Below are positions 1-64,000 of a stretch of 64,000 nt of DNA, piece after piece. This DNA comes from Vicinamibacteria bacterium (GTDB lineage: Bacteria > Acidobacteriota > Vicinamibacteria > Marinacidobacterales > Marinacidobacteraceae). Position 1 is the stretch's first letter; each line of letters opens with the position of its first letter. The stretch is taken from the NCBI GenBank assembly GCA_963422395.1, contig OY729431.1, positions 224,001 through 288,000 on the forward strand, written 5' to 3'. A model generated the notes under the pieces. The model had not been told where the DNA came from. It did not search any database and saw only the letters and a program-made list of their open reading frames with translations. The position numbers were made by a program, and so were the translations under genes.

Positions 1-114
1 GCAGTGCTGCTCCCGCCGATCCCGGTGTTCCTGCTCGGAGTCTGGACCTTCGTGCGCCGGCGGCGCACCGAACGGGAAGGAGCGGCGGCGGCGCGCCGCC
101 TGCGCCAGTCATGA
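1..114 (+). CDS. 3' end of a membrane protein, probably a GldG-like ABC-transporter auxiliary component (partial)
   Basis: Frame 1 reads [22 protein letters not shown]...RQS* (C-terminal TM helix plus basic tail); TGA at 112-114; lies directly upstream of a DUF4340-like gene, the usual context. Confidence 0.55.
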
Positions 115-1568
115 CCGGAATTCCGGGGAAGGAGAGCAACCAGATGAGTGAAGATCGGACGCCTTCGGCCGAAGGCGCGGCAGCCGAGAAGTCCGAAGCG
201 AAATCCGCCGGACCCGAGCTGCGGCGCACCCAGACGATCGCCGGTGCGGCGCTGCTGCTGACCGTGCTCGCCGCAGTGAGCGCCCCCCGAAACCCGGAAC
301 CGAGCGACTTCGTGGATCTCGGTGACCGGTTCTTCCCGGGCTTCGAGGATCCCGAGGAAGCCAGATCGCTCGAAGTCATCGAGTTCGACGAGGCTACTGC
401 CGAGGCGATTCCGTTCCGGGTCCAGAACGAGAACGGGATCTGGACCATCCCGAGCCATCACGACTATCCCGCCGACGGCAAGGACCGGCTGGCGCAGACC
501 GCCGCCGGGATCATGCTGCTCGAAAAGGACGATTTCCGCTCCGAGAATGTGTCAGACCATCCGGCGCTCGGCGTAGTGGATCCGCTCGACGAAGGCGCGG
601 TCTCGCTGGTCGGGCGCGGCCGGCGGGTCACGGTGAAGGGCAGCGGCGACCGGGTGCTCGCCGACCTCATCATCGGGCGGCAGGTCGAGGACCGCGAGGG
701 CGCCTACTTCGTTCGCGTTCCGGGCCAGAAGCGGGTCTATGTCTCGCAGCTCGGCGTGGACATCTCGGCCGAGTTCGCCGACTGGATCGAACGCGACCTG
801 CTGCTCATGGACCGGAACCGGGTGGAGGCGGCGGTTCTCGAGGACTACACGATCAACGAGCGGACCCTTCAGGTGGACCGGCGCGCCCGCCTGGAGTTGT
901 CTCGGGTGGATGGCGAGTGGACCGCCGAAGGTCTCGGATCCGACGAGGAAGTGGATTCCTTCGAGATGAACGAGTTGCTCCGGGCTGCCGACGAGCTGGA
1001 GATCGTGGGTGTCCGACCCAAGCCGGCGGGGATCGCGGCCACTCTCACCGGCGAGACCGCCGGGGTATCGAACGCCGACATCCTCTCGCTCCAGAGCCGC
1101 GGCTACTACCTCACCCAGGGCGGCAACCTGCTCTCGAACGAGGGGGAAGTCCGGATCGAGACCGATGAAGGAATCCGCTACACCTTGCGCTTCGGCGAAG
1201 TGCTGTACGGCCGCGGGGAAGCGGTGAGCGCGGGCGCTGCAACGCCGGAGGCCCGGACCTCGACGGGTCCCGCAGAGAACCGCTATCTCTTCGTGACCGC
1301 GGAGTTCACTCCCTCCCGCTTTCCCGAGCCGCCGCGCCCCCCGAATCGGGACTACCAGGACAAGCCCTCCGACGAACTCACCGACGCAGACCGCGAGAAC
1401 CGCGACCTCGGCCGCGCCTTCGACCGCTGGGAGGAGGATGTCCGGCAGGGCCGGGAACTCGAGGAGACGCTCACCCGCCGTTTCGCCGGTTGGTACTATG
1501 TGATCTCCCAAGAGAGTTTCGAGAACATCCGCAAGACCCGCGGCGACCTGATCCGCGACGAGTCCTGA
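111..1568 (+). CDS. DUF4340-like domain membrane-anchored protein
   Basis: N-terminal TM helix followed by segments typical of DUF4340 ([36 protein letters not shown]). Alternative start at ATG 144 after AAGGAG. Confidence 0.65.
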
Positions 1569-1629
1569 ATCCCGGCCCCCGGCCGAACCCCTTCCGGCGC
1601 CGTTCGGTCCGCCGTCCGAGCCGCGGATG

Positions 1630-3465
1630 TCACTCGGAACGCGCGGCCGTCATGAAGCGTGGCTTCCGTGAGTCGTCTCCCTTGATCAAAGCCTCGATTT
1701 CGCCGAGGTCTTCCAGAAACTCCTCTCTGGACACCTCCGTATAACGCCAGCAACTCAGTGTTGGCGATGCAGGTGTGGTCTCGATGGTTTGCCTCGAGAG
1801 GTGCAGGTTTTCTTCTGCGTTCTCGCTCTCGTCAACGGCCCAGGACGCTACTGCCAGACATTGAGAGAAGTTCGCCCCTTCGGTTTCGTTCTCCTTCGCG
1901 CGAGCCAACTCGACGACGCGTCGAAACGGCTCTTGCCGAAGCGTCCCGGTCGCTCCCCAAAGCGCCATCCCGTAATTGAACGCATCGACGATCGCCATGT
2001 CATCGACCGTACGTTCCTGCCGAGCCAGAAGCGCCACCGCTGCCTCGCACCGCCCTGAGCTGAGATACAAGAGACTCAGATTATGGATTGCGTGCCAGCG
2101 TGCAACCTCTGGCAGTTCGGAATCGTGCTCGATCGACTCCAGAATGGCTACCCCGACGTCCTTCTTGCCGCGTTTCCCGAGTTCGGCTCCCACGAATGAC
2201 CGGTCCATCGCGTCCAGCGATTGGATGCCGACTGTCTCGATGAGCGTCTCGACGGGAACTGCGGCCAACTCCAGAGCCTCCCTAACCTGCCAGGGGTGCG
2301 CGGAATCGCTCTCCAACACGCGCATTGCGTCTCGGGTCGCGCCTGCGGAGTCATCGTGTTGGGTGCGAGCCCGCGCCCGGTGCAGCAGCGCATCGGGCTC
2401 GCGGCAACCGATTTCGATCGCCCGGTCGAACAACCGCGCTGCATCTGTCTGCCGCCGCTGATCATCGTACAGTTCGGCGACCTGGTACAGAACCTCTCCG
2501 TCGTTGGCATGTTCCTTTTCGATCTGCTCGAGTTTCCGATCCCGATCCTGCGGAGAGTCGCGAAAAGCACTGCGATGCCAGCGAGGACGCCTGACCGAGC
2601 CACGTACATAGGACAGTGCGCCATCCCGATCGGAAAGGTTGCCGCTGACGATCTTCTCGATGACTGTTCGGTATTCGCTCGCAAGCCGACTCTTCGGGCG
2701 GTCCCGGATGAACACGGCCTGGTTCAGGAGTGCCAGGCTGTCGTACCGATGCACGATCACGGGATCGCGATCCATGGAGAGTTCTTTCCGAAATGCTTCG
2801 ATCTGCTTTCGGAGAATCTCGTCCTCGTCGTCCAGATCCGGCACGTTGGACATGACGAAGTGCAAGGCGATCTGCTTCTTCCGCGGCGTTTCGGCCTCTG
2901 CACGAATCTCGCGGACGACCTTGGTCAGGCCGCGCAGATTTTGTTCGTTGGGAAAGAAAACGACCACGACTGCATCGGGGAGCTGCCGCGTACAGACGCC
3001 TCCGGTGTCGGTATGCCCGGTTCGAGAATCGACCAGCACCCAATCTGCTCTGATGACTTTTTCCCACTGCGCTTTGAGATCCTCGAACAGTAGGTAGCCA
3101 TCGTGTTTTTCGTAGAGTTCAGCCCAGTCGATGTCCCGGAAACGCACTCCGTAGTCTCTCTTCTGCGAACCGGCCGGCATGACCCAAAGCCCACCCCCAT
3201 CCTGACCGGCTTGGCGCAACTCGTAGATGAATTCTGCTGCATCCGGCGCCTGGCCGGTTTCCAGGTATCGACGGACGAAGTCAACGATTCCGGGTGTCTT
3301 CTCAGTGGGGCGCAGCATTTCGAAGGACTCGAGGCCGGGAGCCTCCAGATCGAAGTCCACCGCGAGTACCCGTCGTCCCCGCTTCGCAAGATCCACCGCC
3401 GCGTTCACCATCGCCATCGTCCGGCCGACTCCTCCCTTGAACGAATAGAAAGTAGTGGTGTACAC
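1630..3465 (-). CDS. ParA/MinD-like P-loop ATPase (KGGVGR variant) fused to a TPR/helical-repeat region
   Basis: GTG start at 3465 after GAGGA; motifs TFYSFKGGVGRT, VDFDLEAPGL, VLVDSRTG, TRQLPD; C-terminal half has TPR-like repeats (EVLYQVAELY...AARLFDRAIE, DALLHRARAR). Confidence 0.8.
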   Translation of the reverse strand: MYTTTFYSFKGGVGRTMAMVNAAVDLAKRGRRVLAVDFDLEAPGLESFEMLRPTEKTPGIVDFVRRYLETGQAPDAAEFIYELRQAGQDGGGLWVMPAGSQKRDYGVRFRDIDWAELYEKHDGYLLFEDLKAQWEKVIRADWVLVDSRTGHTDTGGVCTRQLPDAVVVVFFPNEQNLRGLTKVVREIRAEAETPRKKQIALHFVMSNVPDLDDEDEILRKQIEAFRKELSMDRDPVIVHRYDSLALLNQAVFIRDRPKSRLASEYRTVIEKIVSGNLSDRDGALSYVRGSVRRPRWHRSAFRDSPQDRDRKLEQIEKEHANDGEVLYQVAELYDDQRRQTDAARLFDRAIEIGCREPDALLHRARARTQHDDSAGATRDAMRVLESDSAHPWQVREALELAAVPVETLIETVGIQSLDAMDRSFVGAELGKRGKKDVGVAILESIEHDSELPEVARWHAIHNLSLLYLSSGRCEAAVALLARQERTVDDMAIVDAFNYGMALWGATGTLRQEPFRRVVELARAKENETEGANFSQCLAVASWAVDESENAEENLHLSRQTIETTPASPTLSCWRYTEVSREEFLEDLGEIEALIKGDDSRKPRFMTAARSE

Positions 3466-3484
3466 AGGGAATCCTCGTCGAGTC

Positions 3485-4021
3485 TCAGGCATCTCTGAGC
3501 TGGTAGGCGCTCTGTTCGACCTGGAGCCGGTGGATCTGCCTGGTGTCGAGTACGCGGAAACGCGGACGCCGGCCGGCCGTCGGGGCATCCGGTTCCGCAT
3601 CCAGTTGCCGCAGCGTCCAGATGTTGTCGGCTGAATAGAGCAGCCGAAGATATCGGTCGTTCGCCTGGTTCTGGATAACGATGCCGTGTTCCCACCGGTG
3701 CAGGGTCGCTTCACCAAGGCCGGTGACCTCGGCGAACGCGGTGCGGGACAAGCCGTGGCGGTCCCTGATGGAACGCACTTGTCGGGGCGTCAGCAAGCCG
3801 TGATGTATGCAGACCGCCTCATGCTTCAGCCGTTCCGCCTCATGACCAAGAGACGCGGCGCTGCACGACACGCAGACCTCGACCGGGATACGGGCGCTCA
3901 ACTCGGTGGCGGATTCGTCGGCACCATAGGTGAAGGTGTAGTCGGACCACTCCGTGCGAACCGGTGCGCCGCACTCGAAGCAGGCGTCGGGCATCGTGGA
4001 TGCTTCGCTGCCAGATGTCAT
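3485..4021 (-). CDS. MqsA-like antitoxin (zinc ribbon plus XRE HTH) with a C-terminal extension
   Basis: CFEC...CVSC zinc ribbon, then LLTPRQVRSIRDRHGLSRTAFAEVTGLGEATLHRWEHG HTH; ATG at 4021 overlaps the upstream TGA (ATGA). Confidence 0.85.
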   Translation of the reverse strand: MTSGSEASTMPDACFECGAPVRTEWSDYTFTYGADESATELSARIPVEVCVSCSAASLGHEAERLKHEAVCIHHGLLTPRQVRSIRDRHGLSRTAFAEVTGLGEATLHRWEHGIVIQNQANDRYLRLLYSADNIWTLRQLDAEPDAPTAGRRPRFRVLDTRQIHRLQVEQSAYQLRDA

Positions 4022-4383
4022 GGTGCATCGTCTCCCTTTCTCTTGTCGGAATAGTGGAAGCTGCGCCCCCAGATGCGCCCGGAGAGCAGTTCCACCTTCA
4101 CATAGAGCCGCGGCCGGTTCACCTCGAGAAATATCTTCATCACGTATGCAGCGGCTCCCTCCGGCCGCCGCAGACAAATGACTTCCACCTCTTGCCTTTC
4201 CTCGATCCGGGTCGCGATGAGATCCCACGCACCGGCGTCAGTGAACGGAAGCCCGCTGTCCGGGCTGATCACGGTCTCCGGACGCCAGTTGGTCGGACGG
4301 GTCGGCGTGGAATGCGATTTCCGTGATCGAGGGCGGCGGGCGAGGACGGCGATCTGCCGGCGGACTTCTTCACGGATCACCAC
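4018..4383 (-). CDS. Putative MqsR-like ribonuclease toxin
   Basis: 121 aa, translationally coupled upstream of the MqsA-like gene; C-terminal LYVKVEL...RSFH resembles the LYxK...SFH end of MqsR/RelE-fold toxins. Confidence 0.6.
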   Translation of the reverse strand: MVIREEVRRQIAVLARRPRSRKSHSTPTRPTNWRPETVISPDSGLPFTDAGAWDLIATRIEERQEVEVICLRRPEGAAAYVMKIFLEVNRPRLYVKVELLSGRIWGRSFHYSDKRKGDDAP

Positions 4384-4638
4384 TAGGGATATCTATCATG
4401 TGAGAGATAGCTCCACATAAATAGTTCAACAGAATTTGAGATTCTATCAAATGATCGTGTATTGCGACGCAACGCGACTTGGCTTGGGTTCTCACCGGGG
4501 CGCCATTCGGACCGATGGAACGCCGGTCTCCCGGGCAACAGGCCGTTGGGAGAAAAGCGCGTCATTTGTTTTCAAACGATGATTTAGCGTATGTGATATT
4601 GGACATTCAATGCCATACCGTTCCATATTTCATCTTCT
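4384..4638. promoter_or_regulatory. AT-rich divergent promoter region with operator-like palindromes
   Basis: Markedly AT-rich against the GC-rich background; inverted repeats CTATC-N8-GATAG (4393-4410) and ATTTGA-N7-TCAAAT (4434-4452); lies between two divergent TA operons. Confidence 0.55.
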
Positions 4639-4977
4639 ATGCCGTCCCGCCATGATGCGTCGCTGCCGCTCCCAGTGCTCCCCATCCTCCGAAAGCTGGG
4701 CGCCGACCTCCGCGATGCCCGCCGCCGCCGCCGCATCCCCACCGCGCTCATGGCCGAACGGGCCATGCTGAGCCGAACCACCCTCCACCGGATCGAACGC
4801 GGGGATCCCGGAGTCGCTCTCGGCAACTACGCGAGGGTTCTCTTCGTCCTCGGTCTCCACCGGCGGCTCGGCGATCTCGCCGATCCGGGGCAGGATGTCG
4901 TGGGCCTCGACCTGGAAGCGGAGCGCCTGCCGCAGCGCATCCGCCTTCGCGATCACCTGTTCGACTCGGAGGGGTGA
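4639..4977 (+). CDS. XRE-family HTH protein, HipB-like antitoxin
   Basis: LRKLGADLRDARRRRRIPTALMAERAMLSRTTLHRIERGDPGV HTH; directly upstream of a hipA-like gene. Confidence 0.85.
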   Translation: MPSRHDASLPLPVLPILRKLGADLRDARRRRRIPTALMAERAMLSRTTLHRIERGDPGVALGNYARVLFVLGLHRRLGDLADPGQDVVGLDLEAERLPQRIRLRDHLFDSEG

Positions 4978-4979
4978 CG

Positions 4980-5793
4980 ATGGATCGCCGGGTCTTCCTG
5001 TACTGCGGCCGCGGCGACTTCGACGAACCGATCGGACGCCTGTGGCTACGGGTTCGCCGGGGCCGGGGCCGGGGAACCGCTTCCTTCCAGTACGACCCCG
5101 GCTGGCTTCGGCATCCCGACCGCTTCGCCATCGAACCCGTGCTCGAACTGGGTCCAGGCGCGCACCACACCGAAGCCGGGCAGGAGTCGTTCGGAGCGTT
5201 CAGCGATTCGGCGCCCGATCGTTGGGGGCGAATGCTCCTGCAGCGCGCCGAGCGGCGCGACGCCAGGAACGACGGGCGGACGCCGCATCCCGTTTCTCTC
5301 CGCGATGACCATGCTGGGAGCGAGGGACCGCGAGCCGCGCTCCTACCCCGAAATCGCCGACGCCCTCCGCCGCTACGGCGCGGCGCCTGCGGCCGACCTG
5401 AAGGAGCTCTGGCGACGGATCGTTTTCACCGTGCTGATCTCCAATCGCGACGACCACCTTCGCAACCACGGGTTTCTCCGCCGCGGCGCCGGGGGATGGC
5501 GCCTCTCCCCCGCCTACGACCTGAACCCCGTCCCGGCGGACCTGGGCGGCAGGAATCTCACCACCCCGATCCGCTAGGGGGACGACCGGGCGAGCCTCGA
5601 GCTCGCCCTCGAGACGGCTTCGTACTACGGCCTCGCCGCCCGCGAGGCCCGCGAAATCACCCGCCGGGTGGCCGACGCGGTCCGTGGATGGCGCGGGGAG
5701 GCGGCGTTCGGCGGCCTCGGACGAAGCGAACAGGACCGCATGGAATCGGCTTTCGAACACCCCGATCTGCGCCGCGCAACCGCCCTCGGCTAG
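4980..5793 (+). pseudogene. hipA: HipA-family kinase toxin pseudogene (internal deletion with frameshift, plus premature amber stop)
   Basis: The N-terminal part (ASFQYDPGWL, FSDSAPDRWGR) jumps near 5285 into another frame carrying RIPFLSAMTMLG, ISNRDDHLRNHGF and WRLSPAYDLNP; TAG at 5575-5577; HipA-like sequence continues in frame to TAG 5791-5793. Confidence 0.85.
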
Positions 5794-5930
5794 CTGTGAT
5801 CTTGTCGTAGGTTGTTCACGCGAGCCCGATGCCCGAAGCTCATGGGCATCCACGCCCCTCAGCACAAGGAGCAACCCGCAGGAACATCATCGCTCGTCTT
5901 CCCCCTGAGCAACATGGTGATTTTGCACAG
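5794..5930. mobile_element. Putative MITE/IS remnant, 137 bp, flanked by a CTAG duplication
   Basis: CTAG|CTGTG...CACAG|CTAG; 25-nt imperfect terminal inverted repeats (13/25 identical); internal hairpin GATGCCC-N9-GGGCATC. Confidence 0.5.
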
Positions 5931-7448
5931 CTAGTCGAGAGCCGGCGCCGCGAACTCGCGGAAGCCGCCGTCGGCGATCAGCGCGGCGATGTCCGCGATG
6001 TCGCGGGCGAGGGAGCGGTCCTCGGTATAGGGCGGCGAAATCGCGCGAAGTTTTTCGACCGCTGCTTCGATGGCGTCGGAACTCCGGGCCGGGCGGCGGA
6101 ATTCGAGACCCTGGGCGGCGGCGAGCAGTTCGATGGCGAGGATGTTCTGCAGGTTGTCGAGCATGTGATGGAGCCGCCGCGCCGCATGGGTCGCCATGCT
6201 GACATGGTCCTCCTGGTTGGCGGAGGTCGGAATGCTGTCCACGCTCGCCGGATGGGCGATGCCCTTGTTCTCGGAAGCGAGTGCCGCCGCGGTGATCGCC
6301 GCCATCATGAAACCGCTGTTGAGCCCGCTGTCCCGGACGAGGCATGCCGGGAGGCCGCTCTTTTGCGGGTCGAGCAGCAGCGCGCTGCGGCGCTCGGAGA
6401 GCGATCCGATCTCGGCGATGGCGAGCGCCAGGTGGTCGGCGGCGAAAGCAACCGGTTCGGCGTGGAAATTGCCGCCGGAAAGGACCTCCCCCGAATCGGC
6501 GAAGACCAGCGGGTTGTCGGTCACCGCGTTGGCTTCGGTCTCGAGGAGCGCCAGGACCTGGCGCAGCACATCGAGACAGGCGCCGATGACCTGGGGCTGG
6601 CAGCGGATGGAGTACGGGTCCTGAACCCGATGCGGCGCGGCGGCGGCGGCCGGGATTCCGCTGCCGCGCAGCAGCTCGCGTAACACCCCGGCGACGGCGA
6701 TCTGTCCGCTGTGGCCGCGGACCCGCTGGATGCGCTCGTCGAACGGGACCTCGCTGCCCTCGACCGCATCCGTGGACATCGCGCCCGCCAGCAGTGCCGC
6801 GGCCAGCATCGTTTCCGTGCGAAACGCCGCGGCGAGAGCGAGCGCCGTGGACACCTGGGTCCCGTTCAGGAGCGCGAGTCCTTCCTTCGGCGCCAGCCGG
6901 ATCGGTTCCCTGCCGGCCCTGGCGAGCGCATCCCGCGCGGGGAGAACCTCTCCGTGCACCCGGGCCTCGCCTTCGCCGATCAGCACGCTCGCCAGATGGG
7001 CGAGCGGGGCGAGATCGCCCGACGCTCCGGCAGAGCCCTGTGACGGGATCCGCGGATAGATCTGATGCTCGAGGAGGGCGCCGAGTGCCTCGACCAGCTC
7101 GAGGCGCACCCCCGAATGACCGCGGCCGAGGGCTGCGGTCTTCATCAGGATGGTGAGGCGCACGACCCGGTCGTCGAGGTCCTCGCCGACCCCCGCCGCG
7201 TGGGAGCGAACGATGTTCTCCTGCAGCCGGTGCAGCTCTTCGTCGGGGATCCGCACCTCGGAAAGGTGCCCGAAGCCGGTGTTGACGCCGTAAACGGCTC
7301 CGCCCCCGGCGATCGCTCCGCGGATCGTTTCGGCGGCGGCGTCGATCCGCCGGCGTGCGCCGGCGTCGAGCCCGACCGTGAGGCGGTCCCGCCAGGCCGC
7401 CCGCAGCCCTGCGAGCGATAGCGGCGAGCTCCCGATGGCCAGTCTCAC
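5931..7448 (-). CDS. hutH: Histidine ammonia-lyase
   Basis: [11 protein letters not shown]-forming [30 protein letters not shown]; GTG at 7448 overlaps the hutU stop (GTGA). Confidence 0.95.
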
Positions 7449-9160
7449 GAGCCGGTCTCGGAGGAGGACTTCGCGCCCGGGATCATGGGCAGGTCGAGCC
7501 GGTGTTCGCGGGCGCAGGCGATGGCCTCTTCGTAGCCGGCGTCGGCGTGGCGCATGACTCCCGAAGCCGGGTCGTTCCAGAGCACCCGCTCGATCCTGCG
7601 GTCGGCCGCTTCGCTGCCGTCGCAGACGATGACGAACCCGGCGTGCTGCGAGTAGCCCATCCCGACGCCGCCGCCGTGGTGGATCGAAACCCAGGTCGCA
7701 CCGCTCGCGGTGTTGAGCAAGGCGTTGAGGAATGCCCAGTCCGAGACCGCGTCGGAGCCGTCGCGCATCGCCTCGGTCTCTCGATTCGGGCTCGCCACCG
7801 ACCCGCTGTCGAGGTGATCGCGGCCGATGACGACGGGAGCCTCGAGCTCTCCCCGGCGCACCATCTCGTTGAACGCCAGCCCGAGAAGGTGACGCTGGCC
7901 GAGGCCCACCCAGCAGATGCGGGCGGGCAGCCCCTGGAAGCGAATGTGTCGGCGCGCCGAATCCAGCCAGTCGTGGAGACGGCGGTCGTTCGGGATCAGT
8001 TCCGCGACGCGGGCATCGGTCCGGTGGATGTCCTCGGGATTTCCCGAAAGCGCCGCCCAGCGGAACGGGCCGATCCCGCGGCAGAAAAGCGGCCGGACAT
8101 AGGCCGGCACGAAACCGGGGAAGTCGAACGCGCGCTCGACGCCGGCGTCGAGCGCCTGCTGGCGGATGTTGTTGCCGTAGTCGAAAGTCGGGACGCCGGC
8201 CTCGTGGAAGCCGAGCATGGCGCGGACATGCGCTGCGATGGAGGAGGCGGCCGCCGCGGCAACTCCGTCGGGATCGCGGGCTCGGCGGGTCCGCCACTCT
8301 TCGACGGTCCAGCCGATCGGCAGATAACCGTTCGCCGGATCGTGCGCCGAGGTCTGGTCGGTTACCGCGTCGGGCCGGACGCCGCGGCGCAGGATTTCGG
8401 GAAGGATCTCGGCGGCGTTGCCGGCGAGGCCCACCGATAGCGGCGCGCGGGCCGCCGCCGATCTCCGGATCAGCGCGAGCGCCTCGTCCACCGTGCGGGC
8501 GCTGGTGTCGAGGTATCCGGCAGCGATCCGCCTGGCGATCCGGTCCGACTGGCACTCGACGGCGAGCAGCGAGGCGCCCGCGATCTTCGCCGCCAGCGGT
8601 TGGGCGCCGCCCATGCCGCCGAGTCCGGCGGTGAGGATCCAGCGCCCGGAGAGGTCGCCGCCGTAGTGCTGGCGGCCCATCTCCGCGAAGGTCTCGTAGG
8701 TTCCCTGCACGACGCCCTGGCTGCCGATGTAGATCCACGATCCGGCGGTCATCTGGCCGAACATCATCAGCCCCTTCCGGTCGAGTTCCCGGAAGTGCTC
8801 CCAATTCGCCCAAGCGGGCACCAGGTTGGAGTTGGCGATCAGCACCCGCGGCGCGTCGAGGTGGGTTCTGAAGACGCCGACCGGCTTGCCGGACTGGACC
8901 ACCAGGGTTTCGTCGGCCTCGAGTTTCCGGAGAGTGGCGAGGATCGCCTCGTACGCCTCGTGATTGCGGGCCGCCTTGCCGATCCCTCCGTACACCACGA
9001 GGTCTTCCGGACGCTCCGCAACCTCCGGGTCGAGGTTGTTCATCAGCATTCGGAGCGGCGCTTCGGTCAGCCAGCTCTTCGCCCGGAGCCGGCGCCCGGT
9101 CGGGGCCCTGATCACCGCCTCGACCGTCGTCTCGGCCGTCGAGGTCTGGACGGTCTTCAT
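7445..9160 (-). CDS. hutU: Urocanate hydratase
   Basis: [53 protein letters not shown]. Confidence 0.97.
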
Positions 9161-9203
9161 CGCGTACCCTCCCGCGAGGCGGCGCCGGCATGCGTTCCGG
9201 TCT

Positions 9204-10576
9204 TCAGCAGCCGTCGGAAAGCCGCTCCATCGCCGCCGCGAAGCTTTTCGCCGCCGCGGCGCGGTCTCGGTGTTCGCCGCCCATCACCCGCCAGTCACCA
9301 TGGACCATGACGCGCTCGATGGGCAGGCGATAGCCCGAGAATATCAGTGCGTCGAGCAGGGTGGAGGGGTCGTGCCCCACCAGCATCGGGTCTTCGTCGT
9401 CGAGCGTCACGAGGTCGGCGGGGGCGCCTGGATGGAGCCCGTCCGCTGTCTGGCCGCTCGCCTGGGCGCCGCCGGAAAGAGCGCACCGGAACAGTTCCTG
9501 CCCCACCTGAGGTTCCCCGAAGGAAGTCACATTGCGGGACCGTGAACGGAGGCGTTGCCCGTATTCGAGCCAGCGCAGCTCCTCGAAGGGGTCGATCGTC
9601 ACCTGACTGTCCGAGCCGATCGCGATCCGCCCGCCGCCCCCGAGAAAGCTCCGGAGCGGAAAGAGGCCGTCGCCCAGATTCGCCTCGGTGCTCGGACAAA
9701 GACACACCACCGCCCCCGAGCGGGCGAGGTCGTCGGTTTCCCCGCGGTCCAGGTGGGTGGCGTGGACGAGGCACCAGTGCCGGTCCACCTCGAAGTCGTC
9801 GAGCAGCCAGCGGACCGGCCGCCGCCCGTGCATGGCAATGCAGTCGTCCACCTCGCGCTGCTGTTCGGCGATGTGGAGATGGATCGGCGCGCTCCGTTCG
9901 ACGGCGCGGTCCACGATCCTTCTGAGCGACGGCTCGGAAACCGCGCGCAGGCTGTGCGCCCCGATGCCGACTGCTGTCCGACCGTCAGCCGCACCCGCGG
10001 CGCTTTCCTGATGGGCGAGAAAGGTCTCGATGTCCATCGCGAACCGCCGCTGACCGCCTTCGGGGGCGGCGCCGTCGAATCCGGCGCGCTCGTAGAGCAC
10101 CGGGACATAGAACAGCCGGATGCGGCGTCGCGGGCGGCGCGGCGGAGCGCTCCGAACATGGCGTCCGGATCGGGGGCGCCGGCGGCGTCCGAAAACAGGT
10201 AGTGGAACTCGACGACCGAGGTGTAACCGCTCGCGAGCATCTCCACGAACGCCTGCCGGGCGATGGCGGCGAGGCTCTCCGCGTCGAGTCGGCCGGCGAG
10301 GGCGTACATCCGTTCGCGCCAGCTCCAGAACGAATCCCCGCCTGCCGGCGACCGGCGTTCCGTTCTGCCGACCAGCGCGCGCTGGAACGCATGGCTGTGG
10401 GCGTTCCCGAGGCCGGGAATCACGATTCCTGCGAGGAGATCGACGGGCGGGGCCAGCGGAGGCGAGGGCGGGGAGCGCACCGAGACCTCGGCGATCTTCC
10501 CTTCCTGGACGACCAGCAGCACATCGTCCGCCCATCCCTGCGGCAGCAGGGCGCGCCGCGCCAGAATCCGGGTCAC
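9204..10576 (-). pseudogene. hutF: Formimidoylglutamate deiminase, frameshifted (true lesion or sequencing error)
   Basis: N-half (NAHSHAFQRAL, SFWSWRERMY, EFHY) and C-half (HSLRAV, HIAEQQREV, CPSTEANLGDG, IGSDS) are in different frames; a 1-nt loss near 10123 (GCC-GC-ATC instead of GCC-GGC-ATC, i.e. DAGIRL). Confidence 0.9.
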
Positions 10577-10653
10577 CGATTTCTCCACCGGGACCCGGTG
10601 CACGGTAGGGGCTGGTATTTCCGGCAGCGAAGAAGCAGGATCGGGCAGCGTTC

Positions 10654-12153
10654 ATGGACCCTTGGGAGCTGCTGCTGATCGACGCCCGCGTCGCGACGAT
10701 GTGCTCCGGGCGTCCCGGCGCCCCCGCCTACGGAGCGATTTCGGACGGGGCGCTGGCGATCCGGGACGGGGTGATCGCCTGGGTGGGGTCGAGATCCCGG
10801 TTGCCGGCGAACGGAGCCGCGGAAATTCGTTCGCTCGAGGGACGCTGGCTCACTCCGGCGCTGGTGGATTGCCACACCCACCTGATCTTCGCCGGGGACC
10901 GCGGCGCGGAGTTCGAACGGCGGATCGGGGGGGCGAGCTACGAGGCGATCGCCGCTTCGGGCGGCGGCATCATGGCCACGGTTCGGGCCACCCGGGCGGC
11001 CTCCGCAGAGGAGCTCCACCGAGGCGCGCTCGACCGCCTGCGGGCGATGGCGGCTGCCGGGGCCGCGACCGTCGAGATCAAGTCGGGTTACGGCCTCGAC
11101 CTCGAAACCGAGATTCGGATGCTGGAGGCGGCACGCCGCCTCGGCCGAACCTCCGGACTCACGGTACGAACGACGCTCCTCGCCGCCCACGCGGTCCCGC
11201 CCGAGTTTCAGGGCCGGCCCGATCGCTACCTCGATTTCGTGGCCGGGGAACTGATGCCGCGGGTGGCCGCCGCCGGTCTGGCGGACGCGGTGGACGCCTA
11301 TTGCGAGCGGATCGCGTTCCATGCCCCGCAGATCGCCGGGCTCTTTCGGCGCGCCCAGGCGCTGCGTCTGCCGGTCAAACTGCACGCCGACCAGCTCGGC
11401 GACGGGGGCGGCGCAGCGCTCGCGGCCCGTTTCGGCGCGCTGTCCGCCGATCATCTCGAGTACACCTCCGCCGCCGGAGCCGCCGCTCTCGCCGAGGCCG
11501 GCACGGTGGCGGTGCTGCTTCCCGGCGCCTGCCTGACCCTCGACGAATCCCGCCGTCCGCCGGTCGGCGAGCTGCGCCGGCGAGGGGCGAAGGTGGCAAT
11601 CGCCACCGATTGCAATCCCGGAACCTCGCCGCTCACCTCGCTGCCGGAAGCGATGGCGCTCGGCAGCCGCCTCTTCGGCTTGACCCCCGAGGAGTGCCTG
11701 GCAGCGGTGACGCGCCATGCCGCCTGCGCGCTGGGGCTCGGCGGCGATCGCGGCACGCTCGAAGTGGGGAAACGCGCCGACATCGCGATCTGGGACATCG
11801 CCCATCCGCGCGACCTGTCGTACTGGCTGGGATGTTCACCGCTCGCCGGTCTGCTGGTCGCCGGTCGGGACCATCCCTGGGTTCGGAAGACTGGGAACAC
11901 GGCAGGGAAGACGACCGGAGATCGGGGCACTCAACCGGGGGAGGCCCGCGAGAGCGCCTGCCGGCAGCGCGCCGCGTCTTCTCCCCGTCCGTTTTCGGCG
12001 AGGACTTCGCAGGCGTCTTCGAGCGCGGGCCGGACGATGGCCGAGAGTTCCTCGCCGGCTTCGATCATCGCCTCCCAGCCGCGCACCGCTTCCCCGAGAT
12101 GGAGCAGTCCTTCGCGCTCGCCGAGGCGGTGGAGTGCACGTCCGAGCCGGTAG
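10654..12153 (+). CDS. hutI: Imidazolonepropionase with a run-on C-terminus
   Basis: DCHTHLIFAGDR, EIKSGYGL, KLHADQL, SADHLE, ATDCNPGTSP; recognisable homology ends near 11870 but the frame stays open to 12153. Confidence 0.93.
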   Translation: MDPWELLLIDARVATMCSGRPGAPAYGAISDGALAIRDGVIAWVGSRSRLPANGAAEIRSLEGRWLTPALVDCHTHLIFAGDRGAEFERRIGGASYEAIAASGGGIMATVRATRAASAEELHRGALDRLRAMAAAGAATVEIKSGYGLDLETEIRMLEAARRLGRTSGLTVRTTLLAAHAVPPEFQGRPDRYLDFVAGELMPRVAAAGLADAVDAYCERIAFHAPQIAGLFRRAQALRLPVKLHADQLGDGGGAALAARFGALSADHLEYTSAAGAAALAEAGTVAVLLPGACLTLDESRRPPVGELRRRGAKVAIATDCNPGTSPLTSLPEAMALGSRLFGLTPEECLAAVTRHAACALGLGGDRGTLEVGKRADIAIWDIAHPRDLSYWLGCSPLAGLLVAGRDHPWVRKTGNTAGKTTGDRGTQPGEARESACRQRAASSPRPFSARTSQASSSAGRTMAESSSPASIIASQPRTASPRWSSPSRSPRRWSARPSR

Positions 12154-12902
12154 CGGATTTCCGGATCCCCCGGTGTCTGTTCGATGGCGAGCCGGTAGGG
12201 CTCGATGGCCCGCCGGAGGTCTCCGGCGTCGTCGAAGGCGACGCCGGTCCGATGATGGGCGGCTGCTCGGGAAGTGCGCCGCTCCGCGGCCGCGGACCGC
12301 GCCGCCCGCAGCGTTTTCGGGTCGCTCGCGAGCAGCGCCAGGATTTCCCGATGCTCTTTCTTCCGGGCGAGGCCGATCGCGGTCTCGCCGTTCGCCGCTG
12401 CCGCGGCCGGATCGGCGCCGGCGGCGAGGAGGAGCCGGACGGCTTCCAGCTGTCCCCGATCCACTGCGCTCAGGAGCGGAGTCGCTCCCCAGCGCGCGGC
12501 CGCGTTCACCTCGGCCCCGGCCGCGAGCAGCAGCCGCATCGTTCCGAGATGCCCCCCGAGCGCGGCCCGATGGAGCGGGGTGATTCCGTTCTGCGCGGGA
12601 TCGTCCACCGCTGCTCCCCGTTCCACCAGGAACCGGACGAAACGCTCCCGCCCGAGCACCGCCGCCACATGGAGCGCGGTCATGCCGTTCGGTGCCTTCT
12701 CGTCCACGGCGAGTCCAGCCCGGAACAGCGCTTCCATCGCCTCGAAATCACCGTCGCGCACGGCGTGCAGAGCGCCTTCGAGGCGCGGGTCGAGCCTCGC
12801 CGGCTGCCCGGCGCCCGCCGCTCCGCACAGCATCCCGAGGAGCCAAAGCGACCCGAAGCGGCAGATCCTCCTCCGCCGATCGGGGCCAGGAAGGACAGGC
12901 AT
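11931..12902 (-). CDS. Secreted ankyrin-repeat and TPR protein
   Basis: Signal-like N-terminus; ankyrin repeats GMTALHVAA, GITPLHRAA, GATPLLSAV, GETAIGLA; TPR-like C-terminus (AIEPYRLAIEQTPGDPEIRYRLG). Confidence 0.85.
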   Translation of the reverse strand: MPVLPGPDRRRRICRFGSLWLLGMLCGAAGAGQPARLDPRLEGALHAVRDGDFEAMEALFRAGLAVDEKAPNGMTALHVAAVLGRERFVRFLVERGAAVDDPAQNGITPLHRAALGGHLGTMRLLLAAGAEVNAAARWGATPLLSAVDRGQLEAVRLLLAAGADPAAAAANGETAIGLARKKEHREILALLASDPKTLRAARSAAAERRTSRAAAHHRTGVAFDDAGDLRRAIEPYRLAIEQTPGDPEIRYRLGRALHRLGEREGLLHLGEAVRGWEAMIEAGEELSAIVRPALEDACEVLAENGRGEDAARCRQALSRASPG

Positions 12903-13029
12903 CGATACGGTTCGGCGAAGCGTTCGCTCCCCGCAGCGTACCGCGTCCGCCGTGCGGTCGGGAGGGGGGCCGGAGGCGGCCCGGCGCGGAACCGAAGCGC
13001 GGCCGCAACCCGCCGGTAGAATGGGATCC

Positions 13030-13680
13030 GTGAAGGTTCGCGAGCGGGGCGCCGGGGCACGCGGCCGCCGGGATTTCCTGCGGACCTCGGGAGCGGCAGT
13101 GGCCGCAGTTGCGGCTCCGCAGGCGGTGGCGGCGAAACAGCAGTCCGGGCCCGCGCGCCAACTCGACCTGGGGCTTTTGCGAGCGGTCGCCGAAGTGGTG
13201 CTGCCTCCGGAGATCGGCGCGGGCGGCATCCGGGAGGCGCTTCGGGATTTCGTTCGATGGCTCGACGGATTCGAACCGGTAGCGGAGCTGCCGCATCCCT
13301 ATCTCTCCTCCGACGAGGTGCGGTACGGCCCGCCCGACCCGGCGCCGATGTGGGCATCGCAGCTCGAAGCGCTCGATCTGCTGGCGAACCGGCGCTATGG
13401 CGTCGGCTTCGTGTCGCTGCCGCCCGCGAGGCGGCGGAACCTCGTCGCTGCCGCCCTCGAAGGCCATGCGCCCGACGGTCGCCTTCCCGCGCCCGGCTAC
13501 GCGACGCAGGTGGCTCTCGGATTGATGGCCCGTTTCTATTCCCGCCCCCGCGCCGCCGACCTCGCCTACGGCGTCCGCATCGGGGCGGCGGCCTGCCGCG
13601 ACCTGGCTTCGGGGGCCGATCGGCCCCCGCCGCTCGACCGGGCGTCCGGCACGCCCGGGAAAGCCGTCGGGAGCAGCTGA
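13030..13680 (+). CDS. Tat-exported small subunit, gluconate-2-dehydrogenase subunit 3-like
   Basis: Twin-arginine motif GRRDFLR; ends 3 nt before the GMC flavoprotein gene; TAGAAT lies 7 nt upstream of GTG 13030 (alternative ATG 13021). Confidence 0.65.
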   Translation: MKVRERGAGARGRRDFLRTSGAAVAAVAAPQAVAAKQQSGPARQLDLGLLRAVAEVVLPPEIGAGGIREALRDFVRWLDGFEPVAELPHPYLSSDEVRYGPPDPAPMWASQLEALDLLANRRYGVGFVSLPPARRRNLVAAALEGHAPDGRLPAPGYATQVALGLMARFYSRPRAADLAYGVRIGAAACRDLASGADRPPPLDRASGTPGKAVGSS

Positions 13681-13683
13681 CTC

Positions 13684-15279
13684 ATGGCCCAGATCATCGA
13701 GACGGATGTCGCCATCCTGGGCGCTGGAATCAGCGCCGCGATGGTGGCGGAGCGGATCGCCGAGGACACCGATGCCTCGATCGCGGTGATCGAGGCTGGA
13801 AACCGGATCTTCGACTTCGAAAACCGCTTCGACACCCGCCGCCGCTTCCTCGACTACGGGGAGAACCCCTACCGAGGGGACCACATCCCCGGGCACGACT
13901 GTCGGAACATCCAGTCGCGTTCCATGTCGGTGGGCGGACTCGCCATGCACTGGGGAGGCACCACCCCCCGCTACTCCCCCGAGGATTTCCGTCTCGAGAG
14001 CCTCTTCGGGGTCGGCCGCGACTGGCCCATCGCCTACGAAGACCTCGAACCGTTCTACCAGGAGGCCGAGGAACGGATCGGAGTCGCCGGCGAACCGGGT
14101 CCGCCTGCATACGACCCGCGCTCGGGCGCCTATCCGATGGCGCCGCTCCCGACCTCCTGGAACCTGGCGCTCGCCCGGGAGTGGGCCGAAAAATCCGGGA
14201 TCCCCTACTGGCGGAACCCGGTGTCCAAGAACTCGCGCCCCTTTCGGGGCCGCCGGGAGTGCCTTCGCTGCGACACCTGCTCGATTTGCCCTACCGGGGC
14301 CAAGTACAGCCCCGACTTCACCTTCCGGAGCCTCCTCGACGCCGGACGGATCACCCTCCACGACCGCACGATGGTGCGCCGCCTCCGCGCCGGCGCCGAT
14401 TCGGACGCCATCGAGGAGGCCGAGGCATTCCACCGCGACCGGCCGGACGATCCGGTCCGGATCCGCGCCCGGCACTTCGTGCTCGCCGCCGGATACGCCT
14501 GGTCGTCCCATCTGTTGCTGCTGAGCGCCGGCGGCCGGTTCCCCGACGGCATCGCAAACCGTTCCGGAACCGTCGGGCGCTATCTCACCGGGCACCGCTG
14601 GGTGAACGCCTTCGTTTCGGTCCCGATGCGCCTCTATCCGGGGGTGTACCGCCAGGACAGCCTGCTCTCGAAGCGTTTCCAGCACCAGGACGCCGAGGCG
14701 CAGCCGGACGGCAAGTACATCCGCCACGACCTCCGCATCTGGGAGTCGGACTTCGGCCGGCGCGCACGAATCCGCGGCGGTCGCGGGGAACTCCTGCTCG
14801 GCGCCGCCGCCCTCGACGACTGGAGACGGAGGATCGGGACCGGTGCTTTGCGGATGCGCGGCTACTACGATGTGATTCCGGCGCGGGGAAGCGCCCTCAC
14901 TCTGGAGCCCGCACGGAAGAACCCCTGGGGCGACCCGCTGCCGCGCATCGATTTCGCAGACGATCCGGTGTCTGCGGAGCTTCGGGGTTACACCGAGCGA
15001 AAGATCGAGGAGCGTTTCCGGAAGATCCTTCGCGCCGGCGGCGGCGGGGAGATGCTGGACATCTCCTTCGCCTCGGACTACGACCACCCCGGCGGAGGCT
15101 GTCGGATGGGGGAGGATCCGGCGAACAGCGTCGTGGACGCCTGGGGCCGCGCCCACGACCACGAGAATCTCTGGGTCGCCGGGGCGCCGACGATCGTCTC
15201 TTCGGGCTGCAACAACGGCACCCTCACCTTTGCTGCTCTCTCGCTCCGCACTGCCGCGCACCTCGCCGCCGAAATCTGA
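13684..15279 (+). CDS. GMC-family FAD oxidoreductase
   Basis: ILGAGISA Rossmann motif, VGGLAMHWGG, CLRCDTCSICPTGAKY Fe-S motif, HPGGGCRMG, NNGTLT. Confidence 0.9.
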   Translation: MAQIIETDVAILGAGISAAMVAERIAEDTDASIAVIEAGNRIFDFENRFDTRRRFLDYGENPYRGDHIPGHDCRNIQSRSMSVGGLAMHWGGTTPRYSPEDFRLESLFGVGRDWPIAYEDLEPFYQEAEERIGVAGEPGPPAYDPRSGAYPMAPLPTSWNLALAREWAEKSGIPYWRNPVSKNSRPFRGRRECLRCDTCSICPTGAKYSPDFTFRSLLDAGRITLHDRTMVRRLRAGADSDAIEEAEAFHRDRPDDPVRIRARHFVLAAGYAWSSHLLLLSAGGRFPDGIANRSGTVGRYLTGHRWVNAFVSVPMRLYPGVYRQDSLLSKRFQHQDAEAQPDGKYIRHDLRIWESDFGRRARIRGGRGELLLGAAALDDWRRRIGTGALRMRGYYDVIPARGSALTLEPARKNPWGDPLPRIDFADDPVSAELRGYTERKIEERFRKILRAGGGGEMLDISFASDYDHPGGGCRMGEDPANSVVDAWGRAHDHENLWVAGAPTIVSSGCNNGTLTFAALSLRTAAHLAAEI

Positions 15280-15360
15280 GCGGGAAGGTTCGCCGACCGC
15301 CTTCGAGCCGCCGGCGAGTTGGGAATCCTTGGACCGGGACCATGAGAAAGGAATGCCGCC

Positions 15361-15768
15361 GTGTTCTTCACCCTGCTGATCGTCACCTTCCTCATCGCCC
15401 TCGGCGTGTCCTTCGGGACGGTGCAACTCTTCAGACGCCCCGTCGCCTCCATCCTCGGGCGGATCGTGGCTGGGGAGCTGAGCGGGGCCTGGCGCCGCTA
15501 CATCGAATTCGCCGCGTATGTGGTCGGTATCTCGGGAGGGGTCCGCATCCACGAGCTGGAGCGGTATATCTCCGCACCCCACCGGGAAGAAGAGATCCTG
15601 GTTCTCAACGCTGAGCGCTGGACGCTCGAGATCTATCGGACGGTCATTCAGACGCTGCAGGGGATCGCCTGGATGTTCCTCGTGGTCTTCGTGGTAGCGC
15701 TCCTGGCGTATGTGTTCGCCCGGGGTTTCGAACTGCGGCGCGGCGGAGGTTCGGCAGCGAGGCCCTGA
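15361..15768 (+). CDS. Small integral membrane protein, hypothetical
   Basis: 135 aa with about 3 hydrophobic helices; GC-rich codon pattern; AAGGA upstream. Confidence 0.75.
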   Translation: MFFTLLIVTFLIALGVSFGTVQLFRRPVASILGRIVAGELSGAWRRYIEFAAYVVGISGGVRIHELERYISAPHREEEILVLNAERWTLEIYRTVIQTLQGIAWMFLVVFVVALLAYVFARGFELRRGGGSAARP

Positions 15769-15885
15769 TCTGGCCGATGGATCGGACCGCTGGAGCCGGC
15801 CTGCTGGACCGGTGTCGTTGACCGGGTTCCCGATCGGGGATCGCTGATCCGGGTTGTCGATCCGGGCATACACTCGGGCCCGACC

Positions 15886-17133
15886 ATGATCCTGCCGCCG
15901 AATTCCCGCTCGTTCCTCTTCGCCGCCGCCCTCGCGGCGTTCGGTTCCGCCTGTGGCGGCGGCGAGAATCCGGATCCGGGCTCCGGGAGCGGGGCGCTGG
16001 TGCTCACGGCCGACCGGGTGTTCGATGGTCGCGGCGGCGTATTCGAGGGCTACGGAGTGGTGATCCGGGACGGTCGGATCGTTGCCGTTGCACCTGCTGC
16101 CGATCTGCCGGCGGGCGGCGAGCGGCACGCTTTTCCCGGGGGTTCGATCCTCCCCGGCTTCATCGACACCCATGTGCATCTGGGCTGGCACTTCGGGGAG
16201 GACGGGCGTCTCGCACGGGGGGCGCCCCCGGAGGTGACCGCGTTCCAGGCGGTGGAGAACGGGTTGCGGATGCTGGAAGCGGGCTTCACGACGGTGCAGA
16301 GCCTGGGGGAGCCGGTGGACGGAGCGGTGCGGGACGCCGTGGCGCGGGGAGTGGTTCCGGGCCCGCGGATCCTGACCTCGATGGGGCAGGTCTCCGCGCG
16401 TCTGGGGGGGCCTGCGGAGCTTGCGGCGGAGGTGGATCGGCTCGCCGACGCGGGGGCGGACGCGATCAAGATCTTCGCTTCGGCGAGCATTCGGGTCGGC
16501 GGAGGTCCGACGCTCTCCCGAGAAGAACTCGACGCCGCCTGCGGCGCGGCGACCGCACGGGGGCTCCGCACTCTCGTCCATGCCCACGGCCCCGAGAGTG
16601 CTTCCCGCGCCTCGCGGGCCGGCTGTACCACCATCGAACACGGTGCGCTCCTCGACCGGGAGACGCTGGAGCTGCTGGCGGCGAACGGCACCTGGTACGA
16701 CCCGAACATCTACCTCATCTTCGCCAACTACTTCGAGCACCGGGACCGTTACCTCGGCATCGGGAACTACACCGAAGAGGGCTTCGCGGCGATGGAGTCC
16801 GGACGGGTGCGGGCGATGGAAACCTTCCGCATGGCGGTCGGGATCGAAGGGCTGAAGATCGTGTTCGGCACGGATGCGGTGGCCGGCGCCCACGGCCAGA
16901 ACGCGCGCGAAGCGGTGGCGCGGGCGGAATCCGGAGGCCAGGCGCCGGGAGAAGTGATCGTGGGGATGACTTCGCGGGCCGCCGCCTCGCTCGGCCTCGA
17001 AAACGAAATCGGAACCCTCGCTGCGGGGTATGCCGCCGACCTGGTGGTGGTGGACGGCGATCCGGCGGCGGACATCGAAGCGCTCCGCCGGGTCCGGCTG
17101 GTGATGCAGGACGGCCGCCGCTACTCCCGCTGA
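15886..17133 (+). CDS. Metal-dependent amidohydrolase (Xaa-Pro dipeptidase-like), probable lipoprotein
   Basis: Lipobox-like FGSAC; PGFIDTHVH, VHAHG, TIEHG, FGTDA, GYAADLVVVDGDP. Confidence 0.88.
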   Translation: MILPPNSRSFLFAAALAAFGSACGGGENPDPGSGSGALVLTADRVFDGRGGVFEGYGVVIRDGRIVAVAPAADLPAGGERHAFPGGSILPGFIDTHVHLGWHFGEDGRLARGAPPEVTAFQAVENGLRMLEAGFTTVQSLGEPVDGAVRDAVARGVVPGPRILTSMGQVSARLGGPAELAAEVDRLADAGADAIKIFASASIRVGGGPTLSREELDAACGAATARGLRTLVHAHGPESASRASRAGCTTIEHGALLDRETLELLAANGTWYDPNIYLIFANYFEHRDRYLGIGNYTEEGFAAMESGRVRAMETFRMAVGIEGLKIVFGTDAVAGAHGQNAREAVARAESGGQAPGEVIVGMTSRAAASLGLENEIGTLAAGYAADLVVVDGDPAADIEALRRVRLVMQDGRRYSR

Positions 17134-17927
17134 GTCGGATTGCGGGAGGGGTCCGGCAGCGGTCGGCGCATCACGATCGTCGGCGTGCCGCCGCTCCACC
17201 CGACGCTGGCTTCCATCCCGTAATTCTCGGCGATCGCCGCTTCGGTGACCGCTTCGCGGGGTGGTTCTGCCGGAAGCAGCCTCCCCGCGCGCATCCAGCA
17301 GACCCGATCGGCGTAGCGGGCGGCGAGCAGCACATCGTGCAACACGACGAGCGCTCCGCCGCCGCCGTCCACGAATCGCCGGATGAAATCCATGATCCGG
17401 TGTTGATGCCGGGGGTCGAGCGCACCTACCGGTTCGTCGACGGCGAGGAGTGGAGCTTCGGACGCGAGAACCCGGGCGCAGTGGACCCGTGCGAGCTCGC
17501 CCCCCGAGAGGGTGTCTGCGGTCCGGTTCGCCAGCGGCCCGAGGTCGCAGGCTTCGAGAGCGCGTCCGACCGCTTCGGAGTCGTCTGGTCCGAGGCGTCC
17601 GAGCGCGGTGCCGTAGGCGAACCGGCCGAGAGCCACGAGATCGCGCACCCGGTTCGGCCAGGCGAGCGGCCGGCGCTGGGGGAGATAGGCGATGCGCCGC
17701 GCCCGCTCGGCCGGGGGGAGCCGCGCTGTATCGCACCCGGCGAGCTCGCTCGATCCCCCGGAGCGCGGGATGAGTCCCAGCGCCGCCCGGACGAAACTCG
17801 TCTTGCCGGCGCCGTTCGGCCCGAGGAGCGCCACGAATTCGCCGGATGCGAAGGTGAGGGAAGCTCGCCGCACGAGTTGCCGAGCTCCGGCGGCCACGCT
17901 CAGCCGCTCGGTCCGCAGCTCAGCCAT
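17121..17927 (-). CDS. Cobalamin/iron-siderophore ABC transporter ATPase (BtuD/FepC-like)
   Basis: GPNGAGKT, LSGGE, VDEP, VLHD. Confidence 0.9.
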   Translation of the reverse strand: MAELRTERLSVAAGARQLVRRASLTFASGEFVALLGPNGAGKTSFVRAALGLIPRSGGSSELAGCDTARLPPAERARRIAYLPQRRPLAWPNRVRDLVALGRFAYGTALGRLGPDDSEAVGRALEACDLGPLANRTADTLSGGELARVHCARVLASEAPLLAVDEPVGALDPRHQHRIMDFIRRFVDGGGGALVVLHDVLLAARYADRVCWMRAGRLLPAEPPREAVTEAAIAENYGMEASVGWSGGTPTIVMRRPLPDPSRNPTQRE

Positions 17928-18909
17928 GAACCGTCCGCCGCCGCGCTGCGATCCAGACGAAGACCGGCGCGCCCAGCAGAGCCGCCACTACCCCCAACTT
18001 CAACTCGGTGGCGGTGGGCGCGAGCCGGACGCCGATATCGGCGACAGCGAGGATCACTCCGGCGAGGAGAGCGGAAGGCAGCAGGCTGCGCGCCGGATCG
18101 TGGCCGAGGAGCGGCCTGGTGAGATGCGGCGCCACGATCCCGACGAACCCGATGACCCCCGCGATCGAGACGGCGGCGCCAGTGGCCAGACCGGCCCCCA
18201 GCACCACCGCCAGCCGCTGCCGCCGCAAGTGGAGCCCGAGCCCGGCCGCCGCTTCTTCGCCGAGGGTGAGCACCGATAGTCCGCGGCGGGCAGCGAACAG
18301 CAGCGCGAGCCCGGCTGCCAGAAAGGGAGCGGCGAGGAACAGGTCGGGAAAGCTCCGATTGGCGACCGAACCCAGCATCCAGTGGACCATGTCGGATAGA
18401 GAGAACGGATTGGGGGCCAGGTTGGTGAGCAACGCCATCACCGCCGCGGCGAAGCTCGAAAGTCCCACGCCGACGAGGATCAGGGTCAGCACCGAATCGG
18501 TGCGGACGGCGGCGAGTGCGATCACCACGGTGGCGGCGAGCGCTCCGAGGATGGCTGCCAGCGGCAGGATGAGGGCTCCGCGAGCCGCGAAGCCGAAGTA
18601 GAGCGCGAAGGTCGCCCCGAGCGCCGAGCACGCCGAGACCCCGAGGACGCCGGGTTCCGCGAGGGGGTTGCGGAGCAGCCCCTGGAGCGCCGCCCCGCTG
18701 GCTCCGAGCGCGGCACCGACGAAGAGCGCCGCGAGGGCCCGAGGCAGGCGGATGTCGAACACCACCGTGCGGTCGCCCGGCGAGCCGCCGCCGAAGAGCA
18801 CCGCCGCGGCGTCGCTCGGGGACAGCTCGGTAGGGCCGATGAGGCAGGCAGCGAACACCGTCGCGGCTGCGGCCGCCCCGAGGCCGAGATTCAGCCGGGT
18901 TTCACCCAT
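17920..18909 (-). CDS. FecCD/BtuC-family ABC permease
   Basis: IRLPRAL, LQGLLRNPLAEPGVLGVS, GVIGFVGIVAPH. Confidence 0.92.
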   Translation of the reverse strand: MGETRLNLGLGAAAAATVFAACLIGPTELSPSDAAAVLFGGGSPGDRTVVFDIRLPRALAALFVGAALGASGAALQGLLRNPLAEPGVLGVSACSALGATFALYFGFAARGALILPLAAILGALAATVVIALAAVRTDSVLTLILVGVGLSSFAAAVMALLTNLAPNPFSLSDMVHWMLGSVANRSFPDLFLAAPFLAAGLALLFAARRGLSVLTLGEEAAAGLGLHLRRQRLAVVLGAGLATGAAVSIAGVIGFVGIVAPHLTRPLLGHDPARSLLPSALLAGVILAVADIGVRLAPTATELKLGVVAALLGAPVFVWIAARRRTVHG

Positions 18910-18912
18910 CGG

Positions 18913-19776
18913 TCATTCCGGAGGGCGGAGCCGTTCCGAGGGTCCTGCGCTCCCCGCCAGCGCTTCGACCGCATCCACCAGGAACCAGCCGCCGCAAGCA
19001 GTCCAGGCGCCTTCGAGGAAGACGACCGGCCCCTGTTCCAGACGGCGCCGGGCGACGGGATGCCGGGCGGCGCTCCAGGCGCCCTGGTGGGCCTCCGCAG
19101 CTTCGTAGAACGCCGCGGCGATCCGATCGGGGCGCTCATGGGCGAGCCGTTCCAGCGGGAGCTCCCGGTAGCCGGGCTCCTGCTGGAAGTTGGAGTAGCC
19201 GGCGGCCTCCAGCAGTTCGTGGACCAGTGTCCCCGGACCGGCTGTGACCCCGCCTGGAGTCATATAGAGCGCGGCACCTCGACGGCCGGCGCCAGAGACC
19301 GCGGCGAGGCGGGCGTCCATGGCCTCCACGAGAGCTCTCCCGCGTTTTCGGGCGTCGAGCGCGGCGGCGGTCTCGAGGATGACCTGGCGAACTCCCGAAA
19401 GGTCCGCGCCGAAGCCGATCTGGACCACCGGAACTCCGGCCCGTCCGAAGAAAGCGCCTGCGTGCGGGCCGCCGCCGTAGGACCGGACGATCAGATCCGG
19501 CGAGAGCGAGAGCACTTCTTCGGCGCGCGGCCGCACCTGAGGAAGCCCTCGAGCGCGCTCCCGCAGGTAGGAGAAGCTGGCCTGCGAATCCGGCGAGAGC
19601 GCAAGGATCCGTTCCCGCTCCACGAATTCGAGCACGAATTGATCGGCGCAGTAGTCGAGGCTCACCACCCGCCGCGGCTCCGCCACCACTGCGCCACCCC
19701 TTCCCTGCGGCGGGAAATCCCGACAGGCCGGAAGCGCGAGCGCCGCGAGGATCCAGCCGACGAGCAGCGGGAGCAA
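18913..19776 (-). CDS. BtuF-like substrate-binding lipoprotein
   Basis: RRVVSLDYCADQ, AEEVLSLSPDL, AWTACGG; lipobox LPAC; start uncertain (TTG 19776). Confidence 0.8.
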   Translation of the reverse strand: MLPLLVGWILAALALPACRDFPPQGRGGAVVAEPRRVVSLDYCADQFVLEFVERERILALSPDSQASFSYLRERARGLPQVRPRAEEVLSLSPDLIVRSYGGGPHAGAFFGRAGVPVVQIGFGADLSGVRQVILETAAALDARKRGRALVEAMDARLAAVSGAGRRGAALYMTPGGVTAGPGTLVHELLEAAGYSNFQQEPGYRELPLERLAHERPDRIAAAFYEAAEAHQGAWSAARHPVARRRLEQGPVVFLEGAWTACGGWFLVDAVEALAGSAGPSERLRPPE

Positions 19777-19794
19777 CCTGCGGGGGAGGCTACC

Positions 19795-20178
19795 ATGCGT
19801 CTCATGGCCCGGCCGGAGAAGAGCGACCGCTTCGGCGGCGTGCTCGCCGCGGTGTCGGAGGACCTCGTCGGCCTTTCCGAGACCCCGGAACTGGCTGCGG
19901 AATTGGCCGCCGAGCTCGACCGTTTGAGCACGGAGATCCGGAGCCTGCGTCCCGACTACCCGCTCGCCGCCGGGGTAGCGGCGGCGCTCCGGATGACCGA
20001 CGGGGCTGCCTCGGCGGCGGCGCCGCTGGTGAGGCTCGCCGCCGAGATCCTCGCGGATCACGCTCCGAGCTCCGGTTGGGGCCGCACCGATCTGCTGGAC
20101 TACTTCGAAGGCCTCGGTACCGAACGCACCGCTGGCTTCCTCGAGGAGGCCGCCCGGGTTCTCGCCCGTCGCAGGTAG
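19795..20178 (+). CDS. Hypothetical alpha-helical protein, 127 aa
   Basis: GGAGG 5 nt before ATG 19795; Ala/Leu/Glu-rich composition; fills the gap between two minus-strand genes. Confidence 0.55.
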   Translation: MRLMARPEKSDRFGGVLAAVSEDLVGLSETPELAAELAAELDRLSTEIRSLRPDYPLAAGVAAALRMTDGAASAAAPLVRLAAEILADHAPSSGWGRTDLLDYFEGLGTERTAGFLEEAARVLARRR

Positions 20179-20204
20179 AGATCTCACCCCGCCGCCGCGC
20201 GGGA

Positions 20205-22391
20205 TCAGAAGGTCTTCAGCCAGGTCAGCTTCATGACCCCGGTGCGGCGGGTCCAGCGGTGGATGCGCGGGTCCAGCGCGTCGTCGGTCAGGTAGCCGGT
20301 GTCCAGCACCAGAAAGAGGTCGCTCCCGGGAGTGTGGATCCAGTCCAGCCGGATGTTGGCCTGCAGCTCTTTCGAGAGGTTGTCCCACTGGACGAGCGCT
20401 CCGGAAAACAGCTTCCGGCTGACCGCAGCCTGGATGTCGAGCCCCACTAGCGTGGTGGTGAAGCCGCCGTCCGGCACCGGAAGCGAAACTTCGTTCCGCG
20501 CGATCCGGCCGGCGAGCGTGAGGTGAGGCCCGGTCTTGAGGCTCAACCCGCCGGCGAGGCGAGTGCGCCGGCCGCCCCAGAAGCTCCCGATGGCGGTATC
20601 CGCGGACACGGAGAACATCCGGCTGTCGTTCGTGCGCGCACCCACCTCCCACGACCGGAACCGATAGTCGCCGGGAGCCAGGACCCGGCCGCTGATCGAA
20701 GCCGGGCCGTGGAGCCGCTCGAACCGGTCGTCGAGGGTGAGCAGGACGGCTTCGCCCGATTCGAACTCGAAACTCAGGTGCGAGCCGGCCTGGCGCGACT
20801 GCAGCTCGCCGTCGGTTCCCTCGGTCCGGTCTCCGCCCACCCAGACCGACGCGCGCCGCGCCCAGCCGCTCCCTTCGAAGCGGGGCTTGAAGGCGGTCCA
20901 GAGATACCACTGGTCCTGGTCCGGCCGCCGCACGAACCCGAGTCCCGGATCGAACGCCTCGCCGATGTGGGTGCGGCGCAGGCGGAGGGCGTAGCGGTCG
21001 TTCTCCAGCGCCAGGGCTGCCCGCGCCGCGCCCGCGTCCATTCCCGGCTCGCCGTCTGCTCCAGAAAGCAGCCGGGCCCCCCAGAGCCGAAGCTCGGAGC
21101 TGCTCCAGAAGCGGGCGGCGAAGTCGGCGCCGGCGACCCGGTTCGTGCCGCCGCCGCTTCGGTCGAGGCTGGTCAGGATTCCTCCCACCGTGGTCCGTTC
21201 GCCGAGGTTCGCCTGCAGCCGGACCACGGAGTTCCAGGCGGCGGCGCCCGCTTTCCCGCCGCTGCCGGAGTCGTCGGTGCGGAGGGTGAGAGCTCCGATG
21301 GAGATCGGGCCGGCCTGGCCGGTGAGCCGTCCGCCGCCGAGGATGTTCCCGTCGAGGCCGACGCGGCGACTGAAGAAGACCTCGGTCTCCCCGGGGGTCC
21401 CGAACTGGAAGAGGCCGGCGCGTTCGAGGAAGAACTCCCGTTTCTCGGGGAAGAAGAGGTCGAAACGGGTCAGATTGATCTGGACATTGTCGGTCTCGAC
21501 CTGGGCGAAATCCGTGTTCCAGGTCAGATCGAGGGTGAGGTTCGATGTCAGCCGGTACTTGAGGTCCGCGCCGGCCCGCGACTCGCGCTCGATCCCGGTT
21601 TCCCCCGCGGATTGCTGACCGCCCAGCGTCGCGTAGGGCTTCAGTTCGAGGTGCCGGCCGCGGCGTACTCCCCGGAGGCCGGTGAGGGGCGCGTATCGGG
21701 ATACCTGCGCGATGCCCGCCCGGTAGTCTTGGCCGATGTGCGGCCAGACGACGGTCTCGTTCTTCCGCCGGATCGAGCGCAGGAACGCGATCCCCATGAC
21801 CGGCTCCTCCACATCGGCGAACCGGATCGTGGTGAAGGGGATCGCCATTTCGAGAACCCATCCCCTGGGGTTCACGGTCGTCTCGGTCGTGAACACGCCG
21901 TCCCAGTTCCAGTCTTCCCGGTCGAGGCTCTCGTCGGAGAGCAGAGCGTCGTCCTGGGTGCCGAGCGCCCCCACTTCGAAGATGTAGGCGTTCCGCCGGT
22001 CGTGGTAGGTATCGAGGCCGAGGATCACCCGGTCGTCCTTGTCGATCCGTCCGCCTCGCTGCAGGATGGCGCGGCGGATCCGGTCGGGCTCGCTATCGAA
22101 CAGCGAGAACCCGAGATAGAGCGCGTCTTCGTCGTAGGCGATCCGGACTTCGGTCCGTTCGCTCGCCGGCGCTCCGTCCACCGGGTCGCGCTGCCGGAAA
22201 TCGGTGATCGGAGAGATCGCCGCCCAAAACGGCTCGTCGAGCACGCCGTCTATCCGAGGGGGAGTCTCGATGCGGGTGGCGTGCGCGGCCGGTTCCGCGG
22301 CCGTGAGGGGCTGCCGCTCGCTGGCGAGAGCCCCCTTCGCCGAATTACAGGCGGCGAGCGCCGCGAGCGACAGGGCGGCGGCGCGGTGCAT
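20205..22391 (-). CDS. CBM9-like plus DUF5916 outer-membrane protein
   Basis: PRIDGVLDEPFW, TEVRIAYDEDALY, NTDFAQVETD, FFPEKREFFLE; C-terminal Phe (KLTWLKTF). Confidence 0.85.
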   Translation of the reverse strand: MHRAAALSLAALAACNSAKGALASERQPLTAAEPAAHATRIETPPRIDGVLDEPFWAAISPITDFRQRDPVDGAPASERTEVRIAYDEDALYLGFSLFDSEPDRIRRAILQRGGRIDKDDRVILGLDTYHDRRNAYIFEVGALGTQDDALLSDESLDREDWNWDGVFTTETTVNPRGWVLEMAIPFTTIRFADVEEPVMGIAFLRSIRRKNETVVWPHIGQDYRAGIAQVSRYAPLTGLRGVRRGRHLELKPYATLGGQQSAGETGIERESRAGADLKYRLTSNLTLDLTWNTDFAQVETDNVQINLTRFDLFFPEKREFFLERAGLFQFGTPGETEVFFSRRVGLDGNILGGGRLTGQAGPISIGALTLRTDDSGSGGKAGAAAWNSVVRLQANLGERTTVGGILTSLDRSGGGTNRVAGADFAARFWSSSELRLWGARLLSGADGEPGMDAGAARAALALENDRYALRLRRTHIGEAFDPGLGFVRRPDQDQWYLWTAFKPRFEGSGWARRASVWVGGDRTEGTDGELQSRQAGSHLSFEFESGEAVLLTLDDRFERLHGPASISGRVLAPGDYRFRSWEVGARTNDSRMFSVSADTAIGSFWGGRRTRLAGGLSLKTGPHLTLAGRIARNEVSLPVPDGGFTTTLVGLDIQAAVSRKLFSGALVQWDNLSKELQANIRLDWIHTPGSDLFLVLDTGYLTDDALDPRIHRWTRRTGVMKLTWLKTF

Positions 22392-22632
22392 TCGCAGGCA
22401 GGAGCTGTCCGGGATCGGACCCCTCGCTGCCGCACCGAAGACCGGTCGTGCTGCCGATGCGCAGGATCGCCGGGTCCGAGCGGTTCGGCGGCGCGCATGG
22501 TACGCCGCCCTTGCCGGCGGCGTCGGAATTACACTGGAGGCATGCCGGAGTCCCGCCGCAGGTTCGCATGAGTGCCGGTACCCCGAGTCCATTCGTGAAG
22601 CGGTCCGCGGCCGTTCGTTCCGGAGGTACCCC

Positions 22633-23931
22633 ATGCTGCAACGGATTCATGTGAAGGGTTACAAGTCTCTTCACGATGTGGAAACCTCGTTGCCGCAGCT
22701 CGTCGTCCTGTTCGGACCCAACGCGGCCGGGAAGAGCAACTTCCTGGACGCCCTGCAGCTTCTGGCGAGCCTCGGAACGAGCGACACCCTCAAGGACGCC
22801 TTCGATCCGCCGTATCGCGGCAAGGCGATCGAGTCGTTCACCATCGGAGATCATGGGATCAAGGGGCTGATCGAGCAGGAGCGGCTGACTTTCTCCATCG
22901 AAGCCGACATGGAGCTGTCGCGTGCGGTCGTGGATTCGGTGGACCGGCAGATTCGTGCGATGCGTCAGCCAGGCGGCCAGCCGGCGCCAGGCAAGGCGGC
23001 GAAACCACCGTCTCGCGTTCGCGAGAAGAGCCTGAGGTATCGCGTCGAGATCGAGATGCTGCCGGCGTCTGGAATCCTGCGGGTCGCCGACGAGTACCTG
23101 GCGGCTCTGAACTCGAAAGGCGAGCCGACCAAAAGCCGGAAACCCTTTCTGGAGCGACAGGGCGAGAAGATCCACCTGCGGCTCGAAGGACAGGCGCATC
23201 CCACCTACTACGACCTCCGCCTCGACCGGACGATCCTCTCGATGCCGCACTACCCGCCACACCATCCGCATCTGGTGGCGGCGCGCCGGGAGCTCGAAAG
23301 CTGGCTCTTCTTCTACTTCGAGCCGCGCGAACGGATGCGCGCGCTCAACCCTATCAAGGAAACGCGCCACATCGGGTTCATGGGCGAGGATCTGGCCGCC
23401 TTTCTCCGAACGCTTCAGGCGCTCGATTCTCGGCAGTTCGAAGCGGTGGAACGGTCCCTGAAACTGCTGATTCCGAATATGGACGGCATCGAACCGGCAG
23501 TGAACGATCTGGGTGAGGTCGAGCTTCGCTTGCGGGAAAACGGCGTCGCCATCCCGGCGCGAGTGCTGTCCGAGGGAACCCTGCGGATGCTCGGGCTGCT
23601 TGCGCTCGGCGGCGTCGCCGAGCCGCCATCGCTCGCAGGGTTCGAAGAGCCGGAAAACGGCGTTCATCCGCGCCGGATCGAGCTGATCGCGGAGCTTCTG
23701 AAAACGCGCCGGAGCATCGGCGAGACCCAGTACATCGTCACCACGCACTCGCCGGTCCTGCTGGACTGGCTTCCGGAAGCATCCCTCTTCGCGGTGAGCG
23801 CGGACGCGCGGCGGACGCGCGTCCGCCCGTTGCGGGTGATCGGACCGCTTCACCGGAGGAGGCAGGTTTCCGACGCGTTGGATGAGCTCCCGGTCTCGGA
23901 TCGCGTGCTGCGCGGAGACTTCGATGCGTGA
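22633..23931 (+). CDS. AAA_21-type ABC ATPase (defence-associated)
   Basis: GGAGG RBS; GPNAAGKSN Walker A, LSEGT signature, FEEPENGVHP Walker B/D-loop, TTHSP H-loop; no TM segments. Confidence 0.88.
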   Translation: MLQRIHVKGYKSLHDVETSLPQLVVLFGPNAAGKSNFLDALQLLASLGTSDTLKDAFDPPYRGKAIESFTIGDHGIKGLIEQERLTFSIEADMELSRAVVDSVDRQIRAMRQPGGQPAPGKAAKPPSRVREKSLRYRVEIEMLPASGILRVADEYLAALNSKGEPTKSRKPFLERQGEKIHLRLEGQAHPTYYDLRLDRTILSMPHYPPHHPHLVAARRELESWLFFYFEPRERMRALNPIKETRHIGFMGEDLAAFLRTLQALDSRQFEAVERSLKLLIPNMDGIEPAVNDLGEVELRLRENGVAIPARVLSEGTLRMLGLLALGGVAEPPSLAGFEEPENGVHPRRIELIAELLKTRRSIGETQYIVTTHSPVLLDWLPEASLFAVSADARRTRVRPLRVIGPLHRRRQVSDALDELPVSDRVLRGDFDA

Positions 23932-24502
23932 TGTCGTGCTGTTCGGGGAGGACACCGCTCATCGGGAAATCGTCGGACGCATCGTTCAACGTCTCGCTCG
24001 ACAGCACGATGTGGTCGTGGAGCTCGACTGGAGGACCGCTGTGGGAGGGCATGGCAGAGTCGTCGAGGGGGTCCAAGCCTACTTGCGCGATCTCGAGTGG
24101 CACGAGTCTCTTCCCGATCTGATCGTCGTCGCCGCCGACGCCAACTGCAAAGGACGGAACGAGCGGCTGAAAGAGATTCGGCCGCCGGCGCCGCCGGCAC
24201 CGATGGTTTTCGCCATTCCCGATCCTCACATCGAGCGCTGGCTGCTTCTCGACGGTGCTGCATTCAAGGCCGTGCTCGGCCGCGGCTGTCAGGCGCCCGA
24301 CCTGAAATGTGACCGCGGCCGCTACAAGGAACTGCTGATCAAGGCCGTGATGGATGCCGGAGTCCGCCCGAACCTCGGCGGCATCGAGTTCGCAGACGAC
24401 ATCATGAGGAAGATGGATCTTTTCCGCGCCGCCGGGATGGACGCTTCGTTCCGGCATTTCATGGAGGATTTCTCGCGTATCCTCCGGACTTGGGCATCCT
24501 GA
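23924..24502 (+). CDS. TOPRIM-like partner protein (DUF4276/RloB-like)
   Basis: Overlaps the ATPase stop by 8 nt; VLFGED, IVVAADAN and PHIERWLL match the pattern of TOPRIM-type partners of ABC ATPases. Confidence 0.65.
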   Translation: MRDVVLFGEDTAHREIVGRIVQRLARQHDVVVELDWRTAVGGHGRVVEGVQAYLRDLEWHESLPDLIVVAADANCKGRNERLKEIRPPAPPAPMVFAIPDPHIERWLLLDGAAFKAVLGRGCQAPDLKCDRGRYKELLIKAVMDAGVRPNLGGIEFADDIMRKMDLFRAAGMDASFRHFMEDFSRILRTWAS

Positions 24503-25245
24503 TGGCAGACCTCCGGCTCCCGGTGCGCGGCTCCGCGGAGAGGCGCGTTCGCACGGTTTCGGACCGTGTCCGGAATCTCCTGATCCGTCGGTTCGGGGCC
24601 GCGGTGCTGACGGCCGCCGCTTTCGGGCTCTCGGCGGCAGCCCCTGCTTCAGGGGGGCAGCACGGGGAACGGACGGTGCGGGTCGTCCTCGAGACCGCTC
24701 TCGGCGAGGTCGAGGTGGCGCTCTATCCCGAACGAGCCCCGCTCTCGGCGGCGCAGTTCCTCCGGTATGTGGACGGAGGGCACTACGACGGCGCCGCTTT
24801 CTACCGCGCCACCCACACTGCTTCAGGGGATGCCCACGATGTGGTGCAGGGGGGATTGCGCAGCCTGCCCCTGCTCACCGGCTCCGAAGGGGGTGCGGAG
24901 GCCGAGCTGCCGTTCCCGCCCGTCGCGCACGAGACCACCGGCGCCACCGGAATGAGCAACGAACGGGGCGTCCTCTCCTACGCCCGGAACGGACCGGGCA
25001 CTGCGAATTCGGAGTTCTTCTTCAATCTCGGGAACAACCGCGTTCTGGATACCGGCGCGGGCGATCCGGGCCGGGACGACTTCGGCTACGCGACTTTCGG
25101 GCGGGTGCTCCGAGGCCTGGAAGTGCTCGACGCGATCCACCGGCTGCCGACGGATGCGCCCGCGTCCAACGAGGTCGTCCAAGGGCAGATCCTGAACGAG
25201 CCGGTGAAAATCCTCCGCGTGCGCCGCTCCGAATCGATGCGCTGA
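24502..25245 (+). CDS. Cyclophilin-type peptidyl-prolyl isomerase, exported
   Basis: APLSAAQFLRYVDGGHYDG, VVQGG, ARNGPGTANSEFFFN, GYATFGRV. Confidence 0.9.
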   Translation: MADLRLPVRGSAERRVRTVSDRVRNLLIRRFGAAVLTAAAFGLSAAAPASGGQHGERTVRVVLETALGEVEVALYPERAPLSAAQFLRYVDGGHYDGAAFYRATHTASGDAHDVVQGGLRSLPLLTGSEGGAEAELPFPPVAHETTGATGMSNERGVLSYARNGPGTANSEFFFNLGNNRVLDTGAGDPGRDDFGYATFGRVLRGLEVLDAIHRLPTDAPASNEVVQGQILNEPVKILRVRRSESMR

Positions 25246-25309
25246 CCAGCCCCGCGCCGGCGGCGGCCGCACCGTAAACGGCGTCCAACAGCCCCACCTC
25301 CACAGGCTG

Positions 25310-28300
25310 TCAGCAGCAGCGCAGCTCGTTCGCACGCCGCTCCAGTCGCCCCGCTGCGACCAGTTGCGCCGCCATCTGCTCGACCAGGGCTCTCATGTCC
25401 CTTCCCGGGCGAAGGTCGAAGATCCGTGCCACCTCGTCTGCACACTCGGGCGCCGAGATGCCGACGCTTCGTTCGACCGCCAGGAGGATCGCCGTTCGCA
25501 CTTCCGCGGGGGGAAGCCTCTCGACCTTGCGGAGACCCGCGGACCCCACGGCTCGGCGGTCCCTGACCGGCACTTCCTGGTCCTCGACCCGGCGGTGGAG
25601 GAAGCGGTCGGCTTCGCCGCCGTTCCAGTGGATGCGGCGCATTTCGACCGCCCGTCGAATGGCTGCCTCCACGCTGGACCGGATCCTCGATCCCGTCCGC
25701 CGGTAGCCCCAGAGGGAACAGAGCCGCCTGACGACCTCGTCCTCGTGGACGGGTCCCTCGACCTCCACGATCTGCGCTACGTGTCGTTCCAGACAGGCAG
25801 GTTCAGCTTCCCACAGCTCGCATCCACCGCTCTCCGGGATCACGAAGTCCGATTCCCGATACGGGCGCAGGTCCAGGCTTCGGCCCGGCGCCCCTTCCGA
25901 GCGCACCACCGGCGTTTGCGGCGGGGGCGCCGCCCCGCTTCCGGCGGAGGCGCCCCCGGTTCTCGTCCGCTCGATGGCTTCGAGCAGTTTTTCCAGCTCG
26001 CGGTCACGGCCGTAGAACCAGTCGGTGCTCCAGATCCGGTGGAAAGTCCACCCTTTCTGCTCGAGCACGCTCTGGCGCAGGCGGTCCCGCTCGCGAGCCC
26101 AGTTCGAAGAGTGATACCGAGCTCCGTCGCATTCCACCGCGAGCAGGAATCGCCCTGCGTCGTCCGGGTCGTACACCGCGAGGTCGATGCGGAAGCCGGC
26201 GGAACCTACCTGGGCAGCCACCCGATACCCGTGGCTCTGCAGTGCGCTGGCGACTGCCTCCTCGAAAGGGCTGTCCGGCTCGCCGCCGGTCGGAATCGGA
26301 ATGTCCATCTCACCGGTTTCGGCGTATTGCAGGTATCGCTTCAGTACGCGCGGGCCGGCGCGGCGCGCCGTGTCGAGCCGGATGTCGTCGTGCCGGATCG
26401 AAGCGAAGACGCGGCACGACTTGCGCGCCCGAGTGAACAGCACATTGAGCCGCCGCTCTCCTCCCTCGCTCGAAACCGGCCCGAAGTTCTGCGAAAAGTA
26501 GCCGTCCTCGTCCTTTCCGTAGCCGATCGAGATGAAGATCACATCCCGCTCGTCGCCCTGGACATTCTCGAGATTCTTCACGAAGAACGCTTCGTCCTCG
26601 CCTTCTCGGCAAAACGCCTCGAGCTCGGAGAATTCGGCCCGCCGGAACTCCATCCGGTTGCGGATCGCGTCGCGCTGCGCCACCGAAAGCGCCACCACGC
26701 CGAGGGTTTCTCCGGGGTGTTCTCGGGCGTGGACGAGCACCGCTTCGGCGACCGCCTCGGCCTCCTCGGGGTTCCGGCGGCTCCTGCCCCGCTCATAGAC
26801 CCCGTTCACCGGGACGAAGCTCAGCCCGGTTCGATCTCCCGAACTGCGGGGGCTCGGCGGGAAGACCAAGCGGTCTTCGTAGAACTCGTGGTTCGAGACC
26901 GCGATCAACGAGGGATGTTGGGACCGGTAATGCCAGCGCAGCATGCCCCCCGGCATCCCCCGCGCCTCGCACAGCGACAGGATGCTCTCCATGTCGCCCG
27001 CCTGGACGGCGTAGGGGTCCTCGTCGTCCTCTTCGACGGCCACTTCCCGATCGAAGAAGGAGGTCGGCGGCAGCTGCTTCTGGTCGCCGACGACGACGAG
27101 CTGGCGGCAGCGCATCACCGCACCCATCGCATCGGCGGGGCGGACCTGACTCGCTTCGTCGATCAGCAGGAGGTCGAAAGTGAGCCTTCCGGGTTTCAGG
27201 TACTGGGCGATCGAGAGCGGGCTCATCAGGAAGACCGGCTTGATGGCGGCGACCGCCTCCCCGGCATCGTCCAGGAGCTGCCGCAGCTTCAGGTGCCGCT
27301 TCTTCTTGGCGAGCTCTCTGCGAACGAGGCCGATCTGTCCGGCGGCTCCGAGGGGCAGCGCCTGGAAGTGCTTCAGGGCGACCTGCCCTGCGGTCAGATC
27401 CAGGAGCTTCCGGTCGAGAGCCTTGAATTCTTCGACCTTCCGGGTTCGGTCCTCCCCGTCGATCGAATCGAGCTGTGGTTCGCCGGCGCGCAGGCGATTC
27501 CACACCGCTTCGGCGCGCACCCATTCCAAGGTCTGGCCAGCGTGCTCGACGCTCAGTCGTCCCTCTGCCAGGTGTTCCCGAAATTCGTCGAGGCCCAACT
27601 CGGAAACACCACGGGCCGCCGCGCTCAGCCGGTGCCAGTCCTCGGCCCCTTGCGGGTCTGCCGCCCAGGAGCTCAAGCGTTCCCGGAGCGTGACGAGCGG
27701 GATCGCCTCGGCATTCTCCACTCCGAAGGTCTCTTTCAGGTCGAGCTCCACGAGGGCGGCGATCTCGTCCCAGGCGGCCGGCCACGCCGAGAGGGCTTTC
27801 TGCAGGCGTCCGGCGAGCGAGCGGAGGGCGCTTTTCGGAGGAATCGCCGCCAGTTGCTCCCGGGCCGCGGCCGCCGATCCGAGCCGCTCGGCTTGCGCTG
27901 CTGCCCAACGAAGCGCAGGCAACAGGGTTTCGACTTTCGTTTCCTCGTCCGACCAGGAGTGGCCGAAAATCTCCCGTCCGGCGGGGGCGTCGTCCTGACG
28001 GATCGCTTCGGCCGACCGGCGGCATTCGAGGAGTCGGTCGAGCAACGCGAGCCGTTCGCGGTGATCCAGCTTTCGATCAGCGGATCGCTGTGCCGAGCGG
28101 AGCTGGCCGGCGGCATCCCGATATCCGGCGTCGAACCAGCGGAACCACCCCTTCCCGCTCTGGGCGATGCGGCTGCGGACTTCGTCCCACTCCTGCGAAA
28201 GCGCGTTCTCCGTGACCTCGGACCGCAATCCATCGCGAAGCGACTGAAAGGAGTGGACGGTCTGGCAGAGGGTGATGGATCGATCGAGACGGCTGAAGAG

Positions 28301-30046
28301 CGCTGGGTTCTCCAAGAGGAGTTCCCTGGTGCCGGAGGGCTGTTCGCTCAGGCTGCCCAATAGCTCGAGGGTGCTTTCGATTGCTTCGAGGTGCGTGGCT
28401 CCGGTGCCGTGCACCGTCTGAAATTCCTCCTGCAAGGCGTCGAGTCGGCCGATTCCGACCCGCAAGGCGTCGGTGAGCCGCTTGCGGTCCATCGGGCCGA
28501 GCCTTCGGCGGACGCCGCGCCACCGGTGCCCGCGCTCGCTGCCGTGTTCGCCGGTCCGCTCGGCCAGGGTGCGGACCGCCGCAGCGCGTTCTTCGAACTC
28601 GTCCCGGCTCCACCCCGCCGAGCCGGCAATGCGAAGGTCGGGCGGCGGACAGGCCTGCTCCGCGAGGGCGGCGAGCCGACCGAGAACTCGGTACGGCGTC
28701 TCGCCGGTCGTTTCGTCCACCCGGTGGAGCAGTGCCGAGAGCTGATTCAGCGCATCTCGGACCTGGCGCAAGCGCGCGTACTCGTGCTTCCCCACCTCGG
28801 CAGGTCTTCCCAGATCGAGCGTCCGCTTGAGGTCTTCATAGACCAGCCGCCGGTTGGCCTTGTGCGAATGCAGCTCCAGGCAGAGCGGTCCCAGGCCGCA
28901 GCGAACCAACCGGTCGTGGACGACATCGAGTGCGGCGCGCTTCTCGGCCACGAACAGGACCCGCTTTCCGTCCAGTACGGCGCCGGCGATCATGTTGGCG
29001 ATAGTCTGGGATTTGCCGGTGCCTGGGGGGCCCTGCACGACCAGATTTCGACCCTTGCGGGCGGCGGCGAGGACCTGGGTCTGTGAGGTGTCGGCGTCGA
29101 GGATGTGCCCGAGCTCCTTGATGTCCGGGAATCGCCGGTCGAGATTTTCATCTGCGGCGAAGAGGCTGGCGCCGGGCTCGAACCCGGTGCCGCCGAGCAG
29201 CTGTTCCATTCCGCTTCCCGCGCTGTCCGGATTGAGGTTCTCGGGATCGAGGTCCCGCCACATCAGGAACTTGGCGAAGGAGTAGAAGCTCAGCTCCATG
29301 GTGTTCGGAAGTACGCGCCAGCGCTTTTGCGGCGATACCGCGCTCGCGACCCGTTCGAAGTAATCGGACGGCAGCCATTCGTCGTTCTCCGGGAGGTCCG
29401 GCAGCTTCAGTCCGAAGTCGTTCGTGAGCTTGGCGCCGAGCGACAGGTTCGGTTCGAGGTCCTGATCCCGGCGGGTCAGCCGGAATCTCCCTTTGGCATT
29501 GCTCCGTTCGATGTCCACCGGCAGCAGGATCAGCGGCGCGTGCCTGGCGAGCTCCGAGGAATCGCTCTCGTACCAGCGCAGGAAGCCCAGCGCCAGGAAC
29601 AGCACGCTGACTCCCTGTTCCTCTTCGACCTCCCGGGCGCTGCGGTACAGATTCAGGAGCCGCTTCTGGAGTCGGTCGGGCGTCAGCCGCGTCTGGAGGA
29701 TCCGGTCCACATGGTGCGCGGCAGGGGGTGTGCTCTCGCCCTGACCGTTCGGTAGATAGACATCCTCCTCATCTTCGTCGGAGGAGGCCGCCGGGGCTTC
29801 GTCCTGACTCGGCGCGAAGCGCATCTGCTTGCCCTGGAGGTGGAGGATCTCGAAGATCTCGTCGGAGAGCTCGTCCACGACCGCCAGCTGTCTGCCGCGG
29901 TCCTTTCCGACCGGAGAGTGGATCAGCCGGTTGCGAAGCGAGATGTCGAGGAGCTTTTCGCGTAGCTTTTCAAGCGCCGCCGCGGTCTCGGGACTCGGTT
30001 GCTCAGCCGTTACCGAACCCCCCTTCGATTCGCCCGCCGCCATCAC
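25310..30046 (-). CDS. DUF4011 / SF1 helicase / Vsr-like nuclease / DUF3320 protein (Hhe-type antiphage architecture)
   Basis: KLLDISLRNRL, LFLALGFLRW, GPPGTGKSQT, LLIDEASQ, VGDQKQLPP, ENVQGDERD, DSPFEEAV..IDLAV..VECDG..HRIWSTDW, EGPVHEDEV. Confidence 0.88.
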   Translation of the reverse strand: MMAAGESKGGSVTAEQPSPETAAALEKLREKLLDISLRNRLIHSPVGKDRGRQLAVVDELSDEIFEILHLQGKQMRFAPSQDEAPAASSDEDEEDVYLPNGQGESTPPAAHHVDRILQTRLTPDRLQKRLLNLYRSAREVEEEQGVSVLFLALGFLRWYESDSSELARHAPLILLPVDIERSNAKGRFRLTRRDQDLEPNLSLGAKLTNDFGLKLPDLPENDEWLPSDYFERVASAVSPQKRWRVLPNTMELSFYSFAKFLMWRDLDPENLNPDSAGSGMEQLLGGTGFEPGASLFAADENLDRRFPDIKELGHILDADTSQTQVLAAARKGRNLVVQGPPGTGKSQTIANMIAGAVLDGKRVLFVAEKRAALDVVHDRLVRCGLGPLCLELHSHKANRRLVYEDLKRTLDLGRPAEVGKHEYARLRQVRDALNQLSALLHRVDETTGETPYRVLGRLAALAEQACPPPDLRIAGSAGWSRDEFEERAAAVRTLAERTGEHGSERGHRWRGVRRRLGPMDRKRLTDALRVGIGRLDALQEEFQTVHGTGATHLEAIESTLELLGSLSEQPSGTRELLLENPALFSRLDRSITLCQTVHSFQSLRDGLRSEVTENALSQEWDEVRSRIAQSGKGWFRWFDAGYRDAAGQLRSAQRSADRKLDHRERLALLDRLLECRRSAEAIRQDDAPAGREIFGHSWSDEETKVETLLPALRWAAAQAERLGSAAAAREQLAAIPPKSALRSLAGRLQKALSAWPAAWDEIAALVELDLKETFGVENAEAIPLVTLRERLSSWAADPQGAEDWHRLSAAARGVSELGLDEFREHLAEGRLSVEHAGQTLEWVRAEAVWNRLRAGEPQLDSIDGEDRTRKVEEFKALDRKLLDLTAGQVALKHFQALPLGAAGQIGLVRRELAKKKRHLKLRQLLDDAGEAVAAIKPVFLMSPLSIAQYLKPGRLTFDLLLIDEASQVRPADAMGAVMRCRQLVVVGDQKQLPPTSFFDREVAVEEDDEDPYAVQAGDMESILSLCEARGMPGGMLRWHYRSQHPSLIAVSNHEFYEDRLVFPPSPRSSGDRTGLSFVPVNGVYERGRSRRNPEEAEAVAEAVLVHAREHPGETLGVVALSVAQRDAIRNRMEFRRAEFSELEAFCREGEDEAFFVKNLENVQGDERDVIFISIGYGKDEDGYFSQNFGPVSSEGGERRLNVLFTRARKSCRVFASIRHDDIRLDTARRAGPRVLKRYLQYAETGEMDIPIPTGGEPDSPFEEAVASALQSHGYRVAAQVGSAGFRIDLAVYDPDDAGRFLLAVECDGARYHSSNWARERDRLRQSVLEQKGWTFHRIWSTDWFYGRDRELEKLLEAIERTRTGGASAGSGAAPPPQTPVVRSEGAPGRSLDLRPYRESDFVIPESGGCELWEAEPACLERHVAQIVEVEGPVHEDEVVRRLCSLWGYRRTGSRIRSSVEAAIRRAVEMRRIHWNGGEADRFLHRRVEDQEVPVRDRRAVGSAGLRKVERLPPAEVRTAILLAVERSVGISAPECADEVARIFDLRPGRDMRALVEQMAAQLVAAGRLERRANELRCC

Positions 30047-30094
30047 CGGGCGATTCTACGGGCGAGGAGCCCAGCGCCCTCGCGTCGGCCGGCG

Positions 30095-31666
30095 CTATGC
30101 CGGTCGGTCCACCCGGACTCCGTGCTGGGTTCCGGCGGCCACCCGGATTCCGGTTGCCCACCGCTCTTCGTCGGTCTTCTCCTCGACGGTCGGGACGAAG
30201 AACCAGTCGTTCTGGACGCGCTCGGGGGTGAGGTCGAGGATGCAGTAACCGCGATGGAACGCCTCGCCGAACTTCATATGCGGGTTGGCGCCGAGAATCT
30301 CCTGCACTCGCGGGACGATCGCCTCCTCGCTGCCGAGCTGGCGGAGCAGCGAGCTCGGCGAGGACACTGCGGTCGTGACGAAGTCCACCCCGTACGAGCC
30401 GGCGCCGGTCTCCCGGTCGTATCCCGAGAAGGGATCGCGGGGCAGGTCCATCCCCCATGACTGGTGAACATCCCCGGTGAGGACCACGAGGTCGCCGATC
30501 CGCTCGCGCTCGAGAAAGTCGAAGAGACGGTTGCGGCTCGCGCGGTAGCCGTCCCACTGGTCGGGGTTTTGCGGCTTGCCGCCGGAGTCGAGCATCGGCC
30601 CCATCATCACCTGCTGGCCGAGCACTCGCCAGCGCACGCTCGCCGACCGGGCCGCAGCGAGCTCGCCGTAGAGCCACTGCTCCTGCCGCGCCCCGAGCAG
30701 CGAACGCCCGGGGTGCGCCATCCCCTCTGCATCGCCCCATTCCGCCTGGCGCGAACGCCCGATCAGCCGGGTGTCCAGCATGATGAGATCGAGCAGCTTG
30801 CCGAAGCGGAAGGTCCGGTAGGTGCGCTGGCTGGGCCAGGGCTCGGGCTCGCGTATCGGCATCCATTCGAAGTACGCCCGGACCGCGGCTTCCCGGCGAA
30901 GGAACCAGTCGCCTTCCTCCTCTTCCGGTTGGTGGTTCTGCGCCCCATCGGTCCAGGCGTTGTTCGTGATCTCGTGGTCGTCCCAGACGCAGAGGAACGG
31001 ATGCTGGCGGTGGACTTCCTGCAAGTCGGGATCGGACTTGTACTGGGCGTGCCGTGTCCGGTAATCGGCGAGGGTGGTGATCTCCTTGTTCGGCATCGGC
31101 GCCCGTCCGAACCGGGTCCCGTCGCCGTAGTCCCGGTTGGGGTACTCGTAGAGGTAGTCCCCGAGGTGGAGCACGGCGTCGAGATCCGGGCGTTCGGCGA
31201 TGCGGCGGTACACATGGAAGTAGCCGAAGGGCAGGTTGGAGCAGGAGACGAAGGCGAGCCGGGCGTGCTTCGGGTTGGGTGGCAGGGTCTTCGTCCGGCC
31301 CACCGGCGACCGTTCCCCGAGGGCCTCGAAGCGGTAGTGCCAGGTAGCCCCGGGGGTCAGCCCCGGCGCCGTCACCTTGACGGTGTAATCCCGCTCCGGC
31401 CCGGTCGCGGTCTCTCCGGCAGCGACCACTTCCCGAAGTCCGGGGTCGCGCGCGACCTGCCAGTGCACGGCCACCCGGTCATCGGACGAACCCGAGACCC
31501 GCGTCCAGAGCAGCACCCGGTCGGCGAGCGGATCGCCGCTCGCCACCCCGTGCCGGAACACTCGTTCCTGCCCGAGCACCGGGAACGCTCGAACGAGCGG
31601 CAGGCCGCCCGCGGCGGCGGCCGCCCGCGCGGAGTGGGTGAGGAAGTGTCTGCGATCCATCGTCAT
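30095..31666 (-). CDS. phoD: Alkaline phosphatase D, Tat-exported
   Basis: DRRHFL Tat motif; HGVASGDP, HLGDYLYEY, WDDHE, DQWDGY, TGDVH. Confidence 0.93.
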   Translation of the reverse strand: MTMDRRHFLTHSARAAAAAGGLPLVRAFPVLGQERVFRHGVASGDPLADRVLLWTRVSGSSDDRVAVHWQVARDPGLREVVAAGETATGPERDYTVKVTAPGLTPGATWHYRFEALGERSPVGRTKTLPPNPKHARLAFVSCSNLPFGYFHVYRRIAERPDLDAVLHLGDYLYEYPNRDYGDGTRFGRAPMPNKEITTLADYRTRHAQYKSDPDLQEVHRQHPFLCVWDDHEITNNAWTDGAQNHQPEEEEGDWFLRREAAVRAYFEWMPIREPEPWPSQRTYRTFRFGKLLDLIMLDTRLIGRSRQAEWGDAEGMAHPGRSLLGARQEQWLYGELAAARSASVRWRVLGQQVMMGPMLDSGGKPQNPDQWDGYRASRNRLFDFLERERIGDLVVLTGDVHQSWGMDLPRDPFSGYDRETGAGSYGVDFVTTAVSSPSSLLRQLGSEEAIVPRVQEILGANPHMKFGEAFHRGYCILDLTPERVQNDWFFVPTVEEKTDEERWATGIRVAAGTQHGVRVDRPA

Positions 31667-31687
31667 GGTGCGGGCGATGCGGCTTCG

Positions 31688-34159
31688 TTATCGGCTCTGC
31701 CGGTCCGTGGTCGTCTCTCGGTGCGACGGGGCGTTCTTCACATGACGCTCCAGCCATTCTTGCTGTTCCCAGAGGGTGTGCAGCACCGACTCGCGGGCGG
31801 CGTAGCCGTGGCTCTCGTGGGGGAGCATCACCAGGCGCGCTAACGCTCCGTGGCCTTTCAGCGCGTGGAAGAAGCGGCGGCTCTGGATCGGGAAGGTGCC
31901 GGAGTTGTTGTCGGCGGCGCCGTGGATCAGCAGGATCGGCTCGTTCACCTTTTGGGCGTGCATGAAGGGGGACATACGGAAATAGATCTCCGGGGCCTGC
32001 CAGAAAGTGCGCTGTTCGCTCTGGAAACCGAAGGGGGTGAGCGTGCGGTTGAACGCCCCGCTGCGGGCGATCCCGGCGCGGAAGATATCGGAATGAGCCA
32101 GCAGATTGGCAGTCATGAAGGCGCCGTAGGAATGACCGGCGATGGCGGTCCGGTCCGGGTCCGCCACCCCGCGGCGGGCTGCTTCGTCCACCGCCGCCTG
32201 CGCGCTCGCCACCAGCTGTTCGACATACCGGTCGTTCGGTTCTTCGTCGCCCTCGCCGATGATCGGCATCGTGGCGTTCTCCATGACCGCATATCCCTGG
32301 GTCAGCCAGTAGAGCGCCGAACCCCAGCTCACGAAGCTGAACCGCTGCGGCGAGTCCCGGACCTGGGCGGCGGCCGCCGCGCTCTTGTACTCGCGGGGGT
32401 AGGCCCAGACCAGGAGCGGCAGCCGGCCGTCGCGCTCCGGGTCGTAGCCCGGCGGGGTGTGGAGAAGCGCGGTCAGTTCCACTCCGTCGCTCCGCTGGTA
32501 GCGGATCAGTTCCCGGCCGGAGCCTTCGAGGCCGGGGTAGGGATGGGAGAAATCGGTGATGGCGCGCATCTCTCCCTCCGCGGCACCGAGGTTCCGCAGG
32601 AAGTAGTTCGGCGGCGTGGTCCGGGTCTCCCGGCGGGTGAGCAGGAGGCCCGCTTCGGGGTCGAGGAGCGCCAGCGGAGTCTCGTAGGAATCCGCCGCCG
32701 ACCGGAAGAGCCGCCGGGTGGTGCCGGATTCGAGGTCCCATTCGTCCACGAAGGGCCGATTCCCTTCCGGCGACGCCCCTTCGGCGGTGAGATACGCCTT
32801 GGTGCCGTCCGCCGAGGTCACGAGCACCCGCGCGCCTCGCTCGTTCACCGTGGTCATGGGCATTCCCGGCGCGGCGTAGCGGTCTTCGTAGGAAGTGTCG
32901 AAGGCGAGGCTGGCTTCCCCGGCCCCCGCCGGCGGGATCCGCCAGATCTGCTCGGCGCGGGTCTGCCACCAGCGGCTGATCGCCACTCCGCGCCCGCCGC
33001 CGAACACCGACCCGGTGAGGCGGAGGGGGGCCTGCAGCAGCACTTCGGGATCGCCGTCGAAGGGAGCGGCGAGCTGCCGCAGTTCGTCGCGGGTCGAAGC
33101 CTCGGCGCGCGGATCGCCCCCGTCCCGCGCTTCGGTCCAAACCAGGGTGGCGTCCTCGTCGCCCCGCCAGGCGACCGCCCGCGGCCCGGTGGGGGCGGCG
33201 TCGCGGCCGATCGGGATCTCCTCGTGGAGGGGCAGTTCCGCGATCTCGCGGATAAGCGTTCCGCTCCGGTCCCGAACCTCGATCCGGTGCGGAAACCGCG
33301 AATACGGGACGAGCCAGGAGAACGGCTCGATGACCTCGGTGACCAGCAGGTAGGCGCCGTCGGGAGAAGGGAGGAAGCCCTCGATGATTCCGGGGCCGGC
33401 GACCGCGGCGGCGGCTCCGGAAAGGTCCACGATCACCGCCCGGGACGCTCCGTAGTAGCGGAAGAGCGCGTTGTCGTGGGAGCTCTGGAGAAGATCCTGG
33501 TAGGTCCGCACCGGGGCCGCCCGCCCGGTCGTCTCCTGGATCACCGGGGTTGCCGGAACTCCCGGGGCCTCGGGTGGGGCGCCGCGGCCGGAGTCCACGA
33601 CCCGCACCGCGAGGCGCGCGCTATCGCCGAACCACCGATAGGGCATTCCCCGGAAGATCGCGTTCACTCCGTCGAGGAGGCGGGACGCCTTCCCGCTCTC
33701 GGCCTCGACGACCCACAATTCCACTCCGTCGTCACCCGTATGGGTGAACGCGAAACGCTGCCCGTCCGGGGACCAGCTCAGATGGTCGCCCCGGAGCGGA
33801 TCCGGCAGGCCGGTGATCTCCTGCGCTCCGCCGTCACCGGCGAGCGGTTCGAGGGTGATCTCCCGGAAGACCCGCCGCCGGCTCGCCGCGTTCGCCGCCG
33901 GGTCGATCCGAAGCCCAGCGAGCCGCAGCTCCTCCCGCGAGAGCTCGGCGAGCGGGACCAGGCTCGACCGATGGAGGAGGACGGCGCTTCGGCGGTCCGG
34001 AGAAACCTGGATTCCCGGCGTGGGCGGCGCCTCGGCGATCCGGGAGATCGCTTCGGGGGGTGTCCGGTACCCCTGTGCAGCCGCCGAGACCGCGAATTCG
34101 GGAACGAATCCGGAGGAGAGAGCGGCGGCGAGGGCAGCGAGGACGGAGCGGTGGCGCAT
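31688..34159 (-). CDS. S9 prolyl-oligopeptidase-family peptidase, exported
   Basis: GHSYG nucleophile elbow, DNNSGT, ESHGY; signal peptide; GAAGGAG RBS. Confidence 0.92.
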   Translation of the reverse strand: MRHRSVLAALAAALSSGFVPEFAVSAAAQGYRTPPEAISRIAEAPPTPGIQVSPDRRSAVLLHRSSLVPLAELSREELRLAGLRIDPAANAASRRRVFREITLEPLAGDGGAQEITGLPDPLRGDHLSWSPDGQRFAFTHTGDDGVELWVVEAESGKASRLLDGVNAIFRGMPYRWFGDSARLAVRVVDSGRGAPPEAPGVPATPVIQETTGRAAPVRTYQDLLQSSHDNALFRYYGASRAVIVDLSGAAAAVAGPGIIEGFLPSPDGAYLLVTEVIEPFSWLVPYSRFPHRIEVRDRSGTLIREIAELPLHEEIPIGRDAAPTGPRAVAWRGDEDATLVWTEARDGGDPRAEASTRDELRQLAAPFDGDPEVLLQAPLRLTGSVFGGGRGVAISRWWQTRAEQIWRIPPAGAGEASLAFDTSYEDRYAAPGMPMTTVNERGARVLVTSADGTKAYLTAEGASPEGNRPFVDEWDLESGTTRRLFRSAADSYETPLALLDPEAGLLLTRRETRTTPPNYFLRNLGAAEGEMRAITDFSHPYPGLEGSGRELIRYQRSDGVELTALLHTPPGYDPERDGRLPLLVWAYPREYKSAAAAAQVRDSPQRFSFVSWGSALYWLTQGYAVMENATMPIIGEGDEEPNDRYVEQLVASAQAAVDEAARRGVADPDRTAIAGHSYGAFMTANLLAHSDIFRAGIARSGAFNRTLTPFGFQSEQRTFWQAPEIYFRMSPFMHAQKVNEPILLIHGAADNNSGTFPIQSRRFFHALKGHGALARLVMLPHESHGYAARESVLHTLWEQQEWLERHVKNAPSHRETTTDRQSR

Positions 34160-34300
34160 CGGGATTCTCCTTCGGCGGTGGAAGCCCCCCATCGTATGCG
34201 CCGCTCCGGCGCTGGGCGAACCCGATCCGAGCCGACGGTGCACCGTCTCCGCCGAGAACGGGTCCGCTCTCGGCGCTCACGCCGCTTCAACCACGGACTG

Positions 34301-35518
34301 CTAACCGGTGAGGCCGAAGACGCGGGCCAATTGGACCAGTGAGAGCCCGGAGATGACCAGCACCACGAGCGCTCCCAGCACATTCGCGAGCCCCGAATTG
34401 TGATAGCGGCCCATGATCCTCCGGCGGTTCGCCGCGAGGAGCAGCAGCACCAGGACCAGCGGAAGCACGATCCCGTTTCCGGCCTGGGCGAGCAGGATGA
34501 TCTGGTAAGGCGATCCCCCGAGGAAGATTCCGCAGCACATCCCGGTCGAGAGCACGAAACCCCAGAGCAACCGGAAACGGACGCTCTTCAGGTCCGTTCC
34601 GAGGCCCAGCGCCCCGCCGACGGCGTAGGCAGCGGCGAGCGGTGCGGTGATGGCCGAGGTGAGCCCGGCGGCGAAGAGCCCGACCCCGAAGAACACCGGG
34701 GCCGCCCGCCCGAGGAGCGGTTCGAGGCGCGCCGCCACGGTGGCGGCGTCGGCGGCGTCGGCGCCCTGGCCGAGCAGCGGAGCGGCGGCGACCACCACGG
34801 CCGCGGTGATGAGGCCGCCGAGCGCCACGGAGAACAGCGTGTCCCGCCGGCTCTCCCGGATGTTCTTTTCGATCCGCTGCGGGTCCGGCCATCGTTCGAG
34901 GGCGGTGCTCGCGTGGAGGAAGAGGTTGTAGGAAACGACGGTGGTGCCGATCAGTGCCATCACGGTGAGCAGCGCTCCCGCAGGGATCCGCGGAATCAGC
35001 AATCCGGCGAACACCTCCCCGAGATTCGGGGCGGTGAGCACCGCGACCAGGCAGAAGACGACGCTCATGAGCCCCACGAGCGCGGCCAGCGCGTTCTGGA
35101 TCGTCCGGTAGGTTCCGGTCAGCAGCAGGGCTCCGGCGAAGCTGCCGACGATCAGCACCAGCAGCCCGGCCGGCAGGCCGGTCAGCAGTTCGAGCCCCAG
35201 CGAGGCGCCGAGCAGGTTGCCGGTCTGGAACGCCGCGTTGCCGATCAGGATCGTCGCCGCGATGAGCGCGAGCGCCGCCGCCCGAATCCCCGGGCTCGCC
35301 AGGCTGTCGCGGATGGCCTCGGCGAGCCCGCGCCGGCCGGCGAGGCCCACCCGCGCCGCCATGTTCTGGAGGATGACGGTGGCGGCCACCGAGAACAGCA
35401 CCGCCCAGAGCAGGGCGGTTCCATATCCAGCGCCCGCGCGGCTCGCGGTGACGATCGTTCCCGGTCCGATGAAGGCGGCGGTGACCAGGAAACCCGGCCC
35501 GACGCGAAAACGGCTCAT
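34301..35518 (-). CDS. Nramp-family divalent metal transporter
   Basis: GPGFLVTAAFIGPGT, GNAAFQTGN, IGTTVVSYNLFLH; about 11 TM helices. Confidence 0.85.
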   Translation of the reverse strand: MSRFRVGPGFLVTAAFIGPGTIVTASRAGAGYGTALLWAVLFSVAATVILQNMAARVGLAGRRGLAEAIRDSLASPGIRAAALALIAATILIGNAAFQTGNLLGASLGLELLTGLPAGLLVLIVGSFAGALLLTGTYRTIQNALAALVGLMSVVFCLVAVLTAPNLGEVFAGLLIPRIPAGALLTVMALIGTTVVSYNLFLHASTALERWPDPQRIEKNIRESRRDTLFSVALGGLITAAVVVAAAPLLGQGADAADAATVAARLEPLLGRAAPVFFGVGLFAAGLTSAITAPLAAAYAVGGALGLGTDLKSVRFRLLWGFVLSTGMCCGIFLGGSPYQIILLAQAGNGIVLPLVLVLLLLAANRRRIMGRYHNSGLANVLGALVVLVISGLSLVQLARVFGLTG

Positions 35519-35541
35519 GGTGCTGCCTCTGCCATCGCCCG

Positions 35542-37122
35542 CTACCTTTTCAGGTCTTCTCCCACCGCGCGCGCGGCGTTTCTTCCGGAGACTCCGTGGA
35601 GGCCCCCGTAGGGATAGGTCCCCGGCCCGGCGAGGTAGAGCCCGGAGATCGGGGTCCGGTGGCGCGCGAACCCCGGGACCGGTCGGAGCGAATACAGCTG
35701 GTCGAGGGTCGGCTCGCCCTGGTGGAAGCTCCCCTCGGTGAGGCCGAAGCCGCTTTCGAGCGTGCCCGGAGGAAGTACTCGCGCCGCGCTGACGAGCTCG
35801 GCGATCTCCGGAAACGCGCTCCCGAGGGCGCGAATCGTCCTCTCGAGCACCTCGGTCTCGCTGTTCTCCCGCCCGTAGGGCACGCTCTGGACGGTGGCCG
35901 CGAGCACGGCGCCGCCCTCCGGCGCGAGCCCGGCAGCGTGGACCGACGGGAAAAAGGCGAAGACCGTCGGACGCTCGGCGATCTCTCGGTACTTCGCCGC
36001 GTCGGCAGCGCGTTCGAGGCTGTCCATTTCTCCGCCGATCTGGATCACGCCTCCGAGGCGGGGGTCGGACTCCGGCACGTTTTCTTCGGCGTCGAGGAAA
36101 CGGGGCAGCCGCGAGAGCGCGAGTCCCACCCGCGCGGCGGCGCCGCGGTAGCGGATGTTGCGGGCCTCGTGGACGAACTCCGGCGGGAGCTGCGCCGCGC
36201 CGGTCCAGCGAAGCAGGGTGGTCTTCGGTGAAGCGTCCGAAAGAACCGTCCGGCAGCGAACCGTCCTCCCGTCGGCGAGTTCGATTCCGGCAGCTTTTCC
36301 GCCCGGCCCCAGGAGGATGCGCCGCACGCCCCCGGATTCGGACTCGAACTGTGCTCCGGCGGCGCGCGCTGCTTCCCGAAGGGCTTCCCCCACGGCAGCG
36401 GTGCCGCCGCGCGGAGGGAGGATCCAGTGGAGGGGCGCCGGCTGGCCGAAGGCGTGGAAATGGAGGAACAGGCCGGCGGTCCCGGGCGCCCGCGGGCCGA
36501 GCCGGGTCCCGGTGAGCGCTGGCCCGGCGAGTGCGGCTTTCAGCGGCCCGCTCTCGAACCAGTCGTCGAGCAGGTCGCGGACCGCCATCGGCAGGACGCG
36601 CAGCAGACGGGCCAGACCCCGGCCGCCCAGCCCCCAGGCGGCGAGGGCGGCGGGCAGCGTGTTCTCGAAGGATGAATCGAGCGAGAGCGGCGGCTGCTCC
36701 AGCAACCGGCGGAGAAATCCCGCGAGGGCTCCGAGTTCGCCGGCGAATTCAGGGAAGCGCGCAGCGTCCCGCGTCGAGATTTCGGCGATGGCGCGGCACG
36801 CTGCCTCCGGGCGCCGGGGGAGTGCGAACGGTTCGCCGCCGCCGTGCCCGACGACCGTCAGCACCGGATCGGTGTCGAGGAACTCGAGGCCGTATCGGTC
36901 GAGCGCGAGCCGGCCGGCGACCTCCGGATCGAACGACGGCATCGTCTCGGGCGCCACCGGAAAACAGAACCCCGGCGCGATCCGCGCATTCGCGGCGATT
37001 CCTCCCGGCTGACCGCGTTCTCCCACCACCAGCACCGAATGTCCGGAAAGCGCGAGGAAGGCCGCCGCCGCCAGCGCGTCCGGCCCGCCGCCGATCGCGC
37101 AGACATCGCAGGAGGAGCGCAT
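35542..37122 (-). CDS. Phytoene-desaturase-like FAD oxidoreductase (paralogue 2)
   Basis: IGGGPDALAAA Rossmann variant, FGLTEGSFHQGE, TPISGLYLAGPGTYPYGG. Confidence 0.85.
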   Translation of the reverse strand: MRSSCDVCAIGGGPDALAAAAFLALSGHSVLVVGERGQPGGIAANARIAPGFCFPVAPETMPSFDPEVAGRLALDRYGLEFLDTDPVLTVVGHGGGEPFALPRRPEAACRAIAEISTRDAARFPEFAGELGALAGFLRRLLEQPPLSLDSSFENTLPAALAAWGLGGRGLARLLRVLPMAVRDLLDDWFESGPLKAALAGPALTGTRLGPRAPGTAGLFLHFHAFGQPAPLHWILPPRGGTAAVGEALREAARAAGAQFESESGGVRRILLGPGGKAAGIELADGRTVRCRTVLSDASPKTTLLRWTGAAQLPPEFVHEARNIRYRGAAARVGLALSRLPRFLDAEENVPESDPRLGGVIQIGGEMDSLERAADAAKYREIAERPTVFAFFPSVHAAGLAPEGGAVLAATVQSVPYGRENSETEVLERTIRALGSAFPEIAELVSAARVLPPGTLESGFGLTEGSFHQGEPTLDQLYSLRPVPGFARHRTPISGLYLAGPGTYPYGGLHGVSGRNAARAVGEDLKR

Positions 37123-37126
37123 CGGA

Positions 37127-38716
37127 TCAGCCGCGCCGGGCGGCGCGCAGCATGGCGTCGGCGCCCAGCTTTCCGGGAGCGCCCATGACCCCGCCTCCGG
37201 GATGTGCTCCGGAGCCGCAGAGGTAAAGCCCGCGGATGGGGGTGCTGCATTGCGCCCAACCGGCGGCAGGCCGCAGGAAGAACAGCTGTTCGAGGCCCAG
37301 CTCTCCCTGGAATATGTTGCCTTCGGTGAGCCCGGTACGCCGCTCGATGTCGAGCGGAGTGAGCACTTGCCGTTCGAGGATGATGTCCGGCAGGTTCGGC
37401 GCGTAGGCAGCGAGGGTACGGATGACGGTGTCGCCGAAGTCGTCCCGCTGCGCGTCCCAGCCCTTCGCTTCGCCGGAGAGCGCATACGGCGCGTACTGGA
37501 CGAAGATGGACATCACATGCTTTCCCGGCGGCGCCAGCGACGGGTCGAGCAGCGACGGGATGAGCACATCCAGATAGGGCTCCCGGGAGAATCGGCCGTA
37601 CTTCGCATCGTCGTAGGCTCGTTCCAGCGTCTGCCGGTCGGGGCTGATGGAAATGGCGCCCCGCAGGTGGGCGCCCGGCCCCGGGAGCGCGGTGAAGTCG
37701 GGGAGCGCATCGAGGGCCAGATTGACTTTCCCCGAAGAGCCGCGCAGCCGATAGCGCCGGATGTCCTGGACGAATTCGTCCGGCAGCTCGTCGGGATCGA
37801 GCAGCCGCAGGAAGGTCCGGTGGGGGTCGAGGCTCGATCCGACCTGATCCGCGAATATCTCTTCGCCGTTCTCGAGCACCACCCCGGCGGCGCTGCCGGC
37901 GTCGGTCAGGATCCGGCGCACTCCGGCACCGGTCCGAATCTCGACCCCGAAGCTGCGGGCTGCGCCGGCGAGCGCCGCGGCGACCGAACCCATTCCGCCG
38001 CGGGCGAAACCCCACGACCGGGAAGCTCCGTCGAGTTCGCCCAGGTAGTGATGGAGCAGCACATAGGCGGTCCCCGGCGAGGAGATGCCGAGGAAGGTTC
38101 CGATGATCCCGCTCGCCGACAGGGTGGCCTTCAGCGGCTCGGTCTCGAACCAGCGGTCCAGATAGTCGCTCGCGCTCGCCGTCATCAGCCGCGCCAGTTC
38201 GTGGAGGCGCCGGTTCCCCAGACCGGCGAAGTGCCGAACGAGATCACGGGTCCCCAGGATTTCACCGGGGCGGAGCGATCCGACTTGCGGCGGCCGGGTC
38301 ATCAGCAGGCCGCGCACCGCCCGGCTGAACTGATGCATGGCGAGACCGAATCGCGGATAGTCGTCGGCGTCCCGCCGGGAGAACCGCAGCAGCGATTCCC
38401 GCGTCTTCGCCGGATCGTGCCAGCGGGTCAGCGCCCGCCCGTCCCGGAGCGGGGTGAATGTGCCGTCGAGGGGCTGTAGCTGCAGCCCGTGCCGGGCGAG
38501 GTCCAGGTCGGCGATGATCTGCGGCCGTAGCAGGCTGACCACATAGGAAAAGACGGACACCGTGAACCCGGGTCGGATCTCTTCGCTGAAGGTGGCTCCC
38601 CCCACCCGCTCGTTCTTCTCGACGAGCAAGGTCCGCCGCCCCGCGCGCCCCAGATAGGCGGCCGCGATCAGCCCGTTGTGGCCCCCTCCGATGACGAGCG
38701 CGTCGTAACGCTTCAC
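37127..38716 (-). CDS. Phytoene-desaturase-like FAD oxidoreductase (paralogue 1)
   Basis: IGGGHNGLIAAAYL, PGTAYVLLHH, GLTEGNIFQGEL, LCGSGAHPGGGVMGAPG. Confidence 0.9.
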   Translation of the reverse strand: MKRYDALVIGGGHNGLIAAAYLGRAGRRTLLVEKNERVGGATFSEEIRPGFTVSVFSYVVSLLRPQIIADLDLARHGLQLQPLDGTFTPLRDGRALTRWHDPAKTRESLLRFSRRDADDYPRFGLAMHQFSRAVRGLLMTRPPQVGSLRPGEILGTRDLVRHFAGLGNRRLHELARLMTASASDYLDRWFETEPLKATLSASGIIGTFLGISSPGTAYVLLHHYLGELDGASRSWGFARGGMGSVAAALAGAARSFGVEIRTGAGVRRILTDAGSAAGVVLENGEEIFADQVGSSLDPHRTFLRLLDPDELPDEFVQDIRRYRLRGSSGKVNLALDALPDFTALPGPGAHLRGAISISPDRQTLERAYDDAKYGRFSREPYLDVLIPSLLDPSLAPPGKHVMSIFVQYAPYALSGEAKGWDAQRDDFGDTVIRTLAAYAPNLPDIILERQVLTPLDIERRTGLTEGNIFQGELGLEQLFFLRPAAGWAQCSTPIRGLYLCGSGAHPGGGVMGAPGKLGADAMLRAARRG

Positions 38717-38804
38717 GACCTGGGCCCTCCGACCGTTCCCGCAGGAATCTCCAGGCGGCGGGCGGCCCGCCGAAGCAGAGCGTCCGCCGGCGGTCGGGTC
38801 GGCT

Positions 38805-39845
38805 TCAGGGGACCAGCGCGAGACCCCAGGGGGACTCGCCGACCGGGATGCGGGTGACCACGGCGAGAGTCGCGGCGTCCAGCACCGTGATGTCGTTCGA
38901 GGGGCCGTTCGCGGTGTAGAGGAACCGACCGTCGAAGGAGACGGCGATGCCCCAGGGCCGCTCGCCGGCTTCCACACTGCCGGTCACTTCCCCCGCGGCG
39001 AGTTCCACCATCGACACCGTCCGGGTCCTGCCGTTCGCCACATAGAGGGTTCCGGCGTCGGGGGAGAGAGCGACCCCCATGCTCCTCGAGCCTTCGGGGA
39101 GCCGGATCGTGCGGCGGACCCGGTGCTCGGCGACCACGATCTCCGCGACAGTGCCGTCGATCTCCGAGGAGACATAGGCGTACGCCCCGTCCGGGGTGAA
39201 GACCAGATCGCGGGGGCGGTGGCCGACTCGGATCCGGGTGATTTCGTCGCCGCTGGCGGTGTCGAGAACGGTCACATCGTGATCGGTCTCGCCGGTGACA
39301 TAGGCGAGGGTTCCGTCGGGGCTGATGCGCACGCCCTCGGGCTCTTTGCCCACCGGGACGGTGCGGAGGATCTCGCCGGATTCGAGGTCCACCAAGCTCG
39401 CTTCGTCGCTGTCCTCGTTGGACACCACGATCCGCGCGCCGTCGGGGGTGATGTCGAAGGTTTCGGGATCCGAGCCGCCGGGCAGCAGCCGGGTCTTCGC
39501 CTTCGCTTCGAGGTCCACTTCCGCGATGCCGTCCTCGGACTTGTCGGGTTCGCCGCACTCCTCCTCATCCCTCCACGGCGGGCACTTGGGAGAGCCGGAA
39601 ACCGCCACATAGGCGAACGCGCCGTCCGGCGAGACCCGCACCCCGCGAGGCCGCCGGCCCACTTCGACTTCGGCGAGAACGGCGTGGGTCTCCAGCGAAA
39701 CGATGCTCAGCGTTCCGCTGTCCTCGTTCGTCACGAGCAACAGAGCAGCGGCGTCCGGCGGCCCCGCTCCTTCTGGATCGGACCCGCCGCAACCGGCGGA
39801 AAACGCGGCGGGCACCGCGAAGAGCGCGAGTGCTGTCCGGCTCAC
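38805..39845 (-). CDS. YVTN beta-propeller lipoprotein (PQQ-catabolism-associated type)
   Basis: Lipobox SAGC; repeats VGRRPRG, VGKEPEG, VGHRPRD, AGERPWG; GTGA overlap with the PQQ dehydrogenase gene. Confidence 0.85.
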   Translation of the reverse strand: MSRTALALFAVPAAFSAGCGGSDPEGAGPPDAAALLLVTNEDSGTLSIVSLETHAVLAEVEVGRRPRGVRVSPDGAFAYVAVSGSPKCPPWRDEEECGEPDKSEDGIAEVDLEAKAKTRLLPGGSDPETFDITPDGARIVVSNEDSDEASLVDLESGEILRTVPVGKEPEGVRISPDGTLAYVTGETDHDVTVLDTASGDEITRIRVGHRPRDLVFTPDGAYAYVSSEIDGTVAEIVVAEHRVRRTIRLPEGSRSMGVALSPDAGTLYVANGRTRTVSMVELAAGEVTGSVEAGERPWGIAVSFDGRFLYTANGPSNDITVLDAATLAVVTRIPVGESPWGLALVP

Positions 39846-41488
39846 CGGTCTTCGTTCTCCCCGGGAGCGGTGCCGCCCGCGGGAGCGAGCCCGAAGGTGA
39901 GCACCGATTGCCCAGCGGCCACCGAGAGGAACTGCTCCCCGTCGATCGCGAAGCTCATCGGCGCCGCCCGCACTTCGCCGCCGGCATGGAAATCCCAGAG
40001 CGCCTCGCCCGAATCGGCGTCGAGGGCGAAGAGGTTGCCTTCCATCGTCCCCGAAATCACCAATCCGGTCGCGGTGGCGAGCACGCCGGAGACGGCCGGG
40101 GTCAGCATCTCGAACTCCCACTTGCGCTCACCGGTCAGCGGGTCGAGCGCCCGGATAGCCCCGTAGGCGGCCTCGCCGCCGAGCCGCCGCTCACCGCCGC
40201 CGAGGAATGGCGTCCCCGGCTCGTATTCCGCTTCGCTCTTGAAGTAGATGGACGCCATCTCCCGCGTCGGCACGAACAGCGACTGCCGGTCGGGGTCGTA
40301 GGCCGGGCTGTACCAGTTCGTCGAACCGGCGAGGCTCGGCCAGACCAGCGTGCCCTCTTCGCTCGGGTCCATGCCGGGAACGAGCACCGGGCGTCCGTTC
40401 TCATCGATTCCCTCCGCCCAGGTCTGCTTCGCGTACTGGGTGGCCCGCAGGAACTGTCCGGTCTCGCGGTCGAGCACATAGAAAAATGCGTTGCGGTTGG
40501 CGAGGACGACCAGTTTCCGCATCGAGCCCTCCCATACGGCATCCACCAGCACCGGAATCTGGTTGGCGTCCCAGTCGTGGGTGTCGTGCGGGGTGAACTG
40601 GAAGTGCCAGCGCAGCTCGCCGGTCTCCACCTCGATGGCCACCAGCGAGCAGGTGTAGAGGTTGTCTCCGGGGCGGGAATCGCCGTTCCAGTCCGGGGCC
40701 GGGTTCCCGGTCCCCCAGTAGAGGAGCCCGAGTTCCGGGTCGTAGGAACCGGTGAGCCAGGTCGCGCCGCCGCCGGTCTTCCAGCTGTCGCCTCCCCAGG
40801 TGTCGTTTCCGGGCTCACCCTCCCCGGGAACCGCCCACCAGCGCCAGGCCCGCTCGCCGGTCTCCGCGTCGTAGGCGTCGAGAAAGCCGCGGACTCCGGC
40901 CTCGCCGCCGCTGATCCCCACGATCACCTTCCCATCCACCGCGAGCGGCGCCGCGGTCACCGCGTAGCCGACCGCATTGTCGGCGAGCTGCGTCGTCCAG
41001 CGGACATCGCCGGCGGTGCGGTCCAGCGCGATCAAGCGGGCGTCGAGGGTCCCGAAGAACACCGAATCCCCAAGCAGCGCCACGCCCCGGTTGGTGCGCG
41101 GAAAGCCGATGTTCAGCGTCTCGTCGGGCACGACCGGATCGTGCCGCCACAGCCGGCGCCCGGTGCGGGCGTCGAGTGCCGCGATCGTGCTCGGGGGCTC
41201 GGCGAGGTACATCACCCCGTCCACCACCAGCGGCGTCACTTCGACCCGGCCCGCAGTGCCCGTCTGGTAGATCCAGGCGGGTCGGAGACGGGAGACGTTC
41301 CCGGGAGTGATCTGTTCGAGCCGGGTGAAGCGTTCCGAGCGGTAGTTGCCCGAATAGGTGAGCCAGTGTTCCGGCTCGTCGTCGCTGGCGGCCAGCCGGG
41401 AATAGGACACCTGAGCCGCCGCCGGGACGGCGGCGAGGGCGATCAGAGCGGCGAGCACGGCAGAACCGCGCGGATTCCGAATCGTCAT
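39842..41488 (-). CDS. PQQ-dependent dehydrogenase, methanol/ethanol family
   Basis: WLTYSGNY, TPLVVDGVMY, ISGGEAGVRG, WGTGNPAPDW, FTPHDTHDWD, Trp-docking repeats; signal peptide. Confidence 0.9.
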   Translation of the reverse strand: MTIRNPRGSAVLAALIALAAVPAAAQVSYSRLAASDDEPEHWLTYSGNYRSERFTRLEQITPGNVSRLRPAWIYQTGTAGRVEVTPLVVDGVMYLAEPPSTIAALDARTGRRLWRHDPVVPDETLNIGFPRTNRGVALLGDSVFFGTLDARLIALDRTAGDVRWTTQLADNAVGYAVTAAPLAVDGKVIVGISGGEAGVRGFLDAYDAETGERAWRWWAVPGEGEPGNDTWGGDSWKTGGGATWLTGSYDPELGLLYWGTGNPAPDWNGDSRPGDNLYTCSLVAIEVETGELRWHFQFTPHDTHDWDANQIPVLVDAVWEGSMRKLVVLANRNAFFYVLDRETGQFLRATQYAKQTWAEGIDENGRPVLVPGMDPSEEGTLVWPSLAGSTNWYSPAYDPDRQSLFVPTREMASIYFKSEAEYEPGTPFLGGGERRLGGEAAYGAIRALDPLTGERKWEFEMLTPAVSGVLATATGLVISGTMEGNLFALDADSGEALWDFHAGGEVRAAPMSFAIDGEQFLSVAAGQSVLTFGLAPAGGTAPGENEDR

Positions 41489-42318
41489 TGCGGCGGATCT
41501 CCTGCAGAGCCGCGGAGGGAAGCGAGGTAGGCGACCAGGTCGTCCAGCTCGTCGTCCCGAAAGTCCGCGTAGTCCATCATCATGCTCTCGTTCGGCAGCA
41601 GCTGGAGTTCCCGAACTTCGCTCTTGCGGAACGAGCGGTGCCGGCCGGCCTGATCGATCATCTGGATGGTGAAGGTGTCCTCTTCGACACGGACTCCCAT
41701 CACCTGGGCGCCGTTCGCATCTTCGATCCGCACCGAACGGAAGCGGGGGGAGACCACCTTCGCCGGGTCTTGGATGGATTCCCGAAGATAGGCGCTGCCG
41801 CGCAGGAGTCCGATGTCCGAGAGGTCCGGCCCGAGCGCCATGCCCTGGCCGTTCACGATGTGGCAAGTGGAACAGAGCGTGGCCTCGTAGAGCGCGCGGC
41901 CCTGCACCGGGTCGCCGGGCAGCTGCTCTCGCGGCGCCACTCCGAGAGAGCGCACATACGCGGCGACATCGCGAATCTCCCGAGTGTTCAGCGATCCGTG
42001 GCCCGGCATGTCGGTGCCTGGAATGCCGTCCTCCACGATCTCGAGCAAGGCCTCGTCGGCGGTCGAACGCCGGAGGTTCTCGCGCATCAGGTTCGGACCT
42101 TCGCCGCCCGTGCCGCCCTGCCCGTGGCAACGGGTGCAGTGGATCCCGAAGATGCGTTCGCCGTGCTCCCGTGCATCGGCGCTCGCATCGGCAAGGGTTT
42201 GGGTGTTCGCCTGGATATTCGCTCGGGCAGCCGCCGGCGGGCCGAGTAGCAGGCCGAACAGTGAGCCGAGCAGCGACGCGGCGCCGAGCGCGAGGTTGTG
42301 CGTCAGGTGCTTCCCCAT
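41485..42318 (-). CDS. Di-haem cytochrome c
   Basis: CTRCH and CSTCH; GPDLSDIG...YLRESI; ATGA overlap with the PQQ dehydrogenase gene. Confidence 0.9.
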   Translation of the reverse strand: MGKHLTHNLALGAASLLGSLFGLLLGPPAAARANIQANTQTLADASADAREHGERIFGIHCTRCHGQGGTGGEGPNLMRENLRRSTADEALLEIVEDGIPGTDMPGHGSLNTREIRDVAAYVRSLGVAPREQLPGDPVQGRALYEATLCSTCHIVNGQGMALGPDLSDIGLLRGSAYLRESIQDPAKVVSPRFRSVRIEDANGAQVMGVRVEEDTFTIQMIDQAGRHRSFRKSEVRELQLLPNESMMMDYADFRDDELDDLVAYLASLRGSAGDPPQ

Positions 42319-42512
42319 GGTGGACCGTTCTCCGCGGCCCCGGACTGTACCAATGCGGCGGGCGGTCTTCATGCGGTCCGGGTATCGAGTGATGCGAAGT
42401 CTTCGATCGGGATGGGGAAAGATGCTCGGGTCCGGAGCGCTCCGGACGATCTGACTACCATTCGTCCGACGCTTCGCTCTCCCCGGCCCTCCTCCGGAGC
42501 CGGGCACCGACC

Positions 42513-43715
42513 ATGGCCCGCGGCACCCCCTTCCATCGACGCACGAAGCCGCTCTGCACCAGCTTCCGCTGGAAGGAGTGGTCCGGGTACTTCGTCGCGC
42601 ACGCCTACGACTCCTTCCCGGACCCCGAGTACCACGCGGTCCGCTCGGGCGCGGCGCTCCTGGATGTTTCTCCACTCTGCAAGTACGACTTCCGCGGGCC
42701 GGATGCCACCGCGTTCACCGATCGGCTCATCACTCGCGACGTGACCCGCTCCCGCGTGGGGCAGGTGCTCTATTCGAGCTGGTGCGATTCCCGGGGGAAA
42801 TTGCTGCAGGACGGTTGCTTCCAGCGCTTCGCCGATACCTTCGTGCGGGCCACCACCGTGCACCCTTCGCTCCCCTGGTTCGAGCTGGTAGCCGAGGGGC
42901 TGGATGTCCGGATCGAGGATGTCTCGGAGCGGTTCGCGGCGCTGGCCCTCCAGGGGCCCACTTCCTGCTCCATCCTGAACGCGCTCGCCGACGAGGATCT
43001 CTCGGGGCTCCGCTACTTCCGCCTTCGGGAAACGCGGCTCGGAGGCGTGCCGGCGGTGGTGACCCGCACTGGCTATACCGGCGATCTCGGTTACGAAATC
43101 TGGGTCGGGCGAGAGGCGGCGCTCCGGCTCTGGGACCTGCTCCGGGAAGCGGGCGAGCCGCGCGGCCTCGTACCGGCGGGGATGGCGGCTCTCGATCGGG
43201 CGCGGGTGGAAGCCGGATTACCGCTGATCGATGTGGATTTCTGGAACGCCGACCTCGCCCTGACCGAGGAGCAGAAGTCCACCCCGTTCGAAGTCGGCCT
43301 CGGCTGGACGGTGAGCGCGAAGAAGGGGCCGTTCCTCGGTCAGCAGGCGCTCCTCGCCGAGCGGGTGCGCGGCCCCGAGCGCTTCTTCGTCGGCATCGAG
43401 ACCCCGATCGGGGAGATCGAGCGCCTCTTCGCGCTGGCGGGTCTCGCGCCCGAGGTCGGTGACGAAGTGGACCGCCGCGGCGTTCCCGTCTATGCCGGTC
43501 CCCGGCAGGTGGGCCGCGCCACCAGCGTGTGTTGGTCCCCGCTGCTCAAACGGCAGATCGCGCTCGCCACCGTGGAGCGGGGCTACCAACAGCCGGGAAC
43601 GCGGCTGGATGTGGAGCTGACGGTGGAGTACGAACGGCATCGGGCGCGCTCGCGAGTGGCGCCGCTGCCGTTCTTCGACCCTCCGAGGAAGCGCCGGACG
43701 CCCGCCGCGAGCTGA
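42513..43715 (+). CDS. GcvT-like aminomethyltransferase / THF-dependent demethylase
   Basis: TPFH, LLDVSPL, LALQGP, TRTGYTGDLGYEI, ARVEAGL, FFDPPRKR. Confidence 0.9.
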   Translation: MARGTPFHRRTKPLCTSFRWKEWSGYFVAHAYDSFPDPEYHAVRSGAALLDVSPLCKYDFRGPDATAFTDRLITRDVTRSRVGQVLYSSWCDSRGKLLQDGCFQRFADTFVRATTVHPSLPWFELVAEGLDVRIEDVSERFAALALQGPTSCSILNALADEDLSGLRYFRLRETRLGGVPAVVTRTGYTGDLGYEIWVGREAALRLWDLLREAGEPRGLVPAGMAALDRARVEAGLPLIDVDFWNADLALTEEQKSTPFEVGLGWTVSAKKGPFLGQQALLAERVRGPERFFVGIETPIGEIERLFALAGLAPEVGDEVDRRGVPVYAGPRQVGRATSVCWSPLLKRQIALATVERGYQQPGTRLDVELTVEYERHRARSRVAPLPFFDPPRKRRTPAAS

Positions 43716-43857
43716 CACGCGGCCCCGTCCGGAAAAAGAGGCGCGCAGAGACGACGGGGGCGTGCACGGTCGACCGCGGACGAAAAAAGTGTCAGACAAG
43801 ACGCCGAGCGATCCTTTCTCCGAGGAACCTTCCCGAAAACTCGAGAAGTATCGAAGC

Positions 43858-44985
43858 GTGTCCGATCCGATCTATCCCGACACCAGGCCGACCGCTCCGG
43901 CGGGAGCCCGGACGCTTCCAGCGCGCTACTACCGGGACCCGGCACTCTTCGAGCTCGAAAGCGAGCGGATCCATCGCTCCATGTGGAACGCTGCCTGCCC
44001 AGCCGCCGACCTCCCGAAGACCGGCGACTATCGGCTCGCCCGGATCGCCGGCGACTCGTTGATCCTCGTCCGGGGCGAAGCGGGGATCGTCCACGCCCAC
44101 CACAATGTCTGCCGGCACCGCGGGACCCGGATGGTGGAGGCCGAAACTGGATGCTTGCCGGGCTCCATCCAGTGCCCCTACCACGCCTGGACCTACGGCC
44201 TCGACGGCGCGCTGCGCCGCGCGCCCCACATGGACCGGGTGGAGGGCTTTTCGGTTTCGAACTATCCGCTCGTGCCGGCGGCCTGCGAGATCTGGGGCGG
44301 GATCGTCTTCGTCCGTATCGAACCCGAAGGCCCGCCGCTCACCAGGCAGCTCGGCCCGGCCGCCGCCCGTCTCGAACCATGGGACCTTTCGAGCTTGCGG
44401 AGCGTGCACACCGAGACCTATGCACTGAACGCCAACTGGAAGCTCGTCGTCCAGAATTTCTCCGAATGCCTCCACTGTCCGGTCATCCATCCGCAGCTCC
44501 AGCGCCTCTCCCACTATCTGAGCGGGGATAACCATCCGTTGAGCCCGGGCGCGGTGGGTTCGACGATGGAACTCGGCGACGGAGTCGAAACGCTCTCCAC
44601 CGACGGCCGGCTGGTCGGCACGCCGCTGCCGGGGCTGCCTCCCGCGGCGCGGCGGCAGGTGGCCTACGAGATCCTGTTGCCGAACCTGATGTTCTGCCTC
44701 CACCCCGACTACGCGGTGCGCTACCTGCTGCGCCCCCTCGCGGTGGACCGGACCGCGGTTCGCTGCGACTGGCTGTTCCGCGAAGATGTGCTTTCCCGCG
44801 AGGGCTTCGATCCCGCCCGCGCCGTTGCGTTCTGGGACGAAACGAACCGGCAGGACTGGCGGGTCACCGAACTCGCGCAGGCCGGGATCGCGTCGAGTGC
44901 CTACCGCTCCGGCCCCTACTCGAACCGCGAGGACCAGTTGTGGGAAATAGACCGCTTCATCCTCACCCGCCTCGGAGGGGTATAG
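43858..44985 (+). CDS. Rieske non-haem iron oxygenase alpha subunit (choline monooxygenase/GbcA-like)
   Basis: NVCRHRG...CPYHAWTY Rieske motif; NFSECLHCPVIHP iron site; QDWRVTE. Start uncertain. Confidence 0.9.
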   Translation: MSDPIYPDTRPTAPAGARTLPARYYRDPALFELESERIHRSMWNAACPAADLPKTGDYRLARIAGDSLILVRGEAGIVHAHHNVCRHRGTRMVEAETGCLPGSIQCPYHAWTYGLDGALRRAPHMDRVEGFSVSNYPLVPAACEIWGGIVFVRIEPEGPPLTRQLGPAAARLEPWDLSSLRSVHTETYALNANWKLVVQNFSECLHCPVIHPQLQRLSHYLSGDNHPLSPGAVGSTMELGDGVETLSTDGRLVGTPLPGLPPAARRQVAYEILLPNLMFCLHPDYAVRYLLRPLAVDRTAVRCDWLFREDVLSREGFDPARAVAFWDETNRQDWRVTELAQAGIASSAYRSGPYSNREDQLWEIDRFILTRLGGV

Positions 44986-45443
44986 GGCTTCTTTCGAGAA
45001 GTAACCCTGCCGCCTGCCTGACGCCGAGCGCCGCCATCGGAGGAACGGCTTCCAGCCGGATCGTCCCGACTGGGAAGAGCCGCTTGCCGCCTGGGCGAAC
45101 ACCAGCCTCGGCCTCTTTGCTCTTCTGGTGGATCGGCTCGGCGCAGCAGTCGGGACGCACGAGGCTCACGATCAGCCGGCTGCCCGACCTGCCGGTGCTG
45201 GATCTGCGGGCGCTCGAAGGCGAGACGCTCGGCAGGCTGCGCATTGCCTTCGCCGCCCTGTCCGGTGAGACTCTCCTGCCCGCCCACCGCGCTTCGGAAG
45301 ATCCGGCTCGGAAAGAGCTCGACCGCCTGGTGCTGGAAGAGGCGCTCGGCTTCGGTGCCGGAGCGCTGGCTCAGGTGGCCCTGCTCCGCAAGAAGTGGAG
45401 CGCCGAGCCCTCCGTCCACGGCGGCAAACATCCTCCCGCATAG
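44986..45443 (+). pseudogene. C-terminal remnant of a large gene, probably a type IIG-like restriction-modification enzyme
   Basis: No plausible start; with two compensating frameshifts (about 45043 and 45116) it reads ACLTPSAAIGG/NGFQPDRPDWEEPLAAWANTSLGL/LFWWIGSAQQSGRTRLTISRLPDLPVLD...EPSVHGGK; N(S/T)xLG and LPxLPVLD resemble MTase target-recognition tails (from recall). Confidence 0.5.
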
Positions 45444-45525
45444 CCCGAAAGGGGCGGGCAGCCGAGGCCTTCGGCAGCCTCTTCGTCTGTCTGGTGCATG
45501 CCTGCGGCGCTTCGAGCGGCACTCG

Positions 45526-46032
45526 TCAACTCTCCACGGTGCCCCTGCCGTCGGTGCGGAAATCCAGGTTTCGAATCAGCCGAAAGGTAGTGCAGCACTC
45601 TACGCCCAGGCCGTCCGAGACATCGGGAATGCGCCGATTCGCCCGCTGCTTCTTTGGCTTGGAGACTTCCTGTGTGACCACGATCCGGTGTTCGACATCG
45701 CAGAGTGCGTAGGCGACGAGAAACGGATCACGACCGAGCCCTTCGAGCTCTCCATCCGTCAGATCGGGGGCATACCCCTTGGAAACGACGCAGTCGACCA
45801 AGGATTGCTCGACAGACTCCTCCAACAACAGGGGTCTTCGATGATCCTTCATCCATGCGACGAGCTCGTCGGGAGCCCCGGCGGTTACTTCCTCGTAACA
45901 CTCCTTCGGGATTTTCAACCGGCCGGCATTCGCCATCCGCAGCAGCCAGGTCCAGAACTCGGGAACGCGGTCTAGCGGGTAGTAGTCCCGGTGCGCATCG
46001 ATCATCACATTGGCGTCCAACAGATAGAGCAT
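45526..46032 (-). CDS. DUF4411-family PIN-domain protein
   Basis: YLLDANVMI, YYPLDRVPEFW, DPFLVAYA, VVTQE, IPDV. Confidence 0.85.
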   Translation of the reverse strand: MLYLLDANVMIDAHRDYYPLDRVPEFWTWLLRMANAGRLKIPKECYEEVTAGAPDELVAWMKDHRRPLLLEESVEQSLVDCVVSKGYAPDLTDGELEGLGRDPFLVAYALCDVEHRIVVTQEVSKPKKQRANRRIPDVSDGLGVECCTTFRLIRNLDFRTDGRGTVES

Positions 46033-46049
46033 CGAGTTCCGGAAGGCGC

Positions 46050-47225
46050 TCAGCCGAGAAGAAGTTCTACCTGTCTCGGTTTCACATCCAGGATGCGGGC
46101 GGCGCGGGTGGTGGAGAGTTCTCCGGCGGCCATCGCCGTGCGGACGATTTCGGCCAGGCGGGATCCGAGGCGGTGACGGCGCACCGTATAGAAGTTCGGC
46201 CCTCCGCTCGATTTTCCTCCGGGGTGCTGTCGAGAGCGGTGACGGTCGAGCCATTCCCGGCGCCACCGCGCGTCGAGCTCGGAGAAGGTGACCCAATCGA
46301 GGAGATCGGCGCCGACCATCCGGTAGGCGACCATCGTGCGGCTGAGGTTGCGCTCGTCGGCGAACCGGGCGATGCGTTCGCCGGCGTTTTCGATGTCCGC
46401 GCCGACCGTCGAATCCCGAAGCTCCGGCGCGGGCAGCAGGAACTCGCTGGCGACCGCGTCGCAGAAGTGCTCGACCCGGTGCTTCGTTCTCCGGCCGCCG
46501 AAGCCGGTCTGCCCAAGCAACAGATGGACCGTTTCATGGAGCAGCGTGAACGACCAGGCGGGCGCCGCGTCGTAGTCGTTGATGACGAGGAACGGAGCGA
46601 GATCGTCCGCGATGGCGAACCCGCGGAAGACTTTCGGGTCGATGAGGCTGTGATGGCTGCCCAGGTTCCCCTGGAGCAGAACGAAGATACCGGCCGCCTC
46701 GAGGCGGCGGCGAAGGAAATCGAACGCCGCCCTGGCGTTCTTTTCACGGCGAAAGGACTCGAGGTCCGTGTCGAGGAGCCGCTTCAGGGAAGTGAGGACC
46801 GCCGACTCGCCATCCTCGGCGGCGTGGGAGCCGATGAAGGGGAGCGGGTCCGAATCCTCATCATCGAACAGCAGGTCGCGAACCATGCCCTGACGAGCGC
46901 GAATTCGTCGGACCAGGGCGTCGCGCAAGCCTTCGGCAGCAGGTTCCGGTGAGGACTCCAGCGTTCGGAAATCCACTCCCCGGTCGCCGGTCGCCGGCGG
47001 TCGCGAAAGATAGAACGCGATCAGCGGCCGCCGGTAGTGCCGTGCCATTTCGAGCAGCGTCGAACGCGAGGGTCGGGCGGCCCCGGACTCCATCGCCTCG
47101 AGCTTCTGGACTGCGGTCGCGGTCTTCGTGTCCCGAAGACCGACCTTGCCGGCAGCCGTATCGAGTGGTAGTCCGGCGGTCTCGCGGGCCCAGACGAGGA
47201 GTTGCGGTTCGACGACGACGCGCAT
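46050..47225 (-). CDS. XRE-HTH plus ImmA/IrrE zinc metallopeptidase
   Basis: LLVWARETAGL HTH region, DFRT, FRGFAIAD, FTLLHETVH (HExxH), EHFCDAVASEFLLP. Confidence 0.9.
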   Translation of the reverse strand: MRVVVEPQLLVWARETAGLPLDTAAGKVGLRDTKTATAVQKLEAMESGAARPSRSTLLEMARHYRRPLIAFYLSRPPATGDRGVDFRTLESSPEPAAEGLRDALVRRIRARQGMVRDLLFDDEDSDPLPFIGSHAAEDGESAVLTSLKRLLDTDLESFRREKNARAAFDFLRRRLEAAGIFVLLQGNLGSHHSLIDPKVFRGFAIADDLAPFLVINDYDAAPAWSFTLLHETVHLLLGQTGFGGRRTKHRVEHFCDAVASEFLLPAPELRDSTVGADIENAGERIARFADERNLSRTMVAYRMVGADLLDWVTFSELDARWRREWLDRHRSRQHPGGKSSGGPNFYTVRRHRLGSRLAEIVRTAMAAGELSTTRAARILDVKPRQVELLLG

Positions 47226-47292
47226 GAGCGAGACTCCCGGGGATGCTAAAGCCCCGGCGCGACGGTCGGCAGCCGGACGCCTCGGTGGTCTG

Positions 47293-48486
47293 CTAATTCG
47301 AGGGCTCGGTCCCTTCCGCGACGATTTCCAGGTAGCGCGGGTAGGCATACAGCCGGTGGTTGTGCTTGCCGGTGATTTCGGAGGCGATTCCCAACCTGTC
47401 GAGATGTCGGAGGGAGCGGATCGCGGTCATCGGCGCCCGGCCGAGGTCCGCGGCGGCTTCCGGAATGGAAACCGCCATCCGCCGCTGCAGCAGCCGGTGG
47501 ATCCTGAGCGCCGAAGGCGCCTTGCGTCCGAGCCCTTCGATCCGTTGCCGGTCCTCGTCGAACAGGCGTGACAGGCGCCGTATCGTCTCGACTGCCAGCC
47601 GCGAACTCTCGCGGATTCCCTCGAGGAAGAAGCGGAGCCATCCTTCCCAGTCCCCCTCGAACCGAACCGCGTGGAGTCGGTCGTGATACTCACTGCGGTG
47701 CTGCCGAAAATAGAGGCTCGGACAGAGGAGCGGCGCGGCGAGAAAACCGCTTTCGAGGAGTATGAGCGCGATCAGCAGGCGGCCGAGCCTCCCGTTGCCG
47801 TGGCGAAACGGGTGGATCGTTCCGAACTGGACATGGGTCAGGCCGGCCTTGACCAAGGGAGGGATCCCCGGGGCTTCCTGGCGGAGGAACTCTTCGAAGT
47901 CCGACATCAACCGGGGAATCCGGTCCGGCGGAGGCGGGACGAACTCGGCTTTCCGGGAAGGCACGCCGTCGATGCGGACCTGGGAAACCCGGAATTCTCC
48001 CGGGAGCTTCTGGCGGCCGCCGCCGCCGCACGAGAGGATCTGGTGCATCGTCCGCAGGAGACGGTTCGACACCGCGAATCCCCCGGCGAGCCGCCGCCGC
48101 CCGTGGTCCATTGCCGCCAGGTAGTTCGATGCTTCCGCCGCATCGCGGGCCTTCTGCCGGCCGTGGGGTTTCCGGTGTTCGAACCGCAGCAGGTCCGAGA
48201 GCGAGGCCTGTCCGCCCGCCAGGCGCGAGGAGAGCACCGCTTCCCTGCGGATCGAGGCGCTGGTGAAACCGTCGGGCGCCGGCAGGATGAAACGCATTCC
48301 GTCGAGCCGTCCGATCTCGATCTGGGCCTGCCCCAGCAGCGATTGCAAACGCTCCATCCGAAGCGGGGGCTCGGGAGGCAGCGGCGGCGGCAGGAACGCC
48401 CCTACCAACCCGCGGCCCAAAGCGGATACGAAGACTCGATTGCCGAGCCGGGGGTTCGGGCCTCTGTCCGACGGCTTCCTCCTCAT
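47293..48486 (-). CDS. Fic-family protein with C-terminal HTH and non-canonical motifs
   Basis: AFLPPPLPP, PGEFRVSQ, IHPFRHGNGRLGR, EGWLRFFLEG, EITGKHNHRLYAY. Start uncertain. Confidence 0.88.
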   Translation of the reverse strand: MRRKPSDRGPNPRLGNRVFVSALGRGLVGAFLPPPLPPEPPLRMERLQSLLGQAQIEIGRLDGMRFILPAPDGFTSASIRREAVLSSRLAGGQASLSDLLRFEHRKPHGRQKARDAAEASNYLAAMDHGRRRLAGGFAVSNRLLRTMHQILSCGGGGRQKLPGEFRVSQVRIDGVPSRKAEFVPPPPDRIPRLMSDFEEFLRQEAPGIPPLVKAGLTHVQFGTIHPFRHGNGRLGRLLIALILLESGFLAAPLLCPSLYFRQHRSEYHDRLHAVRFEGDWEGWLRFFLEGIRESSRLAVETIRRLSRLFDEDRQRIEGLGRKAPSALRIHRLLQRRMAVSIPEAAADLGRAPMTAIRSLRHLDRLGIASEITGKHNHRLYAYPRYLEIVAEGTEPSN

Positions 48487-48638
48487 GGGCCCCGGGACTC
48501 GTTCGCGGGCGGGGCTGCTCCCCGAGACGGCAGTCCGTGGCGGAAAAAGCATGAGCACCGGACCGGACCAGCTCTCCCGGTGGGAGTGGCTCGCAGCGGA
48601 TTCGAGGTGTCTCTGGGCCGGCGTTTCGGTTGCGCGGC

Positions 48639-51600
48639 TCAGCGGCCTCCCTTTTCGGTGCCCGGGACGCGGACGACCCCGGGGACTCCCTGACCCTCGA
48701 GGGCGCGGTTCGCTTCGGGAAGCTGGTTTTCGAGGACCTGCTGCAGGTCCTGGCGTGCGGTCTCCAGGCGGCCTCGGAGAACTTCATGGACTTCGCGCAT
48801 CGGATCGGTGGGCGGGAAATCCGCACTCGCCACTGCGCCGGCGAGGTAGGCGATCCGTCCTCCGAGCTGCGTGGGCCAGCGGACGCTGTCCTGTCCGGTG
48901 CCGGTGAGTTTCCGCTGGATGAGGCGTTCCTCGACCGAGATCAGAGAGCCTTCGAGTCCATCCACCACCGAGGCGACCGATTCGGTCTTTCCGGTTTCCG
49001 CGACGACCTCCTTGAGATCGGCGAGCTGGCGCCGGAGCCATTCGATCTCGTTCACCATCCCGGATACCTCCTCGAGATCGGCGCGGAGCTCCCGGAGCAT
49101 CGCCACCTGTTCCGCGATGTCGTCGAGAGTCCCTTCGCTGCGCGGGTCCTTCAGCAGGGTGAGCGACCGGGTCTGCTCATCGTCTCCCACTCTGAGGGTG
49201 ACCTGATATTCCCCCGGCGGGGCCAGGATCGAGATCCGCCCCGCGGGCGCCGCAAGGGACCGGTCTTCGCCGAGATCCACCCAATCGGCGTACGCCGGAG
49301 GGGTCCGAATCTTCATTTCGGTCGTGGCTTCCTCACGGAGGTCCCACCAAACCCGATTCAAGCCGGCGTCGCCGCTGCCTTCGAGGGTCCGAATGGTCTC
49401 GCCGTCGGCGTTTCGCACCTCGAGCGAGACCTCATCGGTTCCTTCCTTCAACCAGTAGCTGAGCGAAGCGCCGTACGGCGGGTTCTCTCCCGCCGACCAG
49501 TCGTCGAATTGCGAAAACGGAGCGGTGATGGGATGAAAACGGTATGCCTGGCGTAATTCGAACAGGTGCGACTCTTTCGCGGTGATCTCTTCGTTCCATT
49601 GCTGGAGCGGCCCGATGTCGTCCATGATCCAAAAGCCCCGGCCGTAGGTTCCCACCACCAGATCGTGGAAATGCTCCTGCACCGTGATCCAGTACATCGG
49701 GCTCGGCGGCAGGCCGCCGGTGAGCCGCTGCCAGTGATCGCCGTCGTCGAAGCTGACATAGAGGAAGTTCTCGGTTCCGAGATAGAGGAGCCCGGGGCGT
49801 ACCGGGTCCTCCCGCACATTCCGCGTATAGCTCAGCGGGCTGTCCGCGACCCCGTTCACGATCCGGGTCCACGATTCGCCGAAATCCTCGGTCCGGAACG
49901 CATACGGAGCGAAGTCGCCGACCTGGTGCGCCTCGACGGTCAGGTACGCCTTGCCGGCGCTCCATTTCGAGGCGTCCACATTCCGCACCACTCCGTCGGC
50001 CGGCATCCCGGGAATGTTCTCGGTCACATCGGTCCAGCTCGCCCCGCCGTCCCGGGTGACATGCAGCAGGCCGTCGTTGGTGCCGGCCCAGATCACCCCC
50101 TGCTGTACCGGGCTCTCGTCGATCGCATAGACCACGCAGCAGTACTCGACGCCGATGTTGTCGGGAGTCAGCCCGCCGGAGATCGTCTGCCGGCTCCGGT
50201 CGTTCGTGCTGAGGTCGGGACTGATCTCCTCCCAGCTCTGGCCGCCGTTCGTGGTCCGGTGGACATGCTGGCTGCCGACATACACCGTGTTCCGGTCGTG
50301 CGGAGAGATGAGGAGCGGGAAAACCCACTGGAAGCGATAGCGCAGGCCTTCCGCCGACCAGCCCAGCGTGCTCTCCGGCCACACTTCGACCTGCCGGAAT
50401 TGCCGGGTGCGCTCGTCGTAGCGCACCACGATGCCGCCGGCGGCCCCCGCGCCGGAGGCACTGGACCAGACGATGTTCGGATCCTCGGGATCCGGGGTCG
50501 CGAAGCCGCTCTCCCCGCCGCCGACGCCGTGCCACATGCCGCGCGGGATGCCCGACGCGAAGAAACCGCCGGTGAACGCCCGACTGGGGCCTCGGGTGGA
50601 GGGTCCGTCCTGCCGGTTGCCGAGTACATGGTAGGGAATGTCGTTGTCCACGGTCACGTGGTACATCTGGGCGATCGGGAGCTGCACCTTGAACCAGGAT
50701 TTTCCGCGGTTCTCCGAAATCGAAACCCCGCCGTCGTGGGCTACCGCCATCCGGCCGCCGTCCCCGGGGTCGATCCACATGTCGTGGTGATCCCATCCAG
50801 GCGCCTCGCTCGCCTGGTGCACCCGGTGGGTCTTCCCGGCGTCCAGAGTGGAAGCGAACGACGCCGTCAAGAAATACGCTTCGTCCCGGTCGTCGGGGGC
50901 GGCGGCGCAGCGCGAGTAGTAGGCGCTGCGGCCGGCGAGATTCCGATTCTCGGTCTGCAGCGTCCAGGAGCTCCCCCCGTCGCTCGTGGCCCACAGCTCG
51001 CCGCTTTCGGCCTCGCCGCCTGCCCAGGGTACGCCGTCGCTGGTCTCGATCAGCGCGAAGACCCGCCGCGAATCGGACTTGCTCATGCAGAGCGCGATCT
51101 TTCCCACTGCGTGTTCGGGCAGCCCGTTCCCTTCGAGCCGGGTCCAGGTGTCCCCGCCGTCGCGGGTCTGGTAGAGCCCGCTGCCGGGCCCGCCGCTCAC
51201 CCGGCCCCAGGTCCGGATCGAGAGCTGCCACATCCCGGCGAACAGGATGCGGGGATTGTTGGGGTCCATCATCAGGTCGGAAGCCCCGGTGTTCTCGTCC
51301 ACGAACAGGACCCGATCCCAGGTCTCGCCGCCGTCGGTCGTCCGGTAGATGCCGCGCTCCTCCTGCGGGGCGTAGGCGTGCCCGAGCGACGCCGCATAGA
51401 CGATGTTCGGGTCGCTCGGGTGGATCACGATCCGACCGATGCGCGCGGTCGCCTCGAGTCCCATCGCCTTCCAGCTCTCCCCCGCGTCGGTGGATCGGAA
51501 GACCCCGGTCCCGATGGACACATTCGCCCGGATGAAGGTCTCTCCGGTGCCTGCCCAGACGATGTTCGGGTCGGATTCGGCCACCGCGAGGGCGCCGATC

Positions 51601-51869
51601 GAGTGGGCATCCTGATCGTCGAACACCGGACGCCAGCGGAGGCCGGCGTCTTCGGTCTTCCAGATGCCGCCGGTGGCGGCGCCGGCGTAGTAGAGGTCCC
51701 GGTTCCCGGGGACGCCGGCGACCGCGAGCGTGCGGTTACCTACCGGCCCGATGTGTCGGAAGCGAAGCCCGCCGAGCTGATCGGCGGGCGGCTGGGCGAA
51801 CGCGGAAGCAGCGCCCAGCAGGATGAGCGCCGCCAGATGGGCGGGAGGGTGGTAGAGCGAGTGGCGCAT
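48639..51869 (-). CDS. VPS10/BNR (Asp-box) beta-propeller, glycosyl-hydrolase-like exported protein
   Basis: FRHIGP..NR start; many SxDxGxxW boxes (STDAGESW, TTDGGETW, TRDGGDTW, SFDDGDHW); GGAGG RBS. Confidence 0.88.
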   Translation of the reverse strand: MRHSLYHPPAHLAALILLGAASAFAQPPADQLGGLRFRHIGPVGNRTLAVAGVPGNRDLYYAGAATGGIWKTEDAGLRWRPVFDDQDAHSIGALAVAESDPNIVWAGTGETFIRANVSIGTGVFRSTDAGESWKAMGLEATARIGRIVIHPSDPNIVYAASLGHAYAPQEERGIYRTTDGGETWDRVLFVDENTGASDLMMDPNNPRILFAGMWQLSIRTWGRVSGGPGSGLYQTRDGGDTWTRLEGNGLPEHAVGKIALCMSKSDSRRVFALIETSDGVPWAGGEAESGELWATSDGGSSWTLQTENRNLAGRSAYYSRCAAAPDDRDEAYFLTASFASTLDAGKTHRVHQASEAPGWDHHDMWIDPGDGGRMAVAHDGGVSISENRGKSWFKVQLPIAQMYHVTVDNDIPYHVLGNRQDGPSTRGPSRAFTGGFFASGIPRGMWHGVGGGESGFATPDPEDPNIVWSSASGAGAAGGIVVRYDERTRQFRQVEVWPESTLGWSAEGLRYRFQWVFPLLISPHDRNTVYVGSQHVHRTTNGGQSWEEISPDLSTNDRSRQTISGGLTPDNIGVEYCCVVYAIDESPVQQGVIWAGTNDGLLHVTRDGGASWTDVTENIPGMPADGVVRNVDASKWSAGKAYLTVEAHQVGDFAPYAFRTEDFGESWTRIVNGVADSPLSYTRNVREDPVRPGLLYLGTENFLYVSFDDGDHWQRLTGGLPPSPMYWITVQEHFHDLVVGTYGRGFWIMDDIGPLQQWNEEITAKESHLFELRQAYRFHPITAPFSQFDDWSAGENPPYGASLSYWLKEGTDEVSLEVRNADGETIRTLEGSGDAGLNRVWWDLREEATTEMKIRTPPAYADWVDLGEDRSLAAPAGRISILAPPGEYQVTLRVGDDEQTRSLTLLKDPRSEGTLDDIAEQVAMLRELRADLEEVSGMVNEIEWLRRQLADLKEVVAETGKTESVASVVDGLEGSLISVEERLIQRKLTGTGQDSVRWPTQLGGRIAYLAGAVASADFPPTDPMREVHEVLRGRLETARQDLQQVLENQLPEANRALEGQGVPGVVRVPGTEKGGR

Positions 51870-51903
51870 GGGATGGTTCCTCCGTGCCGGATGGGGTCTG
51901 CGA

Positions 51904-53238
51904 TTATGCGGGTTGGCCGGACGGCGAGTCTTCCCGGTTCCGCCGGCGGAAATGGAGCCAGAAGGGAAGGCCCGCCGCCGTGATCCCGAGGCCGATCAGC
52001 GCGTCCCGCGGATCGGTCCACAGGGTGTTGCCCAGCAGTACGGCGCAGAAGACGGTGAACAGCGCCGGCAGCAGGGGGTATCCGAAGGCGCGGTAGGGCC
52101 GCTCGAGGTCGGGCTGCTTCCAGCGAAGCGCGAAGACGGCGGCGCTCCCGAGCCCGTAGAAGAGCCACGAAACGACCACCACATAGGTGAAGAGCTGGTC
52201 GTAGCTGCCGGTGAGCGCGATGCCGGCGGCCCAGATCCCCTGAGCGAGGGTGGCGTTCACCGGAACCGCTCCCGGTCCCAGGCGGGCGAACGGCCGGAAG
52301 AAGGCGCCGCCCTGCGCCATCGCGTAGTACACCCGCGCGCCAGTGAAGAGGAACCCGTTGGCGGCGGCGAAACAGGACACCATCACCGCCAGCGACACCA
52401 GCTGGCTCCCCAGCTGCCCTCCGGCCCGGCCGGCGGCGTCGGCGGCGATGGTCTCGGCGCCGGGAAAGGCGGATAGCGGCAGCGCCCGCAGGTAGGCGAA
52501 GTGGAGCAGCAGGTAGATCCCGATGAGGAGCAGCAGGCTGAGAGAGATCGCGCGGGGAAGGAAGCGCCGGGGGTTCTTCACCTCGCCCCCGACGAAGGTG
52601 ACGCTGATCCAGCCGTCGTACGCCCAGAGCGCCCCGACGATCGCCGCACCCCAGCGCGCCGCCGCCGAACCCTCCAGCGGAAGCCGCGAGCGCGCGATCT
52701 CCTCGACCGGCTGATCTCCCCAGAAGGCGCAAAGGACGACGATCGCCCCCGCCATCGCCAGTTTGGCGGCCGTGGTCAGGTTCTGGGTGGCGGCAGAGGT
52801 GCGCACGCTGCGGCAATTCCAAAGCGACAAACCGAGGATGAGGGCCACCGCGGCCGCCTTGGCGGCGATCGGGCCCAAGGGGACGAATTCCGCCGCGTAC
52901 TCGACGAAGACGACTGCCACCGCCGCGATGGATGCAGTCTGGATGACGGCGAACAGGCTCCAGCCGTAGAGGAAGCCGACGAGCGGGTGCCAGGCGCGCT
53001 CCAGATAGACGTACTCGCCCCCGGCGTCCGGGTACATCGCTGCGAGTTCGGCGATGGCGAACGCCCCGCAGAGCGACATCGCTCCGGCTCCGACCCAGAC
53101 GAGCGCCGCTCCGCCCGCCGACCCGGTCGCGGCGATCACATAGGCGGGCACCACGAACGCCGCCGAGGCGAGGATGGTTCCGATGTTGATGAAGAGCGCG
53201 TCGCCCAGTCTGAGCTCGCGCCTCAGTCCCGGCGCCAA
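51904..53238 (-). CDS. APC-family amino-acid permease
   Basis: LRRELRLGD, AELAAMYPDAGGEYVYL, LWAYDGW, ERPYRAFGYP; start uncertain (TTG 53238). Confidence 0.9.
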   Translation of the reverse strand: MAPGLRRELRLGDALFINIGTILASAAFVVPAYVIAATGSAGGAALVWVGAGAMSLCGAFAIAELAAMYPDAGGEYVYLERAWHPLVGFLYGWSLFAVIQTASIAAVAVVFVEYAAEFVPLGPIAAKAAAVALILGLSLWNCRSVRTSAATQNLTTAAKLAMAGAIVVLCAFWGDQPVEEIARSRLPLEGSAAARWGAAIVGALWAYDGWISVTFVGGEVKNPRRFLPRAISLSLLLLIGIYLLLHFAYLRALPLSAFPGAETIAADAAGRAGGQLGSQLVSLAVMVSCFAAANGFLFTGARVYYAMAQGGAFFRPFARLGPGAVPVNATLAQGIWAAGIALTGSYDQLFTYVVVVSWLFYGLGSAAVFALRWKQPDLERPYRAFGYPLLPALFTVFCAVLLGNTLWTDPRDALIGLGITAAGLPFWLHFRRRNREDSPSGQPA

Positions 53239-53340
53239 GGGTTCGAAGTATCCGCTATGCTGCGGTCGGGGCTCCGTCCCCGGGTCGGGCCGCCGAAGTA
53301 GAGTCGAAACTAGACGTTCACCATGTCGGGAGGATTCCTC

Positions 53341-54252
53341 ATGCGGCTGTCTTTCCATGCCATCTTGTACGCCGGCATCCTGATGGCCCACTCCGTTTCG
53401 GGGCAGGAGGCGGCGAAGCGGATTTCGGGATCGCCGTCCGGCGAAGAGGCGCCTCTCCCGCAGTCGCCGCCGGCTGCACCCCCTGCGTGGGAGTTCGAGG
53501 TGTTCGGCCGCGGGGGGGCGGCCGGCCTGTCGGCACGCGGGGAGGTCTCCTTCGGCGTGGAGATTCCGGACCCGAATTTCGCCCTTTCCGATACTGAGCG
53601 TTTTCCCGACCTGACGACCAGTGCACGTTCGGCGAACTGGGGCGCCGGGCTTCGTGCGAGGCGGGGACGATGGGGTCTGGAAGGGCAGTACCACCGCGTC
53701 GACACCAGTGTTTTCCTTCCGACCGCCCTGATCCGGGAAACTTCCATCGAAGGGAGCGGGGACATTCCACTTCTGGAAGCGGCCACCGATCTCGTGGCGG
53801 TGCTGGGAGTGCTCGAGTTTCCCTTCCGGAGCGGGCCGTCCGGTTTCTTCGTCGGCCTCGGCGCCGGCTATGCCGTAATGGGAAACCGCGAAGCGAGCCG
53901 GGTCCCGATGGGGGACTCCGGCACGGGGTTTTCGGATGAAACTTTCGGCGATGCCGAGAATGTCCTCTTGTCGGCCAGCTTGTCCCCGCGCGACTACCAC
54001 GCGGACCGCGGATCGCTGCTCGTCGGCGGAACTGCGGGTCTGACCCTTCGCACCGGCCGCCTGTTCCTGCGCCCGCGTCTGGATGTGTTCCTCGGTGGGA
54101 CGCGGACGACCGAAGAGAGCTGGGACTTCGATATCGGAGTGTCGGCACCTGGACAGCGCTTCGATTTCGCGGGGGTCGTCGCGTTGGAGACCGCTGTCCG
54201 GCCGCGGTTCTTCCTGTTCAGCGTGGATGTGGGGTTGTCCTTCGGTCGCTAG
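53341..54252 (+). CDS. Hypothetical exported protein, possible outer-membrane beta-barrel
   Basis: GGAGGA RBS, signal peptide, amphipathic strands (FFVGLGAGY, FSVDVGLSF) and a Phe near the C-terminus. Confidence 0.6.
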   Translation: MRLSFHAILYAGILMAHSVSGQEAAKRISGSPSGEEAPLPQSPPAAPPAWEFEVFGRGGAAGLSARGEVSFGVEIPDPNFALSDTERFPDLTTSARSANWGAGLRARRGRWGLEGQYHRVDTSVFLPTALIRETSIEGSGDIPLLEAATDLVAVLGVLEFPFRSGPSGFFVGLGAGYAVMGNREASRVPMGDSGTGFSDETFGDAENVLLSASLSPRDYHADRGSLLVGGTAGLTLRTGRLFLRPRLDVFLGGTRTTEESWDFDIGVSAPGQRFDFAGVVALETAVRPRFFLFSVDVGLSFGR

Positions 54253-54436
54253 CGCCTGTAGATGAAGTGACGCGAGCCCCAAGATCGGGGAGGCGCCCGG
54301 CGGACGAGGCGCGATTCGGGGGCATACCGGGTGTATTCCGACGGAATCGCAATGCCGAGCGAAGCGTTCAGCCGGGGCCCCACCGGAAGCACTGGGCATC
54401 GCCGGCCTTTGGCCGTGTGACTTCGTCCACCGGCTG
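54253..54436. mobile_element. MITE-like palindromic element, 184 bp, flanked by a CTAG duplication
   Basis: CTAG at 54249-54252 and 54437-54440; left end C-GCCTGTAGATGAAGTGAC versus reverse-complemented right end CAGCCGGTGGACGAAGTCAC; nested internal stems (GCGATTC/GAATCGC, ATAC/GTAT). Confidence 0.72.
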
Positions 54437-54559
54437 CTAGCTCCTTGCCCCCCGCCGGACGCCTTCGCGCCGCGCCTCTCCCTGGCGGTTGCGGGGCAGG
54501 TCCCCTTCTTGCGGGTACCGCCGCCCGGAAGGCGGCGAGCAGGACTACGATGGCCAGAT

Positions 54560-55099
54560 ATGGCCGTGAACCCCGCCGATCCGGGCCGACGAGACGCGGA
54601 CTCGATGCGCGCCGCGCTCGCGGAAGCGATCTGGGCGGAACGCAGCGGGGAGGTCCCGGTGGGCGCGGTGGTGGTGCGGAACGGGGAGGTGGTTGCGCGG
54701 GGTCGGAACCGGGTGCTCGAAACCGGCGACCCCACCGCCCACGCCGAGATCGTCGCTCTCCGCGTTGCCGCGCACCGCGTGGGGAACTACCGGCTCACGG
54801 GCTGCGACCTCTATGCGACCGTCGAACCTTGCCTGATGTGTGCGGGCGCGATCGTCCATTCGCGCATCCGGCGGCTGGTGTACGGCCCGCCCGAGCCCAA
54901 ATTCGGTGGGGTAGAATCGAAGCTCGCGTTGGATGAGCTGGGGCTTCCGCATCGTCTCACGGTGGTTTCGGGAGTTCTGGCCGATGAAGGACGCCGGCTG
55001 CTGCAGCGCTTCTTCCAGGAACGGAGGCGGGTTTCGACCCTCCCCGACGGACTTCCACCGTTCGAGACGAGGCCCGGAGAGGTACCGAAGTGGCCGTAA
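54560..55099 (+). CDS. tadA: tRNA adenosine(34) deaminase
   Basis: GEVPVGAVVV, DPTAHAE, TVEPCLMCAGA, FFQERR. Confidence 0.92.
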   Translation: MAVNPADPGRRDADSMRAALAEAIWAERSGEVPVGAVVVRNGEVVARGRNRVLETGDPTAHAEIVALRVAAHRVGNYRLTGCDLYATVEPCLMCAGAIVHSRIRRLVYGPPEPKFGGVESKLALDELGLPHRLTVVSGVLADEGRRLLQRFFQERRRVSTLPDGLPPFETRPGEVPKWP

Positions 55100-55168
55100 C
55101 GGGGGCGCCTCGAAAGCGCTTTGTCCGGTGAAGAACCGGGCACGTGGGTTCGAATCCCACCCTCTCCG
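55076..55168 (+). tRNA. tRNA-Ser (anticodon CGA)
   Basis: Acceptor stem GGAGAGG/CCTCTCC, anticodon arm GGCGC-CTCGAAA-GCGCT, long variable arm, T-arm GTGGG-TTCGAAT-CCCAC, discriminator G; followed by CCG, so CCA is not encoded. Confidence 0.95.
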
Positions 55169-55259
55169 CCGCCCACCCCCGGTTCGATCTCCGAGGGTTT
55201 CGCCAGCGCCGGTATCGGCTTTCCGGCGAAATCGGCGCTCCGCTTCGGTCGCGGCGCTC

Positions 55260-56135
55260 TTGTGGCTCGGTGCGGCGTCGCCATCGGCGGCGGCCTCCCC
55301 TCCGCCGCCTTCCCGAGTGACCGTCGCCACCTGGAATATCGCCTGGTTCGGGGACGGAGTGAACGACGAGATTTTGGTCGGCAACCGGCGCGGCGGGCGC
55401 CATCTCCGGAACGCAGACGATCTGGCAGAGCTCCGGGGCATCGTCGGCCGCCTCACCGAACGGGGCGTGGAGATCGTCGGACTGCAAGAGATCGAGAATG
55501 CTGCCGCTGCCCGGCGGCTCTTCCCGGCGGACGGTTGGGACCTCTTCGTCTCGACCCGCGACACCGATCCGCAGTGGGCACAGCGGACCGCTCTCGCGGT
55601 GCGGCGGAGCGCCGGCTGGCGCGTCGAGCGGCATCCCGACATCGTGGAGTGGTCGCCGCTGGACCGCGACCGGTACGGCGTGGACCTCACGCTCTCCCGC
55701 GGGCAGGAGCGGTTGCGGGTGCTGGCCATCCACTTCCAGTCCGGCTGCAACCAGAAGCCGCTTGCCGCCGGCACGAGCGAGTGCGGGTTCTTGCGGATGC
55801 AGTTCGCGGTGCTCGAAGGCTGGATCTACGAGCGCATGGAGGAGGGGATCCCCGTGGTCATCGCCGGTGACTGGAATCGCACCCTCTCCCGGCCAGGCGA
55901 CGAAGCCGCTGCCGGGATTCCCCGAGACCCGCTCCTGCTGCCGCCCGCTGGAAGCTCCCCTTCCTGTTGGGGCGCCCGGTTTCCCAACTACATCGACCAC
56001 ATCGTCGCCTTCGCCCCTCCGGGCGGCAGGGCGTTGTCGCGCGGCTTCGAGGAAGTGCTCTACCAGGCGCCGCGCGCCCGCCGCGACGCCCTCTCGGACC
56101 ATTGCCCCATCGTGGCGGCCGTCGGCTTCGAGTGA
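55260..56135 (+). CDS. Endonuclease/exonuclease/phosphatase-family protein, probably exported
   Basis: VATWNIAW, GLQEIE, IAGDWN, IDHI, SDHCPI; start uncertain (TTG 55260 is the only standard start between the tRNA and the domain). Confidence 0.85.
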   Translation: MWLGAASPSAAASPPPPSRVTVATWNIAWFGDGVNDEILVGNRRGGRHLRNADDLAELRGIVGRLTERGVEIVGLQEIENAAAARRLFPADGWDLFVSTRDTDPQWAQRTALAVRRSAGWRVERHPDIVEWSPLDRDRYGVDLTLSRGQERLRVLAIHFQSGCNQKPLAAGTSECGFLRMQFAVLEGWIYERMEEGIPVVIAGDWNRTLSRPGDEAAAGIPRDPLLLPPAGSSPSCWGARFPNYIDHIVAFAPPGGRALSRGFEEVLYQAPRARRDALSDHCPIVAAVGFE

Positions 56136-56212
56136 GCCGAGGCGCCGGCGGCTGAAGTCTCCGGGTTTTCCGCCGTGGAGCTCTCTTCTCGGCTCCTTTA
56201 CACTGGCGGGTT

Positions 56213-59200
56213 CTGTCCCGACCGTCCCCCCCGTTTCGCCTTGAAGCCACGCTGACGCGGGCTGACTGTCTCCACTTCTGGGCGAAGGACGCTACCGCTC
56301 CTGCGGTTACCGCCTGGATCCACGAACGGATCGGAGATCGCGGCCCGGTTCTCTGGAAGCCGCCCGCTTCCGAATCCGGAAAAAACCGGGACCGCTCTCC
56401 CGGGCCGGGGCTGAGCCTCGGCCCGCTCGCGGCGGCCGCGCTGCTCGCCGCCACGGTTCCGCCGCCGGGAATCGCTGACGGCCGCACCGATTCGCTCCGC
56501 TTCTGGGCGCTGGCCTGCCGTTTCCTTTTCGGGCTCCTGGCTCGGGGCCGGTTCCATCCGGCGATCGGGCGCCGCGGCTTCGACGGCTCGTCGCTCTGGT
56601 GCGCGGACCTCGATTCCGGGCGCCGTGCATTGGACGCGCTATCGCTCGCCGCGCCGAAAAGGGCGATGGCCGGGCTCGATCCCGAAACCGCGATCTCCGC
56701 GTATCTCGTTCGTCTCGGGGATGCAGTGGTCCGGGACGCCGGGCGGAGGCTGGGATGGGCGCCGCGCCCCAGCGGATCTTCGGAGGACCGGCGGGATCTC
56801 CTCGGCGTGGTTCTCGACGACCTGTTCGCCGGATCTTCGGCGGGATTCGAAGATCAGGACGAGAGAAGCCTCCGCCGCGCGGGCAGGGCGGTCGGCGCTT
56901 CTCCCGGAGGGGCGCCGGCGGCGGTGGGGGCAGCGCGGCTCGTGTTCGCCCTCCAGCCGCCGGAGGAAAACGCCGCCTCGGGGCCGGAGGAGGCGGAGTC
57001 GGACAGCTGGCGCATCCGTTTCCTGCTCGCCGACCCGCGGTTCGAAGAACTCGGTGCCCGGGCGGTCGGGAATGGAAGCAGCCCCGTGAGCAGTGCGGGG
57101 GTTCGATCCATCGCCGAGGTGTGGAGCGCGGCCAGCGCCGCGGAGAACCTCCGGCGCTTCGGGATCGCCAATCCCGCCGTCCCGCTCCTCGAGGGACTCG
57201 GCCGGGCGGCGAAGGCCTGGCCGGTGCTCGAGCGCGGGCTGGCCGAGTCGACACCCGAGGAGATCGTCGTTTCGGTCACCGAGGCCTACGATTTTCTCCA
57301 CGAGGGGCAGGACGCGCTGGTGCGCGAGGGGTTCGAAGTCCGCATTCCGCCCTCGCTGGCCGGCCAGCGAAAACGGAAGCCGACGCTGCGGCTCACCGTG
57401 CGCCCGATCGACGATTCGCAGCGGCCGAGGGCAGATCACCGGTCGGCGGGCTCGGGAGACGCTGACGGCCGGTTCGTGAGCTCCGTCGGTCTCGATGCCC
57501 TCGTGGAGTACAGCTGGCAGGTGGAGATCGGGGATCGCTGCTGGTCCCTCGAAGAGTTTCGGCAGCTGACCCGCGGCAAGCGACAGCTCTTGCTCGCCGA
57601 CGAAGGCTGGGTGGCGCTGGATCGTGACTCGGTGGACCAGCTCTTCAGTGAAGCGGCGCGCCGACGGGCACGCACCGGGCGGTCGCCGTTGCTCCGTGAC
57701 GCCCTCCGGGAACGGCTCCGCCTTTCTCCGGCACCCGGTGCCCTGTTCGACGAGGAAGAGTCGCCGGTGCTCTCCCGGATCGAGGGCGAGGCGTGGATCG
57801 GCTCGCTGTTCCGCGCGCTCGAAGCGGCAGCTGAGGAACTCGGACCCCTCGATCCGCCGGCGGGGCTCCGAACCGAGCTGCGGCCCTACCAGCGGGTGGG
57901 CTACACCTGGCTGCGGTTGTTGGCCGATCACCGCCTCGGCGGCTGTCTCGCGGACGACATGGGTCTCGGCAAGACCTGCCAGGCGCTCACCTTCCTGCTC
58001 GGGGAACAGGAGGCCGGTCGGCTCACCCGCCCCTGGCTGCTCGTCTGCCCCAACTCGATCGTCGCCAACTGGCGCAAGGAGGCCGAACGCTTCGCCCCCT
58101 CGCTCCGTCTGCATGTGCGGCAGGGAGCTGGGCGTTCCCGGGGCGCGGATTTCCGGAAAGCGCTCGAGGAGAGTGATCTCGTGGTGTGTTCCTTTGGAAT
58201 CGTCCACCGCGATCTCGACGAGCTGGGAGAAATTCGTTGGGGCGGGCTGATCGTGGATGAGGCGCAGAACCTCAAGAACTCGGGGGCCAAACAGACCCGC
58301 GCCGTGCGCCGCCTCGAGGCGCCCATCCGCTTCGCCCTCACCGGAACGCCGCTCGAAAACCGACTCACCGACCTGTGGTCCATCATGGAAGTCCTCAATC
58401 CGGGATTCCTGGGGTCGGAGCGGACCTTCCGGCGAACCTTCACCGCGGCGGTAGAAGGCGCTCGGGATCAGGACGCCACGGCCCAGCTCCGCCGGCTGGT
58501 GCGGCCTTTCGTGCTGCGCCGCCTCAAGACCGATCCGAAGGTGATCCAGGATCTTCCGGCGAAACACCAGGCCCGGGTGTACTGCAACCTCACCCCGGAG
58601 CAGGCGGCGCTCTACCGGGTCGCCGTGGACCGCTGTCTCGAGCGCATCGGGCGCGACACCGGCTTCGCCCGCCGCGGCGAAATCCTGCGCACGCTGACCC
58701 GCCTCAAACAGATCTGCAACCACCCCGAGAACTTCCTCGGCGCCGGCGGCGCGCTGGCCGGCCGCTCCGGCAAGCTCACCCGGCTCGTCGAAATCCTCAC
58801 CGAAGTGCTCCAGCAGGGCGAGCGGGCGCTCGTATTCACGCAGTTCGCGGAGATGGCGAAGCTGCTCGGCCCCTATCTCTCGGAGCTTCTCTCGGTCGAG
58901 ATCCCGGTACTCCACGGCGGAGTCGCGATCTCGGCACGGGACGAGATCGTGACCCGTTTCCAGGAGGCGCCCGACCCGCCTCCGGTGTTGGTTCTGTCCC
59001 TCCGGACCGGCGGTTACGGTCTGAATCTCACCCGGGCCAGCCATGTCGTCCACTACGATCGATGGTGGAACCCGGCAGTGGAAAATCAGGCGACCGACCG
59101 AGTGTTCCGCATCGGCCAGCGCCAGCGGGTGCTGGTCCACAAGTTCCTGTGTACGGGAACCCTCGAAGAACGAATCGCCGACCTCCTGGAGCGCAAGTCG

Positions 59201-59308
59201 GCGCTCGCCGAGTCGGTCGTCGGCAACGGAGAGAGCTGGCTGACCTCGCTTTCGGGCGCGACCCTTCAGGACCTGCTGGCGCTGGCCCCCGAGGCGGTCG
59301 CCGAATGA
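56213..59308 (+). CDS. SNF2-family helicase/translocase (DUF3670-type); start probably upstream of the called 56630
   Basis: LRPYQ, LADDMGLGKT, IVDEAQNLKN, TGTPLENRL, GYGLNLTRA, DRWWNPAVENQATDRVFRIGQ; the upstream in-frame segment LHFWA...DSLRFWALACRFLFGLLARGRFHP looks coding. Confidence 0.9.
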   Translation: MSRPSPPFRLEATLTRADCLHFWAKDATAPAVTAWIHERIGDRGPVLWKPPASESGKNRDRSPGPGLSLGPLAAAALLAATVPPPGIADGRTDSLRFWALACRFLFGLLARGRFHPAIGRRGFDGSSLWCADLDSGRRALDALSLAAPKRAMAGLDPETAISAYLVRLGDAVVRDAGRRLGWAPRPSGSSEDRRDLLGVVLDDLFAGSSAGFEDQDERSLRRAGRAVGASPGGAPAAVGAARLVFALQPPEENAASGPEEAESDSWRIRFLLADPRFEELGARAVGNGSSPVSSAGVRSIAEVWSAASAAENLRRFGIANPAVPLLEGLGRAAKAWPVLERGLAESTPEEIVVSVTEAYDFLHEGQDALVREGFEVRIPPSLAGQRKRKPTLRLTVRPIDDSQRPRADHRSAGSGDADGRFVSSVGLDALVEYSWQVEIGDRCWSLEEFRQLTRGKRQLLLADEGWVALDRDSVDQLFSEAARRRARTGRSPLLRDALRERLRLSPAPGALFDEEESPVLSRIEGEAWIGSLFRALEAAAEELGPLDPPAGLRTELRPYQRVGYTWLRLLADHRLGGCLADDMGLGKTCQALTFLLGEQEAGRLTRPWLLVCPNSIVANWRKEAERFAPSLRLHVRQGAGRSRGADFRKALEESDLVVCSFGIVHRDLDELGEIRWGGLIVDEAQNLKNSGAKQTRAVRRLEAPIRFALTGTPLENRLTDLWSIMEVLNPGFLGSERTFRRTFTAAVEGARDQDATAQLRRLVRPFVLRRLKTDPKVIQDLPAKHQARVYCNLTPEQAALYRVAVDRCLERIGRDTGFARRGEILRTLTRLKQICNHPENFLGAGGALAGRSGKLTRLVEILTEVLQQGERALVFTQFAEMAKLLGPYLSELLSVEIPVLHGGVAISARDEIVTRFQEAPDPPPVLVLSLRTGGYGLNLTRASHVVHYDRWWNPAVENQATDRVFRIGQRQRVLVHKFLCTGTLEERIADLLERKSALAESVVGNGESWLTSLSGATLQDLLALAPEAVAE

Positions 59309-60132
59309 AAGAAGATGCGCTCCCGTGGTGGGCGGCTGATTTCCTGCGCGCGGCCGGAGCCGGCCCGGAGAACGGCACGCGCGGCCTCGCGCGCGGCTCG
59401 GTCACCATCGTTCCCGGGGAGGCGACCGCGCTCGTCGAGGGGCGGGGGTTCCGGCCGAACCGGGTGCGTTTGCGGACGAGCACCTTCGATTGCCGGAAGT
59501 GGGATGCCTTTTTCGACCTGTTCGCCGGACAGGCTCTCTATCCGGCGGCGCTCCTGGCCGGCTACCTGCCCCGTTCGGCCAAGTCGGATCTCGCCCGACT
59601 CGGAGTGCGCCTCGTCCCCTCGGCGAGTCGTCTCTCGAGGGAGCCCGAGGCCTGTCCGCGGGACGCCGCGAATACGGCCATCCGGCTGATCGCGGAGCGG
59701 TTCGCTGAGGATCCGTTCCATCTCCTCCACTTTCGGGGTGCCGACCGCCCCACCGTTTTCGCCGAAATCGCCCGGCACTGGAATGCGGCTGGCGGCGAGA
59801 GCGGACCCGCGATCGCGCTGGATGAACTCGAGGAGATCCTCGATCGGCCCCCCGGCGCCGCGGACGGCGGGTCGCTCCTTCCCCAGGTGCAGCGCGCTGA
59901 GGCGTTCCGGGACGATCCGATCCTGCGTGCGAACCTCGCACGCCTCTACATGAAGGTCGCCGAACGGACTGCGGCGATCAAGTTGCGGCGCGCCCCGGGT
60001 CCGGCAGAGCACCAGCCCGAAGAGCGCCAGAACGCGGCCCTCCCGCGGGAGCATCGACCGGAAGCGGTTCACTCGTCGTCCCATTCCCATCGTTCGGCGT
60101 TTCGAATAGCGTCCCGCCGGGCCAGGAAGTAG
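59305..60132 (+). CDS. SNF2-associated SWIM-family (COG4279-like) protein lacking zinc ligands
   Basis: ATGA overlap with SNF2; WW start, PGEATALVEG, AALLAGYLP and AERFAEDPFHLLHFRG match the family pattern, but CxC..CxH is absent. Confidence 0.7.
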   Translation: MKEDALPWWAADFLRAAGAGPENGTRGLARGSVTIVPGEATALVEGRGFRPNRVRLRTSTFDCRKWDAFFDLFAGQALYPAALLAGYLPRSAKSDLARLGVRLVPSASRLSREPEACPRDAANTAIRLIAERFAEDPFHLLHFRGADRPTVFAEIARHWNAAGGESGPAIALDELEEILDRPPGAADGGSLLPQVQRAEAFRDDPILRANLARLYMKVAERTAAIKLRRAPGPAEHQPEERQNAALPREHRPEAVHSSSHSHRSAFRIASRRARK

Positions 60133-61001
60133 GCGAGCCCGAGACAGATCCCGAAGAAAAGCCCGATTCCGTGCGCCCGATAGCTCACCTCGGGCCGGAT
60201 GGAGGTGGGAACCAGCACCACGAGAAAAAACCCCACCACCCGCACGATCCGCTTCCCCAGCGAAAGTCGCCGCTCCACCAGCACATACAGAGTGAGCCAG
60301 CTGCCGGCGAGCAGGTACAGCAGCCCGGACGCGCCCACCACCCGGATGTTGGGCGGATATCCCTCGAGGGTCACCGCGAGCGACAGCGCCGCCGCGGGAA
60401 TCGCGGCCCAAGGGTAGAGGCTCTGCCCGAACGCTCCAAAGGAAAGATAGATGAGCCAGGTCAGGAACACCGCGTTCGAGAGCAGGTGGATCGCATCTGC
60501 ATGGGCGGCCATCGAGGTCAGGAGCCGCCAGGTCTCGCCCCGCGCGAAGACCGTATCGCCGCTCGCCGGAAGCGCCTCGGCGAGGCCCGGCGGCCCCCAC
60601 CAATAGAGAGTGCTGACCGCGAGGATCACTCCGAGCGTCCACCCGACCGCGAGGGCCGCACTCCGCCCAGGCTTGCGCGAAAGCAGCGTCGAGACGACCG
60701 CCGGTTCGGAAAACCGGACCTCCGACCGTTCCCCGGGCCCCCCGAAGGCGCGCCGCAGTTCTCCAGCCTGTGGATACTCCCCGTCCTCTTCTTCTTCCGC
60801 TGAGAGGAAATCACTTTCCGATTCGATGTTGAACATCGTCTCGAACGAGTCGGCGCGCTCTCCCGAGTCCGGCTCCGCTTCTTCGACCACGGGCCCGTCT
60901 TCGTCGGGTTCCCCGCCGTTCCCGATCCAGTCCGCGGCGGTCGAGAGCCTCGAGGGCTGCCCCCGCAGGCCGCCGGGCTTCTTCCTGCGCCAGCGAATCA
61001 C
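60069..61001 (-). CDS. Rhomboid intramembrane serine protease with an acidic N-terminal extension
   Basis: [31 protein letters not shown]; start uncertain. Confidence 0.85.
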
Positions 61002-61061
61002 GACCCGAGTATTCTCCCGCGCCCCGGCGGCTCCGCTTTCGCCGTGTTCCAGGCTTCCGTC

Positions 61062-62276
61062 ATGCCGAACTGCATCGCTCTCGCCTATTCCGGAGGCTTG
61101 GACACCTCCTGCGCGATTCCCTGGCTGAAAGAGCGATACGGTGCCGAGGTCCTCGCCGTGGTCGCCGATGTGGGCCAGAACGAAGACCTCGAGGCCGCCT
61201 CGCAAAAGGCCCTCGCCTCCGGGGCTTCGGCGGTCTTCGTCGAGGACCTCCGGGAAGAGTTCGTCGGCAGCTATGTCTTTCCGGCAGTGCGCGCCGGAGC
61301 GGTGTACGAGGGCCGATACCTGCTCGGCACTTCGCTGGCTCGGCCGGTGATCGCCAAGAGGCAGGTCGAAATCGCCCGGCGCGAGGGCGCCGACGCGGTG
61401 GCCCACGGCTGCACCGGGAAGGGGAACGACCAGGTTCGCTTCGAACTCGCGTTCCACGCGCTCGCTCCCGACCTGGAGATCATCGCCCCCTGGCGTCTTT
61501 GGGACATCCGCTCTCGCGAAGATGCCCTCGCCTACGCGATGAGCCGCGGAGTGCCGGTGGAGCAGAAGACCGGAGACCTCTACAGCCGCGATCAGAACCT
61601 CTTCCATCTGAGCCATGAGGGCGAAGACCTCGAAGATCCCTGGAATCCGCCCCCGGCAGACCTCTTCCGCATCACGAAGGACCCGGGTGCGGCGGCCGCC
61701 CCGGCCGCCGAGACCGTCGAAGTCTCCTTCGAGGCGGGGATCCCGGCGGCAGTGAACGGCGAGGCGCTTTCGCCGGCGGCGCTGCTCACCCGGCTGAATG
61801 AAGCCGGCGCCCGGCACGGGGTGGGGCGGATCGATATCGTCGAGAACCGCCTGGTGGGGATGAAGTCCCGCGGCGTGTACGAAACTCCCGGCGGAACCGT
61901 CCTGCACGAGGCGCGCGCCGCGCTGCAGAGCCTCTGCCTCGACCGCGCGACCGACCACTTCGCCGCCGCCTGCTCGCTCCGCTACGCCGAACTCGTGTAC
62001 GACGGAAAATGGTTCTCGGCGCTCCGCGAGGCGCTCGACGGCTTCTTCGCCGAAGCCCACCGCAATACCACCGGGACCGTCCGCGTCCGGCTGTTTCGCG
62101 GCGTTGCGCAGGCGGTGGGACGGAAGAGCCCGAAGAGCCTCTATCGGGAGGACTTCGCCACCTTCGGCGCCGACGAGGTGTACCGGCAGGCGGACGCCGA
62201 GGGTTTCATTCGCCTCTTCGGCCTCCCCGAGCGCATCCGGCGCCTCTCCTCCCCGGACCCGCCGGAGGAAACATGA
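61062..62276 (+). CDS. argG: Argininosuccinate synthase
   Basis: [41 protein letters not shown]. Confidence 0.97.
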
Positions 62277-63631
62277 AGCTTTGGGGGGGGCGCTTCTCCG
62301 CTCCGCCCGCAGAGGCGCTCGACCGGCTGGGGAAGTCGGTCTCCTTCGATCGGCGGCTCTACGCGGAGGAGATCCGGGTCAACCAGGCGTACGCCCGCGC
62401 TCTCGCCGGCGCCGGAGTGCTCGCCGGCGCCGAACGGGATCGGATCCTCGCGGGCCTCGATCGTGTGAGAGAAGCGCTCGCCGCGGATCCGCCGCCGCCG
62501 CTGGACGACGAGGACATCCACACCGCGGTGGAGCGGCTGCTCTTCGCGGAGATCGGCGATCTGGCCCGCAAGCTCCCCGCCGGCCGGAGCCGCAACGACC
62601 TGTCGCAGACCGGGTTCCGCTTGTATCTCCAGGAGGCCGCGGTCTCGCTGGCGGCGGCGCTCGACCTTCTCCGGCAGGCACTTTTCACCCGTGCCGAAGA
62701 GAGCGCGGCGGTGCTCGTTCCCGGCTATACCCACCTGCAACGCGCCCAGCCGGTGGTGTTCGGACACCTCCTGCTCGCCCACTTCTGGGCGTTCACCCGC
62801 GACCGCGACCGCCTCGCCGCCGCCAGGCAGCGGGCGGGGGCATCGCCGATGGGCGCCGGCGCTCTCGCCGGAAATCCGTATCCGGTAGATCGGCAGGCCA
62901 TCGCCGACGAGCTGGGATTTTCCGAAGTTCTCGAAAACAGTGTGGATGCAGTGGGTGCTCGCGACTATGCGATGGAGTTCCTCGCCGCCGGCGCCATCCT
63001 CGGAGTACACCTCTCCCGGCTCGCCGAGGACCTGGTCCTCTGGTCCTCCGCGGAGTTCGGCTTCGTGCGCCTCCACGACAGTTTTTCCACCGGGTCGAGT
63101 CTGATGCCCCAGAAGCGCAACCCCGACGGGTTCGAGCTGATCCGGGGGAAGGCTGGCCGCCTGACGGGCAATCTCGTCGCCCTTCTCACCGTCGGCAAGG
63201 GCCTCGCCTCCGGCTACCAGCGCGACCTCCAGGAGGACAAGGAGCCCTGTTTCGACACCGTGGACACCCTCGAGTTGACGATTCCGGCGGCAGCCGGTGC
63301 GATCTCCACCCTGCAGTTTCGAGAAGACGCCATGCGCGCCGCGCTCTCCTGGGATCTGCTCGCGACCGATCTCGCCGAGTACCTCGTGGAGCGCAGCGTC
63401 TCCTTTCGCGATGCCCATCGGGTCGCCGGCGAAATCTTCGCCCACTGCGAGCGGGAGTCCGTCGAGCCGCCCGATCTCGACCTCGCTGCCCTGCGGGCCT
63501 TCTCCCCGGCCTTCGATGACCAAGTGGAGAAGATCTGGGATTACTCGGCTTCGGTCGCGCGGCGGAGCGCCCGGGGCGGGACCGGTGCGGTCCGCGCGCA
63601 ACTGGAGATCGCGCGCAGCACGCTCTGCTGA
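62273..63631 (+). CDS. argH: Argininosuccinate lyase
   Basis: [38 protein letters not shown]; ATGA overlap with argG. Confidence 0.96.
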
Positions 63632-63691
63632 CCGCATTCGCGAAGTCATGCCGAAAGCGTCGGGATGCCCCGCGACACCCGGGGGGAAGGC

Positions 63692-64000
63692 TTATCGAAC
63701 CCCGATCGCGGAGAGCGCGGCCTCGAAGCGCCGGCTGGCGGCGTCGTCCTCGAGAAACCGGATGAGTCCGCGCCGCAGCACCCGTTCGGCGTCGGGAAAG
63801 CTGCCTCCTTCCCGGAAGACTCGGGCGAGCAGCAGATGGCGTTCCGGTTCCGCGGGAAACTCGATGAGGAATCGCTGGGCGCCCCGGAGCGCGAGTCCGA
63901 TGTCGCCGTTCGAGAGCGCGTGGTTCACGAACACCTGGACCCGCGAGAAGTCGTCCGGCCGATGTTCCGCCTCGCCGAGAAGCCGCCCCGACTCGTTCGA
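63692..64000 (-). CDS. 3' end of a protein with a TPR-like C-terminus (partial)
   Basis: Frame open from the window edge to TAA at 63692; PAEPERHLLLARVFREGGSFPDAERVLRRGL. Confidence 0.65.
   Translation of the reverse strand, partial: SNESGRLLGEAEHRPDDFSRVQVFVNHALSNGDIGLALRGAQRFLIEFPAEPERHLLLARVFREGGSFPDAERVLRRGLIRFLEDDAASRRFEAALSAIGVR

Follow-up and report, generated by a model that had tools for sequence, protein, structure and literature searches.

What does a third gene, encoding a large ATPase, contribute beside a toxin-antitoxin (TA) pair? The question is raised by a locus in a 64,000-nucleotide stretch of Vicinamibacteria DNA (the window), where three open reading frames follow one another on the minus strand (4383-4018, 4021-3485 and 3465-1630). 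In this order they encode a putative RNase toxin with an MqsR fold (4018..4383, 121 aa, GTG start), an MqsA-like antitoxin with a CxxC...CxxC zinc domain, an XRE-HTH domain and a C-terminal extension (3485..4021, 178 aa), and a KGGVGR-type (ConB2) ParA/MinD ATPase joined to a TPR-like solenoid (1630..3465, 611 aa, GTG start). The three linked genes are predicted to form a bacterial self-destruct defence module. The initial annotation had regarded the combination as undescribed, which does not hold, since ternary TA-ParA systems, including ParA-TPR proteins with MqsR-MqsA, have been described, by computation only, in section 24 of a preprint (Li, Burroughs, Aravind, October 2026; bioRxiv 10.64898/2026.10.19.760177). 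The literature searched, which covered few subscription journals, gave no other account of the three-gene system.

The layout of the locus agrees with what that annotation had read from the sequence. The toxin and antitoxin genes overlap at an ATGA stop/start, and the 19-nt gap preceding the ATPase gene holds a GAGGA Shine-Dalgarno-like site (3472..3476, minus strand). The locus is, as stated there, less GC-rich than its surroundings (61.1% versus 68.4% for the genome, with 46.6% in the upstream gap 4384-4630), and 24 of 1056 genome tiles of locus size have a GC content as low. Positions 500-4387 are spanned by single contigs in three of four public runs, with 0-1 differences, and the fourth run covers the region piecewise, which excludes an assembly artefact; none of the four runs showed an empty-site joint spanning the operon.

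Sequence searches returned no match for the toxin in Pfam, NCBIfam, PADLOC or PDB sequences, and the MqsR family models matched neither the window toxin nor any of 133 toxin homologues. The predicted structure (AF2 pLDDT 88) was submitted to the fold check that had been proposed for it, and its closest structural match is MqsR 3hi2 (Z 9.5, rmsd 2.3, 87 aligned residues, 10% identity), the runner-up reaching Z 5.1. No Foldseek match reached E 0.001, MqsR standing at probability 0.92 and E 0.25. The toxin family comprises 496 representatives at 50% identity, and its conserved residues are Y94, K96 and GRSFH 106-110. Toxicity of MqsR depends on K56, Q68, Y81 and K96 (PMC2791442); Y94 and H110 of the toxin, placed without a residue-level alignment, lie at plausible positions of MqsR Y81 and K96. 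Going by fold and family knowledge, the toxin would be an mRNA-cleaving enzyme.

The antitoxin has the anatomy of MqsA, with zinc cysteines C14, C17, C50 and C53, invariant in 90 antitoxin sequences, followed by the XRE-HTH. HTH_3 matches above its cut-off, while TIGR03830 (53 bits, curated cut-off 61.8) and PF15731 (25.1 bits, cut-off 30) fall below theirs. Upstream of the operon, palindromes had been pointed out, and two near-palindromic, operator-like copies are present: site 1 at 4445..4456, of the ATCATATGAT family, and site 2 at 4394..4405, 11 nt ahead of the toxin start, each two mismatches from TATCATATGATA. The motif, picked after it had been sighted in a few loci, recurs with at most two mismatches in 106 of 140 distinct upstream regions, compared with about 1.1 expected from mononucleotide shuffles. 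A consensus scan of the minus strand found no sigma-70 promoter. As read from these sequences, the operon is coupled and carries a conserved palindromic operator-like site, from which we infer that the antitoxin would bind its own promoter, as MqsA does. The operator presumably differs in sequence from that of E. coli MqsA.

The third protein begins with a ParA/MinD ATPase domain (residues 1-275) whose Walker A motif reads FKGGVGRT. It matches NF047398 with 170.1 bits (cut-off 90), its Foldseek matches are NifH, Soj, FlhG and MinD at E about 1e-6, and a PADLOC PDC-M28B match is limited to aa 3-220; searches for KGGVGR or PDC-M28 by name returned no relevant literature. Among 90 ATPase sequences R15, the Arg that replaces the Walker A Lys, and P43 are invariant and G44 almost so, the last two closing a PG motif after sensor-1 (D37-F-D39-L-E-A-P43-G44). 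Residues of about 280-600 form a TPR-like helical solenoid, nearly all helix (AF2 pLDDT 92.4); TPR matches in this half fall below the Pfam cut-off, and the family profile matches consensus-TPR structures. Mean column conservation is 0.40-0.51 in the TPR half versus 0.56-0.87 in the ParA domain, with F496, W503 and W573 of the TPR half invariant. The initial description of a deviant Walker A ATPase with about 330 aa of TPR-like helices is thus borne out, as are the identities given to all three genes.

Tight linkage across genomes had also been claimed, with a neighbourhood search suggested, and it held from the ATPase and the toxin sides. A GTDB-wide test, run from the ATPase side only, found toxin and antitoxin matches, some of them broken, directly upstream in 80 of 80 loci from about eight phyla, these being the best 80 of 571 confirmed matches; chance adjacency of the three genes is ruled out by this result. 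The same arrangement, again with some broken genes, occurs in 7/7 near-full-length homologues in relatives and in 4/4 full-length IMG/VR loci. Starting from the toxin, linkage was found in 9/9 genomes of a 401-genome phylum sample and in 46 of 57 informative metagenome loci. The spread is patchy, with many unrelated insertion sites adjoining housekeeping genes and plasmid-borne copies in cultured, non-pathogenic hosts (Rhizobium gallicum pRgalR602b and a Massilia forsythiae plasmid). The 125 ORFs scanned at E 1e-15, drawn from 148 selected nearest neighbours found by crude ORF calling, showed no evident defence-island setting; they were mostly housekeeping, with three defence-type and four IS matches and 79 ORFs without a match. 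No match was found in 50,697 phage records. The host genome encodes ClpX and ClpP, and SecB was not found in it at 93.8% completeness.

The part of the antitoxin that may explain the presence of the ATPase is its C-terminal tail (residues 152-178; 3488..3568, minus strand), which is basic and amphipathic, carries the motif F155-R-x-L...Q-x-x-[F/Y]173-x-L175-R and is predicted to be a ParA-docking and degron element. Its consensus is F-R-x-L...Q-x-x-F-x-L-R-x-A-A, and F155, F173 and L175 are conserved at 90% or more. C-termini of the AA/VA type are found in 44 of 89 antitoxins versus 1 of 89 ParA proteins and 41 of 1486 genome ORFs; the last two residues of the window antitoxin are DA in place of AA, and AA/VA is lacking in 45 of the 89 homologues. 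A possible tail on an unrelated antitoxin (L216) scores just 0.4 bits on the tail profile and is therefore a by-eye lead. The RxPRF sequence at the C-terminus of the ATPase may mimic the antitoxin tail.

Occurrence of the tail follows that of the ParA domain. With a profile built from GTDB loci only, the tail scores above 0 in 43 of 51 ParA-linked versus 0 of 12 ParA-less metagenome antitoxins. Over all loci, scored with a later profile that drew on many of the sequences being scored, 121 of the 129 units whose ParA domain is open have the tail, the other eight lying below threshold, and it is absent from 11 of 12 ParA-less units, a count that leaves out 11 contig-edge units and L230. On a quick tree of 130 columns the ParA-less units amount to four changes, of which the starred branches force only one. 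The lone ParA-less unit with a tail (L082) has an IS4 element between antitoxin and ParA, and its toxin is broken; in L083 the tail is kept, ParA is stopped and the toxin is again broken. A stop codon lies right ahead of the tail in L125, where ParA is frameshifted, and the sister loci L127 and L130 are intact. L185, which may be a chimera, combines a tail and an intact toxin with a ParA gene breaking after codon 28. L091 and L113 were considered as broken ParA genes and rejected, their indels being in frame. All 12 TPR-truncated loci retain the ParA domain and the tail, eight of them with an intact toxin; toxins are damaged in 4/12 of these versus 5/65 full loci, and therefore the TPR-truncated loci may simply be decaying. 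Co-occurrence of tail and ParA could arise through any interaction and is thus compatible with either direction of control.

A complex model, folded from a ParA monomer and a 38-residue antitoxin fragment with custom alignments, puts the tail on the ParA domain (ipSAE 0.70 versus 0.00 for the best control). Among solved complexes the complex-score mark was reached by 116 of 157, and among mismatched pairs by 2 of 215; the runs share at least 87% of contacts, with a partner pLDDT of 70-71. The modelled patch consists of the helices preceding Walker B and the helix following switch II, and its core (3058..3126, minus strand) contains the interface residues W114, Y118, G123-Y124-L125, E128-D129 and Q133. 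In the TA-linked clade, conservation of Y124, L125 and D129 is 86-96%, and none of 15 other KGGVGR ATPases matches at these residues; clade-specific residues also lie off the patch (P172, 2/15 other KGGVGR ATPases). The initial annotation had cast the ATPase as a third partner that acts on the antitoxin, for which the tail's tracking of ParA and the modelled interface argue; its further idea, that the tail pairs with the TPR region, was abandoned, since docking was modelled on the ParA domain and the tail persists in TPR-truncated loci. The antitoxin tail probably docks on the ATPase and makes the antitoxin dependent on it.

The reading preferred here, to which an even chance is given, is a TA-ParA ternary module working like the toxin-antitoxin-chaperone systems (TAC), in which the ParA-TPR ATPase would replace SecB and the tail would mediate addiction. 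From what is known of these folds and families, the MqsA-like zinc domain would bind the MqsR-fold toxin and the HTH would repress the operon at the palindromes. In the resting state the tail would dock on the ParA-domain patch, as modelled, and docking would shelter an aggregation- or ClpXP-prone tail, leaving the antitoxin 'addicted' to ParA. The more variable TPR half might then catch an invader signal and shift the nucleotide or dimer state of ParA. Release of the tail would expose the antitoxin to ClpXP and to loss, and the freed RNase would halt translation, leading to abortive infection or dormancy.

Linkage, tail conservation and the modelled interface would fit equally well if the TA pair were stable alone and an activated ParA grabbed the tail, stripping the antitoxin off the toxin or passing it to a protease, as proposed in section 26 of the TA-ParA preprint. 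L185 would fit this switch. It predicts harmless loss of ParA and lingering tails, yet 11/12 ParA-less units are tail-free, and the two clear cases in which the tail is kept with ParA uncoupled or stopped, L082 and L083, both have broken toxins; we consider it unlikely. Phage sensing would have no part in a selfish addiction or stabilising module that holds a mobile islet or plasmid, or reports general ATP or protease stress. The patchy spread over many unrelated sites beside housekeeping genes, the Rhizobium and Massilia plasmid copies, the low GC of the locus and the invariant F496, W503 and W573 retained in the TPR half are consistent with such a module, which however leaves unexplained why a 330-aa TPR half, more variable than the ParA domain, is kept, and the related TAC system MqsRAC is antiphage. 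This explanation appears improbable.

Activation of ParA/MinD ATPases by peptides is known. The basic amphipathic tail, modelled on the ParA surface, could be a MinE/ParB-like regulator of the ATPase, with ParA polymers as main effector and the RNase as back-up. ParA as a multimerising effector is argued for other systems in the TA-ParA preprint, where TA-ParA itself is treated as a switch. Such regulation would explain neither the AA/VA ends nor the toxin damage upon ParA uncoupling, and is thought very improbable.

If the addiction reading holds, the tail may be a portable C-terminal docking/degron tag, a ParA counterpart of the ChAD/SecB pairing, which could be grafted onto unrelated antitoxins (L216 being a possible case) and may be the means by which ConB2 ParA switches generally govern their upstream partners; this wider 'ATPase addiction' is given somewhat less than an even chance. 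It would amount to NTP-gated, TPR-sensed toxin release uniting TAC and NLR-like logic, and, if the tail acts as a ChAD, TA partner addiction would have evolved twice, to a chaperone and to a sensor ATPase. The Arg-P-loop (KGGVGR) ParA domain recurs across many predicted conflict systems in the survey preprint, which is computational only. The module is small, its RNase output can be scored, and the predicted contact is between tail F155/F173 and ParA L125/D129; with so specific a contact, natural knock-outs and copies in cultured hosts, ATPase switching is directly testable.

Among known systems, E. coli MqsR-MqsA (PDB 3hi2; PMC2791442) shares the toxin fold and the four-cysteine zinc domain with C-terminal XRE-HTH, and differs in that its family models are below cut-off or silent here, where a tail and a third gene are added. 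NF047398 and PADLOC PDC-M28B are domain-level matches to the ATPase, the toxin being unmatched in either library. TA-ParA systems as described in the preprint share with the present locus a linked type II TA pair and ParA in conserved order, in subtype iii (ConB2 clade) with a BECR-fold toxin such as MqsR and an HTH antitoxin, Arg replacing the Walker A Lys, the PG motif after sensor-1, a C-terminal sensor, mostly TPR (here scoring below the Pfam cut-off), and a proposed switch role for ParA. The conserved antitoxin tail looks new; it was not found in the main text of that preprint, where 'degron', 'ClpX' and 'protease' are absent and the single 'tail' refers to phage tails. In TAC systems, of which MqsRAC is antiphage, antitoxins carry ChAD tails with two aromatic/basic stretches and VA/AA ClpXP degron ends, lacking in two-gene homologues (PMC5105189; bioRxiv 10.1101/2024.02.24.581848). 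The present locus resembles MqsRAC, CmdTAC and HigBAC in its gene order of toxin, antitoxin and partner, and in an antitoxin extended at its C-terminus by two aromatic/basic stretches, an extension that two-gene homologues lack and that often ends in AA or VA. The partner is a SecB-like chaperone there and a 611-aa ParA-TPR ATPase here, and the tail here keeps its sequence from phylum to phylum, in contrast to the ChADs compared in PMC5105189, which had no significant mutual similarity. In the TA-ParA preprint TA-ParA and TAC are held to be 'entirely distinct'; the evidence from the tail, by contrast, points to a TAC-like logic.

The operon occupies 1630–4383 on the minus strand, and the three co-oriented genes, ATGA overlap, 19-nt gap and KGGVGRT loop described in the initial annotation are all found in the window sequence. 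Its reduced GC content is likewise borne out, at 61.1% against 68.4% for the genome, with 24 of 1056 genome tiles equally low, and the operon is reproduced in public contigs from assembled runs. The reported palindromes are present as two ATCATATGAT-type copies before the toxin gene; of 140 loci, 106 carry ATCATATGAT ahead of the toxin gene (≤2 mismatches), where shuffling gives about 1.1, and the pair in the window is likely an autorepression operator. Beside the operon, at 4630–5577 (plus strand), a divergent HTH gene is accompanied by a disrupted hipA, of which an N-terminal piece and, out of frame with it, a C-terminal fragment are left, the middle being gone. Together they constitute a decayed HipBA module within the operon's islet. 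A short repeated element marks the islet's right edge (5807–5854), where contig depth rises 2–4-fold and pieces match on other contigs.

The 121-aa toxin (4018–4383, minus strand) has no sequence match in Pfam, NCBIfam, PADLOC or PDB, and belongs to a family that comprises 496 representatives when clustered at 50% identity. Its model (pLDDT 88) finds E. coli MqsR as top structural match (Z 9.5, rmsd 2.3, 87 residues), with the next at Z 5.1 and RelE-type toxins making up much of the list; Foldseek by itself gave no significant match for this model (E 0.25, probability 0.92). Y94 and H110, conserved across the family, are plausibly the counterparts of two residues important for MqsR toxicity, Y81 and K96, and the toxin is a putative RNase.

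The 178-aa antitoxin (3485–4021, minus strand) shares four invariant cysteines and an XRE-HTH with MqsA, but falls below the MqsA family cut-offs and carries about 45 additional C-terminal residues. Homologue comparison divides this C-terminus into a variable linker and a motif, F-R-x-L-x6-8-R-x-x-Q-x-x-F-x-L-R-x-A-A. AA or VA ends are seen in 44/89 antitoxins, compared with 1/89 ParA partners and 41/1486 genome ORFs. In toxin-antitoxin-chaperone (TAC) systems, such ends are described as serving ClpXP, and C-terminal ChAD extensions as absent in two-gene homologues (PMC5105189; bioRxiv 2024.02.24.581848). ClpX and ClpP are both encoded in the window's genome; a degron step is doubtful for the window's copy, because its antitoxin ends in DA. 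An antitoxin without ParA (L116:4339–5154) has an extra C-terminal domain of ~100 aa in place of the tail.

The three-gene linkage, for which a neighbourhood search had been proposed, is conserved from both the ATPase and the toxin sides. Toxin and antitoxin matches lie directly upstream on the same strand for 7/7 near-full-length ATPase homologues among 40 relatives, immediately 5' in all of the best 80 of 571 confirmed GTDB loci (five already counted among the 40), and in 4/4 full-length loci on viral contigs. Full-length ParA-TPR is retained in 65 of these best 80, 60 of them with an intact toxin by profile coverage. Starting from the toxin, 9 of the 401 genomes sampled in the window's phylum encode it, and both partners accompany it in 9/9, in 46/57 metagenome loci that extend 800 nt or more downstream, and in 3/3 viral loci. 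Among the ATPase-side matches listed, record titles name Acidobacteriota, Binatia, Gamma- and Alphaproteobacteria, Spirochaetia, Latescibacterota, Omnitrophota, Gemmatimonadota and Planctomycetota. The patchy distribution, unrelated insertion sites and intermixed phyla on the antitoxin tree fit a horizontal spread of the module. Plasmids of Rhizobium gallicum and Massilia forsythiae carry complete copies in which the toxin is unannotated.

The tail (residues 152–178) co-occurs with ParA. In a profile search, 43/51 metagenome antitoxins with ParA scored above 0 versus 0/12 without it, using a profile from GTDB loci only, of which some metagenome loci are near-copies. Over 156 distinct units (L091, L113 and L230 corrected, 11 edge cases excluded), the tail is present in 121/129 with an open ParA domain, by a profile partly circular for positives, and absent in 11/12 without ParA; on the antitoxin tree, 4 changes are required to explain the units lacking ParA, of which strong branches force only 1. 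Natural lesions fit a dependence of the antitoxin on ParA: an IS4 before ParA (L082) and a stop within it (L083) each accompany a kept tail and a broken toxin, while L125 combines a stop directly before the tail motif with a ParA frameshift and an intact toxin. L185 is an exception to this pattern and may be a chimera. Twelve loci have mostly or wholly lost the TPR, and ParA domain and tail are kept in 12/12. Tandem toxin-antitoxin copies, their antitoxins tail-less and accompanied by a ParA fragment, lie upstream of a tailed copy with TPR-less ParA (L095:3234–7163 and L112), which suggests that insertion and decay recurred at a single site.

The gene 3 product (1630–3465, minus strand) is an NF047398 ATPase with a ParA/MinD/NifH fold and an all-helical, TPR-like second half. 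Its C-terminus (1633–1680, minus strand) caps the TPR half with a conserved SCWRY...F..D...I.G....P.F, in which R-x-P-R-F resembles the antitoxin tail start in close relatives. The contact envisaged between tail and TPR region is predicted, but on the ParA domain instead. Modelling of ParA-TPR with antitoxin residues 141–178 scored 0.70 (best control 0.00; the mark used is passed by 116/157 solved and 2/215 mismatched pairs), with contacts at least 87% in agreement and partner pLDDT 70–71, and supports tail-ParA binding. Tail residues 152–176 are placed on ParA residues 71–76, 114–136, 153–161 and 193–195. Patch residues P74, Y124, L125 and D129 are 86–96% conserved in the TA-linked clade and matched in 0/15 other KGGVGR ATPases sharing its catalytic core, which lends weak support since other clade-specific residues behave similarly. 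In NifH, the corresponding surface bears the FeS cluster and shifts together with switch II.

Building on the observed operon, conservation, folds and co-occurrence, we favour protective docking with signal-dependent release, at roughly an even chance of being correct. The tail would dock on the ParA domain, as modelled, and be protected; a signal sensed by the TPR half would release it, proteolysis of the antitoxin would then free the toxin RNase, and the antitoxin would autorepress the operon. That ParA instead extracts the antitoxin only upon a trigger is a possible but minority reading. Activation of ParA by the tail would also involve the modelled contact and seems very improbable.

For protective docking, a defensive role is suggested by analogy with MqsRAC, by the TA-ParA preprint, and by the more variable TPR half. 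Neighbourhoods back it little (125 ORFs: 3 defence-type and 4 IS matches, 79 unmatched), and the module has no match in a collection of 50,697 phage records. A non-defensive addiction module is rather unlikely.

In the main text of the preprint, ConB2 systems are recognised by an Arg that replaces Lys, together with a PG motif (bioRxiv 10.64898/2026.10.19.760177). On a Polymorphobacter plasmid (L216, 7091–9842), the same ParA-TPR clade follows an unrelated gene pair, whose second gene has a tail similar by eye and without counterpart in its 187-aa E. coli plasmid homologue; with a profile score of only 0.4 bits, this is a lead. The small first gene of the pair and its HTH-encoding partner look HicA- and HicB-like by eye, with no Pfam support, and two HipA modules lie downstream. 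The second KGGVGR ATPase of the window's genome (L199, G000:C1 about 1,491,600–1,493,400) has an N-terminal extension and a small 5' gene, HEPN-like by eye, in a layout like HINPO in the preprint's text. Helical/wHTH partners upstream of other KGGVGR ATPases (L227, L231) have unstructured tails ending AAA or AAS, with V-x-x-F motifs as in some antitoxin tails; docking by tails may be general across ConB2 systems. FxsC-like proteins just before the ParA gene (L204, L205, L206) have in common a P/G-rich tail (P-x-x-x-x-G-P-G/S-like). In L120 and L121:4001–7013 the same TA family accompanies a divergent KGGVGR ATPase without the GY-x-x-x-ED patch, and the F/F motif is missing from the antitoxin tail, which nonetheless ends in VAA.

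The combination had been thought new. The locus is less novel than that, because Li, Burroughs and Aravind described the system class computationally in October 2026, MqsR-MqsA and TPR included. Their preprint's main text describes ternary TA-ParA systems in which the ParA fusion partner is most often TPR, places MqsR-MqsA among the BECR toxins of subtype iii, and proposes ParA as a toxin-releasing switch (bioRxiv 10.64898/2026.10.19.760177). Tail docking was not found in that main text or in other literature searches; this clade, or the tail, may appear in the figures or supplements. The docking proposal renders the class testable, and the window locus, which shows every TA-ParA feature checked against the main text, is a real, well-conserved member of it.
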